64,000 nt of DNA from a bacterium (GTDB lineage: Bacteria; J088; JAWLBW01), in assembly GCA_041690355.1 (NCBI GenBank), contig JAWLHK010000016.1:1-64000 (forward strand). The letters are read 5' to 3'. Positions within the stretch are counted from its first letter, which is position 1. The number at the start of each line of letters is the position of its first letter. Position numbers and translations under genes: made by a program. Positions 1 to 64,000 of this stretch are shown piece after piece. Below the pieces are notes generated by a model, which did not search any database, had not been told where the DNA came from, and saw nothing but the letters and a program-made list of their open reading frames with translations.

Positions 1-86
1 AGGCCGAAACCCGGTCAGATTAATTTATTGAAGTACTCGACCCGTTCAAAAGAACGTTTCGAGGCCCTTGCACGATTCCTATTCAG

Positions 87-114
87 TTGTCAAAGAGCGC
101 GCTGCTTGTGCAGC
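87..114 (-). promoter_or_regulatory. rRNA operon leader: boxB-like hairpin and boxA antitermination element
   Basis: The minus strand reads GCTGC-ACAA-GCAGC (101-114), then GCTCTTTGACAA (87-98, boxA consensus GCTCTTTAACAA) followed by CTGAATAG. The 16S gene itself is not in the window. Confidence 0.65.
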
Positions 115-127
115 AGCTGAGTTTTTT

Positions 128-157
128 ACTTTAACACGTTCTGGTAACCGAAGTCAA
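128..157 (-). promoter_or_regulatory. sigma70-type promoter, probably rrn
   Basis: TTGACT (157-152), 18-bp spacer ending TGn, TAAAGT (133-128), directly upstream of boxB/boxA. Confidence 0.6.
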
Positions 158-545
158 GGACAATCGGTGCCAGCCAAGGGGTACCGCGCCGTGCCGGGGA
201 CATCTCGTCCCGAGCGGGCCCGTCTGCGCAACGGAAACCGAAGGGCAGACCGCCATCCGGAGCACAACGGCCGTGAAGCACCTGTGTCCGCGTGGCGCGG
301 TACGCTTTCCAAAACGGCTTCGCTTCTCAAGACAGAGCCTGGGATTCGAAAACCGCGGGGCTGGACTCTTCGGGGGAATCCCACCCGGAGACACCGGGCG
401 AGAACGAAGACGTAACCAGAACAAGCGTTACGTATCCGAATACATTACCTTGCCTTGTGTGTGATGTCAAGGATGCATACGCGAAAAACCACAATAACCG
501 TCCAGAATTTGGCCGTCGGCCTCCCGAGCGCTACAATGTTCGCCT

Positions 546-1229
546 ATGTCGAGCTGTACCCTTCTTCTTGTCGCCCCCGAAGACTGGACCCTGCACCTGC
601 GCCAGACGCTGTTCGCCCGCGAAGGAATGCGCATCGTGCAGGCAGGCAATTTCACCGAAGCCCGCCAGAAAGCGCGCTTCGCGCCTCCCGATCTGGCCAT
701 CGTATTGGCCGATGCCGGGTCGGCCGAAGTCGAAGCGTTCTGCAAGTGGCTGCGCGCGGAGATGGAGAAGAAGGTCACGGTCGTCGTCATGCTGCCGGCC
801 GACGATCCGGCCCGGGCGCGCGCGCTGACGGCGGTCGGCGCCGACGAAGTGATCATGCAGCCGGCCTCGTCCGAGGCGCTCACGCCGCTGGTCGCGCGAA
901 TGCTCGAAGCCCCGATGCGCCAGGAGATCCGCGTTCCGGCAGAGATCCGAATTCTCGGCGAAACTGCGCTGGGCACGCTGCAGGGGCTCACGCGCAACGT
1001 CTCGATGGGCGGCGCGCTGCTCGAGCTCACCGGCGTCGAAATCCGGTCGGGCGACACCCTGTTCGTGCGCCTTCATCCGCACACGGCCGATCGGCCGATC
1101 ATCGTGCGTGCCGAAGTCAAGCGCGTCGCCATGCACGAGATGTCGTACCAGGTGGGCGTGGCCTTCACGCAGTTTGAGAAGGACGGGCGCGATCTGCTCG
1201 CCGCATTCCTTCAGACCGTGACGGCCTGA
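546..1229 (+). CDS. pseudo-receiver + PilZ domain protein
   Basis: N-terminal REC-like fold without the phospho-Asp (PDLAIVLAD). C-terminal PilZ motifs RxxxR (RQEIR) and NxSxxG (NVSMGG). Confidence 0.85.
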   Translation: MSSCTLLLVAPEDWTLHLRQTLFAREGMRIVQAGNFTEARQKARFAPPDLAIVLADAGSAEVEAFCKWLRAEMEKKVTVVVMLPADDPARARALTAVGADEVIMQPASSEALTPLVARMLEAPMRQEIRVPAEIRILGETALGTLQGLTRNVSMGGALLELTGVEIRSGDTLFVRLHPHTADRPIIVRAEVKRVAMHEMSYQVGVAFTQFEKDGRDLLAAFLQTVTA

Positions 1230-1304
1230 GAACACCCTTCCCCAACCGACGGAAACGTACGGGAGAGCCGCACGCCGGCGCGCAGATCCGTTCGCCGGGT
1301 CCGC

Positions 1305-2660
1305 TCAATCGAAGAATGCCGTGGGCTCGAAGGCCAGCGTGCTGACGAGGTGAACTTGCGGCGACGCCGATTCCACCAGTCCGTCGCCGCCTGTGGCCGC
1401 CAGCGCCGTCAGCTCGAGGCCGAATACGGCGTAACGCTGCCAGGCGACCCCCACCGTTCCCCCGTAAAGCAGAAAAGAGTGATCGGCTTCGAGATGCCCA
1501 TTGTCGACCGCCCCGTCATCATCGAGGTCCATGCGGCTCGAGCCGAACTCCATCCCGAGCTCAGGCCCGACGTAGACGCGTAGACTGCCGGGGAACCAGT
1601 TGTATGTCGGGCGCAGCCCCATCTGGAAACTATCGAGCCAGGCCATGGGCGTCGCAGTGTCGTCGTCATAGCTGTAGCCAGCATAGCGGTACTCTGCGTA
1701 ACGGCCCCAGAGCGCGCCGGAAAAAGCGCTCCTGCCGAATTCGAGCCGGCCGCCGATCCCGAAACCGTCCAGGTCGCCGCGATCCAATTCAAAGTCGCCG
1801 ACCGACTCCTCTTGCGGTACATAGGCGCGCGAAAGCGCAAACAGCCCTTCGGCGCCGATCGTCGCCCACCACTGCTTGGGTCCGCGCTCGAGGGTGACCG
1901 TGCGGCGAATCGATTCCCCTTCGGACACGTTCAGCGTGAACTCCTGCGGCGTGTAATCGCGGGCGACGATCCGCACCTGATATTCCCCCGCCTGGACCTC
2001 GCGCTCGAGGCGGCCCGAGCCCACGCGGCTGCCGTTGATGAAAATCGAGGCGCTCGGTTCCGTCGTCAGCACGAGCCGGGTCACGCCGTCGGTCGCCACG
2101 GCCTGCGGCGCCTCGCGGCGCGCGCCCGAATCGGCGCTGCGATTGGCCTTGGTCTTCGTTCCGGGCGGCCAGATGCGGCCGCTGATCGACTGCAGCGAGG
2201 CGAGTACCGCTTCGGGATCACAGGCCATCGTCTCGAAGAGCGAACTCGCAATGGTTCCCTTGCGCACTTCCTTGACGCGCATGCTCAACGTGCACTGCTT
2301 CCCGAACGGTTCCACTTCGGCCTCGAGCATGTAGTCGACCCCGGGGAGCGCCTTGGCCATCGCGAAGCGGCACTCGGCCTTGGAGCAATCTTCGAGCTTG
2401 AATTTGCGCTGCAGCAGAAGCGTGTCACGCGTTCCCTGATCGAGCATCTGGACCTCGGGGAGCGCCGCAAGTTCCGCCGACATGGCCCGGGTCAAAAGCG
2501 CCGCAGATTTCCGCAGATCCGGTAGCTCTTCGCTCACGAAGACGTCGAAGAAGACCATGCGCGGGACGTTGTTCTGCGCCGTGGCCGAGAGCGGAAAGGA
2601 AGCCAGGGAAAGGAGAAGCAATGCTGCCGTGACGGCAACGATCCGAAGCGGGAATTTCAT
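1305..2660 (-). CDS. exported PEGA-domain protein with CsgG/TolB-N-like N-domain and putative C-terminal beta-barrel (paralog 1)
   Basis: Signal peptide; PEGA motif LVLTTEPSASIFING...GEYQVRI; amphipathic aromatic strands at the C-terminus. Confidence 0.75.
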   Translation of the reverse strand: MKFPLRIVAVTAALLLLSLASFPLSATAQNNVPRMVFFDVFVSEELPDLRKSAALLTRAMSAELAALPEVQMLDQGTRDTLLLQRKFKLEDCSKAECRFAMAKALPGVDYMLEAEVEPFGKQCTLSMRVKEVRKGTIASSLFETMACDPEAVLASLQSISGRIWPPGTKTKANRSADSGARREAPQAVATDGVTRLVLTTEPSASIFINGSRVGSGRLEREVQAGEYQVRIVARDYTPQEFTLNVSEGESIRRTVTLERGPKQWWATIGAEGLFALSRAYVPQEESVGDFELDRGDLDGFGIGGRLEFGRSAFSGALWGRYAEYRYAGYSYDDDTATPMAWLDSFQMGLRPTYNWFPGSLRVYVGPELGMEFGSSRMDLDDDGAVDNGHLEADHSFLLYGGTVGVAWQRYAVFGLELTALAATGGDGLVESASPQVHLVSTLAFEPTAFFD

Positions 2661-2710
2661 GGCCGGTTCCGTGACAAGGCTTCAGCGTCCATGCAGGGAA
2701 GATTCGACAC

Positions 2711-4072
2711 TCAGTCGGCCCAGCCGGCGAGGCTGAACCAAGACATCGGCTCAAGGCCGGCCACGATCGTGCCGTAGACGGCAGGCGTCCCGCTCGTATC
2801 GATGTACGCCGCCACCTCGAGGCCGAGGTTGCCGTAGGCCTGCAGACCCATGCCCAATGTCCCGCCGAGCATCAGGCGCTCATCGTCATCGTCTGCCTCG
2901 AAGATTTCCAACCCCGTGTCGAGGCTGGCCGCGAAGCGGGCGGGACCCCAGAACCAGTTCGTTCCGAAGCGGCCCCCGAACTGATAGGCCTCGAAGTCGT
3001 TGTCCAGATAGTAGCCCTCGCGGTCATGATCGGGCCAGATCTGGAAGTAGCGGAACCATGCACCGGAAAACCACCAGGCCTTTCCAAACTCCAAGCGGAA
3101 ATCGAACCCGTGGAACGGCGAACTCCCGGCGCCGAAAACAGAAAGGTCGGTCGGAAATGATTCCGATGAAGAATCCGATTCCGCAATGTAGTACCCGGTT
3201 TCTTCTCGGCTGACGACGTACAGGAGCCCCGAACCCAGCGTGAACCAGAAGTCGCGCGGTCCGGGATTCAGCGAAACCTCCCGGCGCAGCGATTCGCCCG
3301 GCTTCACCGCGAGCGAGAACTCCTCGGCGACGTGGTCGCGCTTGCGGATCGAAATCCGGCGTTCGCCCTCGCCGATGCGCAGCGGCTCGCTCGTGCGCCC
3401 CAGGCGCTCGCCGTCGACGTAGACCCAGGCCGGGGGCGTGCTCTCGACCTGCAGCGTGGCCAGGTTTGCACGCGCGGCAAGAAGACTTCCGCCAGGTGAG
3501 CCGCCGGGCACCTCCACGGTCCGCCTCTTCGCCGGAGCGGGCGCGGCCGGCGCGGCGACCGGCTTGCGGCGCGCGGGGGGCCAGATCCGCCGGCTGGTCG
3601 CGCGCAGCGTGGACAGCACGTTCTCGGGTGCGCAGTCCATCGTTTCGAACAGGGAACTAGCAATCGTTCCCTTGCGCACGTCCTTTACGCGCATGCTGAG
3701 GGTGCACTGCCTGCCGAACGGTTCCACTTCGGCTTCGAGCATGTAGTCGACCCCGGGGAGCGCCTTCGCCATCGCGAAGCGGCACTCGGCCTTGCCGCAG
3801 TCTTCGAGCTTGAACTTGCGCTGCAGCAGCAGCGTGTCGCGCGTGCCCTGGTCGAGCATCTGCACTTCGGGGAGCGCCGCAAGTTCGGCCGACATGGCCC
3901 GGGTGAGCAGCGCCGAAGATTTCCGCAGATCGGGGAGCTCTTCGCTCACGAATACGTCGAAGAAGACCATGCGCGGCTGGTTGTTCTGCCCTGCGGCAGG
4001 GAGCGGAAAGGCGATCAGGAACACGAAGAGCAGCGCTGCGGCCGTTGCAGCCTTTTGAAGCGGAGATGTCAT
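2711..4072 (-). CDS. exported PEGA-domain protein (paralog 2)
   Basis: Start ATG 4072 (MTSPLQK). N-domain nearly identical to 1305..2660; PEGA LQVESTPPAWVYVDG; aromatic beta-strand C-terminus. Confidence 0.75.
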   Translation of the reverse strand: MTSPLQKAATAAALLFVFLIAFPLPAAGQNNQPRMVFFDVFVSEELPDLRKSSALLTRAMSAELAALPEVQMLDQGTRDTLLLQRKFKLEDCGKAECRFAMAKALPGVDYMLEAEVEPFGRQCTLSMRVKDVRKGTIASSLFETMDCAPENVLSTLRATSRRIWPPARRKPVAAPAAPAPAKRRTVEVPGGSPGGSLLAARANLATLQVESTPPAWVYVDGERLGRTSEPLRIGEGERRISIRKRDHVAEEFSLAVKPGESLRREVSLNPGPRDFWFTLGSGLLYVVSREETGYYIAESDSSSESFPTDLSVFGAGSSPFHGFDFRLEFGKAWWFSGAWFRYFQIWPDHDREGYYLDNDFEAYQFGGRFGTNWFWGPARFAASLDTGLEIFEADDDDERLMLGGTLGMGLQAYGNLGLEVAAYIDTSGTPAVYGTIVAGLEPMSWFSLAGWAD

Positions 4073-4238
4073 GCCGGTAAGAAGACGGAGGTTGACAATC
4101 CGGCCGCGCCGGGAGACTCCCCGGGGTCGCATCTGCGCGATGCGGAACGGCCACCAGAAACGGGCACATTCTACCGGCTCGCTCCCCGGACTGCAAACCC
4201 GGCGGAGCGCACGGCGTGTCCGACGGCGGAACGGGTTT

Positions 4239-5576
4239 TCAGCCGCCCTTGCGGCGCCGCACGAGATCTTCGAAGCTCTGCGGAACCTTCATTGCCAGGA
4301 TGAGCAGCTCGCCGATGTCGAAGGTCGCATCGGTGCCCGGCCCGTTGTCGCCGTAGAGGATGTTGACGACCTTGCCCTTGAAGACGATGGGGATGACGAA
4401 GCCGCTGCGGGGCTCCTTGCCGCCGAGCAGCTTGAGAAAGCGGTTGTTGATGGGGGTCTTGGGGATGGCGCCGAGAAAGTGCGCGCGCATCTCGCAGACG
4501 GTCTTGAACACCGACGGGGCCCCGAGCGGAATCATGAGCTGCTCGATGTTTTCGCGGCGGATGTTGCCCCCGAAACCGTCCCACCCCATGACCATGTCAG
4601 TGCGCACGGCGAAGAGCACGTTGCGCTTGAAGGTGGCCGAGGCGAACCCGAGCACGACGCGGGCGATCTGATCGCGATCTTCCACATGCTGGAGCGCTTT
4701 GGTGGCCTGCTGAAGCGTGAGCTGGCGCGGCGGCGGCGGCGCATCGTCGAGCTTCGGCGATTCCACCTGTGCCTGCGCGGGGGCCGCCGTCTGTGCGGGA
4801 GCCTCGGGTTCGGCAGCGGGGGCGGGCGCGGGCGCGTCCTCGGCTTCGCCGAGAACGATGAGCTCGCTCTCATCTTCCTGCACGTCACCGAGGAGCACGA
4901 CCTCGTCCTCACCCGACGCCTCGCTCTCGGTCATGCCGAAGCCCTGGGTGAGGCGCGTGAATTCCGCCTCGTCCATCAGATCGCCGCCGCCCGCGTCTTC
5001 GGCCCCCTTCTCTGCGACGCCGGATGCCGAAAGCACCTTGCGCGGCGCCTCGGGCACGACGGCGGCGCCGCCACCTGCCGCGGGAGTCGAACCGGCCCGC
5101 AGGGCCATCTGATCGGTGCGGCTGAGGGTCACGTAGCGCACGTCGCGCTTCGTGCCATACAGGCGGTTCAGCAGAAAGTAGATGCGGACTTCGGGAGCCA
5201 CATAGACCTGCAGGCGGCATCCCGAGGCGAAGGCGAGCTCGTCCTGAGCCGCCACGTCGCCCGGATTGGCCATGACGACGTGCAGAACCTTGTCCTTCTT
5301 GACCATCGGCACGGCAAGCAGCCGCTCGGCCAGCGCCTTCGGGAGCAGCTTGGCGACCGAAACATGCATTTTGGCGTAGGCCTGCGGCGCCACGGTCGAC
5401 ACGCCGTGCTGCACACTCAGGTAGTTCCCCAGGACCGACTCGTTGATGTAGCCGAGGTCCATGAGGTTGGTGCCGAGGCGGCCGCCGTAGATGACCTGAT
5501 TGCTGATGGCGTCGTCGAGCTGGCGCGGCGTGATGGCGCGCGCGCGAACGAGTATGTCACCGAGAAGCTGAGGCAT
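4239..5576 (-). CDS. MshEN/T2SSE_N domain protein without ATPase, C-terminal GAF-like domain (FrgA-like)
   Basis: LLGDILV...QLDDAISNQ / RLGTNLMDLGYI...LSVQ tandem motif; acidic Pro/Ala linker; no Walker A. Confidence 0.75.
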   Translation of the reverse strand: MPQLLGDILVRARAITPRQLDDAISNQVIYGGRLGTNLMDLGYINESVLGNYLSVQHGVSTVAPQAYAKMHVSVAKLLPKALAERLLAVPMVKKDKVLHVVMANPGDVAAQDELAFASGCRLQVYVAPEVRIYFLLNRLYGTKRDVRYVTLSRTDQMALRAGSTPAAGGGAAVVPEAPRKVLSASGVAEKGAEDAGGGDLMDEAEFTRLTQGFGMTESEASGEDEVVLLGDVQEDESELIVLGEAEDAPAPAPAAEPEAPAQTAAPAQAQVESPKLDDAPPPPRQLTLQQATKALQHVEDRDQIARVVLGFASATFKRNVLFAVRTDMVMGWDGFGGNIRRENIEQLMIPLGAPSVFKTVCEMRAHFLGAIPKTPINNRFLKLLGGKEPRSGFVIPIVFKGKVVNILYGDNGPGTDATFDIGELLILAMKVPQSFEDLVRRRKGG

Positions 5577-5713
5577 AGAAGCGCCGATTATGGTACCAGC
5601 ATGAGCGCCGAATGTCCTGACGCGCGGCGGCACGGCCCTCTCCCGGGTGCGCGGGATGCGGCAGCGCCTTCGCCCTTCGTGAATTCCCCACGCAGAACCG
5701 GTAGCCTGTCAAC

Positions 5714-6571
5714 ATGGCGTTTCTGCTCGCTCTGCCGCCGAAGTTCTCGTTCGAAGCGACCGTGCTTTCACATGGGTGGGTCTTTCTCCCGCCGTTCGCA
5801 TGGGACGGCACGACCCTGCAGGTTCCCCTGGAAGCAGACGAAACGGCCCGGGGCAGTGCGACCGTCCGTATCGAAAGCGTTTCCGGCCGCAGACTGCGCG
5901 TGCACGGGCCGGCCCGAACCCCGCGAGCCGCAACCGAAGCGGCCGTCCGCTGGATGCTGCGGGTCGACGAAGACTTCGCGGCGCTCGACCGGATCGCCCG
6001 CATGGATACGCTCGTGCGCGCCGCCCGCCGCCGGGGCGCCGGACGCCTGCTGCGCGCCCCTTCGGTCTGGGAAGAAGCGGTGCGCGTCCTGTGCACGACG
6101 AACATCAGCTGGTCGGGAACGATCCGCATGATGACCGGGCTCGTGGCCCTCGGCGGCGGGCGCTTCCCCACGCCGAGGCAGATTCTCCATCTACCGGGCG
6201 ACCGCCTGCGGCGCGACGCGGGGCTGGGCTATCGGGTCGAAGCCCTGCGCGAGCTGGCTGAGCGGGTGATCGCCGGGCTCGATCTGGAAGCGTGGAAGTC
6301 GAATCCGCCAGAACGGGACGCGCTCGAGGCCGAAATCGGCGCCTGGCGCGGGTTCGGCCCCTACGCCACGGCCCACCTGCTCGTACAGCTCGGACACTAT
6401 CATCGCCTGCCCATCGACAGCGAAGTCGTCGCTTTTCACCGCGAACAGGGCCTGCCGGCAGAGCCGGCCGCTATCGCCGCGCACTATGCGCAATACGGCG
6501 ACCATGCCTTCCTGATCTACAAGCTGCGGCGGATCGCCTTGCGGCGCAACTGGATCGGCGAGCCGCACTGA
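5714..6571 (+). CDS. HhH-GPD DNA glycosylase (AlkA/OGG1-like)
   Basis: GRLLRAPSVWE, GLGYR, HhH motif WRGFGPYATA, LPIDS catalytic Asp. Confidence 0.85.
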   Translation: MAFLLALPPKFSFEATVLSHGWVFLPPFAWDGTTLQVPLEADETARGSATVRIESVSGRRLRVHGPARTPRAATEAAVRWMLRVDEDFAALDRIARMDTLVRAARRRGAGRLLRAPSVWEEAVRVLCTTNISWSGTIRMMTGLVALGGGRFPTPRQILHLPGDRLRRDAGLGYRVEALRELAERVIAGLDLEAWKSNPPERDALEAEIGAWRGFGPYATAHLLVQLGHYHRLPIDSEVVAFHREQGLPAEPAAIAAHYAQYGDHAFLIYKLRRIALRRNWIGEPH

Positions 6572-6679
6572 CCGCCGGCACGGCCCCCACCTGGGGAATC
6601 CGCGGTTTCGGGCTCTCCCCAGGGAAGCAGACCGTAATGCAGGAGCCTCTATTCTGTGGGGCTCTTGAAGCGGGTGGCT

Positions 6680-7174
6680 TCAGAAGGCGCCGAGCTTGCG
6701 GCGCCAGAACAGCAGCTCCACCGAATCGGGGAGCAGATAGCCGGGAAGCCGGCCCACCATGCGATAGCTGTGGCGCTCGTAGAAGCGCCGCGCGCCGGTG
6801 TTGAACTCGGGCACGAGCACGAACAGATCGTCGCCCACGGCGCTCTCGGTCGCCTGCAGCAGAGCCGACCCCGCATGCTCGTTGCGCCGGTCTGACCGCA
6901 CGCCCAGCGCGCGCAGATAGCCGCTGCGCCCGAAGCCGCCGCGCGTGAGGAACCACGAAAAACCGATGATGCCGCCATCGGCCTCGCCCACGATGAGCCC
7001 CTCGTTGCGCTCGATGGCGCCGACGAGCAACGCCTCTGCGCGCAGCGTGTTGATGCCGAACCGCTCGCGCCAGAAGGGGGTCTCGCCGATGAGCGCGGCG
7101 GCCGCCGCGATGTCATCGGAGGTCATCGGCCGGATGTTGATGTCGGGGTACCGTTCGGGCGCCGCATGGACCAT
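6680..7174 (-). CDS. GNAT family N-acetyltransferase
   Basis: YLRALGVRSDRRNEHAGSALL (motif A) and NTGARRFYERHSY (motif B). Confidence 0.85.
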   Translation of the reverse strand: MVHAAPERYPDINIRPMTSDDIAAAAALIGETPFWRERFGINTLRAEALLVGAIERNEGLIVGEADGGIIGFSWFLTRGGFGRSGYLRALGVRSDRRNEHAGSALLQATESAVGDDLFVLVPEFNTGARRFYERHSYRMVGRLPGYLLPDSVELLFWRRKLGAF

Positions 7175-7260
7175 ACCCCCACCCTAGGGTTCCCTGCACG
7201 ACAAAGTCAATGAAAATCGACAGTTCAGCCGACCCCCGCCGCCAGCCCGCCTGCCGGCCG

Positions 7261-7289
7261 TTGACGGCGCCGCCGCTTCCTGCTTCAAT
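7261..7289 (+). promoter_or_regulatory. sigma70-type promoter of the btu operon
   Basis: TTGACG, 17-bp spacer ending TGc, TTCAAT, immediately before the riboswitch. Confidence 0.55.
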
Positions 7290-7299
7290 GGAGCCGTTC

Positions 7300-7462
7300 A
7301 GCGCCAGGGGTCCCCCGCGGGGGTGAAAAGGGAAGCCGGTGAAAATCCGGCACGGTCCCGCCACTGTAAATGCCGAGCGTGCGGCCACGAAGCCACTGTC
7401 CCGAAGCGGATGGGAAGGCGGCCGCAACGCGATGACGCATGAGTCAGGAGACCTGCCCGGGC
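7300..7462 (+). promoter_or_regulatory. cobalamin (AdoCbl) riboswitch
   Basis: Conserved blocks AAAAGGGAAGCCGGTGAAAATCCGGCACGGTCCCGCCACTGT, GCCACTG...GGGAAGGC and the B12 box GAGTCAGGAGACCTGCC, upstream of a TonB-dependent receptor. Confidence 0.95.
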
Positions 7463-7581
7463 GTATCCGTCAACCGCTTTCTTCCGAGGAGAAGAGGGGT
7501 GCGCTCGACTCGACGTCTTTCGCTTCCATTCCGGCCTGCCGGCGCGCAGCCTCCTCATGTCCGCATGAGGAGACGGCCGCG

Positions 7582-9657
7582 GTGCATCCGCTGATCGGCA
7601 TCATCACCTTCGCGGCCGCCGTGACCGCACCGGCGCCCGAACCGGTGTCCACTGCCGGAGCCGCGGCCGCATGGACCGCACCCGCGACACGCGCAGCCAC
7701 CGAACCCGTTGCCCCGGGGCCCGGGCCCGCACCGTTTGCAGCCACCAAATCCGTTGCCGCACTGCCGGCAACCGCACCGGTCACCGCAGCCGAAGCCGAA
7801 TTTCCCCTGCTGCCGGCCGTCGAGGTCGTCGAGCGCCGGGGCTTCGATCCGCGCACCGGCGCCGGAAGCTCAATCCCGGTCGCGGCCGCGCGTCATCGCC
7901 TGCAGGATACCGGCGAACTGCTCGCCGCCGAAACCAGCGTGACCGTGCGCCAGAGCGGCGGCGGCCACCAGACGGTCTCCATCCGCGGCAGCGGCGCCCA
8001 GCACGTCACCTGGCACATCAACGGCGTCCCCCTCCCCTCCGATCTGAACGGACTCGTGTCCCCGGGCCTCCTTCCGCTCGAGGCGCTGGAACGTATCGAT
8101 ATCTACCGCGGATCCGCACCGCCGGCGTTCAGCCGCAGCCCGCTCGGCGGCGCCGTCGACATCGTGACCCGCGACCCCGCCGCGGTACCCACGGGCGGAC
8201 GCGTCGCCATCGGCAGCTTCGGAAGCGCCGAAACCGCGCTCCACACCGCCTACCGCGCGGGCTCGAGCACCCTGCTGATCGGCGGGGCCCTCGATCGCAC
8301 CGCCGGCGACTTCCGCTACAGAGACGACGGGGGAACGCCGTGGAGCGCCTCCGACGACCAGGTTCGGACGCGGGGGAACAACGATCGCACGGGGGGCACC
8401 GGGTTTCTTCTCCTCGCCGCGGGGGACGATCGGCACCGGCTGCGCGGGCACCTGCTCGCGACCGGACGCAACCAGGGGCTTCCGGGTTACGGCTTCGCAC
8501 CGGCGACGGCCGCGCGGCTCGATTCCCGCCTCGGCATCGCGGGCGCGGAGCACGAGTTCCGCAGCGGCAACCTCGCGACCCGCACGGCCCTCTTCGGGGG
8601 CACCCTTCGCGATCACTTCCACGATCCGCTCGGTGAGCTGGTCTTCGCCGCCAGCCATTCACTGACGACCGTTCTTCAGTACGGCGCGCGCAACGCCGGC
8701 GAGGTCTCCGTCGGCGACTTCACGCCGGAGTGGGCCGTCGAGGCCGAAGCGCTCACGCTCAAGACGCAGCGCGAGGTACCTTCGCCACGCCATGACGTCC
8801 GTCGGACGGCGGCGACCGGGGGCCTGACGTGGGACAGGCCCTGGCTGCGGCTGCTCGGCGCCGCGCAGGGGGAATTTCGGGACGTTTCCTCTTCGGACGC
8901 CGGCGTGGAATCTGCGCAGTTTCTGCACGGTCTGCGCGCCGGCGCCGCCGTCCCCCTGCCCCGCGGACTGACTTTTCTCGGCAATGCCGGAACCGGATAC
9001 CGCAGCCCGACGGCCGTGGAGCTCTTCGGTCTGGGCGGTACGCAGCTTCCCAATCCGGGACTGCGGTCGGAGCGGGGCCGCTTCGTCGACGCGGGCGTGC
9101 AGTGGATCGGCCGGCGCGGCGCATGGGGCTGGATGGCCGATCTGCGCTGGTTCCGCCAGGAAATCGAGGACCTGATCGCGACCTACCAGACGACCCCGAA
9201 AACGACGCGCGCCGTCAACTTCGAGGCCGCGCTCGCCAACGGATACGAAGCCGACATCCAGGTACGGCGCGGCGGCTTCTCTCTGCGCGGCAACGGGGTC
9301 TATCAGGGGATTCTCAATCAGAGCAGCGTGGCCTATTACGCCGGCAAGCAGCTCCCCGGGCGCCCCGTCTGGGAAGGGCTTGCCGAGGCCCGCTGGGACC
9401 TTGACGACTGGACACCGGCCTGGCGCTTCAGCGCGCAGGGGGATATTTTTCTCGACCCCGTGAATACCGAAGCGCGGCGCATCCCCGTCCGCCGCTATCA
9501 CGATCTCGCCCTCACGTGGCGCCCGAGCCGCGGGCTGCAGCTGACCGCGAGCGTCGACAATCTTACCGATGAACGGTCCTACGACTTTCTCGGCTATCCG
9601 CTCCCGGGCCGGAGGTTCGGCCTGGTACTCCAATTCTCAACCCCGAACAGACTCTGA
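7582..9657 (+). CDS. btuB: TonB-dependent cobalamin receptor
   Basis: GTG start after GAGGAG. Plug motifs SIRGSG, LERIDIYRG...GGAVDIVT; barrel end VDNLTDE...PGRRF; riboswitch context. Confidence 0.85.
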   Translation: MHPLIGIITFAAAVTAPAPEPVSTAGAAAAWTAPATRAATEPVAPGPGPAPFAATKSVAALPATAPVTAAEAEFPLLPAVEVVERRGFDPRTGAGSSIPVAAARHRLQDTGELLAAETSVTVRQSGGGHQTVSIRGSGAQHVTWHINGVPLPSDLNGLVSPGLLPLEALERIDIYRGSAPPAFSRSPLGGAVDIVTRDPAAVPTGGRVAIGSFGSAETALHTAYRAGSSTLLIGGALDRTAGDFRYRDDGGTPWSASDDQVRTRGNNDRTGGTGFLLLAAGDDRHRLRGHLLATGRNQGLPGYGFAPATAARLDSRLGIAGAEHEFRSGNLATRTALFGGTLRDHFHDPLGELVFAASHSLTTVLQYGARNAGEVSVGDFTPEWAVEAEALTLKTQREVPSPRHDVRRTAATGGLTWDRPWLRLLGAAQGEFRDVSSSDAGVESAQFLHGLRAGAAVPLPRGLTFLGNAGTGYRSPTAVELFGLGGTQLPNPGLRSERGRFVDAGVQWIGRRGAWGWMADLRWFRQEIEDLIATYQTTPKTTRAVNFEAALANGYEADIQVRRGGFSLRGNGVYQGILNQSSVAYYAGKQLPGRPVWEGLAEARWDLDDWTPAWRFSAQGDIFLDPVNTEARRIPVRRYHDLALTWRPSRGLQLTASVDNLTDERSYDFLGYPLPGRRFGLVLQFSTPNRL

Positions 9658-9664
9658 GGATTCC

Positions 9665-10843
9665 ATGAAACTGCGTCTTCTGCTCGCGGCCGGCCTCCTG
9701 CTGCCCGCCTGCGTCCAAACCCCCGAATCGTTCGTCGAAACCGACGAACCCGACATCCGCGTGGTCATCGACGAAGACCACGCCTTCGTCCTTACGCGCG
9801 ACCTCGACAACACGACCGGCAGCGGCGCCATGGTCCATCTCGATCAGCAGAGCGTGCTGGCCGACGACCTCGGCCTGGGCGACTGGATCGGCAACAACAC
9901 GGCGGCCTTCGCGATCGGCAGCGAACTCTACATCATCGACAAAACCACGGCGGCCATCACCGTCATCGACCCGCAACAGCCCGAGACGCCGGTGCGCCAG
10001 TTCTCGGCCGGGGCCGGCACCAACCCCGAGAGCATCGTGCTGGCGAACGGTAAAGCCTACATTCCGCGTTACGACAGCACGCACCTGCTCGTCGCCGATC
10101 CGGAGACCGGCGCCGAGCTGGCGACCATCGACTTTTCGGAGTTCGCGACCTCGGTCGACCCTTATTCCGAAATGTCGGCCGCCGTTACCGCCGCCGGCAA
10201 AGTCTGGGTCGCCGTGCAGCGCATGGACCGTCAGCCGCCGCCCGCCTGGTGGAACGCCTCGACCGAGCCCACCGGCTCCTACGTGGTTTCCATCGATCCG
10301 GAAACCGACGCCATCGCCGACCGCATCCTGCTCGGCGACACGAACCCGACGGGGCTGCGCATCGATCCGAAAACCGGATGGATCGCCGTGGAAATGATGA
10401 GCGGCATCGAGCTGATCAACCCCCAGACGGCCGCCAGCGAAGGGTGGCTCATCGAGCCCTGGTCCATTGCGAACGGGATCTTCTTCTCAGCCATGACGAC
10501 CGACCAGGTCTTCGTCATCACCGGGGAATACCCGACCCTCGAGAATGGAGACGTCGACTGGGCGAACGACATTGCGGTGCTCGCCGCCGTCGATCGCGCC
10601 ACGGGCGCCGTCACCGAGGTGACCCGTTCGCCCGAGGGGTACTTCGCCCTGAGCTGCCTCGAGGTTTCGCCGCGCAATCTGGTCGTGGCCTGCGCCGGCC
10701 CCGGCTACCGGGTCACCAAACCGGGCCTGCGCATCTTCGACACCGCGAGCCACCAGGAAGTAACGACGAAGCCCCTGACCACCAGCCTCCCCCCCGTCGG
10801 CGTGGTGTTCTATCCGGTATCCACGACCGAAGTCGTCCCCTGA
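9665..10843 (+). CDS. beta-propeller (YncE/BtuG-like) lipoprotein
   Basis: Lipobox LLPAC; blades NPESIVLANGKAYI, GKVWVAVQR, VVSIDPETD...NP. Confidence 0.75.
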   Translation: MKLRLLLAAGLLLPACVQTPESFVETDEPDIRVVIDEDHAFVLTRDLDNTTGSGAMVHLDQQSVLADDLGLGDWIGNNTAAFAIGSELYIIDKTTAAITVIDPQQPETPVRQFSAGAGTNPESIVLANGKAYIPRYDSTHLLVADPETGAELATIDFSEFATSVDPYSEMSAAVTAAGKVWVAVQRMDRQPPPAWWNASTEPTGSYVVSIDPETDAIADRILLGDTNPTGLRIDPKTGWIAVEMMSGIELINPQTAASEGWLIEPWSIANGIFFSAMTTDQVFVITGEYPTLENGDVDWANDIAVLAAVDRATGAVTEVTRSPEGYFALSCLEVSPRNLVVACAGPGYRVTKPGLRIFDTASHQEVTTKPLTTSLPPVGVVFYPVSTTEVVP

Positions 10844-10936
10844 CAACTCCCGGGCCGGCCCCGCTCTCCGCGGGGCCGGCCATTGCCCTCCGGCGTGAAG
10901 TTCACCGCCGGCATCCGGTATCCTGAACCCATTCCC

Positions 10937-11926
10937 GTGCGCACCGTAACCCGCTCATTGTTCACCGGCCTGCTGATCCTGGGCCTGCTGCTGCTGCTTG
11001 TCGGCGTGCTCTCGCTCAGCTTCGGCGCAGCGGCGTTCGGCTTCGGCGACATGTTTGCCGCGCTGGCCGGCAACGGCGAAACACAGGTACGCTTCATCCT
11101 GCTCGAGCTGCGCCTGCCCCGCACATTGGCGTCGGCCTTCGTCGGCGCGGCCCTCGCAGGCAGCGGAGCGGTCTACCAGTCGCTCCTGCGCAACCCGCTC
11201 GCCGATCCCTACATCCTCGGCATCTCGGGCGGCGCCGCCGTCGGGGCCGTCTTCGCGCTCACGCTGGGGGCCCAGGGCAGCCTCTCGGTCGCCTCGGCCG
11301 CATTCGCCGGTTCAGTCTTCGCCATGCTCATCGTCTACGGCGCCGCCCGCCGGCAGGGACGCGTGAATACCGAAACGCTGCTGCTCGTCGGGGTCATCGC
11401 CAACGCCTTCTTCAACGCCCTGCTCCTCTTTCTGCAATCCCTGGCCAGCGACGAGGGTATCGTGCGCGCGACCTATTGGATGATGGGGAACCTGCGTTCG
11501 TCGCGGCTGGAGGATCTGCAGCTGCTCGGTCCTGTCGCCGCCGTGGCCGCCGCGGTGGTTCTGCGCGACGCCCGCAGCATCCACGTGCTCCAGCTCGGCG
11601 CCGAGACGGCCTGGCACCTCGGCATCGACGTCCGGCGCACCGAGCGCCGCATGTACATCGCCGCCTCGCTGCTGACCGCCGCCGCCGTCACCCTGTCGGG
11701 GCTCATCGGCTTCGTGGGCCTGATTGTTCCCCACATTCTGCGGCGGGTCTTCGGCACCGACTTCCGCGTCCTCTTTCCCCTGTCGCTTCTCGGGGGCGCC
11801 CTGCTGCTCGTCGTTTCGGACGGCATCGCCCGCACGGCCATCGCGCCCGCCGAACTCCCCGTGGGGGTGCTCACGGCCATGCTCGGCGGCCCCTTCTTCA
11901 TCTATTTGTTGCGGAGGCGCGGATGA
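10937..11926 (+). CDS. btuC: cobalamin/iron-chelate ABC permease (FecCD family)
   Basis: LRLPR, RNPLADPYILGIS, GLIGFVGLIVPH, ELPVG. Start codon approximate. Confidence 0.9.
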   Translation: MRTVTRSLFTGLLILGLLLLLVGVLSLSFGAAAFGFGDMFAALAGNGETQVRFILLELRLPRTLASAFVGAALAGSGAVYQSLLRNPLADPYILGISGGAAVGAVFALTLGAQGSLSVASAAFAGSVFAMLIVYGAARRQGRVNTETLLLVGVIANAFFNALLLFLQSLASDEGIVRATYWMMGNLRSSRLEDLQLLGPVAAVAAAVVLRDARSIHVLQLGAETAWHLGIDVRRTERRMYIAASLLTAAAVTLSGLIGFVGLIVPHILRRVFGTDFRVLFPLSLLGGALLLVVSDGIARTAIAPAELPVGVLTAMLGGPFFIYLLRRRG

Positions 11927-12693
11927 AGGCGGCCCTCCACTTTTCTTCGGTCAGCTTCGGCTACGGCAGCGCGCCGCTGTTTGCCGATCTGAATCTCACG
12001 TTCGAGGCAGGCCTGCGCCACGCGCTCATCGGCCCGAATGCGGCGGGCAAGACGACGCTCTTCAAGCTCGCGACCGGGCTGGTCCGCCCCCAGGCGGGAC
12101 AAGTCGCACTCGGCGACACGCCGGTCGCCTCCATGGCTCCTCGCGAGCGCGCGCAGCGAATCGCGGTCGTTCCGCAGTACGAGACCAATGTCTTCGAGCT
12201 TTCGGTGCGGCAGCTCGTGGCCACGGGTCGCTTCTGCCGCCAGGAGGGCTACTTTGCCGGCGAAGAGGATGCCGCCGTCGAACGGGCGCTTCGGCGCGCG
12301 GGCGCCATGCACCTGGCCGATCGCAGTATCTGGGGGCTCAGCGGCGGCGAGCGGCAGCGGGTGCTCATTGCCCGCGCCCTGGCCCAGGAACCTGAATGGC
12401 TGCTGCTCGACGAGCCCACGAACTTTCTCGACCTGCGGGCCGAATTCGAACTTATCGGACTGCTGAACGAACTTCATGACGAAGGCTTTTCCATCCTCGC
12501 CGTCACCCACGATCTGCAGGCCGCCAGCGAGGCCGACCGGGTGACCCTCGTCTACGCCGGGGGCGCCGAACAGGGTCCCCCCGAAACCATGCTGACCTCA
12601 GAAAAACTGAGTCGCGCCTATGGGTTACCCGTCGACGTCGAACGGGTTGGCCGGCGTTTCGTCATCACGCCCGCTCCGGCCACCCGCCTGTAG
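11923..12693 (+). CDS. btuD: cobalamin/iron-chelate ABC ATPase
   Basis: GPNAAGKT, LSGGERQR, LLLDEPT, THD; ATGA overlap with the permease. Confidence 0.9.
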   Translation: MKAALHFSSVSFGYGSAPLFADLNLTFEAGLRHALIGPNAAGKTTLFKLATGLVRPQAGQVALGDTPVASMAPRERAQRIAVVPQYETNVFELSVRQLVATGRFCRQEGYFAGEEDAAVERALRRAGAMHLADRSIWGLSGGERQRVLIARALAQEPEWLLLDEPTNFLDLRAEFELIGLLNELHDEGFSILAVTHDLQAASEADRVTLVYAGGAEQGPPETMLTSEKLSRAYGLPVDVERVGRRFVITPAPATRL

Positions 12694-12735
12694 GGTTCCC
12701 AGCGGCCCGAAGCGGAACCCTCTCTTTCTCGGCTC

Positions 12736-12778
12736 TGTGATCCGGATCACACCGCACCGCGCCATCGAGCGCTAGACT
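12736..12778 (+). promoter_or_regulatory. CRP-type operator and -10 (class II activated promoter)
   Basis: Perfect palindrome TGTGA-TCCGGA-TCACA (12736-12751) and -10 TAGACT (12773-12778), placing the site centre at -41.5. Confidence 0.7.
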
Positions 12779-12837
12779 GTTGGCATTTCCTGCCCCCCTC
12801 CCCGGCCGGGTTCAGCCCGGCCGCCCACGGAGCTTTC

Positions 12838-15800
12838 ATGTCGATTCGCCGCGCGTTGTGTGCCGCCGTCCTGCTTGTTTTCGCCTCCTGCACCACCGAG
12901 CTGGAGCACGCCGGGCCCTACGATCCCGATTCTCCCGTTTCGCTGCAGGCCCGGACCTCGCTGTCGGGCCGGCTGTCTCTCGAACAGTCGCGCGACCCGC
13001 GCGAAGCGACCGTGCTTGTCCGTTACGAAGGCGGCCAGCAGCAAGTGACCCCCGACGCCGAGGGTAACTTCCTGCTCGAGGGAATTCCGCCGGGACGCTG
13101 GACGGTGACCCTCGAGGCCCCCTTCTTCGTGACTGAGCAGCTGAGCCTGACGGTTACGCTGGGGGAACGGATTGACCTCGGGACCTTCGATCTCCGGCTG
13201 GTGCAATCGGCCGTTCTCGGTTCGCTCACGGTCGCCACGCCTGAAAACGGATCGGCCCCGAGCCCCGGCGGCGCCCTCGTCAATCTGACCTTCACCGGCT
13301 CCATCGGCTCGCCCGCCGTGGGCGCAGCCGACGCGACCGACAGCGTCGCCCCTCAGTACAGCTACTCGGTCGTGGCCCAGAGCGACGGCACCTTCGGCTT
13401 CGAGGGCATTCCCGCCGGCCTGTACTCTCTTTCGGCCAGCAAGGATAACGCCGGCAGCGCGCCCCTGGCCGTGCGCGTCAGCGGCGAACCCGTGCTCACC
13501 GTCGAGCCGCTCGAACTGCTCCCCCTGACGGGCGACTTCAGCATCCTGACGGGCGCCTGGACGAATCAGCGCACGATTACCCTGCAGTTGTTCGGCTTCA
13601 ATGCCGACGAGGTGCAGATCGGCGAAGACCAGGGCGCGGGCTGCACGTATCCGGGCGGATACGTCACCTACTCGTTCCAGGCCACCCTCACCTTAAGCGA
13701 CCAGGATGGTCTGCACACCGTCTGCGTGCGCTACCGCGATCAGGCGGGGCGCGAGACGGCCGACTACCGCAAAACCGTCACGCTCGACCGCGCGGCCCCT
13801 GCCGACATCGACGTCACCTTTGCCGAAGGGTCCTTCACGAAGTCGCGGCTGACCACGCTGCGCTTCACGGCCACGGGCGCCGACCGCATGCGTTTTGCCG
13901 AGAGCATCGCCGCACTCGGGACAGCCGCCTGGCAGCCGTTCGCCGCCACCCGTTCGTACACCCTGCCCGTGAGCACCGACGGCGTCCAGACCGTCTACGC
14001 GGAATTCAGCGATCTGGCCGGCAACACGGCGGGTCCGGCCGAGCGCGCCATCACGCTCGATCAGACGATCCCGAGCGGAAGCGTCAGCCTCAACTACGGC
14101 GACCCCTTCACCAGCTCGCCCTTCGTCATCGTTTCCCTCAACGTCACGGATGCCACCGAGGTGCGCCTCAGCGAAGACCAGGGGTTCTCCGATGCCGTGT
14201 GGGGACCGTTTCCCGCTTCGGCCGAACGGACCTTCCTGCTGACCCCGCGCAATGGCGAGAAGACCGTGTATGCCCAGTTCCGCGACGCTGCGGGCAATGT
14301 CTCCGAAACCCTCTCGGACTCGATTCAGCTGGACACCACGCCGGTCACGTATGCCTACGTGAACATCCCGGCCGACGTGACGAGCGAAACGACGCTGACG
14401 CTGCAGCTCGGCCGCGGCGATCCGCTCGTCGACCAGATGATGCTCTCGCAGACCTCCGATTTCTCCGACGGCGCGGGCTGGGAAAGTTACGTCCCCTTCC
14501 GCCCGTTCACCTTCACCGGGGCAGACGGCACGAAGCGCATCTACGTCAAGTTCCGCAAGTCGGGCACCGGCGCCGAATCGAGTGTCGTCACCGACAGCTA
14601 CGTGCTCGACCGCACGCCCCCTGATTTCGCGTCGATCAGCCTGAATGCGGGCGCGCCGTATGCCACCACGTCGCAGGTCACCCTGTCGCTGAGCGGTTCT
14701 GACGCGACGTCGGGACTCCAGAGCCTGCTCCTCAGCGAGAATCCGGCACTGACCGGCGCGGTGGTCGAACCCTACATGCTCTCAAAGGTGATTTCGCTGT
14801 CCCCCGGCGAAGGACTGCGCACGGTGTATGCCCGTTTCGGCGACCGGGCCGGCAATTTCTCGGCCCCGGTTTCGGCGAGCATCGTCGTCGACCGCACGGC
14901 GCCGACGATTTCGCTCTTCCAAGCCGAAGACGCGAACGGCAACCCCCTGATGTTTTCGGCTTCGAGCCGGGTTCTCCTGCGCATGCTGGCCGCCGACGCA
15001 CACCCCCTGCAGATGCAGCTTTCGAACGGGAACACCTTTGCCGGCAGCTCCTGGACCCCCTGGCAGGAGACCGTGTACTGGGACGTTCCGCTCCCGACAT
15101 CGCCGGCGGGCAACCTGCGCACCGTCTGGTTCAAGGCGCGCGACGCCGCCGGGCACACCGTCGGACCGGTCAGCTATACGTTCACCGTCGACACCCTGGC
15201 GCCGAGCGGCGTCACGATGAGCGTCGCGGGCGCGGCCACGAAGAGCCGCGACGTAACCGTCTACTTCGAACCGGCCGACGCAACGCGCATCGAACTGTCC
15301 GACACCGTCGGCTTTCAGGCGCCGCTGTCCTTCGCCGCCCGATCGTCGACCACGTATACGCTCCCGGCCGGAGACGGCGTCAAGTACCTGTACGCGCGCT
15401 TTCTCGACGATGCCGGGAACACGTCGGTCACCGTCTCGGATCAGATTCTTCTCGACACGACCCCGCCGCGCTACGCCGACCTCACGATCGCCGACGGCGC
15501 CTACACGCGGCTTCCGTCGGTCACGCTGCTCCTGACCGCGCTCGACGCCGACGTCTACCAGGCGGCAGAAGGAAGCTGCGCCGGCGCCTGGCAGCCGTTC
15601 ACCACCTCGACCGCGTTCGCCTTCACGTCACCCGGCGAAGGCCTGAAGACCATCGCCCTACGGTACGGCGACGAGGCCGGCAACCTTTCGAGCTGCCTCA
15701 AGCGCACGGTGACCTACGATGCCACGCCCCCCGAGTTCACGGCCAGCCCCGTCGTCACCGTCGGCACCGGCGCCTCGCACGTCATCGACCGCGCCGTTCC

Positions 15801-18800
15801 GCTGACCCTGGCGGTCACGGGCGCGACCGAAATGCAGGTCAGCGAGAACATGGCGTTCGTGGGGGCCGCCTGGGTGCCCTTCAATCCTACGCCGACGTGG
15901 AACCTGAGCGCCGGCGACGGAGACAAGACGATCTACGCGCGCTTCCGCGACGCGGCGGGTAACGTGACGATCACCCAGTCGGCCGATGTCGCACTCGACA
16001 CCGTTCCGCCGACCTTCAACGCCGCTGTCGCACCGGCCGTGACCAGCGCGGTCATCGTACCCATCACGCTCACCGCCAACGGCGCCACCGCCATGCGGCT
16101 CTCCACCGCCGCCGACTTCTCGGATGTCAGCGACTGGGCGCCGTTCGCCGCCGACGCCACCTTCTACGCGGGCCTCACTGAGGGTCAGCGCACGATCTAC
16201 ATTCAGCTTGCCGATCCGGCCGGTAACGAATCGCTCGTCCGCTCGGTCGAGGTTCTGATCGACCGGACGGCTCCGGAACCGCCGACCCTGTCGTTCACCG
16301 GCGGAATGTACACGCGCAACGAGACGGTGACCCTGCAGGTGATCGCCAGCGATACGACCGAGCTGCAGATCAGCCAGGACCCCGGGTTCAGCGGCGCATC
16401 GTGGACCTCGTATGCCAGCCTGAAATCGGTGGCGCTGCTCGGCGGCGAGGGCGCGAAGACCGTCTGGGTACGCGCCCGCGACGCCGCGGGCAACGTGAGC
16501 ACGCCCCCCGCGAGCGCCACCATCGTTCTCGATCAGACGCCGCCCCAGATCACGCTGCATGAGATCCGCGATGGCGCCGGCACCACGATCACGAGCACCA
16601 ATCAGCTGCGTGTCTATGTCGCCCTGAACGTCACCGACGCCACCCCCGTCACCATGCAGATGTCGGCGACGGGGGTCTTCTCCGCCTCGGCGGTCGAGCC
16701 GTTGCAGACGCTTCGCGCCTGGGATCTGGCGCCGCCCACGAATCCGCTCGGAGATAACCGTTCGATCCACGTACGTCTGACCGACGCGGCGGGCAACACC
16801 ATCGACGCGGCCCCCCTCCCGGTGCTCGTCGACACGATCGCGCCGACGAGTCCTTCGCTCGCGTTCGCGTCAAGCCTCGTTTCCGACGCGACCGTGAAGC
16901 TGAACTTCGGCGCCTTCAACGCCGACGCCATCGAGCTGTCCGACGACATCAGCTTTCTTCTGCCGAGCACGTTCGCCATGCGCGCCGATACGGACTATAC
17001 GCTTCCCGCCGGCGACGGCCTGAAGACGGTGTACGCCCGCTATCTGGACCTCCACGGCAACGCCACCCAGATCGTGGCCGCCAGCACCGTGCTCGACACC
17101 ACCGAGCCGCAGCTCGCGGGCTTCACGATCGAACAGGGCGCGATCACGAACCTGAGCATCATCAACCTGTCGCTCTCGGCCATCGACGCCTGGGAGATGC
17201 AGATCGCCGAGAACGCGTGCGGCGGGCTGTGGCGCCCCTTCGAGTCCGGCTATGCGCATACTTTCACATCGGCAAGCGAGGGCTTGAAACAGATCCGCGT
17301 GCGCTACCGCGACCGCGCCGGCAACCCGACGGCCTGCCTCCCCCGGCAGATCCTGGTGGACCGCACCGCACCGATCTTCACGGCCACCCCGGTGGTCCAG
17401 ATCAACAATGGCGCCACCACGACAACCGAGCGCACGATCAGCATGGCCTTCGCCGTGAGCGGCGCCACCGAAATGATCATCAGCGAGCACCCCTCGTTCA
17501 TCGAAGCCAACTGGGTGCCGTTCGCGCCGACCTACAGCTGGGCGCTCAGTCCGGGCTTCGAGGAGAAGACGCTCTACGTCAAGTTCCGCGACGCCGCGGG
17601 CAACGAGACGGCCGAGCGCACCGATACCGTTTACCTCCTGCCGCTGACCCCGGCCATCAACGCGAGCATCATCGACGGCGATTACACGCGATACACGACC
17701 GTGCAGGTGCAGGTGCTGGCCAGTAACGCTGCCTTCGTCATGCTGGGCACCCAGTCCGATCTCTCCGACGGCGTCTGGCAGGCCTACGAGCCCGTGCTCC
17801 CCTTCACGCTCAGCGGAAGCGACGGGCTCAAGCACGTCTACGTCAAGATCCGCGACGGGTATGGCAACGAGAGCAACATCGTTTCGGACACGATCACGCT
17901 CGACCGGGTCGCGCCCAACGTGACGCTGCTCGAAGCCCAGGACTCCTTCGGCACGCCCATCACGTACTCGCAGCAGACCCGCTACTACATCCGCATGGAA
18001 GTGAGCGACCTGAGTCCGGTGCTGGTGCAGTACAGCCCGACGAATAATTTCATCGGCATCATTCAGGAAGATTTCCAGCCCCTGCGCGCCTGGGATGCCC
18101 AGCCCGCGACGGATCCCGACGGCGAAGAACGTTCCACTTACGTGCGCATCGTCGACCGTGCCGGTAACGTTTCGTACGCCGGCCCCGTCATCGTGCTCGT
18201 CGACAACGTCGGCGTCACCCAGGAAGCTTCGCGAATCACCATCAGCCCGTCTGTGGTTTCCGACGCGACCGTGACGGTGAACCTGTTCTCGGTCACGGCC
18301 GAAGGGGCCGAGCTGGCCGAAGATCCGCTCTTCACGATTCCCGTCCAGTTCAGCATGCGGGCGACGACCGACTACACCTTCACCCCCGGCGACGGCCTGC
18401 GCACCCTTTACGGCCGCTTCTTCTCGGGCGGCAGCTACGAGCCGACGGTTACGGCCACGGTTGTCCTCGACACGACCCCGCCGCAGAATGTCGGCTTCAC
18501 CGTGGACGAAGCGCCCATCTCGCCGTCGACGAAGATTCACATCCGCTCGACGACGACCGGCGCCTATGAAATGCGCATCGCCGAGGGCACCTGCGGCGGC
18601 GCGTGGGTCCCCTTCCAGCCGGTCTACGAATACACGTTTGCGAGCGGCGTCAACGAGATGAAGACCGTCGCGGTCCAGTACCGAGACCACGTCAACCACC
18701 AGACGCTCTGCATCACCGAAGACCTCATGCTCGACTCGTCGCTCGCCAACATCACGGGCATCAGCCCGAACCGTGGCGGCGCAGGCGACGTCGTCACGAT

Positions 18801-21798
18801 CTACGGCACCAACATCGGCCAGTCGGTGGGCGTCGTCGCCTTCGACGGGGTCGCCGCACAGATTCTCAGCTGGTCCGATACCGAGATCCGGGTCATCGTG
18901 CCGCCGACGGCTCCCGTGGGCAACACCAACGTGGTCGTCTCGGTCGAGGGGGTCCCCAGCCCGGCCTTCCCCTTCCTCGTCGAGCCGGGTATCGTCTCAG
19001 TGCTCCCGCCGGCGGGCCCCGTCGGCATCGAGGTCAAGCTCGTCGGCGGCGGATTCGGCGACAGCCAGGGCGGTTCGACCCTGACGATCGGCGGAATCAC
19101 CCCGACGATCAACCTGTGGTCGATGACCGAAATCCGCTTTGTCGTCCCCGCGGGCATCGGCGGCAAGACGCAGCTCATCGAGCTCACCGTCGACGGCATC
19201 GCCGGCTCGCCGGAGACATTCGTGGTCATTCCGAACATTTCGGGCATGACGCCTGTTTCGGGCGGCACGGGCACGGTGATCACCTTGACGGGCACAAACT
19301 TCGGCTTCAACCAGGGCACCAGCCGTGTGCTCATCGGCGGCTTTCCCGCAATCATCGACAGCTGGTCGAACACGCAGGTCGTCGTCCGGGTACCCGAGGG
19401 GGTCATCTCCGGCGTGATTCCCGTCATGGTTCAGGTATCGGGGCTCACGAGCAGCCCCGTGTACTTCGAGCACACGCAGCCTTGGATCGATCATCGTTAT
19501 CCGCGCGCGGGAACGGCGAACACGGTGCTCTGGCTGGTGGGTGACTACTTCGGCGCCGTGAGCGGAACGGTGGCCGTAGGAAACGCTGACGCGACCGTGC
19601 TCTCCTGGACGGACGCCCTCGTTTCGGTGCGCATCCCCGCGGTTCTGCCCGCAGGGGGCAATCCGGTCACGCTGACGACGGCGACCGCAATCACGAGCAA
19701 CACAGTCCCGTTCCTGGTCAGGGGCAACGATATGTGGGTCCCCGACGATCGTCCTGAGCCGCGTACGACCGAAGGGGTCTGGACCGGCAAGGAACTTCTG
19801 CTCTGGGGCGGAAGTATCCTGGGGGTCGGCTATCAAGGCACCGGGTACCGCTATAATCCGCTCACCGACTCCTGGCTGCCGATGTCGAACGTCGGGGCAC
19901 CGGAAGGCCGGCAGTACCACACCATCGTTTGGACCGGCAAGGAAGCAATCGTCTGGGGCGGACAGGGTGCCATGTACTATGGCAACGGAGCGCGGTACAA
20001 TCCGACGACCGACACCTGGACGCCGGTTTCCACCACCGACGCGCCGGTTGGACGGCGCCGCCATACGGCGGTCTGGACCGGCGAGGAGATGATCGTCTGG
20101 GGCGGCGAAGACCCCTCCTACCGCAGCGACGGGGCCCGCTACAATCCGCAGACCGACACCTGGACGCCGGTTGCACAGGCGCCCCTGTATGCACGCTCCC
20201 TGCATTCCGCCGTGTGGACTGCCTCCGAAATGATTATCTGGGGCGGCGTCATCGGGACGAGCCTGAGCGACGGCGCGCGGTACAATCCCCGTACCGACAG
20301 CTGGTCGGCCATGTCGGAGTTCGGACGGCCGCAGCACCGGTACAATCACTCGGCGGTCTGGACCGGAACCGAGATGATCATCTGGGGCGGTTACTCGGAC
20401 GATGCGCCGTGGGATCTGCAGAGCGGCGGTCGCTACAACCCCGTCAACGACCGCTGGCTCCCGACCTCCATTACCGGAGTCCCTTCGCCCCGATCCGAGC
20501 ATCGCGCCATCTGGACGGGTACCGAGATGATCATCTGGGGCGGCGTGAACTGGGATTTCTGGACCTTCGACCCCATCGGCGGCCGCTATGATCCCGTCGC
20601 CGATACGTGGACGCCGACGAGCGGTTTCTCGGCCCCGCGCGGTCGAACCAATCCGGTGGTCGTCTGGACCGGCACCGAAATGCTGATCTGGGGGGGAACC
20701 GACGAAGATTATGACTTTCACCCGCACGAGGGGGGCCGCTACAGCCCCGCGACCGACACGTGGCTGCAGACGGGGCCGCTTTTCTCCTCGCCTCCTCCGG
20801 GGGTGAAGTACAACAAGGTGGTCTGGACCGGCTCGGAGATGATTTCGTGGGGCGGTTATGATGACCAATATTGGGACTACGTCAACACGGGCTCGATTTA
20901 CAATCCGGCCATGGACACCTGGCGCCCGACGTCGCTGACGGACGCCCCCGCGGGGCGCGAGGGTCACACGGCAATCTGGACGGGTACGCACATGATTGTC
21001 TGGGGCGGATGGATCGACAGCGGCCGCACCGATACGGGCGGTATGTACGACCCCGCGCTCGACACCTGGTTCCCCACTGCCCTGACGAATGCTCCCTCGC
21101 CACGAACCGGGCATACGGCGGTATGGACGGGCGACCAGATGATCATCTGGGGCGGATGGGCCTGCCCGCCCGGTTTCTCGTGCAACGAGACCGTGACCGG
21201 CAGCCGCTACTACCCACAGGACAATACGTGGGACACGGTCAGCACGACGGGGGTCTTCTATCCCCGCCAGAACCACACGGCGGTCTGGACGGGCACCCAC
21301 ATGATTGTCTGGGGGGGCTACGACAGTGGAAACGAGCTCGACCAGGGATACGCCTACGAAAACACCACCGATACGTGGACCGCGATTTCGAACTCGCCCC
21401 TCGACGACCGCTACCGCCATGGCGCCGTGTGGACCGGCCTCGGCATGGCCGTCTGGAGCGGCCGGGGCGAGAGCTACTGCTGCCCGTCCGACGGCGCCAT
21501 CTACTACCCGAACGGCAACACCTGGGCCGTCATGTCGACGACCGGCGCGCCGAGCCAGATCGAGTATCCCGTTACGCTCTGGACCGGAGAGGACATCCTC
21601 TTCTGGAGCGGCGACGTCGTCGGCATCGCACCCAAGAAGTACAACGTGCAGACGGATACCTGGATTCCCCTCTCGACGGTCAACCAGCCCATCTATCCGG
21701 CCTACGGCGACGCCGTCTGGACGGGCGAAGAGATGCTGACCTTCGGCGGGTATAACTGGTACGGCGGTCAATCGACCGTGGGAATGTATATTCCCTGA
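12838..21798 (+). CDS. 2986-aa surface lipoprotein: carboxypeptidase-regulatory-like domains, about 18 Ig-like repeats, 4 IPT/TIG domains, 14 Kelch-like repeats
   Basis: Lipobox VFASC; recurring DxAGN...LDxTxP units of about 95 aa; ISPxxGxxGxxVTIxGxNFG four times; HTAVWTGxEMIVWGG...YNPxTDTW fourteen times. Confidence 0.9.
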   Translation: MSIRRALCAAVLLVFASCTTELEHAGPYDPDSPVSLQARTSLSGRLSLEQSRDPREATVLVRYEGGQQQVTPDAEGNFLLEGIPPGRWTVTLEAPFFVTEQLSLTVTLGERIDLGTFDLRLVQSAVLGSLTVATPENGSAPSPGGALVNLTFTGSIGSPAVGAADATDSVAPQYSYSVVAQSDGTFGFEGIPAGLYSLSASKDNAGSAPLAVRVSGEPVLTVEPLELLPLTGDFSILTGAWTNQRTITLQLFGFNADEVQIGEDQGAGCTYPGGYVTYSFQATLTLSDQDGLHTVCVRYRDQAGRETADYRKTVTLDRAAPADIDVTFAEGSFTKSRLTTLRFTATGADRMRFAESIAALGTAAWQPFAATRSYTLPVSTDGVQTVYAEFSDLAGNTAGPAERAITLDQTIPSGSVSLNYGDPFTSSPFVIVSLNVTDATEVRLSEDQGFSDAVWGPFPASAERTFLLTPRNGEKTVYAQFRDAAGNVSETLSDSIQLDTTPVTYAYVNIPADVTSETTLTLQLGRGDPLVDQMMLSQTSDFSDGAGWESYVPFRPFTFTGADGTKRIYVKFRKSGTGAESSVVTDSYVLDRTPPDFASISLNAGAPYATTSQVTLSLSGSDATSGLQSLLLSENPALTGAVVEPYMLSKVISLSPGEGLRTVYARFGDRAGNFSAPVSASIVVDRTAPTISLFQAEDANGNPLMFSASSRVLLRMLAADAHPLQMQLSNGNTFAGSSWTPWQETVYWDVPLPTSPAGNLRTVWFKARDAAGHTVGPVSYTFTVDTLAPSGVTMSVAGAATKSRDVTVYFEPADATRIELSDTVGFQAPLSFAARSSTTYTLPAGDGVKYLYARFLDDAGNTSVTVSDQILLDTTPPRYADLTIADGAYTRLPSVTLLLTALDADVYQAAEGSCAGAWQPFTTSTAFAFTSPGEGLKTIALRYGDEAGNLSSCLKRTVTYDATPPEFTASPVVTVGTGASHVIDRAVPLTLAVTGATEMQVSENMAFVGAAWVPFNPTPTWNLSAGDGDKTIYARFRDAAGNVTITQSADVALDTVPPTFNAAVAPAVTSAVIVPITLTANGATAMRLSTAADFSDVSDWAPFAADATFYAGLTEGQRTIYIQLADPAGNESLVRSVEVLIDRTAPEPPTLSFTGGMYTRNETVTLQVIASDTTELQISQDPGFSGASWTSYASLKSVALLGGEGAKTVWVRARDAAGNVSTPPASATIVLDQTPPQITLHEIRDGAGTTITSTNQLRVYVALNVTDATPVTMQMSATGVFSASAVEPLQTLRAWDLAPPTNPLGDNRSIHVRLTDAAGNTIDAAPLPVLVDTIAPTSPSLAFASSLVSDATVKLNFGAFNADAIELSDDISFLLPSTFAMRADTDYTLPAGDGLKTVYARYLDLHGNATQIVAASTVLDTTEPQLAGFTIEQGAITNLSIINLSLSAIDAWEMQIAENACGGLWRPFESGYAHTFTSASEGLKQIRVRYRDRAGNPTACLPRQILVDRTAPIFTATPVVQINNGATTTTERTISMAFAVSGATEMIISEHPSFIEANWVPFAPTYSWALSPGFEEKTLYVKFRDAAGNETAERTDTVYLLPLTPAINASIIDGDYTRYTTVQVQVLASNAAFVMLGTQSDLSDGVWQAYEPVLPFTLSGSDGLKHVYVKIRDGYGNESNIVSDTITLDRVAPNVTLLEAQDSFGTPITYSQQTRYYIRMEVSDLSPVLVQYSPTNNFIGIIQEDFQPLRAWDAQPATDPDGEERSTYVRIVDRAGNVSYAGPVIVLVDNVGVTQEASRITISPSVVSDATVTVNLFSVTAEGAELAEDPLFTIPVQFSMRATTDYTFTPGDGLRTLYGRFFSGGSYEPTVTATVVLDTTPPQNVGFTVDEAPISPSTKIHIRSTTTGAYEMRIAEGTCGGAWVPFQPVYEYTFASGVNEMKTVAVQYRDHVNHQTLCITEDLMLDSSLANITGISPNRGGAGDVVTIYGTNIGQSVGVVAFDGVAAQILSWSDTEIRVIVPPTAPVGNTNVVVSVEGVPSPAFPFLVEPGIVSVLPPAGPVGIEVKLVGGGFGDSQGGSTLTIGGITPTINLWSMTEIRFVVPAGIGGKTQLIELTVDGIAGSPETFVVIPNISGMTPVSGGTGTVITLTGTNFGFNQGTSRVLIGGFPAIIDSWSNTQVVVRVPEGVISGVIPVMVQVSGLTSSPVYFEHTQPWIDHRYPRAGTANTVLWLVGDYFGAVSGTVAVGNADATVLSWTDALVSVRIPAVLPAGGNPVTLTTATAITSNTVPFLVRGNDMWVPDDRPEPRTTEGVWTGKELLLWGGSILGVGYQGTGYRYNPLTDSWLPMSNVGAPEGRQYHTIVWTGKEAIVWGGQGAMYYGNGARYNPTTDTWTPVSTTDAPVGRRRHTAVWTGEEMIVWGGEDPSYRSDGARYNPQTDTWTPVAQAPLYARSLHSAVWTASEMIIWGGVIGTSLSDGARYNPRTDSWSAMSEFGRPQHRYNHSAVWTGTEMIIWGGYSDDAPWDLQSGGRYNPVNDRWLPTSITGVPSPRSEHRAIWTGTEMIIWGGVNWDFWTFDPIGGRYDPVADTWTPTSGFSAPRGRTNPVVVWTGTEMLIWGGTDEDYDFHPHEGGRYSPATDTWLQTGPLFSSPPPGVKYNKVVWTGSEMISWGGYDDQYWDYVNTGSIYNPAMDTWRPTSLTDAPAGREGHTAIWTGTHMIVWGGWIDSGRTDTGGMYDPALDTWFPTALTNAPSPRTGHTAVWTGDQMIIWGGWACPPGFSCNETVTGSRYYPQDNTWDTVSTTGVFYPRQNHTAVWTGTHMIVWGGYDSGNELDQGYAYENTTDTWTAISNSPLDDRYRHGAVWTGLGMAVWSGRGESYCCPSDGAIYYPNGNTWAVMSTTGAPSQIEYPVTLWTGEDILFWSGDVVGIAPKKYNVQTDTWIPLSTVNQPIYPAYGDAVWTGEEMLTFGGYNWYGGQSTVGMYIP

Positions 21799-21969
21799 GG
21801 ATGCCCAGGCCCTTGGCCATGGGCTTTGACCAATGCCAGTGCCCAGCGGGCCTTCGGCAATGGCCCAGGCCAATGAGCGATGCTCAACGGGGCGGTGACG
21901 GGAGTTGAATTGAACCGTCACGCTCTGCCCCGTCGACCTGAAGGCAACGTCCCCTTCTGAACGCGGACT

Positions 21970-22004
21970 AAAAAAGGCGGCCCTGTGGGGCCGCCTTTTT
22001 CTTT
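21970..22004. terminator. bidirectional intrinsic terminator
   Basis: AAAAAAGGCGGCCC-TGTG-GGGCCGCCTTTTT between convergent genes. Confidence 0.9.
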
Positions 22005-22021
22005 GGAGAGGGAGGGAAGGA

Positions 22022-23047
22022 TTACTCGGTGGCGCTCACCGGCGTCGCCTCGGGCATCTTGAGCGGCGGCTTCCACTGGGCGCGCTCGGCTTCGATGTCG
22101 TCGTCGCCGCGGGCCATCATGCGCACGACGACACCCTCATCGCGAATGAGGTGCTTGAGGTCAAACCAGGTGAGCCCTTCGAAGCCGCCCATGAGCGCAT
22201 TCGTGCGCGTCAGCAGCTGGCGCGCGTCCTTCATGGTCTCAGGCATCCCCTGCATGGCCGTGTCGACCTCGCCGATCATGCGGTTGATGCGCTCCAGATC
22301 GAACTTGGAGAGCTGCACGGCGAACTGTTCGATGCGCGGGCCGTTGGCCTCGATGAGCTTGTTGGCGTTGTCGAGCGTATGCTGGGTCGTATCGATCAGC
22401 CGCTCGACCTTCGGGCCGGCCTTCGTCGTCGCATCGAAGGCCGCGTCGACGATCTGGTCGATCTTGGGACCGTTGCGCTCGATCATCCGGTCCAGGTTCA
22501 CCGTCAGATTTCCGAGCGACTCGACCACCTTCGGGATGTCTTTCTCGTTCTGCTCGAGAATCGTCGAGATGACCCTGACGAGCCGGCCGACGTCGTCGGG
22601 ATTGATCTTGGCGAGCAGCGGTCCGATCTGGCTGGCGAGGTCGGGCAGCTCGGCCTGCACGTAGGTGTTCTCGATGACATCGCCGTCCTGGAGCGCGGGG
22701 GCATCGCCGGGCTGCGGAATCAGCTCGATGAACTTCTCGCCGAGCAGGCTCTTCGCCTTGATGGTCGCCGCCACGTTGCGCTTCATGCCCACGTCGGGGT
22801 TCAGATAGAGCGTGATGCGCGCCTTGCCGTTGTCGACCCGCAGCTTGCCGATGCTGCCGACCTGGATGCCGGCGATGCGCACGCTGCCGTTCTCGACCAG
22901 CCCCTGCGCGTCGTCAAAGACGGTCTCGACCTCGATGCCGCCGCCGGTGCGCACGCTGCCGACCCGCATGGCCAGATAGCCGAAGAGAATCAGGACAACG
23001 GTGACGAAGACTCCGAGAAGAACCAGACGGTTTCTTTGATCTGCCAT
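22022..23047 (-). CDS. mlaD: MCE/MlaD family protein with long helical C-terminus
   Basis: N-terminal TM; FDDAQGLVENGSVRIAGIQVG; SLLGEKFIELIP. Confidence 0.9.
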   Translation of the reverse strand: MADQRNRLVLLGVFVTVVLILFGYLAMRVGSVRTGGGIEVETVFDDAQGLVENGSVRIAGIQVGSIGKLRVDNGKARITLYLNPDVGMKRNVAATIKAKSLLGEKFIELIPQPGDAPALQDGDVIENTYVQAELPDLASQIGPLLAKINPDDVGRLVRVISTILEQNEKDIPKVVESLGNLTVNLDRMIERNGPKIDQIVDAAFDATTKAGPKVERLIDTTQHTLDNANKLIEANGPRIEQFAVQLSKFDLERINRMIGEVDTAMQGMPETMKDARQLLTRTNALMGGFEGLTWFDLKHLIRDEGVVVRMMARGDDDIEAERAQWKPPLKMPEATPVSATE

Positions 23048-23056
23048 GGACGGCTC

Positions 23057-23812
23057 CTAGTACATGATCGCTGTGAGAACGGCGTTGATGGTCACAATGC
23101 CGATCGCGCCCCAGACGATGGCCCGATTGGTAGCATCGCCCACCCCGCGCGCCCCGCCCTCGGCATAGAAGCCGGCGTAACAGACGATCGGGAAACAGAC
23201 GGCCGCAAAGGCCCCGCTTTTCAACAGAACGTTCAGCAGGTCGCGCGGCGTGATGAACCGGAACACTTCACTGAGAAACAGGCTTCCGTTCAGGTCGAAC
23301 TGGTAGACCGCGGCCAGGTAGCCCGCGGCAATGCAGGACCAGAGCGCCACGATCGTGATGAGCGGCCCCATGGCAATCGCGGCAATGACCCGGGGGGCAA
23401 TCAGAAACCGGTAGGGGTCGACCGACATGACCTCGAGCGCGTCAATCTGCTCGCGGATGCGCATGGTGCCCAGCTCGCTGGCCATGCCGCAGCCCGCCTT
23501 CGCGCCCACCAGGGCCGCGGCAAGAATCGGCGCCAGCTCGCGCACCGCCGCCATGGCCAGAAACATGCCGACCATGTCCTGCGCGCCCAGCAGGCGCATC
23601 ATCTGGTAGCCCTGCACGACGATGTTCAGGCCCACAAAAGCGGTCACGCTGATCACGATGGGCAGGCTCTCGATACCGATGCGCATCATCATCTTGATGA
23701 CCTCGCCCCAGAACATGCGGCCCGTGAACGCGCTGTAGGTGCGCGCATAGAAGACCGAGAGGTTGCCCACCTCGAAGAAAAACGGGGATACGATTGCGAC
23801 GGCGGCGCTCAT
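23057..23812 (-). CDS. mlaE: MlaE family ABC permease
   Basis: RELAPIL, ASELGTMRIREQIDALEVMSVDP, GGARGVG. Confidence 0.9.
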   Translation of the reverse strand: MSAAVAIVSPFFFEVGNLSVFYARTYSAFTGRMFWGEVIKMMMRIGIESLPIVISVTAFVGLNIVVQGYQMMRLLGAQDMVGMFLAMAAVRELAPILAAALVGAKAGCGMASELGTMRIREQIDALEVMSVDPYRFLIAPRVIAAIAMGPLITIVALWSCIAAGYLAAVYQFDLNGSLFLSEVFRFITPRDLLNVLLKSGAFAAVCFPIVCYAGFYAEGGARGVGDATNRAIVWGAIGIVTINAVLTAIMY

Positions 23813-24606
23813 CAGGACCCCACCGCTCCGAAGAAGAGCGTCGTGATGAAATAATTGGCGATCAGAACGGCGACGATCGACTGGACGACCGCCTGGTTGG
23901 CCGACCGGCCGACCCCTTCTGCACCGCCGGTGGCGTAGAAGCCGTAGTAGGTGCCCAGCACGCCGATGATGAAGCCGAAGATGGTCGTCTTCAGCGTCCC
24001 GTTCCACAGGTCCATCTGCGTCATGAAGGTGAAAAACGATTCGCTATAGGCGCCGCTGCTGACGAGATCCTGGACCATGGCCGCCCCATAGCCGCCGGTC
24101 ATGCCGAGGATGCAGGCGATGAAATTGAGAATCGGCGCGGCGATGACGAAGGCGAGAATGCGCGGCAGCACGAGCATGTGCATCGGGTCGATGGCGATGA
24201 GCTCGAGGGCGTCAATCTCTTCCTTGATGCGCATGGCGCCGAGTTCGGTCGCGGTCGAGGTGCCCCCCTGCGCCGAGATGAGCACGGCGGCGATGACGGG
24301 GCCGAGCTCGCGGAAGATCATCAGTCCGGTGAGGCCGCCGAGCAGCGTGTCGGCGCTGAAGATGGCGAAGACGCTGCCGGCCTGAATGGAGATGGCCACG
24401 CCGAGGCCGAAGTTGACGGCCATGACCGGAATCACACAGCGGCCGATCAGGTGCAGCGTAAGCGGAACCGTCTGCAGCAGGTATTCGCGCCCATGCACGA
24501 ACCCGCGGGTCGCAACAAGAAAGAATTCGCTGACCCGACCGAACACTTCAAAAAAGCGCTCGAATACCTGCAGGAGACCCGCCTGGGAACTCGTGGGAGA
24601 TGACAC
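23812..24606 (-). CDS. mlaE: MlaE family ABC permease
   Basis: RELGPV, TELGAMRIKEEIDALE, GGAEGVG; GTG start. Confidence 0.9.
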   Translation of the reverse strand: MSSPTSSQAGLLQVFERFFEVFGRVSEFFLVATRGFVHGREYLLQTVPLTLHLIGRCVIPVMAVNFGLGVAISIQAGSVFAIFSADTLLGGLTGLMIFRELGPVIAAVLISAQGGTSTATELGAMRIKEEIDALELIAIDPMHMLVLPRILAFVIAAPILNFIACILGMTGGYGAAMVQDLVSSGAYSESFFTFMTQMDLWNGTLKTTIFGFIIGVLGTYYGFYATGGAEGVGRSANQAVVQSIVAVLIANYFITTLFFGAVGS

Positions 24607-24612
24607 CCGACA

Positions 24613-24641
24613 AGTTTACACGCCGCTCCCCGAGCGGTCAA
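24613..24641 (-). promoter_or_regulatory. sigma70 promoter of mlaE-mlaE-mlaD (predicted leaderless)
   Basis: TTGACC-17 bp-TAAACT, then 6 nt to the GTG at 24606. Confidence 0.65.
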
Positions 24642-24662
24642 TCACGCAGCGCGTCATATTCA

Positions 24663-24784
24663 ATTGACGATTGACGATTTACAATTGACGATTTGCGGAA
24701 AGTGACGAGTGACGAATTCCAGCAAGGACCCTGAAGTATCTCGCCCTTGGTTCGTCAGTGCTTAGTGCTTGGCGCTTGGCGCTT
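24663..24784. repeat. heptamer tandem repeats flanking a short core
   Basis: ATTGACG ATTGACG ATTTACA ATTGACG ATTTGCG; AGTGACG twice; then AGTGCTT twice and GGCGCTT twice. Confidence 0.8.
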
Positions 24785-24829
24785 CATCCGCGCCTCGTCC
24801 CAGAGTCGAAAGCGAGGGGGCGCGCTTTC

Positions 24830-25291
24830 TCACCGCCCCGAAGAGCGCAGGCGGGTCGCCAGGGGAACCTTGCGCCGGCCCCGCCGGGGGGGGAAGTCAG
24901 GGCGGAACGGATTGGGCTGCGGCCCCATCCCCATGTAGTGGGGCACCGCCACCCCCGCCTCGATCAGCCGATCCGCAAGCTCGGCTCCATCCGGAAAGAA
25001 GACCCGCACCATGCGCCGCCCATACGGTTTGAAGCGGGGGGGTATCATGAAGTGCGCGGGAAGGTCGAGAAAGCAGAAGCGCAACGTCTTGCCCTCGGTG
25101 AGCTCCAGCGCCTGCTGACGCGCGTGTTCGGCGATGGTCTGCGTCCAGCCCGAAGGTTCGGGCGTATTCGCGCCGAACAGCCGATGCACCGAACGCCGGT
25201 AGACGTCGTCGTGCTCCCGGATATCCACTTCGACGATGTCGCCGGCAAGCCAGCGAACGCAATAGCCGATCTCGATGCCACCCTGCTCCAC
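24830..25291 (-). CDS. thermonuclease (SNase)-like protein with altered active site
   Basis: WLAGDIVEV (cf. VxDGDT), RLFGANTPE (cf. RLxGIDxPE), YGRRMVRV, LIEAGVA; TATACT 6 nt before the GTG. Confidence 0.65.
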   Translation of the reverse strand: MEQGGIEIGYCVRWLAGDIVEVDIREHDDVYRRSVHRLFGANTPEPSGWTQTIAEHARQQALELTEGKTLRFCFLDLPAHFMIPPRFKPYGRRMVRVFFPDGAELADRLIEAGVAVPHYMGMGPQPNPFRPDFPPRRGRRKVPLATRLRSSGR

Positions 25292-25437
25292 GGCCTCAGT
25301 ATAGGCGCATCGGCAGCGGCGGTGAAGGGAGTCGCCGGATCGCCGCGGAATTCGATGGCAAGCGGGTGCGAACGCTGTTTGGCAAGCCTTCACGCGGGTG
25401 GTATGATCACCGGTTCCACCTCTCTGCGGAGCGCATC

Positions 25438-26094
25438 ATGTACCGGCGGATCCTGCTTGCACCCATCCTGGCAACCATGGTTCTGCTGGCCTCGTGCGCG
25501 ACCGGCAACGCTCAAGAACGGAAGGATACCTCCATGGATCTTCGGACGCTGCTCGACCAGAAGAACGTCACGCTGCAACAGATTCGCGACCACCTGACGC
25601 CGCTCCCGCGCGAGGAGCGTATCCGCCAGGCCCTCGACCTCAAGCGCGGCCAGATGAAGCTGCTGTGGACGCTCACGGAGAACAGCGAGCGCCTGCGCAT
25701 GGACGAGATCGTGCCGCCGGATTCGAAGCCGCTCGAGCCGGTCCCCTTCGAGGGGCTGAACAACCAGCCGATCTACCGCTACTTCCAGAAGGTCATGTAC
25801 CGCACGCCCGACGGCAAGATCGCCGGCTACAACAACTCCGACGCCGCCTGGTTCGCGGGCCCCGGCTACTACATCATGAACGAGAACGACAAGGGGATGT
25901 TCGTCGACTATACGCAGATCCCCAAGGAGAAGCCCGCCTCGTGGCCGCCCATCAAGGAGAACACCGAGGGGCTCTCGCAGTTCGTCTACGGCAACATGCA
26001 CGACTACCTGCGGCGCATCCACGACCTCTTCATCATCGGCCGCGCCTACCGCCACGGTAAGGAGTCGGGGAATTATTTCATCCTGATTCGCTGA
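25438..26094 (+). CDS. hypothetical lipoprotein
   Basis: Lipobox LLASC; strong high-GC codon bias; followed by a terminator. Confidence 0.75.
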   Translation: MYRRILLAPILATMVLLASCATGNAQERKDTSMDLRTLLDQKNVTLQQIRDHLTPLPREERIRQALDLKRGQMKLLWTLTENSERLRMDEIVPPDSKPLEPVPFEGLNNQPIYRYFQKVMYRTPDGKIAGYNNSDAAWFAGPGYYIMNENDKGMFVDYTQIPKEKPASWPPIKENTEGLSQFVYGNMHDYLRRIHDLFIIGRAYRHGKESGNYFILIR

Positions 26095-26122
26095 CGATTC
26101 ACCAACAGCTCCATGCAGATGT

Positions 26123-26154
26123 AAAAAAACGCCCACGGTTCCGTGGGCGTTTTT
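26123..26154. terminator. intrinsic terminator
   Basis: AAAAAAACGCCCACGG-TT-CCGTGGGCGTTTTT. Confidence 0.85.
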
Positions 26155-26334
26155 GCGTGGATAAAAGAACTACTCCGGCATGCCCGTGGCCGTCCGATCC
26201 GTGCTACCCGGATATCGCCTTCCCGGCTGATTCCACGTGCTGCGATGCACGCCTTCGGATACAAACCACGGGTCCTCGACACGGCCCGCCCGCAAGCGAC
26301 AACGGGCCATTGCGCTCCTATGCTTTCATGCCCC

Positions 26335-26358
26335 CATGACAGCGTATGTGCTATCATG
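26335..26358 (+). promoter_or_regulatory. putative TA autoregulatory operator overlapping an extended -10
   Basis: Inverted repeat CATGACAGC-N6-GCTATCATG (1 mismatch) containing TGcTATCAT, 16 nt before the toxin ATG. Confidence 0.55.
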
Positions 26359-26374
26359 GGATCGACGGGAAAAC

Positions 26375-26794
26375 ATGAAGATTGTCGTCGATACGAATGT
26401 GCTGCTGGCCGCGCTTCGCCATCGCGGTCCGAGCGCGAGTGTCGAAGTCCTGCGCCGGTGCCTGACGGGTCAGGCACAGCCACTCGTGGGTACCGCCCTC
26501 TTCCTCGAATACGAAAGCGTATTTGCACGAACCGAACCTTTTCGCGGAAGCGTCCTCTCCATCCAGGAACGCACGGAGGTTCTCGACGCCTTTCTCTCGG
26601 TCTGCGCATGGACGAAAATATATTTTGGATGGCGACCGAACCTGCCGGACGAGGGCGACAATCATCTGCTCGAATTGGCCATCGCCGGTGGTGCGGAAGC
26701 CGTCGTTACCAAAAACGTACGGCACTTCCGGGTTTCCGAACTGCGGTTTCCGCTTCGCATCTTGACGCCCGAGCAGTTTATCCAGGAGAAATAG
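26375..26794 (+). CDS. PIN-domain toxin (VapC/PIN_3-like)
   Basis: MKIVVDTNVL, LEYE, PDEGDNHLLELAIAG, VTKNVRHF. Confidence 0.9.
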   Translation: MKIVVDTNVLLAALRHRGPSASVEVLRRCLTGQAQPLVGTALFLEYESVFARTEPFRGSVLSIQERTEVLDAFLSVCAWTKIYFGWRPNLPDEGDNHLLELAIAGGAEAVVTKNVRHFRVSELRFPLRILTPEQFIQEK

Positions 26795-26795
26795 G

Positions 26796-27020
26796 ATGCC
26801 CACCCTCACCATACGGCTGCCCGAAGAGAAGCACGATCGCCTGCGCAACCTTGCCAAAGCCCGGGGTATCAGCCTCAACAAGCTGATCGATGAGCTGGCG
26901 ACGCAGGCGCTCGTCGAACAGGATGTCGCCACCCGTTTTCTCACCAGGGCGCAGCGCGGGTCACCGAAGCGCGCGTTGGCCTTGCTGAAGAAGATTGAAC
27001 AGGCCGGCAAGGGAGAATAG
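26796..27020 (+). CDS. ribbon-helix-helix antitoxin (HicB-like)
   Basis: TLTIRLPEEKHDRL...ARGISLNKLI; 1 nt after the toxin stop. Confidence 0.85.
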   Translation: MPTLTIRLPEEKHDRLRNLAKARGISLNKLIDELATQALVEQDVATRFLTRAQRGSPKRALALLKKIEQAGKGE

Positions 27021-27048
27021 CGCATCTGCCTTCACTCTTGGGGCGGGC

Positions 27049-27088
27049 AAAGAAAACGGGGGGAACCGGCAATCCGGTTCCCCCCGTT
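27049..27088 (-). terminator. intrinsic terminator of the fatty-acid cluster
   Basis: 15-bp stem AACGGGGGGAACCGG/CCGGTTCCCCCCGTT with a T-rich tail on the minus strand. Confidence 0.8.
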
Positions 27089-27112
27089 CAATTCCGTGCG
27101 GAAGATTCCGCG

Positions 27113-29152
27113 TCAGGCCTGGGCGGGCTGCTTGCGCACCATGGCCTTGTCGACCAGCTCGATGACGTCGAGCACCTTGACGGTCTCTTCGGCGCCCTTC
27201 TGCTTGTTCGCATCGTCGATCATCGTCATGCAGAACGGGCAGGAGACGGCCACCGTCTTCGCTCCCGTTTCCATGAGCTGATCGTAGCGGGCCGAGTTGA
27301 CGCGCGGCGCATCCTCTTCCATCCACATGCGGGCGCCGCCGGCGCCGCAGCACATGCTGTTTTCCTTGTGGCGGCCGGCTTCCTTGACGCTCTTGCCGGT
27401 CGCCTTCTCGATGAGGTTGCGCGGACTGTCGTAGTGGCCGTTGTAGCGCCCGAGGTAGCAGGGGTCGTGGTAGGTGACATCCCCTTCGGTCTTCATCGGG
27501 TCGAGCTTGATCTTGCCCTGGGCCACCAGGTCGCCGATGAGTTGCGTCGAGTGCACGACCTCGAACTTGGCGCCGAGCTGCGGATACTCGTTGCCGATCG
27601 TGTTCAGGCAGTGCGGACAGTGGGCGACGACCTTCTTCGCCTTGTGCGAGTTCAGGCTCTCGATGTTCATCTGGGCCATGATCTGCCACAGATACTCGTT
27701 GCCGGCGCGGCGGGCAGTGTCGCCCGAGCACGATTCTTCCATCATGACGCCGTAGTCGATGCCGGCTTCCTTGAAGATGTTGACCATCGACTGGGCGATC
27801 TTCTTGTTGCGGTCGTCGTAGCTGGCCGCGCAGCCGACCCAGTACACGTATTCCGCCGACTCATTCTCGTCGAGGAAGCGCACGTCGAGCCCTTCGGCCC
27901 AGTCGAAACGCTGATCGGCGCCCAGGTTCCACGGGTTGCCGTTACGCTCCATGCCCTGGAAGGTGCGGGTGAGTTCCTTGGGGAACTCGTTGAGGTTGGT
28001 CACCAGGTAGCGGCGCATGGCCACGATGCGGTCGACGTGGTCGATCATGACCGGGCAGGCCGTTTCGCAGTTGCGGCAGGTCGTGCACGACCAGATGACC
28101 TCTTCGCTGATGACCGGACCGATGAGCGCCGGGCCGTCCCAGTTCTCTTCCGTTCCGCCGGCCAGCATGTGCTGGGCCTTGGCGTACAGGTGGTCGCGCT
28201 GGTCGTTGATGAGCTTCTTCGGCGACAGCGGCTTGTCGGTGGCCCACGCCGGGCAGGACTGCTGACAGCGTCCGCACTCGGTGCAGGTGTACATGTCGAG
28301 CACGTCCTTCCACGAGTAATCCTCGATGCGGCCGGCGCCGATGTTCTCTTCGCGCTCGACGCGCCCCTCGAGGTCGTCGATGAACGACAGGGCCCCCGAC
28401 GGCTGCAGGTTGCGGAAGAAGACGTTGCCGACGGCCGTGATGACGTGGAAGTGCTTGCCGTAGGGGAGGAAGTTGAGGAAGACGACGACGGTCGCGACGT
28501 GAATGTAGTAGTTCAGCGCGCCGAAGCCCTCGAGAAACGCCTGGCTTCCAATGTTCTCGAAGAGCGGCGTCAGAATCCAGCCCGAGGCCGGCGACCAGTT
28601 CATGAGGGCGATGAGCGCCTCGTCGTGACCCGTCAGGCCGCGCTTCGCGAGCACGTACTCGGCCGCGTCATAGAACAGGTCGGTCAGCATCAGGGTGCCG
28701 ATCATGCCGAGAATGAAGACCGCTTCGCCCGAGTAGGTCAGGCGGTCGGGCTTCGACACCAGCCGGCGGTAGAGCGCCATGGTCACGCCGACGAGCACGA
28801 TGGGCTCGATGATGTCCTTGGCGGCGATGTAGACCAGCCCCGGCGGCGAGGCGAAGATCGTGTAGAATAGGTCGGGGGCGAAGGCCAGCACGTAGAGCGA
28901 AACCGTGCGGATGGCCAGCACCGAGAACCCGGCGAAGATCATGAGGTGAAACATGCCCGCGTACGGGTCCTTGAACATCCGCTGCTGCGCGAGGGCGTAG
29001 CGCAGCACGGCGAGGACACGCTCGGGAATGCGGTCGAGCCGGTTCGACTTCTTCGTCGTGCGCAGCGCGAGCCGCGTACGGCCGAGTGCCGTCCAGGCGA
29101 AGGCGCCCAGAGCGACGATGAGAATCAGTGCAACGATGATTGGCCGGATCAT
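27113..29152 (-). CDS. fadF: membrane Fe-S oxidoreductase (FadF/EtfD/EMO type; NarI-like TM + 2x4Fe-4S + CCG domains)
   Basis: TM region with His ligands; CTECGRCQQSCP and CTTCRNCETACP; YWVGC, CPHC, YHDPCYLGR, CCGAGG, CPFC. Confidence 0.9.
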   Translation of the reverse strand: MIRPIIVALILIVALGAFAWTALGRTRLALRTTKKSNRLDRIPERVLAVLRYALAQQRMFKDPYAGMFHLMIFAGFSVLAIRTVSLYVLAFAPDLFYTIFASPPGLVYIAAKDIIEPIVLVGVTMALYRRLVSKPDRLTYSGEAVFILGMIGTLMLTDLFYDAAEYVLAKRGLTGHDEALIALMNWSPASGWILTPLFENIGSQAFLEGFGALNYYIHVATVVVFLNFLPYGKHFHVITAVGNVFFRNLQPSGALSFIDDLEGRVEREENIGAGRIEDYSWKDVLDMYTCTECGRCQQSCPAWATDKPLSPKKLINDQRDHLYAKAQHMLAGGTEENWDGPALIGPVISEEVIWSCTTCRNCETACPVMIDHVDRIVAMRRYLVTNLNEFPKELTRTFQGMERNGNPWNLGADQRFDWAEGLDVRFLDENESAEYVYWVGCAASYDDRNKKIAQSMVNIFKEAGIDYGVMMEESCSGDTARRAGNEYLWQIMAQMNIESLNSHKAKKVVAHCPHCLNTIGNEYPQLGAKFEVVHSTQLIGDLVAQGKIKLDPMKTEGDVTYHDPCYLGRYNGHYDSPRNLIEKATGKSVKEAGRHKENSMCCGAGGARMWMEEDAPRVNSARYDQLMETGAKTVAVSCPFCMTMIDDANKQKGAEETVKVLDVIELVDKAMVRKQPAQA

Positions 29153-29179
29153 GCGGTGGCCTCCTTCAAGAACCTTGCG

Positions 29180-29977
29180 TCAGGTTTCAGATATCGTCTG
29201 CGCCCCGCCCGACCACTCCCGGGTCAGGCGAAGCGCGAAATTCTTCAGCGCCGACGCGAGCGCTGCGGGCGCTTCGAGCATCGGCATGTGTCCAACATCC
29301 TTGAGCAGCACCAGCTCGGCGCCGGATATCTCGGCGGCCAGAAAGCGGGCATACTGCTCGCGCGTCAGCGAGTCCTTCGTTCCCCCCACGACCAGGGCCG
29401 GACACATGATCGCCTTCACGCGGTCGAGCGCATCCCACCGGTCGGCCGCACGGAAATCGCGGAGGAACAGCTCGCGCGGCGTCTCCATCAGCTCCCGGCG
29501 CGCCATCTCGAGCGTCTCTTCCGGCGTTCCGGGGGCGTACAAGGTGCCCGCCACCCCCGCCCACGTTGCGCCGTCGGCGTACTCCATCAGCTCGAAGAGC
29601 GCCGGCATCACCCGCAGCCGCGCCCCCGTGCTGACAAGGGCCAGAGCACCCGGACGATGCCCCGCCAGCGCATATTCGAGGGCGATGGCGCCCCCCATGC
29701 TGTGCCCGACGGGAACGATCCGGTCGAGCGGCAGCGCCGGGCGGAATTCCGCAAGGTACTCCGCGAGCCACTGCGCCCACCCGTCGACCGAGTCTCTCAG
29801 CTCCCCTTCGCTGCGGCCGTGACCGGGCAGGCTGAAGAGCAGCTGGTGCACCTCGCCGCGCAGCGCGCGGAACTGGGGAAGCCAGTGGTTCCGGTTGCCC
29901 CCCGCGCCGTGCAGGTAAACGAAGACCGGGCGCCCGTCCTGCAGGTCGCCCAGATCGGCGAGCAGATCAGTTCGCAC
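29180..29977 (-). CDS. alpha/beta fold hydrolase
   Basis: LHGAGG, LPGHG, GHSMGG, D...GH. Start could instead be the GTG at 30007. Confidence 0.85.
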   Translation of the reverse strand: MRTDLLADLGDLQDGRPVFVYLHGAGGNRNHWLPQFRALRGEVHQLLFSLPGHGRSEGELRDSVDGWAQWLAEYLAEFRPALPLDRIVPVGHSMGGAIALEYALAGHRPGALALVSTGARLRVMPALFELMEYADGATWAGVAGTLYAPGTPEETLEMARRELMETPRELFLRDFRAADRWDALDRVKAIMCPALVVGGTKDSLTREQYARFLAAEISGAELVLLKDVGHMPMLEAPAALASALKNFALRLTREWSGGAQTISET

Positions 29978-30069
29978 ACGCCACCCCGCAATGCCTGCGC
30001 ACCGCACCGTAACGGAACAGTATAGCGCGATCGGCCGCTTTCATGCCAGCCCGCGTCATGGCCGCGGCC

Positions 30070-31098
30070 TCACGAAGCGAGCGCAAAGGCCACCGGTTCG
30101 TCGCTGATCCGGGCATAACGATACGCTTCTCCCTGCTGCTCGAGGCGGATTTCGCCCCGCACCGCCATCATCTCGAGGTTCCCCAGGATCTCGCTGAATC
30201 CCAGAAAGACCTCGAAGTCCTTCAGGCGACGGTAGTAGGTCTGGCAGAGCTCGAAGGCCTGGGCCGGCTGTTCGAGCATGCGAAACAGTTTGCCCTGCCG
30301 GCGCGCGTAGAACGCGGCGAGCGACTCGGCCAGCGCGCGCGCATCGGTCACGAAGGGACCATGGGCGGGGAGCGCGAGCGACAGCGGCTCGCGCAGGATC
30401 TTCGAGAGGGAATCGAAGTAGGTGACGAGGCTCGGAAACTTCTCGGCCTGCGCGTTCAGCTCGAACAGCGGATTCGGCGAGATGGTCTTGAGCAGGTGAT
30501 CGCCCGTCACCGCGACCCCGTCGTTCCCCAGAAAATAGGCGACGCACCCCGGCGTGTGGCCGGGCACTTCGACGACGCGCGCTTCGAAGCGGTCGAAGGG
30601 GATCCGGTCGTCGTGGCGCACCTCGCGGATGCCGTCGTGAAGCGGCTGCGCATGTTCGCGGTTCCCCGCCATGACCACGCCCAGGTGCTCGACGAGCGAC
30701 TCGGGAAAGCCGTGCCGGATGAATTCGCGGCGGTAGAGCCGGCGCACGAACTCCGATTCCTCGGCATCCTGCTCCTGCACCTTGTTCCAGTCACCCCGGT
30801 GGAGAAAAATCTCGGCGCCCAGCTCCTGAAAGAGCCGCGCATTGCCGTAGTGATCGATGTGCCCGTGCGTGAGCAGCACGCGGCGGATGTCGCCGAGCGC
30901 ATAGCCGAGCTTCCGCAACGCCTTCTCGAGCCACCGTCGGCTCGCCGGGGCGTGGATGCCCGTATCGATCAGGGTCGGGAGGGAATCTTCGACGAAATAG
31001 AAATGGACGTGCCGTCCCGCCTGCGGAAACGGAATTTCCATCGTGAGGGGATGGACCCGCAGGGCGGCCAACCGGGCGGTCATCGTTTCGAAGTCCAT
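30070..31098 (-). CDS. MBL-fold metallo-hydrolase
   Basis: [27 protein letters not shown]. Confidence 0.9.
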
Positions 31099-31116
31099 GC
31101 TTCTCCCGGAAGGCGG

Positions 31117-31157
31117 AAAAAACAAAAAGCGGGGGCCGGCGCCGGGCCGGCCCCCGC
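31117..31157 (-). terminator. intrinsic terminator after etfA
   Basis: 12-bp GC stem followed by TTTTTGTTTTTT on the minus strand. Confidence 0.8.
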
Positions 31158-31164
31158 GCGAACC

Positions 31165-32127
31165 TCAGGCGCCGACGCCCGCCTTCTTGAACTCGTCGAC
31201 GAGTTCGGGAACGACCTTGAACAGGTCGCCGATGAGACCGTAGTCCGCACCCTGGAAGATCGGGGCCTCGCCGTCCTTGTTGATGGCGACGATGACCTTC
31301 GAGTCCTTCATGCCGGCCCAGTGCTGAATCGCGCCGGAGATGCCGACGGCGATGTACAGCTCGGGGGCGACGACCTTACCGGTCTGCCCGACCTGCATGT
31401 CGTTGGGCACCCAGCCGGCGTCGACCGCCGCGCGGCTCGCGCCCATGGCGGCGCCGAGGGCGTCGGCGAGCTGCTCGATGGGCTTGAAGTCGCCCTTCGT
31501 GCCGCGGCCGCCCGAAACGACGATGCGCGCTTCGGTCAGGCCCGGACGATCGCTCTTGGTTTCGTCGAAGCTGACGAACTTGGTCTTCGGCGTGCCCGGA
31601 TCGGCGCTGACCGTTTCCTTGGCCGAGGCGCCGCCGGTGGCTTCTGCCGGGCTGTAGGCCGTGCCGCGCACCGAGGCGACCACGACCGGCGTCGTCACTT
31701 CGACCGAAGCGATGACGTTGCCGGCGAACATCGGACGCTTGAACGCCTTGGCGCCCAGCACTTCCGTAATGTCGCTGGCCATGCCGGCACCCAGGCGGGC
31801 GGCGACGCGGGGCAGCAGGTCCTTGCCCGTCGTCGTGCTGGTCATGAGCACCAGCTCGGCCCCTTCGGCCTTGGCGACGTCGGCCACGACCTTGCCGTAC
31901 GATTCGGCCAGGTAGCGCTCGAGAACCGGGTTATCGGCCACCAGCACCTTCGAGGCGCCGTAGCCGGTCAGTTTGTCGGCCACTTCGCCGACGTTCGAAC
32001 CCAGGACGAGGATGGCGTAGTCGCCGCCCGTCTTTTCGGCCGCCGCGCGGGCGGCGCTCACCGCCGACAGGGTCGCCGAACGGAGCTGTCCCAGGTACTG
32101 CTCTGCAACAACAAGAATCTTTGCCAT
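31165..32127 (-). CDS. etfA: electron transfer flavoprotein alpha subunit
   Basis: [35 protein letters not shown]. Confidence 0.97.
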
Positions 32128-32150
32128 GGTGATTTCTCCTTAACGCCGAA

Positions 32151-32897
32151 TTAGAGGACCTTGGCTTCGGTCTTGAGCATCTGAACCAGTTCCTGCACCG
32201 ATTCGACCTTCTTACCGGCCGAACGAGCGGGGGGAACGGTGACGCCCGTAACCTTGACCTTCGGCGCCACGTCGACGCCCAGCGAGGCGGGGGTAACTTC
32301 TTTGACTTCCTTCTTCTTGGCCTTCATGATGCCCGGGAGGCTCGCGTAGCGCGGCTCGTTCAGGCGCAGGTCGGCCGTCACGAGGGCGGGCAGCTGCAGC
32401 TCGAGGGTCTCGAGGCCGCCGTCGACTTCGCGGGTCACGGTGGCCGTCGTGCCATTCACTTCGACCTTCGAAGCGAAGCAGGCCTGGCCCCAGCCGAGGT
32501 ATTCCGCAAGCAGCTGACCGGCCTGGCTCGAGTCGTCGTCGACGGCCTGCTTGCCCATGAGCACCAGGTCGGGCTTCTCTTCTTCGACGAGCTTGGCGAG
32601 AATGCGCGCCACGGCGTCGCTGTCGATTTCGCCGTCGGCATTCACGTGGATGCCGCGGTCGCCGCCCATGGCCAGGCCCGTGCGGATCTGTTCGACCACT
32701 TCGGGCTTGCCGATGCTGACGACGACGACTTCGCCGCCATGCTTCTCTTTCAGACGCAGGGCCTCTTCAATCGCGTTCTCGTCGAACGGATTGACGACGA
32801 ACTTGACCCCTTCGAGATCGACGCCGGAGTTATCCTTCTTCAGCTTGATCTTCGTTTCGGGATCCATCAACCGCTTGGCGGTGACCAGGATTTTCAC
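32151..32897 (-). CDS. etfB: electron transfer flavoprotein beta subunit
   Basis: NPFDENAIEEALRLKE, GKQAVDDD, LNEPRYASLPGIMKAKKK. Confidence 0.97.
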   Translation of the reverse strand: MKILVTAKRLMDPETKIKLKKDNSGVDLEGVKFVVNPFDENAIEEALRLKEKHGGEVVVVSIGKPEVVEQIRTGLAMGGDRGIHVNADGEIDSDAVARILAKLVEEEKPDLVLMGKQAVDDDSSQAGQLLAEYLGWGQACFASKVEVNGTTATVTREVDGGLETLELQLPALVTADLRLNEPRYASLPGIMKAKKKEVKEVTPASLGVDVAPKVKVTGVTVPPARSAGKKVESVQELVQMLKTEAKVL

Positions 32898-32940
32898 GTA
32901 TGCCTCCTTGAAGTACTGTTTCGAATTCGGGGACTGCGAA

Positions 32941-34113
32941 TCAACGTTTCGAGAGCAGCTCGCGGGCGATGACCATGCGCTGCACCTGGGCGGTGCCTTC
33001 GTAGATCTGCATGAGCTTCGCGTCGCGCATCAGCTTCTCGACCGGGTATTCCTTCGTGTAGCCGTAGCCGCCGTAGACCTGCACGGCGTCGGTCGTGACT
33101 TCCATGCACGTGTCGGCGGCGAAGCTCTTGGCGTAGCTCGAGTACAGCGTCGAGCGGATGCCGGCGTCGAGCGCCCAGGCGGCCTGCCAGGTGAGCAGCC
33201 GCGAAGCTTCGGTCTTCATGGCCATGTTGGCGATGAGAAACTGAATGGCCTGGAAGTTGGCGATGGGCTGGTTGAACTGCTTGCGCTCGTTTGCGTAGTC
33301 CATGGCGTATTCCATGGCGGCGCGGGCGAGACCGACGCAGAGGGCGGCCACCATGGGACGGCTCTTGTCGAGCGTGCGCATGGCGATCATGAACCCCTGC
33401 CCCTCTTCGCCGATGCGGTTGCGCACGGGCACCTTGACGTCCTCAAAGATGACCGGGGCCGTGTTCGAGGCGCGCTGCCCCATCTTATCTTCGGGCTTGC
33501 CCACCGTGATGCCCGGCGTGTCGCGCGGCACGATGAAGGCGGCGAGGGCCTTGTGGCGCTGGCTCTTGTCGAGCGTCGCGAAGACGGTGAACTGGTCGGC
33601 GTAGGTGGCGTTGGTGATCCACTGCTTGGCGCCGTTCAGGATGTAGTAGTCGCCGTCGCGGCGGGCCGTCGTGGTCATGCCGGCGACGTCGCTGCCCGCG
33701 CCCGGTTCCGACAGGCAGAAGCTGGCCAGCCGGTATTCCTTCGTGAACTTGGGCAGCCACTCTTCCTTCTGCTCTTCCGACGCGTCGAGCACGATGGGCG
33801 AGAGAGCCAGGTCGTTCGCCATGATGCTGGTCGCCATGCCGGCGCAGCCCCAGGCCGCCTCTTCGGTCATGACGACGCCGTCGACGGCGCTCAGGCCGAG
33901 TCCGCCGTATTGTTCGGGGATGATCAGGTTGATGAGACCGAGCTCATGGGCCTTGCGAAGAACCTTTTCGGGGAATTCCTCGGTGCGGTCATGATGGGGA
34001 GCGACAGGGCGGATGACTTCGGCGGCGAATTTGCGCGCCGTCTCCTGCAGCTGCTTCTGCTCGTCGGTCAGGGAAAAGCCAATCGGGTTGGATGCGTGGG
34101 TGGCGGTAGTCAT
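32941..34113 (-). CDS. acyl-CoA dehydrogenase
   Basis: FCLSEPGAGSD, NGAKQWITN, QVYGGYGY, QIYEGT. Confidence 0.95.
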   Translation of the reverse strand: MTTATHASNPIGFSLTDEQKQLQETARKFAAEVIRPVAPHHDRTEEFPEKVLRKAHELGLINLIIPEQYGGLGLSAVDGVVMTEEAAWGCAGMATSIMANDLALSPIVLDASEEQKEEWLPKFTKEYRLASFCLSEPGAGSDVAGMTTTARRDGDYYILNGAKQWITNATYADQFTVFATLDKSQRHKALAAFIVPRDTPGITVGKPEDKMGQRASNTAPVIFEDVKVPVRNRIGEEGQGFMIAMRTLDKSRPMVAALCVGLARAAMEYAMDYANERKQFNQPIANFQAIQFLIANMAMKTEASRLLTWQAAWALDAGIRSTLYSSYAKSFAADTCMEVTTDAVQVYGGYGYTKEYPVEKLMRDAKLMQIYEGTAQVQRMVIARELLSKR

Positions 34114-34730
34114 ACGGTTTCTCCGTGGGCGCCCGCCGCGTCGGCCCGCAGGCCGTCGACAAGAACGCGCGCCAGTTGTTCAGCACTTTCTTTCAAATCG
34201 TAGCGTTTGCGCGAGAGCACCCAGTGCAGGGCCAGCTCGTCGAGCGCGCCGAAGACGAGCCGCTTGACGACGCCGGGGTGCACGTCCTTGCGGATCTCGC
34301 CCGAGGCCTGCCCCGCCAGCACGATGTCCTGAATGACGTCGAGATACTTGGCGAAGGTGACCTTCTGGTACTCCTTCATGAACTTCGTGCTCTGCCGCAG
34401 TTCGACCTGCAGCACCTCGGCCAGCGGCGGGTTGATCATCGTCTGCTCGAGATGGAACTGCACGAAGGCGTGCAGCCGATCGAGCGCCGACGTGTGCGCC
34501 GCCATGTAGTCGTTGAGCTTCTGGAGAATCTCGGCGAGGCTCTCTTCGAAGATCGAGATGAGGATGTCGTCTTTGTTCTTGAAATACAGATAGATCGTCC
34601 CGTCGGCGACGTCGGCCTCGCGCGCAATCTCCGAGATGCGCGAGTTGAAGAATCCGTTGCGGGCGAAGACCGTGATGGCCGCCTTGAGGATTCGATCGTG
34701 TTTGTTGTCGGCGCGGGCGGCTTTCTGCAT
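34110..34730 (-). CDS. fadR: TetR family fatty-acid regulator (Bacillus FadR/YsiA type)
   Basis: HTH IAREADVADGTIYLYFKNKDDIL; QVELRQS; first gene of the acd-etf operon; FadR-type box upstream. Confidence 0.85.
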   Translation of the reverse strand: MQKAARADNKHDRILKAAITVFARNGFFNSRISEIAREADVADGTIYLYFKNKDDILISIFEESLAEILQKLNDYMAAHTSALDRLHAFVQFHLEQTMINPPLAEVLQVELRQSTKFMKEYQKVTFAKYLDVIQDIVLAGQASGEIRKDVHPGVVKRLVFGALDELALHWVLSRKRYDLKESAEQLARVLVDGLRADAAGAHGETV

Positions 34731-34767
34731 GAACCTGGGCTGGGTTTCAGGAGTCAGGGCCGGACAC

Positions 34768-34820
34768 TGAATGAAGATTCATTCACCGGTCAGGGTACCA
34801 GCCGAATGCGTGGGGGTCAA
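34768..34820 (-). promoter_or_regulatory. promoter with palindromic FadR-type operator
   Basis: TTGACC (34820-15), 17 bp, TGgTACCCT (34797-92); TGAATGA-AGAT-TCATTCA at 34768-34785 covers the predicted +1. Confidence 0.8.
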
Positions 34821-34829
34821 GGGAAGCCA

Positions 34830-34927
34830 ATTGACGATTTACAATTTACGATTGACGATTCATCGGAACCGTCGGGAGCGCGCTTGCCCGGCGCTTCGTC
34901 AACTGGAAACTCGAACTCAAAACTCTC
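34830..34927. repeat. heptamer tandem repeats
   Basis: ATTGACG ATTTACA ATTTACG ATTGACG (same family as 24663) and AACTGGA AACTCG AACTCAA AACTCTC. Confidence 0.75.
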
Positions 34928-34978
34928 AGGATACCCTGCCGGGCGAGCGGACGCCAGTCCGGGGGGCGCTTCCCTGCC

Positions 34979-35563
34979 TCAAAGCGCCCAGCGGATGCTC
35001 CAGGGGGTCGTGATGCCGACCCAGGTCTTCTTGAGGATGCCGTCCCCATCCACCAGATAGAGCGTCGGATAGGCCCGCAGCCCCCAGCGCCGGGGCACGG
35101 TCGAGTCGCCCATGATACTGGGGAAATCGGTCGGATTTTCAGAGACGAAGGCCTGCATTTCGCTCCGGCTCCCCGCGAGGCCGACGCCGACGACGCGCAC
35201 GCCGTCTCCCAGGCTCTCCTGCAGGTCTCCGAAGAGCTTGAACTCGGTTTTGCAGACGCCGCACCAGGGGGCCCAGAAGACATAGAGCGTCTGCTTTCCG
35301 TCCGACGGCGCGACGTAGGGGGAACCGCCGGCCAGCCACGCGCCCGTCATGGCCGGCGCCGGCTTGCCCACTTCCGCTTCCGGAGCCTGGCGGTCACTCA
35401 GCGCCCAGTAGAGCGCCAGCATGAGCACGATCCACGGAATCTCGCGAACGAGGCGCCGGCGGAAGCGCACCAAGCGGCTCTCCGCGGGTCCCCCGGCAGG
35501 CGGAACTTCAGGATTCCCCGCGGCCGCTTCAGGCGCGGACGGCGGCTGCGGAGCCTCGGTCAT
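34979..35563 (-). CDS. membrane-anchored TlpA-like thioredoxin
   Basis: TM segment; FWAPWCGVCK; YPT cis-Pro loop. Confidence 0.88.
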   Translation of the reverse strand: MTEAPQPPSAPEAAAGNPEVPPAGGPAESRLVRFRRRLVREIPWIVLMLALYWALSDRQAPEAEVGKPAPAMTGAWLAGGSPYVAPSDGKQTLYVFWAPWCGVCKTEFKLFGDLQESLGDGVRVVGVGLAGSRSEMQAFVSENPTDFPSIMGDSTVPRRWGLRAYPTLYLVDGDGILKKTWVGITTPWSIRWAL

Positions 35564-36399
35564 ACGTCCACCAGCTCAATGGGGTCGACGGGGCGGCCCA
35601 GGAAACGGGCGCCCACCTCGGCGAACCGCGGCGACACGTCGGTCAGCAGATACCGCGTCGTCGCGGGCGAGCCGGCCGAGAGCAGCTTGCGCCCGGTCAG
35701 CAATCCGGCCACCGCTTCAGCCGTCGTGCGGGCCGAATCGACCAGCGTGACCCCCGGGAGCACCCGCGCGATGGCCGGCATCAGCAGCGGATAGTGCGTG
35801 CACCCGAGAATCGCCGTGTCGATGCCGCTGCCGGCCAGCCGCTGCAGATAACGCTGCGCCGCCAGGTCGGCGATGGGGTCATCCCCCAGCCCCTCTTCCG
35901 CGAGCGGAACGAAGAGCGGGCACGCCTGCTCCTCGATGACGACTCCGGGGGGAACTTCCGCGCCCGCGCCCGCCGCGGGGGACGTCAGGGCGGCGTCCTG
36001 CTGCTCGAGGGCGCGGCGGTAGGCGCCCGAGCGGATGGTACCCTCGGTCGCGAGCACGGCGATGTGCCGCCGCGGGCTCGCCGCCAGCGCGGCCTCGGCC
36101 CCCGGTTCCACCACGCCCACCAGGGGAAGATCGGGATACCGCTCGCGCAGGGCGTCCATGGCGTGGGCCGACGCCGTATTGCACGCGACGACCAGCATCT
36201 TGATCCCCCCGCGCACGAGATGGTCGGCCACGCGCAGCGAATAGCGGATGACCGTCTCGGGGCTCTTGGTGCCGTAGGGAACCCGCGCGGTATCCCCCAG
36301 ATAGAGAAAGCTTTCCGCAGGCAGGCGCGCGTGGAGGGCGCGCAGGACGGTGAGTCCGCCGATGCCGGAGTCGAAGATGCCGATGGGAAGTTCGTTCAT
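35560..36399 (-). CDS. murI: glutamate racemase
   Basis: FDSGIGGLTV, VPYG, VACNTA, LGCTHYP. Confidence 0.97.
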   Translation of the reverse strand: MNELPIGIFDSGIGGLTVLRALHARLPAESFLYLGDTARVPYGTKSPETVIRYSLRVADHLVRGGIKMLVVACNTASAHAMDALRERYPDLPLVGVVEPGAEAALAASPRRHIAVLATEGTIRSGAYRRALEQQDAALTSPAAGAGAEVPPGVVIEEQACPLFVPLAEEGLGDDPIADLAAQRYLQRLAGSGIDTAILGCTHYPLLMPAIARVLPGVTLVDSARTTAEAVAGLLTGRKLLSAGSPATTRYLLTDVSPRFAEVGARFLGRPVDPIELVDV

Positions 36400-36483
36400 G
36401 GCCGCACGCTGACTCTACAGTGTCCGCGATGGCGGCGCCGCGTTGCAAGGGGACATGGCGAAGACAAGTCACGACCTCTCGCG

Positions 36484-36604
36484 TTCGTCCCGAGCTGACG
36501 GCGCGTAACAGAGTGAGCGCGACAGCGAGGGGATACGCACGGGTATCCGGGCGCAGTCTCGCCGTCGCCGTTTGCGCTGCTGCCGGCCGTCGGCTCGACA
36601 CGAA
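36484..36604. other. about 120-nt rod-like imperfect hairpin (ncRNA or REP/MITE-like)
   Basis: Nested stems 36484-88/36600-04, 36491-502/36586-97, 36519-29/36558-68, 36531-36/36543-48. Confidence 0.6.
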
Positions 36605-36612
36605 TGGAAATG

Positions 36613-36710
36613 GACTTCCGGCTCCCGGCTGATGACTCTCGACTCCCGACTCTCGACTCATGACTGAGGACTGCCGACTGATGACTGAAGACTGAAGACT
36701 GCTGACTGGA
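36613..36710. repeat. 14 tandem heptamers GRCTnnn
   Basis: GACTTCC GGCTCCC GGCTGAT GACTCTC GACTCCC GACTCTC GACTCAT GACTGAG GACTGCC GACTGAT GACTGAA GACTGAA GACTGCT GACTGGA. Confidence 0.9.
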
Positions 36711-36739
36711 AACCGCCCGTTTGGTAGGATGTCAGGCGC

Positions 36740-37123
36740 ATGTCGTTTCTCTTCCGCGTCTTCTGGAATGCGCTCGGCCTGGTCATCGCCGCGACCCTCG
36801 TCTCCTCCGTGAGCTTCGAGTCTCCAGTCTCGGTGGGGCTGGCCGCCTTCGGACTCGGCGTCGTGAACGCCCTGATCCGCCCGGTGCTCTTCTTTCTGAC
36901 CCTGCCGCTGACCATCCTCACGCTGGGCCTGTTCACGCTCGTGCTCAACGCCCTCATGGTCTGGCTGATCGACGGGCTCGTGCCCGGCTTCAACCTGCAC
37001 GGCTTCTGGGACGCCTTCTGGACCGCGCTCATCGTCAGCATCGTCAGCTTCTTCGGCTCGCTCATTGCCGGCCGCTCTCGCCCCCGCCCCATGGAGATCG
37101 ATTCCCATGATCGAAACCTTTGA
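36740..37123 (+). CDS. 4-TM YvlD / phage holin family IV membrane protein
   Basis: GVVNALIRPVL...TLPLTILTLGLF.LVLNA signature. Confidence 0.9.
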   Translation: MSFLFRVFWNALGLVIAATLVSSVSFESPVSVGLAAFGLGVVNALIRPVLFFLTLPLTILTLGLFTLVLNALMVWLIDGLVPGFNLHGFWDAFWTALIVSIVSFFGSLIAGRSRPRPMEIDSHDRNL

Positions 37124-39839
37124 ACAGCTTCTCGACCTGCAGCAGACCCTGCGCAAACGCCAGACCGACCGCGCCGCCTTTGTCGCGCCGGATTACGCGA
37201 AGCTCCGTTTCAAACTGGGCACAAGCCTTGCCGAAACCCGGGTGCCGCTCGGGTTCTCGGCCGAGCTCGAGAAGACCCTCGACCTGGCGCCGCGTTCGCT
37301 GTACACGGCCGTCCTCATGCGCCACCGCAATGAACTGAGCCCGGCCGATCTCGACGCCGTACTGCTCGACACCTCGAGCATGGCCGTCCAGGATCTGCCT
37401 CCCGAGAGCTGGTATCTGGGCGACGTGCCGCACGACTCGGTCTTCTACCGGATCTTCACGCGCACGATGCGGCAGAACCGTCTGCTCGACGCCGCCCTGC
37501 TCTTCTGGTGGTTCGCCAAGGATCGCCCGGGCCGCCAGCTGCTGAACGACCTCAAGCTGTTTCTGCAGAAGCTCGCCCACGAAGAGAAGGAGCGCGGCAA
37601 CGGCGAAGAGACCGTGCGTCTCGGCATGACGGCCGTGATGCTGCGCTGGCACGCCTTCAAGAGCCCGATCAGCGAGAAGACGACCGGGCCGCTGATCCAG
37701 CAGGCCTACTCGGCCACTGCCGTCGTCCTCTACGAAACGCTGCGCGCCGTGCTGGAGGACCATTATGGAGCGCTCGGCATCAAGGACCGGCCGATGGGAG
37801 ACGACGCGGCGGTCTCGTATCAGGGCTTCATGGTCCCCTTCTCGCCGCTTGCCATCGCAACGGCGTCCCTGAAGATCACCGGTGACGCCGTGAACCCGTT
37901 CGGCATCTCGAACCGCACGGCCGACACGCTGGAACGCTTCTTTCCGCGCATGATCGAGCGCAGCACCCCCGTCGACGAAATCCAGCGTCAGATCGCCGCG
38001 AAGATCGCGGGCGACAAACAGGCCCCGGGCCTGATTCTTGCGGAAGTGCGCCGCCAGCGAATTCTGGAGGGCATCCTCCAGCTCGTTACGGCCATCAAGG
38101 CGGCCGACAAGGAGACCCCCGAAGCAAAGATTCTCGAGGAGCTGCACGCCATCCGCACGAACCCGGATGGCTTTCTGCCCGCGCTCGACGACAAGAAGCA
38201 GTTCAAGGACTGGTCGGAGAAGTGGAAGCGAATGAGCACCGTCGCGGCGCTGCGCCCGCAGCTCGACGCCTTTCACGATCTGGCCGCCGCGCTCGTCAAG
38301 CTGTCACCGGGGCTGCTCAGCGACAAAAAGGCGCTCGAGGCTGCCTTCGCCGAGCACGCGAAACGCTTCGTGCTGCTGCGGCATTCCGAAGCGTGGAACG
38401 AGGCCCTCGCCGGTACCGGCACGGCCTTTCAGCTTCTCGATTCAGGCGCGCTGGCCGAGGCCTGGGCGCAGGGGCGCGCCTACCGGCTGGGCTACGACGA
38501 GAAGCCGCTCCTGCAGGACTCCTTCGTCGCCTCGGAGGGACAGTTCTTCATCGACCTGAAGGACTTCACCAAGCGCACCTACAGCAGCAAGGAAGTCGCC
38601 ATGGCCGACTTCATGAAGCACGAGTTTTACGAGCCGATTCTCGCCGTCGCCAAGGAATACCAGGTTGGCATGCGGCACATCGATCGGTCGGGCATCTCGA
38701 TCAACAACCTGCTCGGCGATGCGGTCTCGGCGAGCGGCGACATGCTCTCGCTGTTCAACTTTTCAAAAGAACTCTTCGCCATTATCCGCGGCTACCGCGA
38801 AAAGCTGCGCGCCCGCATTCCCGAGGCGCTCGTGCGCGAGAAGGTTGCGGCGCTGCAGAAGCGGCATGACACGCAGCGCGCCGCGCTGCTGGCCGAGCGC
38901 AACCGGCTGCTCACGACCATTCAGAAGCTGACGGCCGACTACAAGGCCATGCCGGCGCAGGATCCGAAGCGCGCGGCCACGGGGGCCCAGCTGCGCGGCT
39001 ATCAGGAAAGCTTCGCCACGGTCGACCGGCAGGTCCGAGAACTCCAACTGGAATTCGCGGATGAGAAGGGGCTGCTCGAGGGAACCGGCCTCGAAGCCGG
39101 CGCCTACATTGCGTGGGGCACGGCCGCCGAAATGATCGTCTTCCGCGACGAGGTCTTCGGGCCGCTCAAGGTCGCCATCGGCGAGAAGATCAACGAGAGC
39201 GCCCGCGGCACGGCCCGCGACGGCGGCGTGCGCAGCCAGCTCGAACACGTACTCGCGCGCCAGCGCGTCGAGAAGAAGAATCCCTCGCTCGCGTACCCGT
39301 TCAGCGCCTATGTCGATGACAGCGTGCAGCTGGATCTGGAGCCTGACCTCGAGGACCTGCTGCGCAAAGCGATCGCCGCCAAGGACGCCGACGGCGTGAA
39401 GCGCATGGTGCAGAGCCTGAGCCAGCGGCTCGTCAACGACCTCGTGCCCGGCCTCAAGAAGAATCCGCCCGAATTCCGCACGCTGCGGCTCGGCAACGGC
39501 ATCTACAACCTCGGGCTCGCGCTGAGCGGCGATGCCGTCGATGCCCTGTGCAAGGCGGTCGAGGGGTCGCGGGCGGTCCAGCGCCGCACGCTCAAGGTCG
39601 AGGAGTTTCACCCCGAAATCGGGCGCCGCTTCGCCTTCCCGAAGCCGGCCTACGAGTTCGTGATTCTCAATGCCCCCGAAGCGGGCCAGCCCGCCGACGT
39701 CTTCGTCGCCCTGGGCTCGATGGTCTTCAAGGGGTTCGAGAAGATGGATCCCCAGACGATTTACGTCTATGCGGAACCGGAATCGGCCTTCTACCAGGCG
39801 TTCGCGAAGCACCACCTGGCCGAGCCGGCCGCCGGCTGA
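37107..39839 (+). CDS. 910-aa protein with a C-terminal class III nucleotide cyclase-like domain interrupted by helical inserts
   Basis: FFIDLKDFT, NLLGDA, GEKINESAR, LALSGDA; start overlaps the yvlD-like gene. Confidence 0.7.
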   Translation: MIETFEQLLDLQQTLRKRQTDRAAFVAPDYAKLRFKLGTSLAETRVPLGFSAELEKTLDLAPRSLYTAVLMRHRNELSPADLDAVLLDTSSMAVQDLPPESWYLGDVPHDSVFYRIFTRTMRQNRLLDAALLFWWFAKDRPGRQLLNDLKLFLQKLAHEEKERGNGEETVRLGMTAVMLRWHAFKSPISEKTTGPLIQQAYSATAVVLYETLRAVLEDHYGALGIKDRPMGDDAAVSYQGFMVPFSPLAIATASLKITGDAVNPFGISNRTADTLERFFPRMIERSTPVDEIQRQIAAKIAGDKQAPGLILAEVRRQRILEGILQLVTAIKAADKETPEAKILEELHAIRTNPDGFLPALDDKKQFKDWSEKWKRMSTVAALRPQLDAFHDLAAALVKLSPGLLSDKKALEAAFAEHAKRFVLLRHSEAWNEALAGTGTAFQLLDSGALAEAWAQGRAYRLGYDEKPLLQDSFVASEGQFFIDLKDFTKRTYSSKEVAMADFMKHEFYEPILAVAKEYQVGMRHIDRSGISINNLLGDAVSASGDMLSLFNFSKELFAIIRGYREKLRARIPEALVREKVAALQKRHDTQRAALLAERNRLLTTIQKLTADYKAMPAQDPKRAATGAQLRGYQESFATVDRQVRELQLEFADEKGLLEGTGLEAGAYIAWGTAAEMIVFRDEVFGPLKVAIGEKINESARGTARDGGVRSQLEHVLARQRVEKKNPSLAYPFSAYVDDSVQLDLEPDLEDLLRKAIAAKDADGVKRMVQSLSQRLVNDLVPGLKKNPPEFRTLRLGNGIYNLGLALSGDAVDALCKAVEGSRAVQRRTLKVEEFHPEIGRRFAFPKPAYEFVILNAPEAGQPADVFVALGSMVFKGFEKMDPQTIYVYAEPESAFYQAFAKHHLAEPAAG

Positions 39840-39883
39840 CCGGCGCCCGTCGCCGGACTTCCCCCAGGCGCGCCCGAAGCGCC

Positions 39884-40939
39884 TCAGGCCAGCGCGGGGA
39901 CGTACCGGCCGAACAGGCGCAGGTCGGCGAGCGAGGCGTGCCTTTGCAGGTTCTCGCGCACGTAGCCGAGCGTGCGGGGAATGTCGGCCAGGAACTTGGG
40001 GTTGCCCTTGACCTGGTCGATGTAATCGAAGCGGCCGGCCGCCTTCAGGTTGCGCTGCACGCTCACCAGATCGAACATCTCGCGGAACTCGTCGGCCCCC
40101 CACGTGCCGATGCCGGCATCGACGGCCCCCAGCCGGTAGCGCTCGACAAGGCGGTCGACGATGGGATCGCCCACCGCGATGTAGCTGTCGCGCAGCAGCG
40201 AGGCCAGGTCGTACGGGGCGGCCCCCGTCAAGGCGTCCTGGAAGTCAATCAGGTACAACCGGTCGTCCTGCAGCATCAGGTTCCGGCTGTGATAGTCGCG
40301 ATGCACGAGCACGGGGGTCATGGTTGCGATGCGCTCGCTCAGCCGGCGGAATGCGGCATCGAGGCGTTCCCGGTCGGCGGGGTCTACGACGATCCCCTTC
40401 TTCTCGATGGCGTATTCGAGAAAGTGGTGGAATTCCCAGTGGAACAGGTCGGCGTCGAAGCGGCGTCGGAACCCGAGAAAGTCCCCGGCCCCCGTCTCGC
40501 GCAGCCCGGCCCGCTGGAACGCGAGCAGCGTATCGACCGCCTCGGTGTAAAGCTTCTCCCGCCCCGCCTCATCGAGCGGCGTTGCCCGGTCGAGCAGGGT
40601 CTCATCCCCGAGGTCTGAAAGCAGCAGGATACCCTCGCGCACCCCGTCGTAAAACAGCTTCGGCGCAGGGAGCTCGTTCCGCTCCAGAAAACGCAGGACG
40701 TTGAGGAACGGCAACTCACGTATCTCATCGATATCACTGCCGATTTCCTCAGCCGACCGGTGCGGATCGTTGTCGGCGAGCACCATGGCGATGGCGCTGT
40801 TGCCGCCCCCCTGGATACGGTAGTAGGAGCGGTTCGAGGCGTCGCCGGGCAGGCGGATTACCGCCACGTCGGCAACGTCGGCGACAGTCGCGCGAAACAG
40901 GCTCTGCAGCCTCGATTCCAGGTCGGACACGGGGGTCAC
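39884..40939 (-). CDS. amgK: anomeric MurNAc/GlcNAc kinase (APH family)
   Basis: LPGDASNRSYYR, LSDLGD, HRDYHSRNLM, IDFQDA, YDLASLLRD, QRNLKAAG. Confidence 0.8.
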   Translation of the reverse strand: MTPVSDLESRLQSLFRATVADVADVAVIRLPGDASNRSYYRIQGGGNSAIAMVLADNDPHRSAEEIGSDIDEIRELPFLNVLRFLERNELPAPKLFYDGVREGILLLSDLGDETLLDRATPLDEAGREKLYTEAVDTLLAFQRAGLRETGAGDFLGFRRRFDADLFHWEFHHFLEYAIEKKGIVVDPADRERLDAAFRRLSERIATMTPVLVHRDYHSRNLMLQDDRLYLIDFQDALTGAAPYDLASLLRDSYIAVGDPIVDRLVERYRLGAVDAGIGTWGADEFREMFDLVSVQRNLKAAGRFDYIDQVKGNPKFLADIPRTLGYVRENLQRHASLADLRLFGRYVPALA

Positions 40940-41085
40940 AAGCGCTCTCCAACAGTAGCCGGAAGCCGGCGCGAATTCCCTTTGCGCAAGCGGCGTCCGG
41001 GAGTAGAATAATCTCTTCGCCGGCGGCGTAACGAACACATATTTTAACAGCCGCGGCGGCAGGACCCCAAGATGGCCGTGCCAAG

Positions 41086-41754
41086 ATGACTGTGACCGAT
41101 CTCGAGCGGCGCCTTTCGCGGAGAACGGGGCGACGCATCCGTATCGTGCTGACGAACAACCGGCACCATGTCCTGACGTACCGCCGGCACCGGAACGTTC
41201 CTGACGAACTGCGCCTCAGCCGCTTCTTTCTGCGGGCCGACGACGAGATTCTGCGCGCGCTCGCCGCGTTTCTGCTGGGAAGCCGCGCGGCGCATCTCAT
41301 TCTGCAGCGCTATGTCGACCGCGAGAACGAGCGCGTCCTGCGCCGCCGCGCGGCCCGCGGGCTTGCGGTGCAGACACAGGGCGAGACGCACGATCTGGAA
41401 CGCATCTTCAAGGACCTCAACCGGCGCTATTTCGGCCGCGCGGTGCGGGCGCACATCTCCTGGGGTCCGCGGCGTTCGACGCGAGGGCGCAAGAGCATCC
41501 AGCTCGGCGTCTACGACCGCGCCCAGCGCCTGATTCGCATCCATCCGGTCCTGGATCAGCCCCACGTGCCCCGGCATGTCGTCGAGAAGGTCGTCTTCCA
41601 CGAGATGCTGCACCACGTGCTCGACCGCCGGACGGCAACGGGAGAACGCCGCTGCCTGCACGGCCCCGAGTTTCTCGAACTCGAGCGCACCTATGAGCAT
41701 TTCACGCTGGCCGAGCGCTGGCTCACGCGCAATCTCGCGCGGATGGTCGCCTAG
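41086..41754 (+). CDS. SprT-like zinc metalloprotease
   Basis: LNRRYF, IRIHPVLD, HEMLH...HGPEF. Confidence 0.8.
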   Translation: MTVTDLERRLSRRTGRRIRIVLTNNRHHVLTYRRHRNVPDELRLSRFFLRADDEILRALAAFLLGSRAAHLILQRYVDRENERVLRRRAARGLAVQTQGETHDLERIFKDLNRRYFGRAVRAHISWGPRRSTRGRKSIQLGVYDRAQRLIRIHPVLDQPHVPRHVVEKVVFHEMLHHVLDRRTATGERRCLHGPEFLELERTYEHFTLAERWLTRNLARMVA

Positions 41755-41769
41755 CGCGCTGGCGCGCGC

Positions 41770-41867
41770 ATACCTGATTCCTGATTCTCAACAAAAAAGA
41801 ACAGCCGGGCGGATACCCGTGCCTATGTCCTTGCCGACTCAGGAATCAGGTATCAAGAATCAGGAAT
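41770..41867. repeat. inverted heptamer arrays around a hairpin core
   Basis: ATACCTG ATTCCTG ATTCTCA ... CAGGAAT CAGGTAT CAAGAAT CAGGAAT between convergent genes. Confidence 0.8.
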
Positions 41868-41885
41868 GACCCGCTCAACCGTGCC

Positions 41886-42509
41886 TCACGTGAAGCTCAG
41901 GGGGGGCTTGCCTTCGGCTTCGAGCGCGTACCGGCGGTAGGCGTCGAGGGTGTTCAGGTTGACGAAGGTCTTCAGATCGGGGTCGACGCGCAGCACCTTG
42001 TCTTCGCTGACTTCCTTGACCCGGATCTCGGGGAACAGCTTGGCAAGGTCGTATTCCTTGCGCGCCAGCAGGCGATCGACCGCGCGCAGCACGTCGCGGC
42101 GGAACAGGGCGGGCATCGGCACCAGCGTGCCGTCGATGCGGAATGCGACCGCCTGGACTTTCGGATCCCAGTTCTCGAGCAGCAGCTGGATGACCGCCGG
42201 TTTGATGAACGGCATGTCGCAGGCCAGCAGCAGCAGCCCCTCTTGCCGCAGCCCCAGCAGCGCCGTCTCGAACCCGGCAATCGGGCCGACGTCAGACCGC
42301 TGGTCCACGTCGAGCGGCACACCAAGATGCTTGTAGTCCTTGAGCACCGGCGCCACGATCTGCACGTCGTTCGTCAGCTCGCGGGCGCGATCGATGACGT
42401 GCATGACCATCGGACGATCGCCGATGGGCAGCAGGGCCTTGTCCTTGCCGCCGGCGCGGCGCGTGGGTCCGCCGGCCAGCACGGCGGCGGTAATCGAGGG
42501 CTGCGTCAT
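41886..42509 (-). CDS. mobA: molybdenum cofactor guanylyltransferase
   Basis: [33 protein letters not shown]. Confidence 0.88.
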
Positions 42510-43827
42510 GCTGCTTTCCTCATGAGCCAGGCAGAAAGGTCCTGCATCGCGCGGTCGGCCAGCGCCTGTTTGCGGCGGTCGCGGGGGAGTCGAACCGAGA
42601 GCGGTTCCATGATTCCGAAATTTGCGTTCATGGGCTGAAAATACCGGGGGTCGCTTTCTGTCAGGTGTCGAATCAGACCGCCGAGCGCGGTGGTCGCCGG
42701 CGGGGGCGCATAGTCTTCGCCGCGCAGCCGGGCCCAGACGGCCAGCGCAGCCAGCAATCCGCTTGCCGCCGATTCCACATACCCCTCGACGCCGGTGACC
42801 TGGCCGGCAAAGAAGATCCCTTCCGCGCCCTTCAGCTCCTGCGCCGGCGTCAGCAGGCGGGGCGCGTTCAGAAACGTATTGCGGTGCAGGCTCCCCAGCC
42901 GCACGAATTCCGCATTTTCGAGCCCCGGAATCATGCGGAAGATCCGTTTCTGCTCGGGATAGGTGAGCTTCGTCTGAAAGCCCACCAGATTCCACAGCTG
43001 CCCGTGCTTGTCTTCGCGCCGCAGCTGGACGACCGCATAGGGACGCTTGCCCGTGCGCGGATCCTCGAGCCCCACGGGCTTCATCGGCCCGAAGGCGAGC
43101 GTCAACGGACCCCGTTCGGCCATGTCTTCGATGGGCATGCAGCCTTCGAACGGGCGCAGATTTTCGAATTCCTTGTAGGCGACCTTCTGCCCGGCGAGCA
43201 GCTCCGCGACGAATGCCTCGTACTGCGCCTGGTCCATCGGGCAGTTGAGGTAATCGTCTCCGCCCCCTTTTCCGTAGCGGCTCGCCGCGAACACGATGTT
43301 GCGGTCGATGCTTTCGCCGTCGATGATGGGCGCGATGGCGTCATAAAACGCGAGCGTCTCGTCAGAGCCGAAGTGGCGCTGCAGATCGCCGGCGAGCGCA
43401 TCGGACGTGAGCGGACCCGTGGCCACGATGAGCGGCCGGTCTTCGGGGAGCGCCGTCACTTCACCGCGAACGAAGGTGACGTTGGGATGCGTTTCGAGGG
43501 CCTGGGTCACGGCCGCGCTGAAAACGTTGCGGTCGACGGCAAGCGCGCCGCCGGCGGGCACGGCGGCGCCGCGCCCCTGGGCGATGATCAGACTCTCGAG
43601 CCGCTCCATCTCGCGCTTGAGCAGTCCGATGGCCTGCGTCGGCTCGTCGCCGCGGAAGGAATTCGAGCAGACGAGTTCGGCGCACGCACCGCTNNNNNNN
43701 NNNTCTTGTGCGCGGGGGTCAGGCGAACAGGCCGCTGTTCGTGAACGGTCACCTGTACGCCGCGCCGCGCGAGCTGCCATGCGGCCTCGGAACCCGCGAG
43801 GCCTGCGCCGATGATTGCTGCTTTCAT
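42506..43827 (-). CDS. trmFO: tRNA (uracil-5)-methyltransferase, FADH2-dependent (split by an assembly gap)
   Basis: [47 protein letters not shown]. Confidence 0.95.
43694..43703. other. scaffold gap (10 N)
   Basis: Run of N inside trmFO. Confidence 1.
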
Positions 43828-44107
43828 TTGCCTTCAGAACACGAAGAAAAAAAGAGCGGGGACTCCAGCGAACCCCGCACAAACCCTGACTTAGTTTCGC
43901 TTGCTGAAAACGACGTTGTCAAGCGCGCACCCCCGCTGCGGATTGCGGGCAGCGACGCGCAACGAAATGGATTGTAACGACATGCGAAGGCATCCTCAAG
44001 CCGACCCCTGAAACGGCGCCCGGGCCCACGAAAAAGTCTGCCCCTTGCTCCCTGCCGCATGGTAGAATCAGAGCCATTGTCCAGATTCCAGATCCCGGAG
44101 GAACCGC

Positions 44108-45574
44108 ATGGAAACCAACGTCGCCGTACGCGTTGCCGAGCCCAGAACCGATGATGGCCAGATTCGCGAGGCGATTGTCGCCGCATTCCAGCGCCAGCAG
44201 GCCAACCGCTGGCGCGTTGCGAACACGACGCCCACCCAACGCATCGAAAAGCTGAAGCGCCTGCGCGAAGTCATTCTCCGGCGCAAGGATGAGCTGTTCC
44301 AGGCCATGTGGGCCGACTTTCACAAGCCGGCCGCCGAGGTCGAACTTACCGAACTGCAGACGGTGCTCACCGAAATCCAGCACGCCATCAAGCACGTGCG
44401 CAAGTGGATGAAGCCCACCGTCGTTTCGACGCCGCCGTGGCTGCTCGGCACGAAGGGCATGATCCGCTACGAGCCGAAGGGGGTCGTTCTGATCCTGGCG
44501 CCGTGGAACTATCCGTTCAATCTCTTCATCAACCCGCTCGTCGCCGCGGTGGCCGCGGGCAACTGCGCGATCATGCGCCCCTCAGACAAGGTCAAGCACA
44601 CGGCCGTGTTCATGAAGAGCCTCGTCGAAGAGGTTTTTCCCGCCGACGAAGTGGCCGTCTTCACGGGGCCCTCGTCGGTCGCGAACATCATGCTCGAGCT
44701 GCCGTTCGACCACGTCTTCTTCACCGGCAGCCCCAACGTCGGCAAGTCGGTCATGGCAGCCGCGGCCCAGCATCACGCCTCGGTGACCCTCGAACTGGGC
44801 GGGCAGTCACCGACGATCGTCGATGAAACCGCAAACGTGCGCGACGCGGCCGATCGCATCGTGTGGGGCAAGTTCGTGAATGCCGGTCAGACCTGCATCG
44901 CGCCCAATCATGTCTACGTCCATGAAAGCCGGCTCGCCGAGTTCGTCGAGGCGGCCCGCCAGGCCGTCGCCCGCAGCTACGGCGAGAGCGACGAGGCCCG
45001 CCAGCAGAGCCCCGACTTCTGCCGCATCGTCGATACGGGCAGCCACAAGCGCCTGACGAAGCTGCTCGAAGACGCCGTGCAGGCCGGGGCGAAAGTCGAA
45101 ACCGGCGGCAAGAGCGAGGCCGGCGAGCGTTACCTGGCGCCGACCCTGCTCACGAACGTGACCGAGACCAACCCGGCCATGGCCGACGAAATCTTCGGCC
45201 CCATTCTGCCGATTCTCGCCTACCGCAGCCTCGACGAGGTGCTCGCCGCCATCCACTCGCGCGGCAAGCCGCTGGCGATGTACATCTTCAGCAACAACCC
45301 GGCGAACATCGAAAAGCTGCTCAAGAACACCTCGGCCGGCGGCGGCGTCATCAACAACGTCCTGCTGCACCTGGCCAACGGCGACCTTCCCTTCGGCGGC
45401 ATCGGCAAGAGCGGCCTGGGAAACTATCACGGCCGGCATGGCTTCATCACCTTCTCGCACGAGCGCTCGACGCTCATCCAGAAGAAGCCGGCCCTGGCGA
45501 AGATGTTCTACCCGCCGTACACCGAAAAAGTCCGCAACATGATGGGCTTCATGACCAAGGTACTTTCGCGCTGA
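44108..45574 (+). CDS. aldehyde dehydrogenase (ALDH3/fatty-aldehyde type)
   Basis: PWNYP, FTGS, LELGGQSP, NAGQTC, EIFGP, PFGG. Confidence 0.95.
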   Translation: METNVAVRVAEPRTDDGQIREAIVAAFQRQQANRWRVANTTPTQRIEKLKRLREVILRRKDELFQAMWADFHKPAAEVELTELQTVLTEIQHAIKHVRKWMKPTVVSTPPWLLGTKGMIRYEPKGVVLILAPWNYPFNLFINPLVAAVAAGNCAIMRPSDKVKHTAVFMKSLVEEVFPADEVAVFTGPSSVANIMLELPFDHVFFTGSPNVGKSVMAAAAQHHASVTLELGGQSPTIVDETANVRDAADRIVWGKFVNAGQTCIAPNHVYVHESRLAEFVEAARQAVARSYGESDEARQQSPDFCRIVDTGSHKRLTKLLEDAVQAGAKVETGGKSEAGERYLAPTLLTNVTETNPAMADEIFGPILPILAYRSLDEVLAAIHSRGKPLAMYIFSNNPANIEKLLKNTSAGGGVINNVLLHLANGDLPFGGIGKSGLGNYHGRHGFITFSHERSTLIQKKPALAKMFYPPYTEKVRNMMGFMTKVLSR

Positions 45575-45645
45575 ACGAGCGCATAGTGTGTTTCGACGGC
45601 GGCCTCCGGGCCGCCGTCCTCTTTTCTGCCGACCGAGGACCTACC

Positions 45646-46449
45646 ATGGACACGACCGAAACTCCGGCTCCCCGACCCGCTTCGACGCTCGTTCTCCTGC
45701 GTGACGAACCGGAAGGATTCTCCGTCCTGCTCATGAAGCGCCCCTCGCGCAGCTCCTTCATGGCAGGCGTCCACGTGTTCCCCGGCGGCCGGGTCGAACC
45801 CGAGGATGCGGCCTGCCCCGGCCGCCTCCCCGCGCAGCTCGCCGCCCGCATGGGGCTCGCCGAGAACGAAGCCCGGGCCTACGTCAGCGCGGCGCTGCGC
45901 GAGACGTTCGAAGAGATGGGGGTTCTGCTCGGCGAGCGTGTTCCCCCTTTGGATTCCGCCAGGGCGCGGGCCGCCCTCGCCGGCGGAGAACTTCAGTGGA
46001 CCGCGTGGGAAGGGTCGGCGCTCGACGAGGAAATTTCGCTCGTTTATTTCGACCACTGGATTACGCCGCGCATCGAACCCAAGCGCTTCGACACCCGGTT
46101 CTTCGCGGCCCGGGTTCCCTCTGAAGTCCGTCCGGAACCGAACGCCGAGGCAATCGCCTGGGATTTCTTCACGCCGGCCGCCGCCCTGGCCGAAATGGAA
46201 GCGGGACACATCGCCCTGGCCCCGCCGACGCTCGTGACCCTCATGCGCCTGCGGGCCTATGCCTCGGCCGGCGAAGCGCTGCAAGGCCTCGGCACGCGCG
46301 ACGTCGGGCCGCTGGAGCCGCATCTGGCGGGGGGCGACCCGATCACGCTGGCGCTCCCGGGCCATCCGGCGCATCCGCTGACGGAGCGTAAACAGGATAA
46401 TCCGCTCGCCATGCGCATGCTCGACGGCGGCTGGGCGATCGACTGGTAA
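45646..46449 (+). CDS. Nudix hydrolase (NUDT19-like acyl-CoA diphosphatase type)
   Basis: PRPAST, VFPGG, RETFEE.G, HWITP, RFDTRFF. Confidence 0.85.
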   Translation: MDTTETPAPRPASTLVLLRDEPEGFSVLLMKRPSRSSFMAGVHVFPGGRVEPEDAACPGRLPAQLAARMGLAENEARAYVSAALRETFEEMGVLLGERVPPLDSARARAALAGGELQWTAWEGSALDEEISLVYFDHWITPRIEPKRFDTRFFAARVPSEVRPEPNAEAIAWDFFTPAAALAEMEAGHIALAPPTLVTLMRLRAYASAGEALQGLGTRDVGPLEPHLAGGDPITLALPGHPAHPLTERKQDNPLAMRMLDGGWAIDW

Positions 46450-46470
46450 TACGGGCGGGAAGCGGAATAA

Positions 46471-49096
<2,626 letters not shown>

Positions 49097-49170
49097 CCGG
49101 TGCGCGCGCATGCGGAGGACTTCGCCGCTTGACGCCGCGCCGGGGAGCCGGGTAGACTATGGTTTTTCAC

Positions 49171-49246
49171 GGGGCATTCGTCTAGTGGCCTAGGACGGGG
49201 CGTTCTCAGCGCTCAAACAGGGGTTCGACTCCCCTATGCCCTACCA
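49171..49246 (+). tRNA. tRNA-Glu (CTC)
   Basis: 76-nt cloverleaf; anticodon loop TTCTCAG; GGTTCGACTCC T-arm; encoded CCA; upstream TTGACG-18-TAGACT. Confidence 0.95.
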
Positions 49247-49254
49247 AGCCTTGG

Positions 49255-49283
49255 AAGGAGCGGCACGTACCGCTCCTTTTTTT
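49255..49283 (+). terminator. intrinsic terminator after the tRNA
   Basis: AAGGAGCGG-CACGTA-CCGCTCC followed by T7. Confidence 0.9.
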
Positions 49284-49306
49284 ATGATGCCAGCGCCGAT
49301 GCTGCC

Positions 49307-51826
49307 ATGACGCCCGCGCAACTTCCCGCCTCAAACCAGCCGCCCCTTTCGCCGGGCTCCATGCTGAGCGAGAGACTGCCGCTGATCTGCTTCGGCGTCG
49401 CGGCCATGTTCGTACTCTACATGGGTGGCCTGGTGCTCGCCGGTACGCGCACCTCGACGCTGGCGACGGCCTTCGCCCTGGCGAGCCTGCTCGGACTGCT
49501 CGCGGCGGGATTTCTCCTGCGCCGGAGGCCGGTTCCGGCCCATCTTGCCGAGCCCGCGGCGGTACTCGTCGCGAGCCTGACCATCGCCGACACGGCGCTG
49601 CGTCTTTCGCTCGAAGGCCGCGCCCAGGAAAGCGTCTTTCTCATTCTCGTGCTGCTCGCCGGGGCGATGCTTCTGCACACGATTCGCTGGTACGGCCTGC
49701 TGGCCGTGATCACCGGCGCCGCCTGGCTCGCCGCCGCGGGCGACCGCGCGTTCGGTCCCTGGATCGAGTACGGCCTCGGCATCCTTCAGACCGCGCTTCT
49801 CGGAGGTATCGTGCTCAGCACGCGCCGGGAGCTGTTCGCCCGCCAGGAGCGCGTCTATCAGGAGGCGGTTGCGCTCAATCTGCGCCTCGAGCGCAATCTG
49901 CGGAACACGGAAGAAAGCTTCCGCCGCATGAGCGAGAACATTCCCGACATCGTTTTCCGCTACCGCGTAAAGCCCGTCGCCGGCCACGAGTACATCAGCG
50001 CGGCGGTGCAGGACATTCTCGGCTACGCTCCGGAGGAATTCTACGCCGACCCCGACCTCGGCTTCCGGGTCGTCGAAGAGCAGGACATGCAGGATTTCAT
50101 CAACCACTCGGGCAGTTACCTGAAGGGACAGGTGGCTATCCTGCGCTGCCGCGCGCGCGACGGTTCCATCCGCTGGCTCGAACAGCGCACCGTGCCCTTG
50201 ATGGACGAGCACGGCGAGATGGTCGCCGTGGAAGGGATCAGCCGCGATATTACGGAACAGCAGCGGGCGCGGCGGGAGCTTCTGCAGAGCCGCGAACAGT
50301 TGGCCATGGCCCTCACGGGCGCGCGCATGGGGCACTGGGAGTGGGACATGCGCACCGGCCGCGTCGTCTGGGACGAGCAGGTCGCAGAGCTGTTCGGCGT
50401 CGCGCTCGCCGACTTTCAGGGAACTTTCGAACATTTCGGGACGTTCATCCATCCTGAGGATCAGGCGCGCATGGAACAGGCCCTAAACGCCGCCATCGAT
50501 GAGCGAGAGCCGTTTGTCGTCGAACATCGGGTCCTCTGGCCCGACGGCACGACTCACTGGGTACGCGGCCAGGGGCGGGTCGTGCGGGATGCCGCGGGCC
50601 AGGCCATTCAGTTGCTGGGAATCTGCCAGGATATCACCGAGCGCAAAAGAATCGAGCAGAAGCTGGTAGAAGCGAGAGATCGCGCCGAAGACGCCAACCG
50701 GCTCAAGGACGCCATCCTGGCCAACATGAGTCACGAGATACGCACGCCGATGACGGCCGTGCTCGGTTTCGCCGAGATCCTGACCAACCGCCTGCAGGGA
50801 GATGAGCTGCGCTACGCCCAGATCATTCACGACGGCGGCAGCCGCCTGCTGCATCTGCTCGACAGCATTATCGACCTGGCGCGCATCGAGGCCAACCGCA
50901 TGGTGCTGCAGCCCGAAGCGCACGACCCGATCACGTCGGCCAGCCGGGTGGTCGATCTGATGCGGGCGACGGCGCAGAAGAAGGGATTGACGCTCGAACT
51001 GGAATCGGCCGAGCGGCTGCGCGTCGAAACCGATCCGCGTAGAGAAGAACAGATTCTGACGAACATCGTCAACAACGCGATCCGCTTCACCGAAACGGGC
51101 CGCATTTCGGTGCGGCTCGAATCCTTGATGTGGCGCGGCGGCCCGGCCGTGCAGTTCACCGTGCAGGACACGGGCCCCGGCATCAGCGCCGAGTTTCTTC
51201 CGCACGTCTTCGAGGAGTTTCGCCAGGAGTCGCAGGGCTTCAACCGCAAGTACGAGGGGAGCGGGCTGGGCCTGTCGATCAGCCGCCGTCTGGCCGAGAT
51301 GATGGACGGCGAGATCGTCATCGAGAGCCGGCAGGGCGAGGGTACGACCGTGCGCATCCGGTTTCCGGCTGCTCGCGCGAACGCCGCCGCGGCTCCCGAA
51401 GGAGACGAGCTGCGCCAGCCGCGTCCCCGCTCGACCTTTCGCGCGGGGCTGCAGGTGCTCGTGGTCGACGACGACGCTGAAAGCGAGAAGCTGGTGCCCG
51501 GGCTGCTCGACGGCCTGGCCGAAGTCGAAACGGCGGCCACGGCCGACGAAGCGCTCGACAAGGCGGCTGTAAAGCCCTACGACGCGGTCCTGATGGACAT
51601 TCACCTGGCGGGCAGCCGGATGAACGGCATCGAGGCCATGCAGGCATTGAAGAAGGCGAGCCCCCTGCCGATCGTCTTCGCCGTGACCGCCTTCGCCATG
51701 AAGGGCGATCGCGAGCGCCTGCTGGCCCACGGGTTCGATGGGTATCTCGCCAAGCCCTTCAGCGGCGCCGACCTGGACGAACTGCTCTGCGGCTTTTTCC
51801 CCCCTGAAGCCCCCGCCAAAGGCTGA
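49307..51826 (+). CDS. hybrid sensor histidine kinase (TM region, 2 PAS, HisKA, HATPase, REC)
   Basis: MSHEIRTPM, NIVNNA, DTGPGI, GSGLGL, LMDI...KP. Confidence 0.93.
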   Translation: MTPAQLPASNQPPLSPGSMLSERLPLICFGVAAMFVLYMGGLVLAGTRTSTLATAFALASLLGLLAAGFLLRRRPVPAHLAEPAAVLVASLTIADTALRLSLEGRAQESVFLILVLLAGAMLLHTIRWYGLLAVITGAAWLAAAGDRAFGPWIEYGLGILQTALLGGIVLSTRRELFARQERVYQEAVALNLRLERNLRNTEESFRRMSENIPDIVFRYRVKPVAGHEYISAAVQDILGYAPEEFYADPDLGFRVVEEQDMQDFINHSGSYLKGQVAILRCRARDGSIRWLEQRTVPLMDEHGEMVAVEGISRDITEQQRARRELLQSREQLAMALTGARMGHWEWDMRTGRVVWDEQVAELFGVALADFQGTFEHFGTFIHPEDQARMEQALNAAIDEREPFVVEHRVLWPDGTTHWVRGQGRVVRDAAGQAIQLLGICQDITERKRIEQKLVEARDRAEDANRLKDAILANMSHEIRTPMTAVLGFAEILTNRLQGDELRYAQIIHDGGSRLLHLLDSIIDLARIEANRMVLQPEAHDPITSASRVVDLMRATAQKKGLTLELESAERLRVETDPRREEQILTNIVNNAIRFTETGRISVRLESLMWRGGPAVQFTVQDTGPGISAEFLPHVFEEFRQESQGFNRKYEGSGLGLSISRRLAEMMDGEIVIESRQGEGTTVRIRFPAARANAAAAPEGDELRQPRPRSTFRAGLQVLVVDDDAESEKLVPGLLDGLAEVETAATADEALDKAAVKPYDAVLMDIHLAGSRMNGIEAMQALKKASPLPIVFAVTAFAMKGDRERLLAHGFDGYLAKPFSGADLDELLCGFFPPEAPAKG

Positions 51827-51838
51827 CCGCCGCCGGCC

Positions 51839-53392
51839 TCAGCGGCCGGATTCGGCGTGCACGAGCAGCGATCGGCCCGTCATTTCCGATGGGGCCGGAA
51901 TCCCGAGCAGATCGAGCACGGTGGGCGCCACGTCGGCGAGAATGCCATCCCTCAGGCCGGTCTGCCGCACCCGTTCTCCGGCCAGGATGAAGTGGACCAG
52001 ATTCGTCGTGTGCGCCGTGAACGGACCGTGAGTATGCGGATCGACCATCTGCTCGGAGTTGCCGTGATCGGCGGTGACGAGCAGCACCCCGTCCTGATCG
52101 CAAACCGCTTCCCACAGCCGCCCCATGCAGCGATCGACCGCTTCGGCAGCCTGGATGGCGGCTTCGAGGTTCCCCGTATGGCCCACCATGTCGTGGTTCG
52201 CATAGTTGACGAGGACGAAGTCGTAGCGGCCGCTGCGCACGGCGTCGACGAGCTTGTCGGTCACCTCGTAGGCGCTCATCTCGGGCTTCTGGTCGTAGGT
52301 CGCGACCTCCTTCGGCGACGGCACGAGACAGCGGTCCTCTCCCGGATACTCAATCTCGCGGCCGCCGTTGAAGAAGAAGGTGATGTGCGCATACTTCTCG
52401 GTCTCGGCGATGCGGAACTGGGTCAGCTGATGCTGCGCCAGAATTTCCGGGAGGATGTTCGTCAGGCCCTGCGGCGGATACGCAACCGGAAACGGATAGT
52501 TCTTGTCGTAGGCGGTCATCATCGTATATCGCGCCGGCGGCGTGTAGTGCGGACGTGGGAAGCCGTCGAAGTCCGGCGAGCCGACGGCCAGCGTGATTTC
52601 GCGGGCGCGGTCGGGGCGGAAGTTGAAGCAGATGACCGAGTCGCGCGGGCCGATGACGCCGACCGGTTTGCCCTCGCGGACGAGGATGCGCGGCTGGATG
52701 AACTCGTCGGTCTCGCCGGCGGCGTAGGCCTCGTCCGTGGCCGCCACCGGATCGCTCACGGCCTTGCCTTCGCCTTGGGTCAAGGCGCGGAAGGCTTTCT
52801 CGACGCGGTCCCAGCGCCTGTCGCGGTCCATGGCAAAATAGCGACCGGTAATGGATGCGATTTCGCCGAGGCCAAGCTTCCGCATGTCCTCGACCAGCGC
52901 GGCCAGGTAGCCCTTGCCCGAGGTCGGCGGCGTGTCGCGGCCGTCGGTGAAGGCGTGGACGTAGACGCGTTCGACCCCCTGGCGCCGCGCCAGTTCGATG
53001 AGTGCGCGCACGTGCTCGACATGGCTGTGCACGCCGCCGTCGGAGACGAGGCCCATGAGGTGGACGGCGGATTCGCGCCCGGCTTCCATGGCCTGCACCA
53101 GCGCCGGATTGTCGAAGAAATCGCCCTCGCGGATGGCCTTCGAGATCCGCGTGAAGTCCTGGTAGACGATGCGGCCGGCGCCGAGGTTGGTGTGCCCTAC
53201 CTCGGAGTTACCCATCTGGCCCCCGGGCAGGCCGACCGCTTCGCCCGATCCGTCAAGGCGGCTGTGCGGGAAATCGCGCAGAAGCATGTCGGTCACCGGC
53301 GTTTTCGCCAAGGCAACCGCATTCCCCTCCTTCGTGTTGGAGATGCCCCACCCGTCGAGCACACACAGGACGATCGGCTTCTTCGTCGACAT
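51839..53392 (-). CDS. gpmI: 2,3-BPG-independent phosphoglycerate mutase
   Basis: LDGWG, GQMGNSEVGH, DGRD, AETEKYAH, DMVGHTG, ADHGN. Confidence 0.97.
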   Translation of the reverse strand: MSTKKPIVLCVLDGWGISNTKEGNAVALAKTPVTDMLLRDFPHSRLDGSGEAVGLPGGQMGNSEVGHTNLGAGRIVYQDFTRISKAIREGDFFDNPALVQAMEAGRESAVHLMGLVSDGGVHSHVEHVRALIELARRQGVERVYVHAFTDGRDTPPTSGKGYLAALVEDMRKLGLGEIASITGRYFAMDRDRRWDRVEKAFRALTQGEGKAVSDPVAATDEAYAAGETDEFIQPRILVREGKPVGVIGPRDSVICFNFRPDRAREITLAVGSPDFDGFPRPHYTPPARYTMMTAYDKNYPFPVAYPPQGLTNILPEILAQHQLTQFRIAETEKYAHITFFFNGGREIEYPGEDRCLVPSPKEVATYDQKPEMSAYEVTDKLVDAVRSGRYDFVLVNYANHDMVGHTGNLEAAIQAAEAVDRCMGRLWEAVCDQDGVLLVTADHGNSEQMVDPHTHGPFTAHTTNLVHFILAGERVRQTGLRDGILADVAPTVLDLLGIPAPSEMTGRSLLVHAESGR

Positions 53393-53406
53393 ACTACGCA
53401 CCGTTC

Positions 53407-53871
53407 TCAATCATTGTGATAAGGTTCGCCGTGCAGAATCGAGTCTGCACGGTAGAGTTGTTCGGCCACGAGCAGGGGAACCAGCGGGTGGGCGAACGTA
53501 AGCGGCGAGAGGCTCCAGGTCCACTGCGCCGCCGCGAGCACCGCTTCGCTGTGCCCGTAGGGGCCGCCCACGGCGAAGACGACGTCACGCACGCCGCCGT
53601 CGACCCACTTGCGCAGCCGATCGGACAACTGCCGGCTGGTCACCTGCCGGCCATGTTCGTCGAGGGCGACCAGAAAAGTGCCGGCACTCTGCTCGAGGAT
53701 GCGCGCCCCCTCGCGCGCAGACAGCTCTGCCGGCGGGCGCGAACCGGTCTCCTTGCGCACCTCGGTCCAGCTTACCTCATAGCGGCGCCGCAGGCGGCCC
53801 AGGTACTCTTCGACGTTGGCGCGCAAGGCCTGATCGCGCAGCTTACCGACGGTAACCAGCCTCAGGCGCAC
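53407..53871 (-). CDS. rlmH: 23S rRNA (pseudouridine1915-N3)-methyltransferase
   Basis: VGK, LDEHG, GGPYG, SLSPLTFAH, EQLYRA...PYH. Confidence 0.95.
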   Translation of the reverse strand: MRLRLVTVGKLRDQALRANVEEYLGRLRRRYEVSWTEVRKETGSRPPAELSAREGARILEQSAGTFLVALDEHGRQVTSRQLSDRLRKWVDGGVRDVVFAVGGPYGHSEAVLAAAQWTWSLSPLTFAHPLVPLLVAEQLYRADSILHGEPYHND

Positions 53872-54241
53872 GGTCGACCGCGGTCGCGGTGAATTCGGGA
53901 AGATCGGGGATGTAGCGCGGGGCGTCGAGCCACAGGCGTTCCAGATCGTAGTATTCGCGCACCGGCTTGTGAAAGACGTGCACGACGACGTCGCCGGCGT
54001 CGATGAGCACCCAGCGCCCTTCGTTGGCCCCCTCCATGCCGAGCGGCTTCTCGCCGGCCTTGCGCAGCGCTTCGTCGATCGCGTCGGCGACCGACTTCAC
54101 ATGCCGGTCTGAGGACCCGCTGAGAATGACCACGTAGTCGGCCAGATCGGTGAGAGCTTCGGTCTGAAAGATGACGGGATCGAGCGCCTTCTTGTCCAAG
54201 GCGGCGCGAACCAGATGACGGACTTTTTCCTGCGACTCCAA
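53843..54241 (-). CDS. rsfS: ribosome silencing factor
   Basis: DKKA, WVLIDAGDVVVHVF...REYYDLERLW; TTG start after AGGAG. Confidence 0.95.
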   Translation of the reverse strand: MESQEKVRHLVRAALDKKALDPVIFQTEALTDLADYVVILSGSSDRHVKSVADAIDEALRKAGEKPLGMEGANEGRWVLIDAGDVVVHVFHKPVREYYDLERLWLDAPRYIPDLPEFTATAVDRAPEAGYRR

Positions 54242-54248
54242 GTGCGGA

Positions 54249-54917
54249 TTACTCCTGTTCGGGAGGCGGGTTCCGGTACAGCCCCCGCGCATGAATATAT
54301 TCGGCTACGGACGGCGGCATGAGGTACCGCAGCGACCGCCCCGCAGCCGCTCGCTCACGCAGGATCGTGCTCGAAATATCGAGCACCGGCGTGCTGGCGA
54401 GAAAGACTTCGCGGCCGCTCGGGAACCGGAATCGCTCCCCTGATCGATCATAGCAAATCGGCTCGGGGGCATCAATTCCAAAAACCGCAGGCAAATCGGA
54501 TACTTGTCCACCCTGTCGGCGGCCCACGAAGAGATGCGCCGTGCGCGCGATGTCGCGCCACCGCTTCCACTTGGGAAAACCCACCCACGCATCATGCCCG
54601 AGAATGAGCACGAATTCGTCTCCCGGGCGGCGGCCGCGCAGGTACTCGAGGGTGTCGACGGTGAACGAGGGCCCCTTGCGTTCAAGTTCGAACATCTCGA
54701 CGGCGACGTCGGTGCGATCCTCGAGCGCAAGACGCAGCATGGCGAGCCGGTCTTCTGCCGCGGTCGACGTCACGCCGACCTTGAACGGAGAAACCCCGGC
54801 AGGCGCGAACAGCAGCTCGTCGAGCGGCCAGGCCTCACGCGCCTCTTCGGCGAGGCGCAGGTGTCCGTAGTGGATCGGATCGAAGCTGCCGCCGAGAATG
54901 CCGACCCGTCTGCCCAC
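54249..54917 (-). CDS. nadD: nicotinate-nucleotide adenylyltransferase
   Basis: GGSFDPIHYGH, SFTVDTL, ISST. Confidence 0.95.
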   Translation of the reverse strand: MGRRVGILGGSFDPIHYGHLRLAEEAREAWPLDELLFAPAGVSPFKVGVTSTAAEDRLAMLRLALEDRTDVAVEMFELERKGPSFTVDTLEYLRGRRPGDEFVLILGHDAWVGFPKWKRWRDIARTAHLFVGRRQGGQVSDLPAVFGIDAPEPICYDRSGERFRFPSGREVFLASTPVLDISSTILRERAAAGRSLRYLMPPSVAEYIHARGLYRNPPPEQE

Positions 54918-54923
54918 GCGGCG

Positions 54924-56189
54924 TCAGCCCCGGACCTGCCCGTTGCCATAGACGATGAACTTCTGGGTCGTCAGCTCGCGCAGGCCCATCGGTCCGAAGG
55001 CGTGCAGTTTGGTCGTGCTGATCCCCATCTCGGCGCCCAGGCCGAGTTGACCGCCATCGTTGAAGCGGGTCGAGGCGTTGATGAGCACGCAGCTCGAGTC
55101 GACCTCGCGCAGAAAGCGCTGGCTGTTCTCGTAGTCGCGCGTGATGATTGTCTCGGTGTGCTGCGACCCGTACTGCGCGATGTGGTCGAGTGCGGCATCG
55201 AGGCCGTCGACGACGCGCACGGAGAGGATCAGGTCCAGATACTCGGTCTTCCAGTCCTCCTCGGTCGCCGGCTTCGCGCGGGAAATCAGCCGGCAGACCG
55301 TTTCGTCGCCGCGCAGCTCGACCTGGGGAACAGCTTTGTCCAGCAGCGGGAGAAAGGCCTCGGCGGCGTCGCGGTGCACGAGCAGCGTCTCGAGCGCATT
55401 GCAGACCCCGGGGCGCTGCGTCTTCGCGTTCTCGACGATGCGGCAGGCCATGTCGAGATCGCCCGAGGCGTCGACGAAAGCGTGGCAGATGCCGTTGTAA
55501 TGCTTGATGACGGGAACGCGCGCATTCTCGGCCACGAAGCGGATGAGCCCCTCGCCCCCGCGCGGGATGGCCAGATCGACGTAGCTTTCGAGCTTGAGCA
55601 GTTCGAGAATTCCCTGCCGATCGGTGAACGGGACGACCTGAACGGCGTCGCGCACGATCCCCGCCGCGGCGAGCGCGTCCTGGACGACGGCCGCGAGCGC
55701 CAGGTTCGAGCGGTGCGCTTCCGAACCTCCGCGCAGAATGCAGGCGTTGCCCGACTTCAGGCAGAGCGCGGCCGCGTCGATGGTGACGTTGGGGCGCGCC
55801 TCGTAGACCATGGCGATGACCCCGAGCGGGATGCGCACGCGGCCGACGAGCAGATCGTTCGGGCGGCGGCTCATGCCGGTCACCTCGCCGACGGGATCGG
55901 GCAGGGCGATGATTTCGCGCACGGCGCCGGCGATGCCCGCCAGCCGCTTTTCGTCGAGTTTGAGCCGGTCGAGCATCGCGCCGCTCAGCCCCTTGGCTTC
56001 GCCGTCCTTGAGATCCTCGGCGTTCGCACGCAGGATGTCATCCTTCTTTTCCAGCAGCGACTGCGCGATGCGTTCGAGCGCAGCGTTCTTGCGGGCGGTG
56101 TCGAGGCGGGCCACTTCGCGGGCGGCCTTGCGCGCACGCTTGCCGATTTCGAGCAGCGCGTCGGGAATATTCAGTTCGGTTGTCGCCAT
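54924..56189 (-). CDS. proA: glutamate-5-semialdehyde dehydrogenase
   Basis: YEARPNVT, GVCNALE, NASTRF.DG, GISTTKLHAFGPMGL. Confidence 0.97.
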   Translation of the reverse strand: MATTELNIPDALLEIGKRARKAAREVARLDTARKNAALERIAQSLLEKKDDILRANAEDLKDGEAKGLSGAMLDRLKLDEKRLAGIAGAVREIIALPDPVGEVTGMSRRPNDLLVGRVRIPLGVIAMVYEARPNVTIDAAALCLKSGNACILRGGSEAHRSNLALAAVVQDALAAAGIVRDAVQVVPFTDRQGILELLKLESYVDLAIPRGGEGLIRFVAENARVPVIKHYNGICHAFVDASGDLDMACRIVENAKTQRPGVCNALETLLVHRDAAEAFLPLLDKAVPQVELRGDETVCRLISRAKPATEEDWKTEYLDLILSVRVVDGLDAALDHIAQYGSQHTETIITRDYENSQRFLREVDSSCVLINASTRFNDGGQLGLGAEMGISTTKLHAFGPMGLRELTTQKFIVYGNGQVRG

Positions 56190-56251
56190 TGGCCAGCCTT
56201 CCTTCTTTGAACGGGCGCCGATTCAGGCCGCGCCCATTCAGGCGCGCCCGG

Positions 56252-57385
56252 TCAGGCGCGATCGAGCAGAACGAGATCGTCGCGGTGGATGATCACGTCC
56301 GTATACTTGTAACCGAGAACGGAATCGATGTCACTGGAGTTGCGCCCCAGAATCCGGCGCGTCTCGTCGGCGCTGTATTCCGTCAGGCCGCGCGCAAACT
56401 CCACACCGTCGGTATCGCAGACCGACACCGAGTCGCCGCGCCCGAACGCCCCCTCGGCCGCCACGACCCCCTTGGGCAGCAGGCTCTTGCCTCCTCTGCG
56501 GATGGCGGCCGCCGCCCCTGAGTCAACCCGGATGCGGCCGGCGGGCTTCAGCGTGAAGGCGATCCAGTGCTTGCGGCTTGCGAGCCGATCGGCCGCGGGG
56601 CGAAACAGGGTGCCGACATCTTCGCCGCCGAGAATGCGCCCGAGAGCGCCGGGTTCTCGCCCGTCGGCAATCACGGTGGGGATCCCGACCGCGCCGGCTT
56701 TGCGGGCGGCTTCGAGCTTGGTCACCATGCCACCCGTCCCCACGGAAGAGCCTTCGCCGCCGGCCGCCGCGAAGACGTCGGCGTCGATACGGTCGACGAC
56801 GGGAATCCGCTCCGCCGTGGCGTCGCGGCGCGGGTCGCGGTTGAAAAGGCCCGAGATGTCCGAGAGGATGACGAGCAGCTCGGCGTCGACGAGCGAGGCC
56901 ACGAGCGCCGAAAGATTGTCGTTGTCGCCGACCTTGATCTCCTCGACGACGACCGAGTCGTTCTCGTTGAGAATCGGCAGTACGCCGAGCTCGAACAGGG
57001 CCGAGAGCGTATTGCGGGCGTTGAGAAACCGCCTCCGGTTCGCCAGGTCGTCATGCGTGACGAGCAGCTGCGCCACCCGCACGCCGAGCGGCTGGAACCC
57101 CGCTTCGTAGGCGTGCATGAGCCGGCTCTGGCCGATGGCGGCGGCCGCCTGCTTCATGCGGATTTCCCGCGGCTTCGGAATGCCGAGCGAATTGACGCCG
57201 GCCGCAACGGCCCCCGACGTCACGAGCGTGACTTCGCAGCCGGTCTTGCGCACGGCCTCGATTTCGGCGGCGAGCCGATCGATGAACGCAGTATCCAGAC
57301 CTCTGCCGTTATCGGTCAGCAGGCTGCTGCCGACCTTGACCACCAGCCGGCGGACTTCCTGCAGGGGAGCGCGGGGATTCGACAT
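56252..57385 (-). CDS. proB: glutamate 5-kinase
   Basis: VKVGSS, NENDSV, GDNDNLSA, GTGGMVTK, C-terminal PUA domain. Confidence 0.97.
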   Translation of the reverse strand: MSNPRAPLQEVRRLVVKVGSSLLTDNGRGLDTAFIDRLAAEIEAVRKTGCEVTLVTSGAVAAGVNSLGIPKPREIRMKQAAAAIGQSRLMHAYEAGFQPLGVRVAQLLVTHDDLANRRRFLNARNTLSALFELGVLPILNENDSVVVEEIKVGDNDNLSALVASLVDAELLVILSDISGLFNRDPRRDATAERIPVVDRIDADVFAAAGGEGSSVGTGGMVTKLEAARKAGAVGIPTVIADGREPGALGRILGGEDVGTLFRPAADRLASRKHWIAFTLKPAGRIRVDSGAAAAIRRGGKSLLPKGVVAAEGAFGRGDSVSVCDTDGVEFARGLTEYSADETRRILGRNSSDIDSVLGYKYTDVIIHRDDLVLLDRA

Positions 57386-57491
57386 AAAAGGTACATTATA
57401 CCCGCCGCAGCGGCTTCCGGCATGCCCCCGGGTGATTGGCCGGGCGCCGGCCTGCCGCCTCGGGTAAGATGCTAGTTTACCCCCAAGCGTC

Positions 57492-58796
57492 ATGTCAGCC
57501 TTCAAAATCATTCGCGACCCGGTGCACGACATCATCGCCTTCGACGCCCGGCGCGACGGCCTGATTCTCGAGCTCATCAACGCGCCCGGCTTTCAGCGCC
57601 TGCGCAACATCCGGCAGCTCGGGTTGAGCTGGGTCGCTTTTCCCGGCGCCGAGCACAGCCGCTTCACGCATGCCCTGGGCGCCTGCCACCTCGCGAACCG
57701 GGTCCTTACGCATCTCGGACAGTCCTGGCGCATTGAGCCGCTCGACCGCATGGTGGCCCTCGTGGCCGCCCTGCTGCACGACGTCGGCCACGGCCCGTTC
57801 TCGCATCTTTATGAGAGCGTGTTCCCCAACGCCCGATCGCACGAGGCGTGGAGCGTCGACATCATCACGCATCCGGAGTCGGACGTGCACCGCGTACTGG
57901 CGGCCTGGGACCCGACGCTTCCCGATCGCGTGGCGGCCGTGCTGCAGAAGACCTACCGCCCGTTGTTCGTCAGCCAGCTCGTTTCGAGCCAGCTCGACGT
58001 CGACCGCTTCGACTACCTTCTGCGCGACAGCCGCATGACGGGTGCCCAGTACGGGCTCTTCGACATAGAGTGGATCATCAACGCCATGGTGCTCGCCGAC
58101 ATTCCCGTCGACGGAAAAACCGAGCGCTCCCTCGCGATCGACGCCACTCGGGGCCTTCATTCGGTGGAACAGCATCTGCTCGGGCGCCACTTCATGTACA
58201 AGCAGGTCTACTTTCACCCGACTTGCCGCGGAGCCGACATGCTGGCCCGCTCCATTTTCCACCGCCTCACGCAGATCGAACTTCCCGCCGGCGTTCCCCC
58301 CGGTCTGGCCGACGCGGCGGCGGGCAGGACGCCCGACCTCCGCGACTATCTGGAGTTGGATGACTTCGTCGTGCTGGGTCTGTTCAAGGAGTGGGGGCGC
58401 AAGGCGGCCGATCCGATCCTGCGCGATCTCTCGGGACGCCTGGTCGAGCGGCGCCTGTTCGATGTCGTCGACTGGAGCGGCCTCCCCCAGGCCGACCGCG
58501 AGGCACGCTTCGCGGCCGTCAGCCGCGCGGTGGCGGCGGCAGGCTTCGATACGGAGTATTACGCGCTCATGGACCACGCCCTGGACATCCCGTACAAAGA
58601 CAGCCCCTATCAGACCACGAAAGGCGTGCCGTCGACGGAAGAAATCTGGATCGTGCTCGACGGGGGGCTGCGCAGGCTTTCAGAAGTCTCTGACATGATG
58701 AGCGGCGTCGCCCGCAAGGCGGTCGCGAAAACTTATGCCTGCTTCCCCAAAGAGGCCCGGCAGCATGTAGATCGTGAACTCGCGACTCTTGCCTGA
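57492..58796 (+). CDS. HD-domain phosphohydrolase (SAMHD1/YwfO-like dNTPase family)
   Basis: RDPVH, FQRLR.IRQLG, HSRFTH.LG, LLHDVGHGPFSH, LDVDRFDYL.RD, YKQVYFH. Confidence 0.9.
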   Translation: MSAFKIIRDPVHDIIAFDARRDGLILELINAPGFQRLRNIRQLGLSWVAFPGAEHSRFTHALGACHLANRVLTHLGQSWRIEPLDRMVALVAALLHDVGHGPFSHLYESVFPNARSHEAWSVDIITHPESDVHRVLAAWDPTLPDRVAAVLQKTYRPLFVSQLVSSQLDVDRFDYLLRDSRMTGAQYGLFDIEWIINAMVLADIPVDGKTERSLAIDATRGLHSVEQHLLGRHFMYKQVYFHPTCRGADMLARSIFHRLTQIELPAGVPPGLADAAAGRTPDLRDYLELDDFVVLGLFKEWGRKAADPILRDLSGRLVERRLFDVVDWSGLPQADREARFAAVSRAVAAAGFDTEYYALMDHALDIPYKDSPYQTTKGVPSTEEIWIVLDGGLRRLSEVSDMMSGVARKAVAKTYACFPKEARQHVDRELATLA

Positions 58797-58892
58797 GCGT
58801 GATCCGGTTGGCGACGACAGTCTGCGCGCAGCGAGAACCGGCAGCGTGCGGTGGAAAGTCCTCCGCCCCTCCGGTTCCGCCTCAGCCCCGCC

Positions 58893-59417
58893 TCAGTTCC
58901 ACTTGCGCGCGCGTTCGGTGACGGTGCCCGTCGGGACCGAGGCGAAATCGGCGCGGAACTGTTTGAAGTTGAAGCGCTCGATGATGACTTCGTAGTCCCC
59001 CGCGTCGACGTGCACGAACCCGGGCAGAAATCCCTCGACCCAGTCGGGCAGGGCCAGGAGCGCCTCACGAAGGGCCTGCAGATCGCCCTGAAGGTTCCCC
59101 AACTCGCGCCGCGCGACTTCGCTCAGGGGCGGGGCCTCGCGGACGGCATCGGAGCCGGGGGTTTCGGCGAGCAGGACCCGCGCGGAGAAAATCTGGCTGT
59201 CAAACGTGATTTGAACCTGCCCGATCCGCTGCGCCTCCCACGGATAGGTGCGCTGAGCCGCGTCGCGCAGAGCCGATCGTCGTGACGCGCTATCCAGATC
59301 GTCAAAGAGTCCTTGTTCCCGCAACTTAAGCTCGATCTGCCGACACAGCGCGTCATAGCCGGCCGGGGTCATGCGGTAAAGGTCGATGGCAAAAAGAGAC
59401 AGTGGTTTCGCTGGCAT
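58893..59417 (-). CDS. hypothetical protein
   Basis: Coding-like composition; upstream TTGACA-17-TATCTA; no recognisable motif. Confidence 0.6.
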   Translation of the reverse strand: MPAKPLSLFAIDLYRMTPAGYDALCRQIELKLREQGLFDDLDSASRRSALRDAAQRTYPWEAQRIGQVQITFDSQIFSARVLLAETPGSDAVREAPPLSEVARRELGNLQGDLQALREALLALPDWVEGFLPGFVHVDAGDYEVIIERFNFKQFRADFASVPTGTVTERARKWN

Positions 59418-59592
59418 GCACCCATAGATAGCACGAGCCCCCCTGCTTGTCAATATGGTAAAAAATGCCCCAACCGGCAGCCGACGAAGCATTTCAAGGG
59501 GGTAGGACCCAGCGGCAAGACGCCTTGCCCGGCGGGCGCTTTACATGCTTAAATAAACCGACGTTTGCCTACCCTTCGGTCAGGAGCTCCCC

Positions 59593-61227
59593 ATGCGCTT
59601 CCAATACGCTCTTTTTCTTTCGCTCTTCCTCGCCGCCGGCTGTCTGTCGGACGAAGAAGAAACACCCGTCGTGCTCTCGGAAGAGACCAAGGCTTTCAAC
59701 GCCTGTCTGGATGGCGTCGAAGCCGGCGAGAAACCGCTCATCGTCGCGCGGGAGTGCGAGGCGCTCTGCAAGGCCAAGAAGCCCAATCGCGTGGCCTGCG
59801 GCGCCATGGCCCTCGCCTACGTGCAGGACATCGGTAAGGAAGTGGGCAAGTACGCAAGCCTGCTGAAGCCCAGCCAGAGCCCGGCCGATTTCGCCCTGCA
59901 GACCGCCTCGAGCGAACTCGAAGCGGCGCGGCGCCTGCAGCCGAACATCGACGTCGGCCAGTTCATCGAACCGTACATCGCCGCCATCGTCGACGACCTG
60001 CGCGGCATTCGCGAAGGGGTGCACGGCTACCTCAACGCACCGACGGGCGCGACGGGCCAGGCCCCCGACATCGAGATTGAGAAGCTGCCTCTCGATACCG
60101 GGCTCGTGGCCTTCATTTACGATCGTCCCGACAGCTTCGCGCTGAAGGGATACTGGAGAGAGAGCGACATGGCCGCCCTCGGCGCCGCCGCCAATCTCGG
60201 GCTCGCCGTCGTCGACTTCCTGTATGCCCACAACCTGAACGTCAACATCCCCCCCAGCGCCGAATTCAGCGGGGGCCTTGCCGTTCTGCTCAGCACCGCC
60301 GTACAGATTCTCGATGACAGCCGCGAATTTCTGCTGCTGCAGGACCCGGTCACGCACGAGCTGTCGCGCGATCAGCTCCACGCGTTCTTCGCGCTGCTCG
60401 CCGGTCGCGCCATCGGTGACGACGTCGTGCCCGCCTACGCAGGTCTGCTCGCGGCGCTGGAACGGGACTTCGCAGCCGAGTCCGTGCGCGAGGGGAACCT
60501 TTTCCAGGTCTCGGACATCGACGGCGACGGGACGCTCAGCCGCGGTGACGCCATGAAGCTCACGCTGCTCGTGAACGACAAGGATGTCGACCTCGCCTTT
60601 CCGTATCCGCTCAGCGCCACGCTGACCCAGGAAATCTTCGCCTTTCTGAAGGGGCATGCCGACAACTTCGACGGCGGCCCGGCGGTTCACGTCGCGCCGC
60701 TCGTGAACTCGGCATTCCGTGAATTCGCCATCCTGGCCTTCGCGGGCACGAAATCGATGCCTGACGCCGTGGCCATCGATCTGCTCGATTTCTACACCGA
60801 TTTCGACGGCGTCCGCCGGTTGCTCCCTTTCTGGTACTACGACGGGGGCGGCAGCGGCTCGAACCCCGACTACTTCGACAATGCCAGCAATTACACGACG
60901 GGCGGCTACTACATCGCCTACGAAGGTGAAGGCTGGATCGACGAGGCCCACTTTCAGTGGACGGGCGACATCACCCTCGACTGGCTCGAATTCGGCGACG
61001 CGCCGGGCGGATTCGCCGCCGACGGCGTTTCTACGGAAACCGCCGCGACTGAGCTCCCCTACGTGCTCTGGCAGGATCCGGCCTTTGCCGGCCTGTTGAA
61101 GCTGAACCTGACGCCGCTCATCGATTACGGGGTCCTCTCGACCCTGGCGGTCGACGAGTTCGCCGATCCGGACAATCGCCAGGTGAACGCGGGACTCAAT
61201 GCGCTGATTCTCTGGGCGCAGGAATAA
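59593..61227 (+). CDS. hypothetical acidic lipoprotein with EF-hand-like loop
   Basis: AGGAG RBS; lipobox LAAGC; DIDGDGTLSRGD; followed by a terminator. Confidence 0.8.
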   Translation: MRFQYALFLSLFLAAGCLSDEEETPVVLSEETKAFNACLDGVEAGEKPLIVARECEALCKAKKPNRVACGAMALAYVQDIGKEVGKYASLLKPSQSPADFALQTASSELEAARRLQPNIDVGQFIEPYIAAIVDDLRGIREGVHGYLNAPTGATGQAPDIEIEKLPLDTGLVAFIYDRPDSFALKGYWRESDMAALGAAANLGLAVVDFLYAHNLNVNIPPSAEFSGGLAVLLSTAVQILDDSREFLLLQDPVTHELSRDQLHAFFALLAGRAIGDDVVPAYAGLLAALERDFAAESVREGNLFQVSDIDGDGTLSRGDAMKLTLLVNDKDVDLAFPYPLSATLTQEIFAFLKGHADNFDGGPAVHVAPLVNSAFREFAILAFAGTKSMPDAVAIDLLDFYTDFDGVRRLLPFWYYDGGGSGSNPDYFDNASNYTTGGYYIAYEGEGWIDEAHFQWTGDITLDWLEFGDAPGGFAADGVSTETAATELPYVLWQDPAFAGLLKLNLTPLIDYGVLSTLAVDEFADPDNRQVNAGLNALILWAQE

Positions 61228-61627
61228 CGCGCCCCAATCCTGTTTGCACGCGGGGGAGCTTCGGCTCCCCCTTTTTTGTTTCTCCGTTCCGACCCGCCGC
61301 GCGGGCCCCGAACTCGGCCCGCATGCGCATCTTGAGCAGCAGAAGGCCCTGCTGCAGGTCGCGTGTTCTCGTCCCCAGAAGGCGCTCGCTCAGCACGGCC
61401 ATGGGGCGGCTGAAGGTCACGGTGAGCACGACGACGACGCCGTCGGAGACCGGAATGACGAACCAGGTGCATCGCGACGGCGGACGTCGCCGCCGGTTCG
61501 CCGTGCGATTCATCCTGTGCGACAGCCACTCGACCCACGGTCGCAGCCACGCATGCGGCGGCGCGCACAAGCGGCGCCGATCCGGCTCGGCCTCTACCTC
61601 CAGGTGCACGGCTTGCTGAATGCGCAT
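61196..61627 (-). CDS. possible small or degenerate SRPBCC-like protein
   Basis: TACACT 6 nt before the ATG; W.VIP..DG...LTVTF and a C-terminal helix resemble SRPBCC. The 3' end runs through the terminator into the neighbouring gene. Confidence 0.3.
   Translation of the reverse strand: MRIQQAVHLEVEAEPDRRRLCAPPHAWLRPWVEWLSHRMNRTANRRRRPPSRCTWFVIPVSDGVVVVLTVTFSRPMAVLSERLLGTRTRDLQQGLLLLKMRMRAEFGARAAGRNGETKKGEPKLPRVQTGLGRVIPAPRESAH
61252..61281 (+). terminator. intrinsic terminator with UUCG loop
   Basis: GGGGGAGC-TTCG-GCTCCCCC-TTTTTTGTTT. Confidence 0.9.
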
Positions 61628-61799
61628 GCCCGCAGTGTAGAGACCGGCGCAAATACCGCGCGAACGAGGGCGGTCACCCGGTAACCCCGCACCCCTCGGC
61701 GCGCCGCCCCGCAGAGGCCCCGTGGCTTTCGGACGACCGCAGGCGATTGGTAGACTCACGCATGCAAGCAATCGAGTCTTTTTCTACTCGCAGGCGGGT

Positions 61800-63009
61800 A
61801 TGAATCTACCAAACCGATGCCTCGTCATCGACGACACCCCGGCGCTGGCCGAAACGCTCGAGCGCGCTCTGCACGGAAAACCGTGGAGTATCGAAGTGTG
61901 CACCGAAACCGCCGCGTACGAACGCGCCCTGCAGCGCGGCACCTTTGACGTGCTCGTCGTGAGCCTGGGCGCTACTTTCGGCGGCGGCGGCCCCGCCCTG
62001 CTCGAAGCTGCCGCGGCGGCGCTGCCGGCGAGCATCCGCATCGCGGCGGCCGAGCCGCGCCACGTACCGCTGGCCGAACGGGCGGTGAACCAGGGGGGCG
62101 TGTTCCGCTTCTTCGTGCTGCCGTGGAACTTTGACGACGTGCGCGCTTCGTTTCACCAGGCGCGCGAACAGCTGCGCATGCAGGACGAGATACACCGTCT
62201 GCACCACGTGACGCGCCTGCAGAACGAGGCGCTGCGGCAGTGGGCCGAGACGCTCGAAGCGCGCGTCGAGACCCGCACCCGCGAGCTGCGCGAATCCGAA
62301 GAACGCCGCGCACAATCCGAAAAGCTGGCCGCCCTGGGCCAGCTGGCCGGCGGGGTGGCGCACGAAATCAACAATCCGCTCGGGTCAATCCTGCTCTTCG
62401 CCCAGGCGGCCCGTCGCGAACTCGCCGACACGCACGCCGCGGCGCGCGACCTCGCAGAGATCGAGTCGGCGGCGCGCCGGGGAAAACGGATCGTCGAAGG
62501 CCTGCTCTCGTTCTCACGCCGCGCCCGGCCCGAAGAACGCGAAGAAACCGACCTGGCTGCGTTCGTGCGAAGCCGCGAAACCCTGCTTCGCTCGGCCGCC
62601 CCGCGCCTCGCGGTGCAGAGCGGGGGAGAGCTGTACGTGCGCCTTCATGTCCATCAATTCGAGCAGGTACTGCTGAACCTGCTCGCCAACGCCGACCAGG
62701 CCATGCAGGGCGAAGGCACCGTGCGCCTCGCGCTGCGTGAAACGGGAGAGCAGATCGAAATCAGCGTCGAAGACGACGGCCCGGGCATCGCGCCGGAGCA
62801 CCTCGCGCATGTCTTCGAACCCTTCTTCACGACACGCGCGCCGGGCAAGGGCACGGGCCTCGGTCTGGCCCTCGTCTACGGCATCGTGCGCGACCACGGC
62901 GGCGAGATCACGGCAGAGAATCTTCCCGAGGGGGGCGCACGCTTCTGCATCCGCCTCCCCCGCTGCGCTTCGGCGCAATCGCACTCCTTGAACACCCAGG
63001 CAGAGATCC

Positions 63010-63020
<11 letters not shown>
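61800..63020 (+). CDS. pseudo-receiver + NtrB-type histidine kinase
   Basis: [43 protein letters not shown]. Confidence 0.9.

Positions 63021-64000
<980 letters not shown>

What the first reader, a model, noticed from the sequence alone, without database searches (positions are those of the whole stretch)
36740..39839. 4-TM membrane protein coupled to a large class III cyclase-like enzyme with non-canonical base specificity
Seen: all four catalytic residues of class III cyclases are present in order: Asp (FIDLKDFT, codon 38553), Asp (LLGDA, 38718), and Asn and Arg (GEKINESAR, 39192 and 39204). By manual alignment the specificity positions are Asn and Val, not Lys/Asp(Thr) (adenylyl) or Glu/Cys (guanylyl). 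The domain is split by a coiled-coil of about 100 aa and a second helical insert, and is preceded by about 480 aa of unknown helical domain. Its start overlaps a holin-family 4-TM gene by 17 nt. Known: Pycsar pairs altered-specificity class III cyclases with TM effectors. Inference: an undescribed second-messenger system for defence or housekeeping signalling. Caveat: YvlD is widespread and the context is not a defence island.
Basis: partly seen in the sequence, partly recalled or inferred. Interest (0 to 1): 0.78.

Follow-up and report, generated by a model that had tools for sequence, protein, structure and literature searches.

The report
Unnamed split class III cyclase family
A 910-residue protein with no database name has the fold and catalytic residues of an adenylyl/guanylyl-type cyclase, but nothing supports the small membrane gene in front of it being a dedicated partner or the pair being a phage-defence system.

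Summary
Window 36740-37123 (+) encodes a 127-aa PF04020 (YvlD / Phage_holin_4_2) protein. Window 37107-39839 (+) encodes a 910-aa protein, and the two genes overlap by 17 nt. The large protein has no Pfam, NCBIfam, PADLOC or PDB sequence match. A template-free AlphaFold2 model (pLDDT 84.9) puts residues 472-897 on class III cyclase domains (Z 15.3, rmsd 3.0 A, 178 of 195 residues of P. aeruginosa CyaB). The top 21 of 48,161 PDB representatives are all class III cyclases. Profile comparison with the genome's own nine PF00211 domains gives E 1.2e-5; 30 shuffles gave 0.059 or worse. D483, D538, N696 and R700 are kept in 101-110 of 110 full-length homologues. The base-specifying positions are Asn534 and Val689. 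The domain is split by an ~88-aa helical hairpin and preceded by a 445-aa helical domain with no recognisable fold.

The Pycsar-like reading is not supported. YvlD has no cyclic-nucleotide-binding domain. The linkage is seen only in the window's own clade, whose one available relative shares synteny over 10 kb. None of the 77 other loci has it. The neighbours are housekeeping genes.

Verdict: an unannotated variant of class III cyclase. Its product is unknown, and dimerisation was not tested.

The parts
36740..37123 (+). yvlD-like gene, 127 aa (P0002), PF04020 Phage_holin_4_2. It is strongly hydrophobic over residues 2-111.
   Evidence: Pfam E 6.7e-30, profile positions 1-105 of 105. Kyte-Doolittle 19-aa windows of 1.6 or more span 2-26, 28-84 and 91-111. 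It is the only copy in the genome.
37093..37096 (+). GGAG, a Shine-Dalgarno-like motif 10 nt before the ATG of the large gene and inside the end of yvlD
   Evidence: Read from the sequence. Not tested further.
37107..39839 (+). Gene for the 910-aa cyclase-like protein (P0001), stop codon included. It overlaps yvlD by 17 nt.
   Evidence: The start is supported by the homologues' N-termini. It is a single copy in the genome. No 19-aa window exceeds a hydropathy of 1.22, so no TM segment is predicted.
37107..38441 (+). N-terminal all-helical domain, residues 1-445, specific to the family. Conserved residues include R34, G38, P47, W135, G142, R143, E167 and T169.
   Evidence: AF2 models (the domain alone gives pLDDT 81.6, pTM 0.83). 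No clear PDB match: Foldseek best E 0.14, VIA-align wide best Z 7.5. The Atlas gave no usable named hit.
38520..38816 (+). First half of the cyclase homology domain, residues 472-570: beta1 with D483, a long alpha1, beta2-beta3 with N534 and D538, then alpha2
   Evidence: hhalign against the 9 own-genome PF00211 domains gave prob 81%, E 1.2e-5, with shuffle controls. Structural matches start at model residue 472.
38817..39086 (+). Antiparallel helical hairpin (coiled-coil) insert, residues 571-660. Its median length in the family is 75 residues; it is 90 in the window and in L006.
   Evidence: H573-614 and H620-658 in the model. It matches only generic helical hairpins (Z 10-11).
39087..39797 (+). 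Second half of the cyclase homology domain, residues 661-897: the beta4-beta5 arm, V689, the alpha4 helix with N696 and R700, a second helical insert (about residues 743-790, window 39333-39476), a conserved YN.G.A.S motif (800-807), and FKGFE (874-878)
   Evidence: Structural alignments end at 889-901.
38553..38555 (+). Codon of D483, the first metal-binding Asp (FIDLKDFT)
   Evidence: Asp in 110 of 110 full-length homologues. Aligned to the Asp of FsDIrGFT.
38706..38708 (+). Codon of N534, at the position of the adenine-specifying Lys (4 residues before the second Asp)
   Evidence: N in 94 of 110, S in 8. hhalign aligns it to the Lys of dKxIGDA.
38718..38720 (+). Codon of D538, the second metal-binding Asp (NNLLGDA)
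   Evidence: Asp in 105 of 110. hhalign.
39171..39173 (+). Codon of V689, at the position of the second base-specifying residue (Asp/Thr in adenylyl cyclases), 7 residues before N696
   Evidence: V in 96 of 110, I in 10. Assigned by register only; hhalign placed a gap here.
39192..39206 (+). Codons of N696 to R700 (N-E-S-A-R), the transition-state Asn and Arg
   Evidence: N in 101 of 110; R in 103 of 110 plus K in 3. Aligned to GDtVNtAsR in the full C-terminal hhalign.

Best explanation
P0001 is a soluble, stand-alone and very divergent class III nucleotidyl cyclase.

Shown:
- Residues 472-897 adopt the cyclase homology domain fold.
- The two metal-binding Asp (D483, D538) and the transition-state Asn and Arg (N696, R700) are present and conserved across the family.
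- The domain is interrupted by an ~88-residue helical hairpin after alpha2 and by a second helical insert after alpha4.
- A 445-residue helical domain of no recognisable fold precedes it.

Inferred by analogy with solved bacterial class III cyclases:
- Two chains form a head-to-tail dimer. Each active site is built from the Asp pair of one chain and from N534, V689, N696 and R700 of the other.
- The enzyme converts an NTP into a 3',5'-cyclic NMP plus pyrophosphate with two divalent cations.
- The N-terminal domain and the hairpin act as the regulatory or sensor part that controls how the dimer packs.

The product base cannot be read from the sequence, because the two classical specifying positions are Asn and Val rather than Lys/Asp(Thr) or Glu/Cys.

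The yvlD gene in front is most likely a lineage-specific operon neighbour, a widespread small membrane protein, and not a messenger-gated effector. The family is a housekeeping signalling enzyme of Myxococcota- and Thermodesulfobacteriota-type bacteria and of the window's small phylum. It is not a defence system.
For: Fold.
- The AF2 model was built without templates (pLDDT 84.9).
- Foldseek's best rows are almost all class III cyclases (best 1wc0_A, E 4.2e-3, prob 1.00).
- VIA-align second look: 3r5g_A Z 15.3, rmsd 3.0, 178 of 195 residues aligned, model range 473-897; all 50 rows shown are class III cyclases.
- The independent search of 48,161 representatives put class III cyclases in ranks 1-21 (Z 15.2 to 11.1). 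These include the Pycsar cyclases 8jsz_B (Z 12.6), 7r65_A (11.8) and 8jsf_B (11.5).

Sequence.
- hhalign of residues 465-570 against the 9 PF00211 domains of the same genome gave prob 81%, E 1.2e-5.
- Residues 445-910 gave prob 56%, E 1.1e-4. The alignment matches F.D..[DG]FT, GDA and N..AR in register.
- 30 column shuffles gave E 0.059 or worse.
- Spacings N534-D538 = 4, V689-N696 = 7 and N696-R700 = 4 equal K296-D300, D365-N372 and N372-R376 of Rv1625c (PMC4174876, passages).

Conservation in 110 homologues of 700 aa or more: D483 110, D538 105, N696 101, R700 103 (+3 K), K/R875 103.

Atlas: 8 of 30 feature hits fall in clusters where some members carry PF00211 (28% in the cluster shown); the other 22 are unnamed.

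Stand-alone and housekeeping character.
- No TM segment is predicted.
- Neighbours in other loci lie mostly on the opposite strand and are P-II, glutamine synthetase, PP-loop/ThiI-like enzymes, creatininase and ZnuA.
- The window's neighbours are MurI, a thioredoxin-like protein, TetR, acyl-CoA dehydrogenase, an APH-type kinase, SprT-like and MobA-like proteins.
- The genome has 9 canonical cyclases and 16 cNMP-binding domain matches, none on the window's contig.
Against: - The Pfam PF00211 model does not match at E <= 1.
- Neither phmmer nor a family profile finds any cyclase in PDB sequences.
- Foldseek E-values (4e-3) fall short of that tool's own 1e-3 line.
- hhalign probabilities are only 56-81%.
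- The fold rests on a predicted model, not a solved structure.
- The dimer, a defining feature, was not tested, because the complex tool never accepted the job.
- No activity data exist.
- Asn/Val at the specifying positions and extra invariant motifs (G456/Y459, Y800-N801-G803-A805-S807) are not features of characterised cyclases, so the chemistry could differ.
- The yvlD overlap and its apparent persistence in 4 of 7 testable close relatives leave some room for a functional tie.
Confidence: 0.6

Rival explanations
1. This is a two-gene messenger module. The cyclase makes a non-canonical nucleotide that gates or activates the YvlD 4-TM protein, in the way Pycsar cyclases act on TM effectors, for defence or envelope signalling.
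For: - There is a 17-nt stop/start overlap with a GGAG 10 nt before the ATG, so co-transcription and possibly translational coupling are likely.
- yvlD also lies directly upstream in the close relative L006, with a 22-nt gap.
- Pycsar systems do use TM effectors (PMC11224242, passages).
Against: - P0002 is 127 aa and is filled by PF04020, with no cNMP-binding domain. PMC11224242 describes the Pycsar partner as a receptor protein and documents a CNBD for PycTIR. That PycTM also carries one is my recollection, not read here.
- PADLOC gives no hit for either protein at E <= 1.
- None of the 77 other loci has a YvlD-like gene by tblastn at E <= 10, apart from 8-17-residue chance pieces.
- The same-phylum homologue L004 has a different upstream gene. 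By eye it looks like a histidine-biosynthesis HisIE-type protein; it was not scanned.
- L006 shares the whole 10-kb gene order, so its adjacency is inherited synteny.
- PF04020 is found in 6 of 14 control genomes of unrelated phyla. The cyclase family was confirmed at only 153 stretches among 185,579 species genomes.
- No defence genes lie nearby.
Confidence: 0.1
2. It is an ordinary adenylyl cyclase. Despite Asn/Val at the specifying positions the product is cAMP, and the protein is one more input into an already large cAMP network.
For: - The closest structures are adenylyl and guanylyl cyclases (Z 15.3-14.3), ahead of the pyrimidine cyclases (Z 12.6-11.5).
- The genome holds 9 canonical cyclases and 16 cNMP-binding domain matches.
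- From memory, not checked in any call: some mycobacterial adenylyl cyclases with non-canonical residues at these positions still make mainly cAMP.
Against: - N534 (94 of 110) and V689 (96 of 110, plus 10 Ile) are conserved as strongly as the catalytic residues, which suggests selection for a particular substrate pocket.
- In Pycsar cyclases base choice is set by residues that differ from clade to clade (PMC11224242, passages). Fold similarity therefore does not predict the base.
Confidence: 0.35
3. The cyclase-fold domain does something other than cyclise NTPs: a nucleotide-binding sensor, a pseudo-enzyme scaffold, or another nucleotidyl-transfer reaction.
For: - No PF00211 match.
- Two large inserts are present.
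- Invariant motifs outside the canonical set: G456/Y459, Y800 N801 G803 A805 S807, and E887 in 108 of 110.
- A hydrophobic Val sits where canonical enzymes have a hydrogen-bonding residue.
Against: All four catalytic positions and the Lys/Arg of the C-terminal FKGFE strand are kept in 92-100% of 110 homologues. That pattern is not expected of a pseudo-enzyme.
Confidence: 0.12

Closest known systems
Bacterial class III adenylyl/guanylyl cyclase catalytic domains (for example P. aeruginosa CyaB 3r5g, Spirulina CyaC 1wc0-1wc6, Synechocystis Cya2 2w01, M. tuberculosis Rv1900c 1ybt/1ybu)
   Same: - The palm fold aligns over nearly the whole domain (Z 15.3-13.8, rmsd 2.8-3.4 A, 159-181 residues).
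- The two Asp, the Asn and the Arg are in the same order and spacing.
- A C-terminal Lys/Arg-Gly strand is present (FKGFE against vKGK).
   Different: - There is no PF00211 HMM match.
- Asn/Val replace Lys/Asp(Thr) or Glu/Cys.
- Alpha1 is longer: D483-D538 spans 55 residues against 44 for D256-D300 in Rv1625c.
- An ~88-residue helical hairpin is inserted after alpha2, and a second helical insert follows alpha4.
- A 445-residue N-terminal domain of unknown fold is attached.
- Dimerisation was not tested.
[quoted passage not shown]
   Same: The cyclase has the class III fold with altered base-pocket residues. PycC structures match the model at Z 12.6-11.5. A small membrane-protein gene sits next to the cyclase gene in the window.
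   Different: - The neighbour has no cyclic-nucleotide-binding domain.
- PADLOC finds neither protein.
- The pairing is absent from the other 77 loci.
- The cyclase is 910 aa with a large sensor-like domain, whereas the PycC chains matched are 229-259 residues.
- The context is housekeeping genes.
DUF2652 nucleotide-cyclase-like proteins (Ramakrishnan et al. 2016, PMC4886424; abstract and outline seen)
   Same: This is another set of cytosolic bacterial proteins recognised only by remote homology as class III cyclase relatives.
   Different: It is a different family. P0001 gives no Pfam match other than a sub-threshold DUF349 row. The taxa named in that abstract are Actinobacteria, Bacteroidetes and Proteobacteria.
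YvlD / PF04020 (Phage_holin_4_2) small membrane proteins
   Same: P0002 matches the full profile. 1634 homologues scored E <= 1e-10, and those with a name are called 'putative membrane protein' or 'phage holin family protein'.
   Different: Nothing distinguishes P0002 from the family. No experimentally established function was seen in any call. One listing places B. subtilis yvlD in a paper on the sigma-W regulon (PMC3498285, listing only).

Membership tests
Class III nucleotidyl cyclase (cyclase homology domain) | [quoted passage not shown] | tested here: met
   Predicted model only. Z 15.3, rmsd 3.0 A, 178 of 195 residues of 3r5g_A. Ranks 1-21 of 48,161 representatives are class III cyclases.
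Class III nucleotidyl cyclase (cyclase homology domain) | Two metal-binding aspartates (beta1 and beta2-beta3) | tested here: met
   D483 in 110 of 110 and D538 in 105 of 110 homologues. Both align to the cyclase Asp residues by hhalign.
Class III nucleotidyl cyclase (cyclase homology domain) | Transition-state Asn and Arg on alpha4, four residues apart | tested here: met
   N696 in 101 of 110 and R700 in 103 of 110. The spacing equals N372-R376 of Rv1625c.
Class III nucleotidyl cyclase (cyclase homology domain) | Match to the curated family model PF00211 above its gathering score | tested here: not met
   No PF00211 row at E <= 1. The same model finds 9 domains elsewhere in this genome.
Class III nucleotidyl cyclase (cyclase homology domain) | Head-to-tail dimer with active sites at the interface | not tested
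   The complex-prediction job (residues 445-910, two copies) was never accepted. The queue was full, and one search gave no usable answer.
Class III nucleotidyl cyclase (cyclase homology domain) | Formation of 3',5'-cNMP and pyrophosphate from NTP | not testable with these tools
   Needs an enzyme assay.
Adenylyl- or guanylyl-specific class III cyclase | Lys + Asp/Thr (adenine) or Glu + Cys/Ser (guanine) at the two base-specifying positions | tested here: not met
   N534 (N 94, S 8 of 110) and V689 (V 96, I 10 of 110). The V689 position is assigned by register only.
Pycsar | Adjacent receptor/effector protein (PycTM or PycTIR). A cyclic-nucleotide-binding domain is documented for PycTIR in PMC11224242; for PycTM it is recalled, not read here. 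| tested here: not met
   P0002 is 127 aa, and residues 1-105 are PF04020 with no other Pfam row. None of the 16 PF00027 matches in the genome is on the window's contig.
Pycsar | Recognition of cyclase or effector by defence-system models | tested here: not met
   PADLOC gave 0 families for either protein at E <= 1. PADLOC-DB dates from 2023, so newer offshoots are not covered.
Pycsar | Cyclase-effector pairing conserved across homologues | tested here: not met
   YvlD was found only beside the window gene and its one close genome relative among 83 loci. An apparent same-contig co-occurrence exists in 4 of 7 testable close metagenomic relatives.
Pycsar | Protection against phage | not testable with these tools
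   Needs a phage challenge.
PF04020 Phage_holin_4_2 / YvlD (for P0002) | Full-length match to the family model; four hydrophobic segments | tested here: met
   104.2 bits against a cut-off of 28.8, profile positions 1-105 of 105. Hydropathy shows continuous hydrophobic stretches at 2-26, 28-84 and 91-111. The count of four helices follows the family name and was not resolved here.
GGDEF diguanylate cyclase (the other palm-fold nucleotide cyclase) | GG[DE]EF active-site motif and a PF00990 match | tested here: inconclusive
   No PF00990 row at E <= 1. I read no GG[DE]EF motif in the sequence. No GGDEF chain appears among the 50 rows shown, which does not exclude a lower-ranked match.

The most novel reading that the evidence does not exclude
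The family is a dedicated synthase of a nucleotide messenger other than cAMP or cGMP, such as a cyclic pyrimidine or another NTP-derived product. Its base pocket would be defined by the conserved Asn534/Val689 pair. The messenger would serve housekeeping signalling, not defence, in Myxococcota, Thermodesulfobacteriota and the window's small phylum, and would be controlled by a 445-residue sensor domain of a fold not yet seen. In the window's clade the output could feed into the co-transcribed YvlD membrane protein.
Probability: 0.15. Interest if true: 0.8.

Novelty: new variant of a known kind. Interest (0 to 1): 0.45.

Why it matters
Class III cyclases are among the best-studied signalling enzymes. 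Even so, this family escapes the curated Pfam, NCBIfam and PADLOC models. It has 182 clusters at 50% identity among 1.84 billion proteins and 153 confirmed stretches in 185,579 species genomes, and wherever a source names it, the name is 'hypothetical protein'.

The family adds three things:
- It shows that the catalytic domain tolerates an ~88-residue hairpin in the middle of the fold.
- It offers a new large regulatory domain.
- It carries a conserved, non-canonical pair at the base-specifying positions, which makes it a concrete candidate for testing whether cyclic nucleotides other than cAMP and cGMP are used outside phage defence.

The work also corrects a tempting over-reading. A membrane-protein gene overlapping a cyclase gene is not by itself a Pycsar-like system.

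Tried and rejected
Sequence-only routes
- Pfam, NCBIfam and PADLOC gave nothing for P0001.
- phmmer and a family profile against PDB sequences gave only chance coiled-coil rows.

N-terminal domain
- Foldseek's best E was 0.14.
- VIA-align wide's best was Z 7.5, rmsd 8.5, 137 residues aligned on a Piezo1 helical region. That is within the noise the tool quotes for helical proteins.
- The Atlas gave no usable named hit.
- No known fold can be assigned. This does not show that the fold is new.

Homodimer
The last call gave no usable answer. Dimerisation is untested.

Expression
- No sequencing run was listed for window 36600-39900: 'none was listed', with no RNA holder listed.

Contigs of the close relatives
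- Two metagenome scans gave nothing or only two distant loci, L093 and L094.
- Linkage in P0003-P0011 could therefore be judged only indirectly, from equal contig lengths.
- P0003, P0006 and P0010 had no matching YvlD among the 120 rows listed of 1634. P0008 and P0011 are untestable.

Promoters and terminators
- 0 promoter-like sites were found, and 2 terminator-like sites against 2.9 expected. This is uninformative.

Conservation count on frames from the loci
- It gave lower figures (D483 in 69 of 81).
- The 12 exceptions: 10 frames carry none of the three family motifs, evidently picked in the wrong frame by my script. One more (L031) matched only a short GD[AST] pattern and is probably also a wrong or partial frame. 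L073 is cut by its contig end.
- I rely on the 110 database proteins instead.

Tree
- The first build did not finish. The FastTree version includes those wrong frames as a spurious 10-row clade.
- It is midpoint-rooted without an outgroup, so I use it for only two statements. The window and L006 pair together (support 100). They sit in a 35-row set (support 100) with the Thermodesulfobacteriota / 'Deltaproteobacteria' groundwater rows.

Literature
- Searches for a prior description found none of this family: (terms on class III cyclases, coiled-coil insertion, Myxococc*, cyclase homology domain, helical hairpin).
- The nearest was the DUF2652 paper, which concerns another family.
- A 'find' in PMC2447327 returned no text.
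- The statement about non-canonical mycobacterial cyclases is from memory.
- No supplements were opened.

Earlier findings of this scan: nothing on record.

Full report
**1. What is there**

Window 36740-37123 (+) is a 127-codon ORF. A long frame follows on the same strand and ends at 39839. Its ATG at 37107 gives a 910-residue protein, P0001, whose first residues match the N-termini of the homologues. The two genes therefore overlap by 17 nt, and a GGAG lies 10 nt before the ATG.

The small protein, P0002, matches Pfam PF04020 (Phage_holin_4_2, the YvlD family) over the whole profile at E 6.7e-30. It is the only copy in the genome.

P0001 has no match in Pfam (only a sub-threshold DUF349 row), NCBIfam or PADLOC. 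It has none in PDB sequences, either as a single sequence or as a family profile. No TM segment is predicted.

**2. It is a real, rare, unnamed family**

- A word-indexed search of 5.8 billion proteins found 29 proteins including the query. They are 793-920 aa long, none has a Pfam domain, and those with a name are called 'hypothetical protein'.
- An exhaustive HMMER pass over 1.84 billion cluster representatives found 182 at E <= 1e-3 and 97 at E <= 1e-30.
- In one genome per species of GTDB, 153 stretches were confirmed, and 78 distinct loci were kept.
- By my hand count of that table, 72 of 78 record titles name Deltaproteobacteria, Myxococcales, Myxococcaceae, Anaeromyxobacter or Thermodesulfobacteriota. 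Six say only 'bacterium'. All are MAGs. Two MAGs carry two loci each.
- Among the window's 40 nearest genomes the family is found in the one genome of the same family and in 2 of 3 genomes of a second family of the same phylum. It is found in none of the 36 genomes outside the phylum.

**3. The C-terminal half is a class III cyclase domain**

*Sequence.* The genome has nine canonical PF00211 domains. I aligned them and compared the profile with the family profile.
- Residues 465-570 give probability 81% and E 1.2e-5. FIDLKDFT falls on FsDIrGFT, and NNLLGDA falls on dKxIGDA.
- Residues 445-910 give probability 56% and E 1.1e-4, and additionally place GEKINESAR on GDtVNtAsR and FKGFE on vKGK.
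- Thirty column shuffles of the cyclase profile never scored above 16.8 (E 0.059 or worse), against a real score of 37.4. The reversed profile scored 11.8.

*Structure.* A template-free AlphaFold2 model built from the 29-sequence alignment has mean pLDDT 84.9.
- Foldseek's list is almost wholly class III cyclases, although its best E-value (4.2e-3) misses the tool's own 1e-3 line.
- VIA-align gives Z 15.3, rmsd 3.0 A and 178 of 195 residues for P. aeruginosa CyaB, spanning model residues 473-897. All 50 rows shown are cyclases.
- The search that does not depend on Foldseek, over 48,161 representatives, puts class III cyclases in ranks 1-21. Adenylyl and guanylyl cyclases (Z 15.2-13.0) come ahead of the Pycsar uridylate and cytidylate cyclases (Z 12.6, 11.8, 11.5). 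The next rows are generic helical hairpins that match only residues 571-660.

*Conservation.* Among 110 homologues of 700 aa or more:

| Position | Role | Residue counts (of 110) |
|---|---|---|
| 483 | metal-binding Asp | D 110 |
| 538 | metal-binding Asp | D 105 |
| 696 | transition-state Asn | N 101 |
| 700 | transition-state Arg | R 103, K 3 |
| 875 | FKGFE strand | K or R 103 |

The spacings match those of Rv1625c residues K296/D300 and D365/N372/R376 (PMC4174876, passages read).

**4. How it departs from known cyclases**

- The position of the adenine-specifying Lys is N534 (N 94, S 8 of 110).
- The position of the second specifying residue is V689 (V 96, I 10 of 110). V689 is placed by register only, because hhalign opened a gap there.
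- Alpha2 runs into an antiparallel helical hairpin (H573-614, H620-658) before beta4.
- A second helical insert (H746-757, H761-784) follows alpha4. The hairpin has a median length of 75 residues in the family and is 90 in the window.
- Further invariant motifs have no canonical counterpart that I know of: G456/Y459, and Y800-N801-G803-A805-S807.
- Residues 1-445 form an all-helical domain. Modelled alone (pLDDT 81.6, pTM 0.83), it has no clear structural relative: Foldseek best E 0.14, VIA-align best Z 7.5. The Atlas gives no named lead.

**5. The 4-TM gene is not a conserved partner**

- A tblastn with P0002 over all 83 loci then held hit only the window itself and L003/L006. Those two are the same contig of the one same-family genome (59% identity). 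None of the other 77 loci was hit.
- L006 shares the window's gene order across the whole fetched stretch: acyl-CoA dehydrogenase, TetR, thioredoxin-like, MurI, YvlD, cyclase, APH-type kinase, MobA-like, TrmFO-like (the last named by eye, not scanned). The SprT-like gene of the window was not looked for there. The adjacency is therefore part of inherited synteny. In L006 the two genes are separated by 22 nt instead of overlapping.
- In a same-phylum, other-family genome the upstream gene is different (read by eye).
- In the rest of the family the gene is usually flanked by opposite-strand housekeeping genes. P-II is found in 21 and glutamine synthetase in 19 of 81 loci, and a PP-loop enzyme lies downstream in 18. 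Others are ThiI-like, creatininase and ZnuA.
- The same-strand upstream clusters lie a median of 560-2780 nt away. By eye they look like antisense shadows of those genes. I did not verify this.

The pair thus seems to persist in 4 of 7 testable relatives at 45-51% identity. The other three had no match among the 120 rows listed of 1634, and two more could not be tested.

Three points count against an effector role:
- YvlD has no room for a cyclic-nucleotide-binding domain. PMC11224242 describes Pycsar partners as receptor proteins and shows such a domain for PycTIR (passages). That PycTM has one too is recalled, not read here.
- PADLOC sees nothing.
- PF04020 occurs in 6 of 14 unrelated control genomes.

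**6. Mechanism**

The fold, the catalytic residues and the architecture are shown. The rest is inferred from solved homodimeric bacterial cyclases:
- A head-to-tail dimer forms with two composite active sites.
- Two-metal catalysis converts an NTP to a 3',5'-cNMP and pyrophosphate.
- The N-terminal domain and the hairpin regulate activity by setting the geometry of the dimer.

The dimer could not be tested, because the complex tool never accepted the job. The product cannot be read from sequence. In Pycsar cyclases the base-selecting residues differ between clades (PMC11224242, passages). The closest structures here are purine cyclases.

The host has a large cyclic-nucleotide network, with 9 canonical cyclases and 16 cNMP-binding domain matches. 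One more cAMP source is therefore the default expectation. The strict conservation of Asn/Val keeps another product open.

**7. Verdict**

The cyclase assignment is well supported. The 'system' with the TM protein is not.

The protein is a new, unannotated variant of a known enzyme class, and its context is housekeeping rather than defence. I found no prior description. No supplements were read.

Interest is moderate. It rests on the non-canonical conserved base pocket, the split domain and the unknown sensor domain. A simple LC-MS assay would settle whether the product is ordinary.

Noticed in passing
window 36632-36708 (intergenic, between the murI start at 36399 on the minus strand and the yvlD start at 36740): About 11 tandem copies of a 7-nt unit (GACTSNN, mostly GACTGAN) lie here (TRF). 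The same heptamer array is dispersed through the genome. A 19-nt pattern with at most 1 mismatch occurs 128 times (69 forward, 59 reverse), against 0 and 1 for the backwards control. My script counts 68 arrays of 21-84 nt. It is absent from the syntenic site of the relative L006.
   Followed up: partly
G000 C4:12407-12448, C5:108087-108121, C6:187779-187806 (outside the window): Three of the 68 heptamer arrays lie 3-14 nt after the stop codons of three paralogous canonical class III cyclase genes: C4:12455-13948, C5:108124-110655 and C6:187820-189433, all on the minus strand. That is 3 of the genome's 9 canonical cyclases. Only about 3% of genes are expected to flank an array. The arrays may have been copied together with the paralogues, or they may be a 3' regulatory element. 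The comparison is post hoc.
   Followed up: partly
G000 C5:107594-107851 (outside the window): A cNMP-binding-domain gene lies just downstream of the canonical cyclase C5:108124-110655, with a heptamer array between them. This may be a cyclase-receptor pair.
   Followed up: no
window 42506-43882 (minus strand): The TrmFO-like ORF contains a run of X in translation, which corresponds to masked or N bases near 43700. It is a withheld or unassembled stretch and not a feature.
   Followed up: no
L042 and L046 (one MAG); L067 and L072 (another MAG): Two genomes carry two loci of the cyclase family each. L042 and L046 sit on very long branches in the tree (1.58 and 2.68). However, the frame used for L046 lacks all the family motifs and was probably picked wrongly.
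   Followed up: no
L008-L034 and related Myxococcales loci: In 19-21 of 81 loci the cyclase gene lies divergently next to glnB (P-II) and glnA. These loci probably belong to one clade with shared synteny. No link to nitrogen signalling was tested.
   Followed up: no
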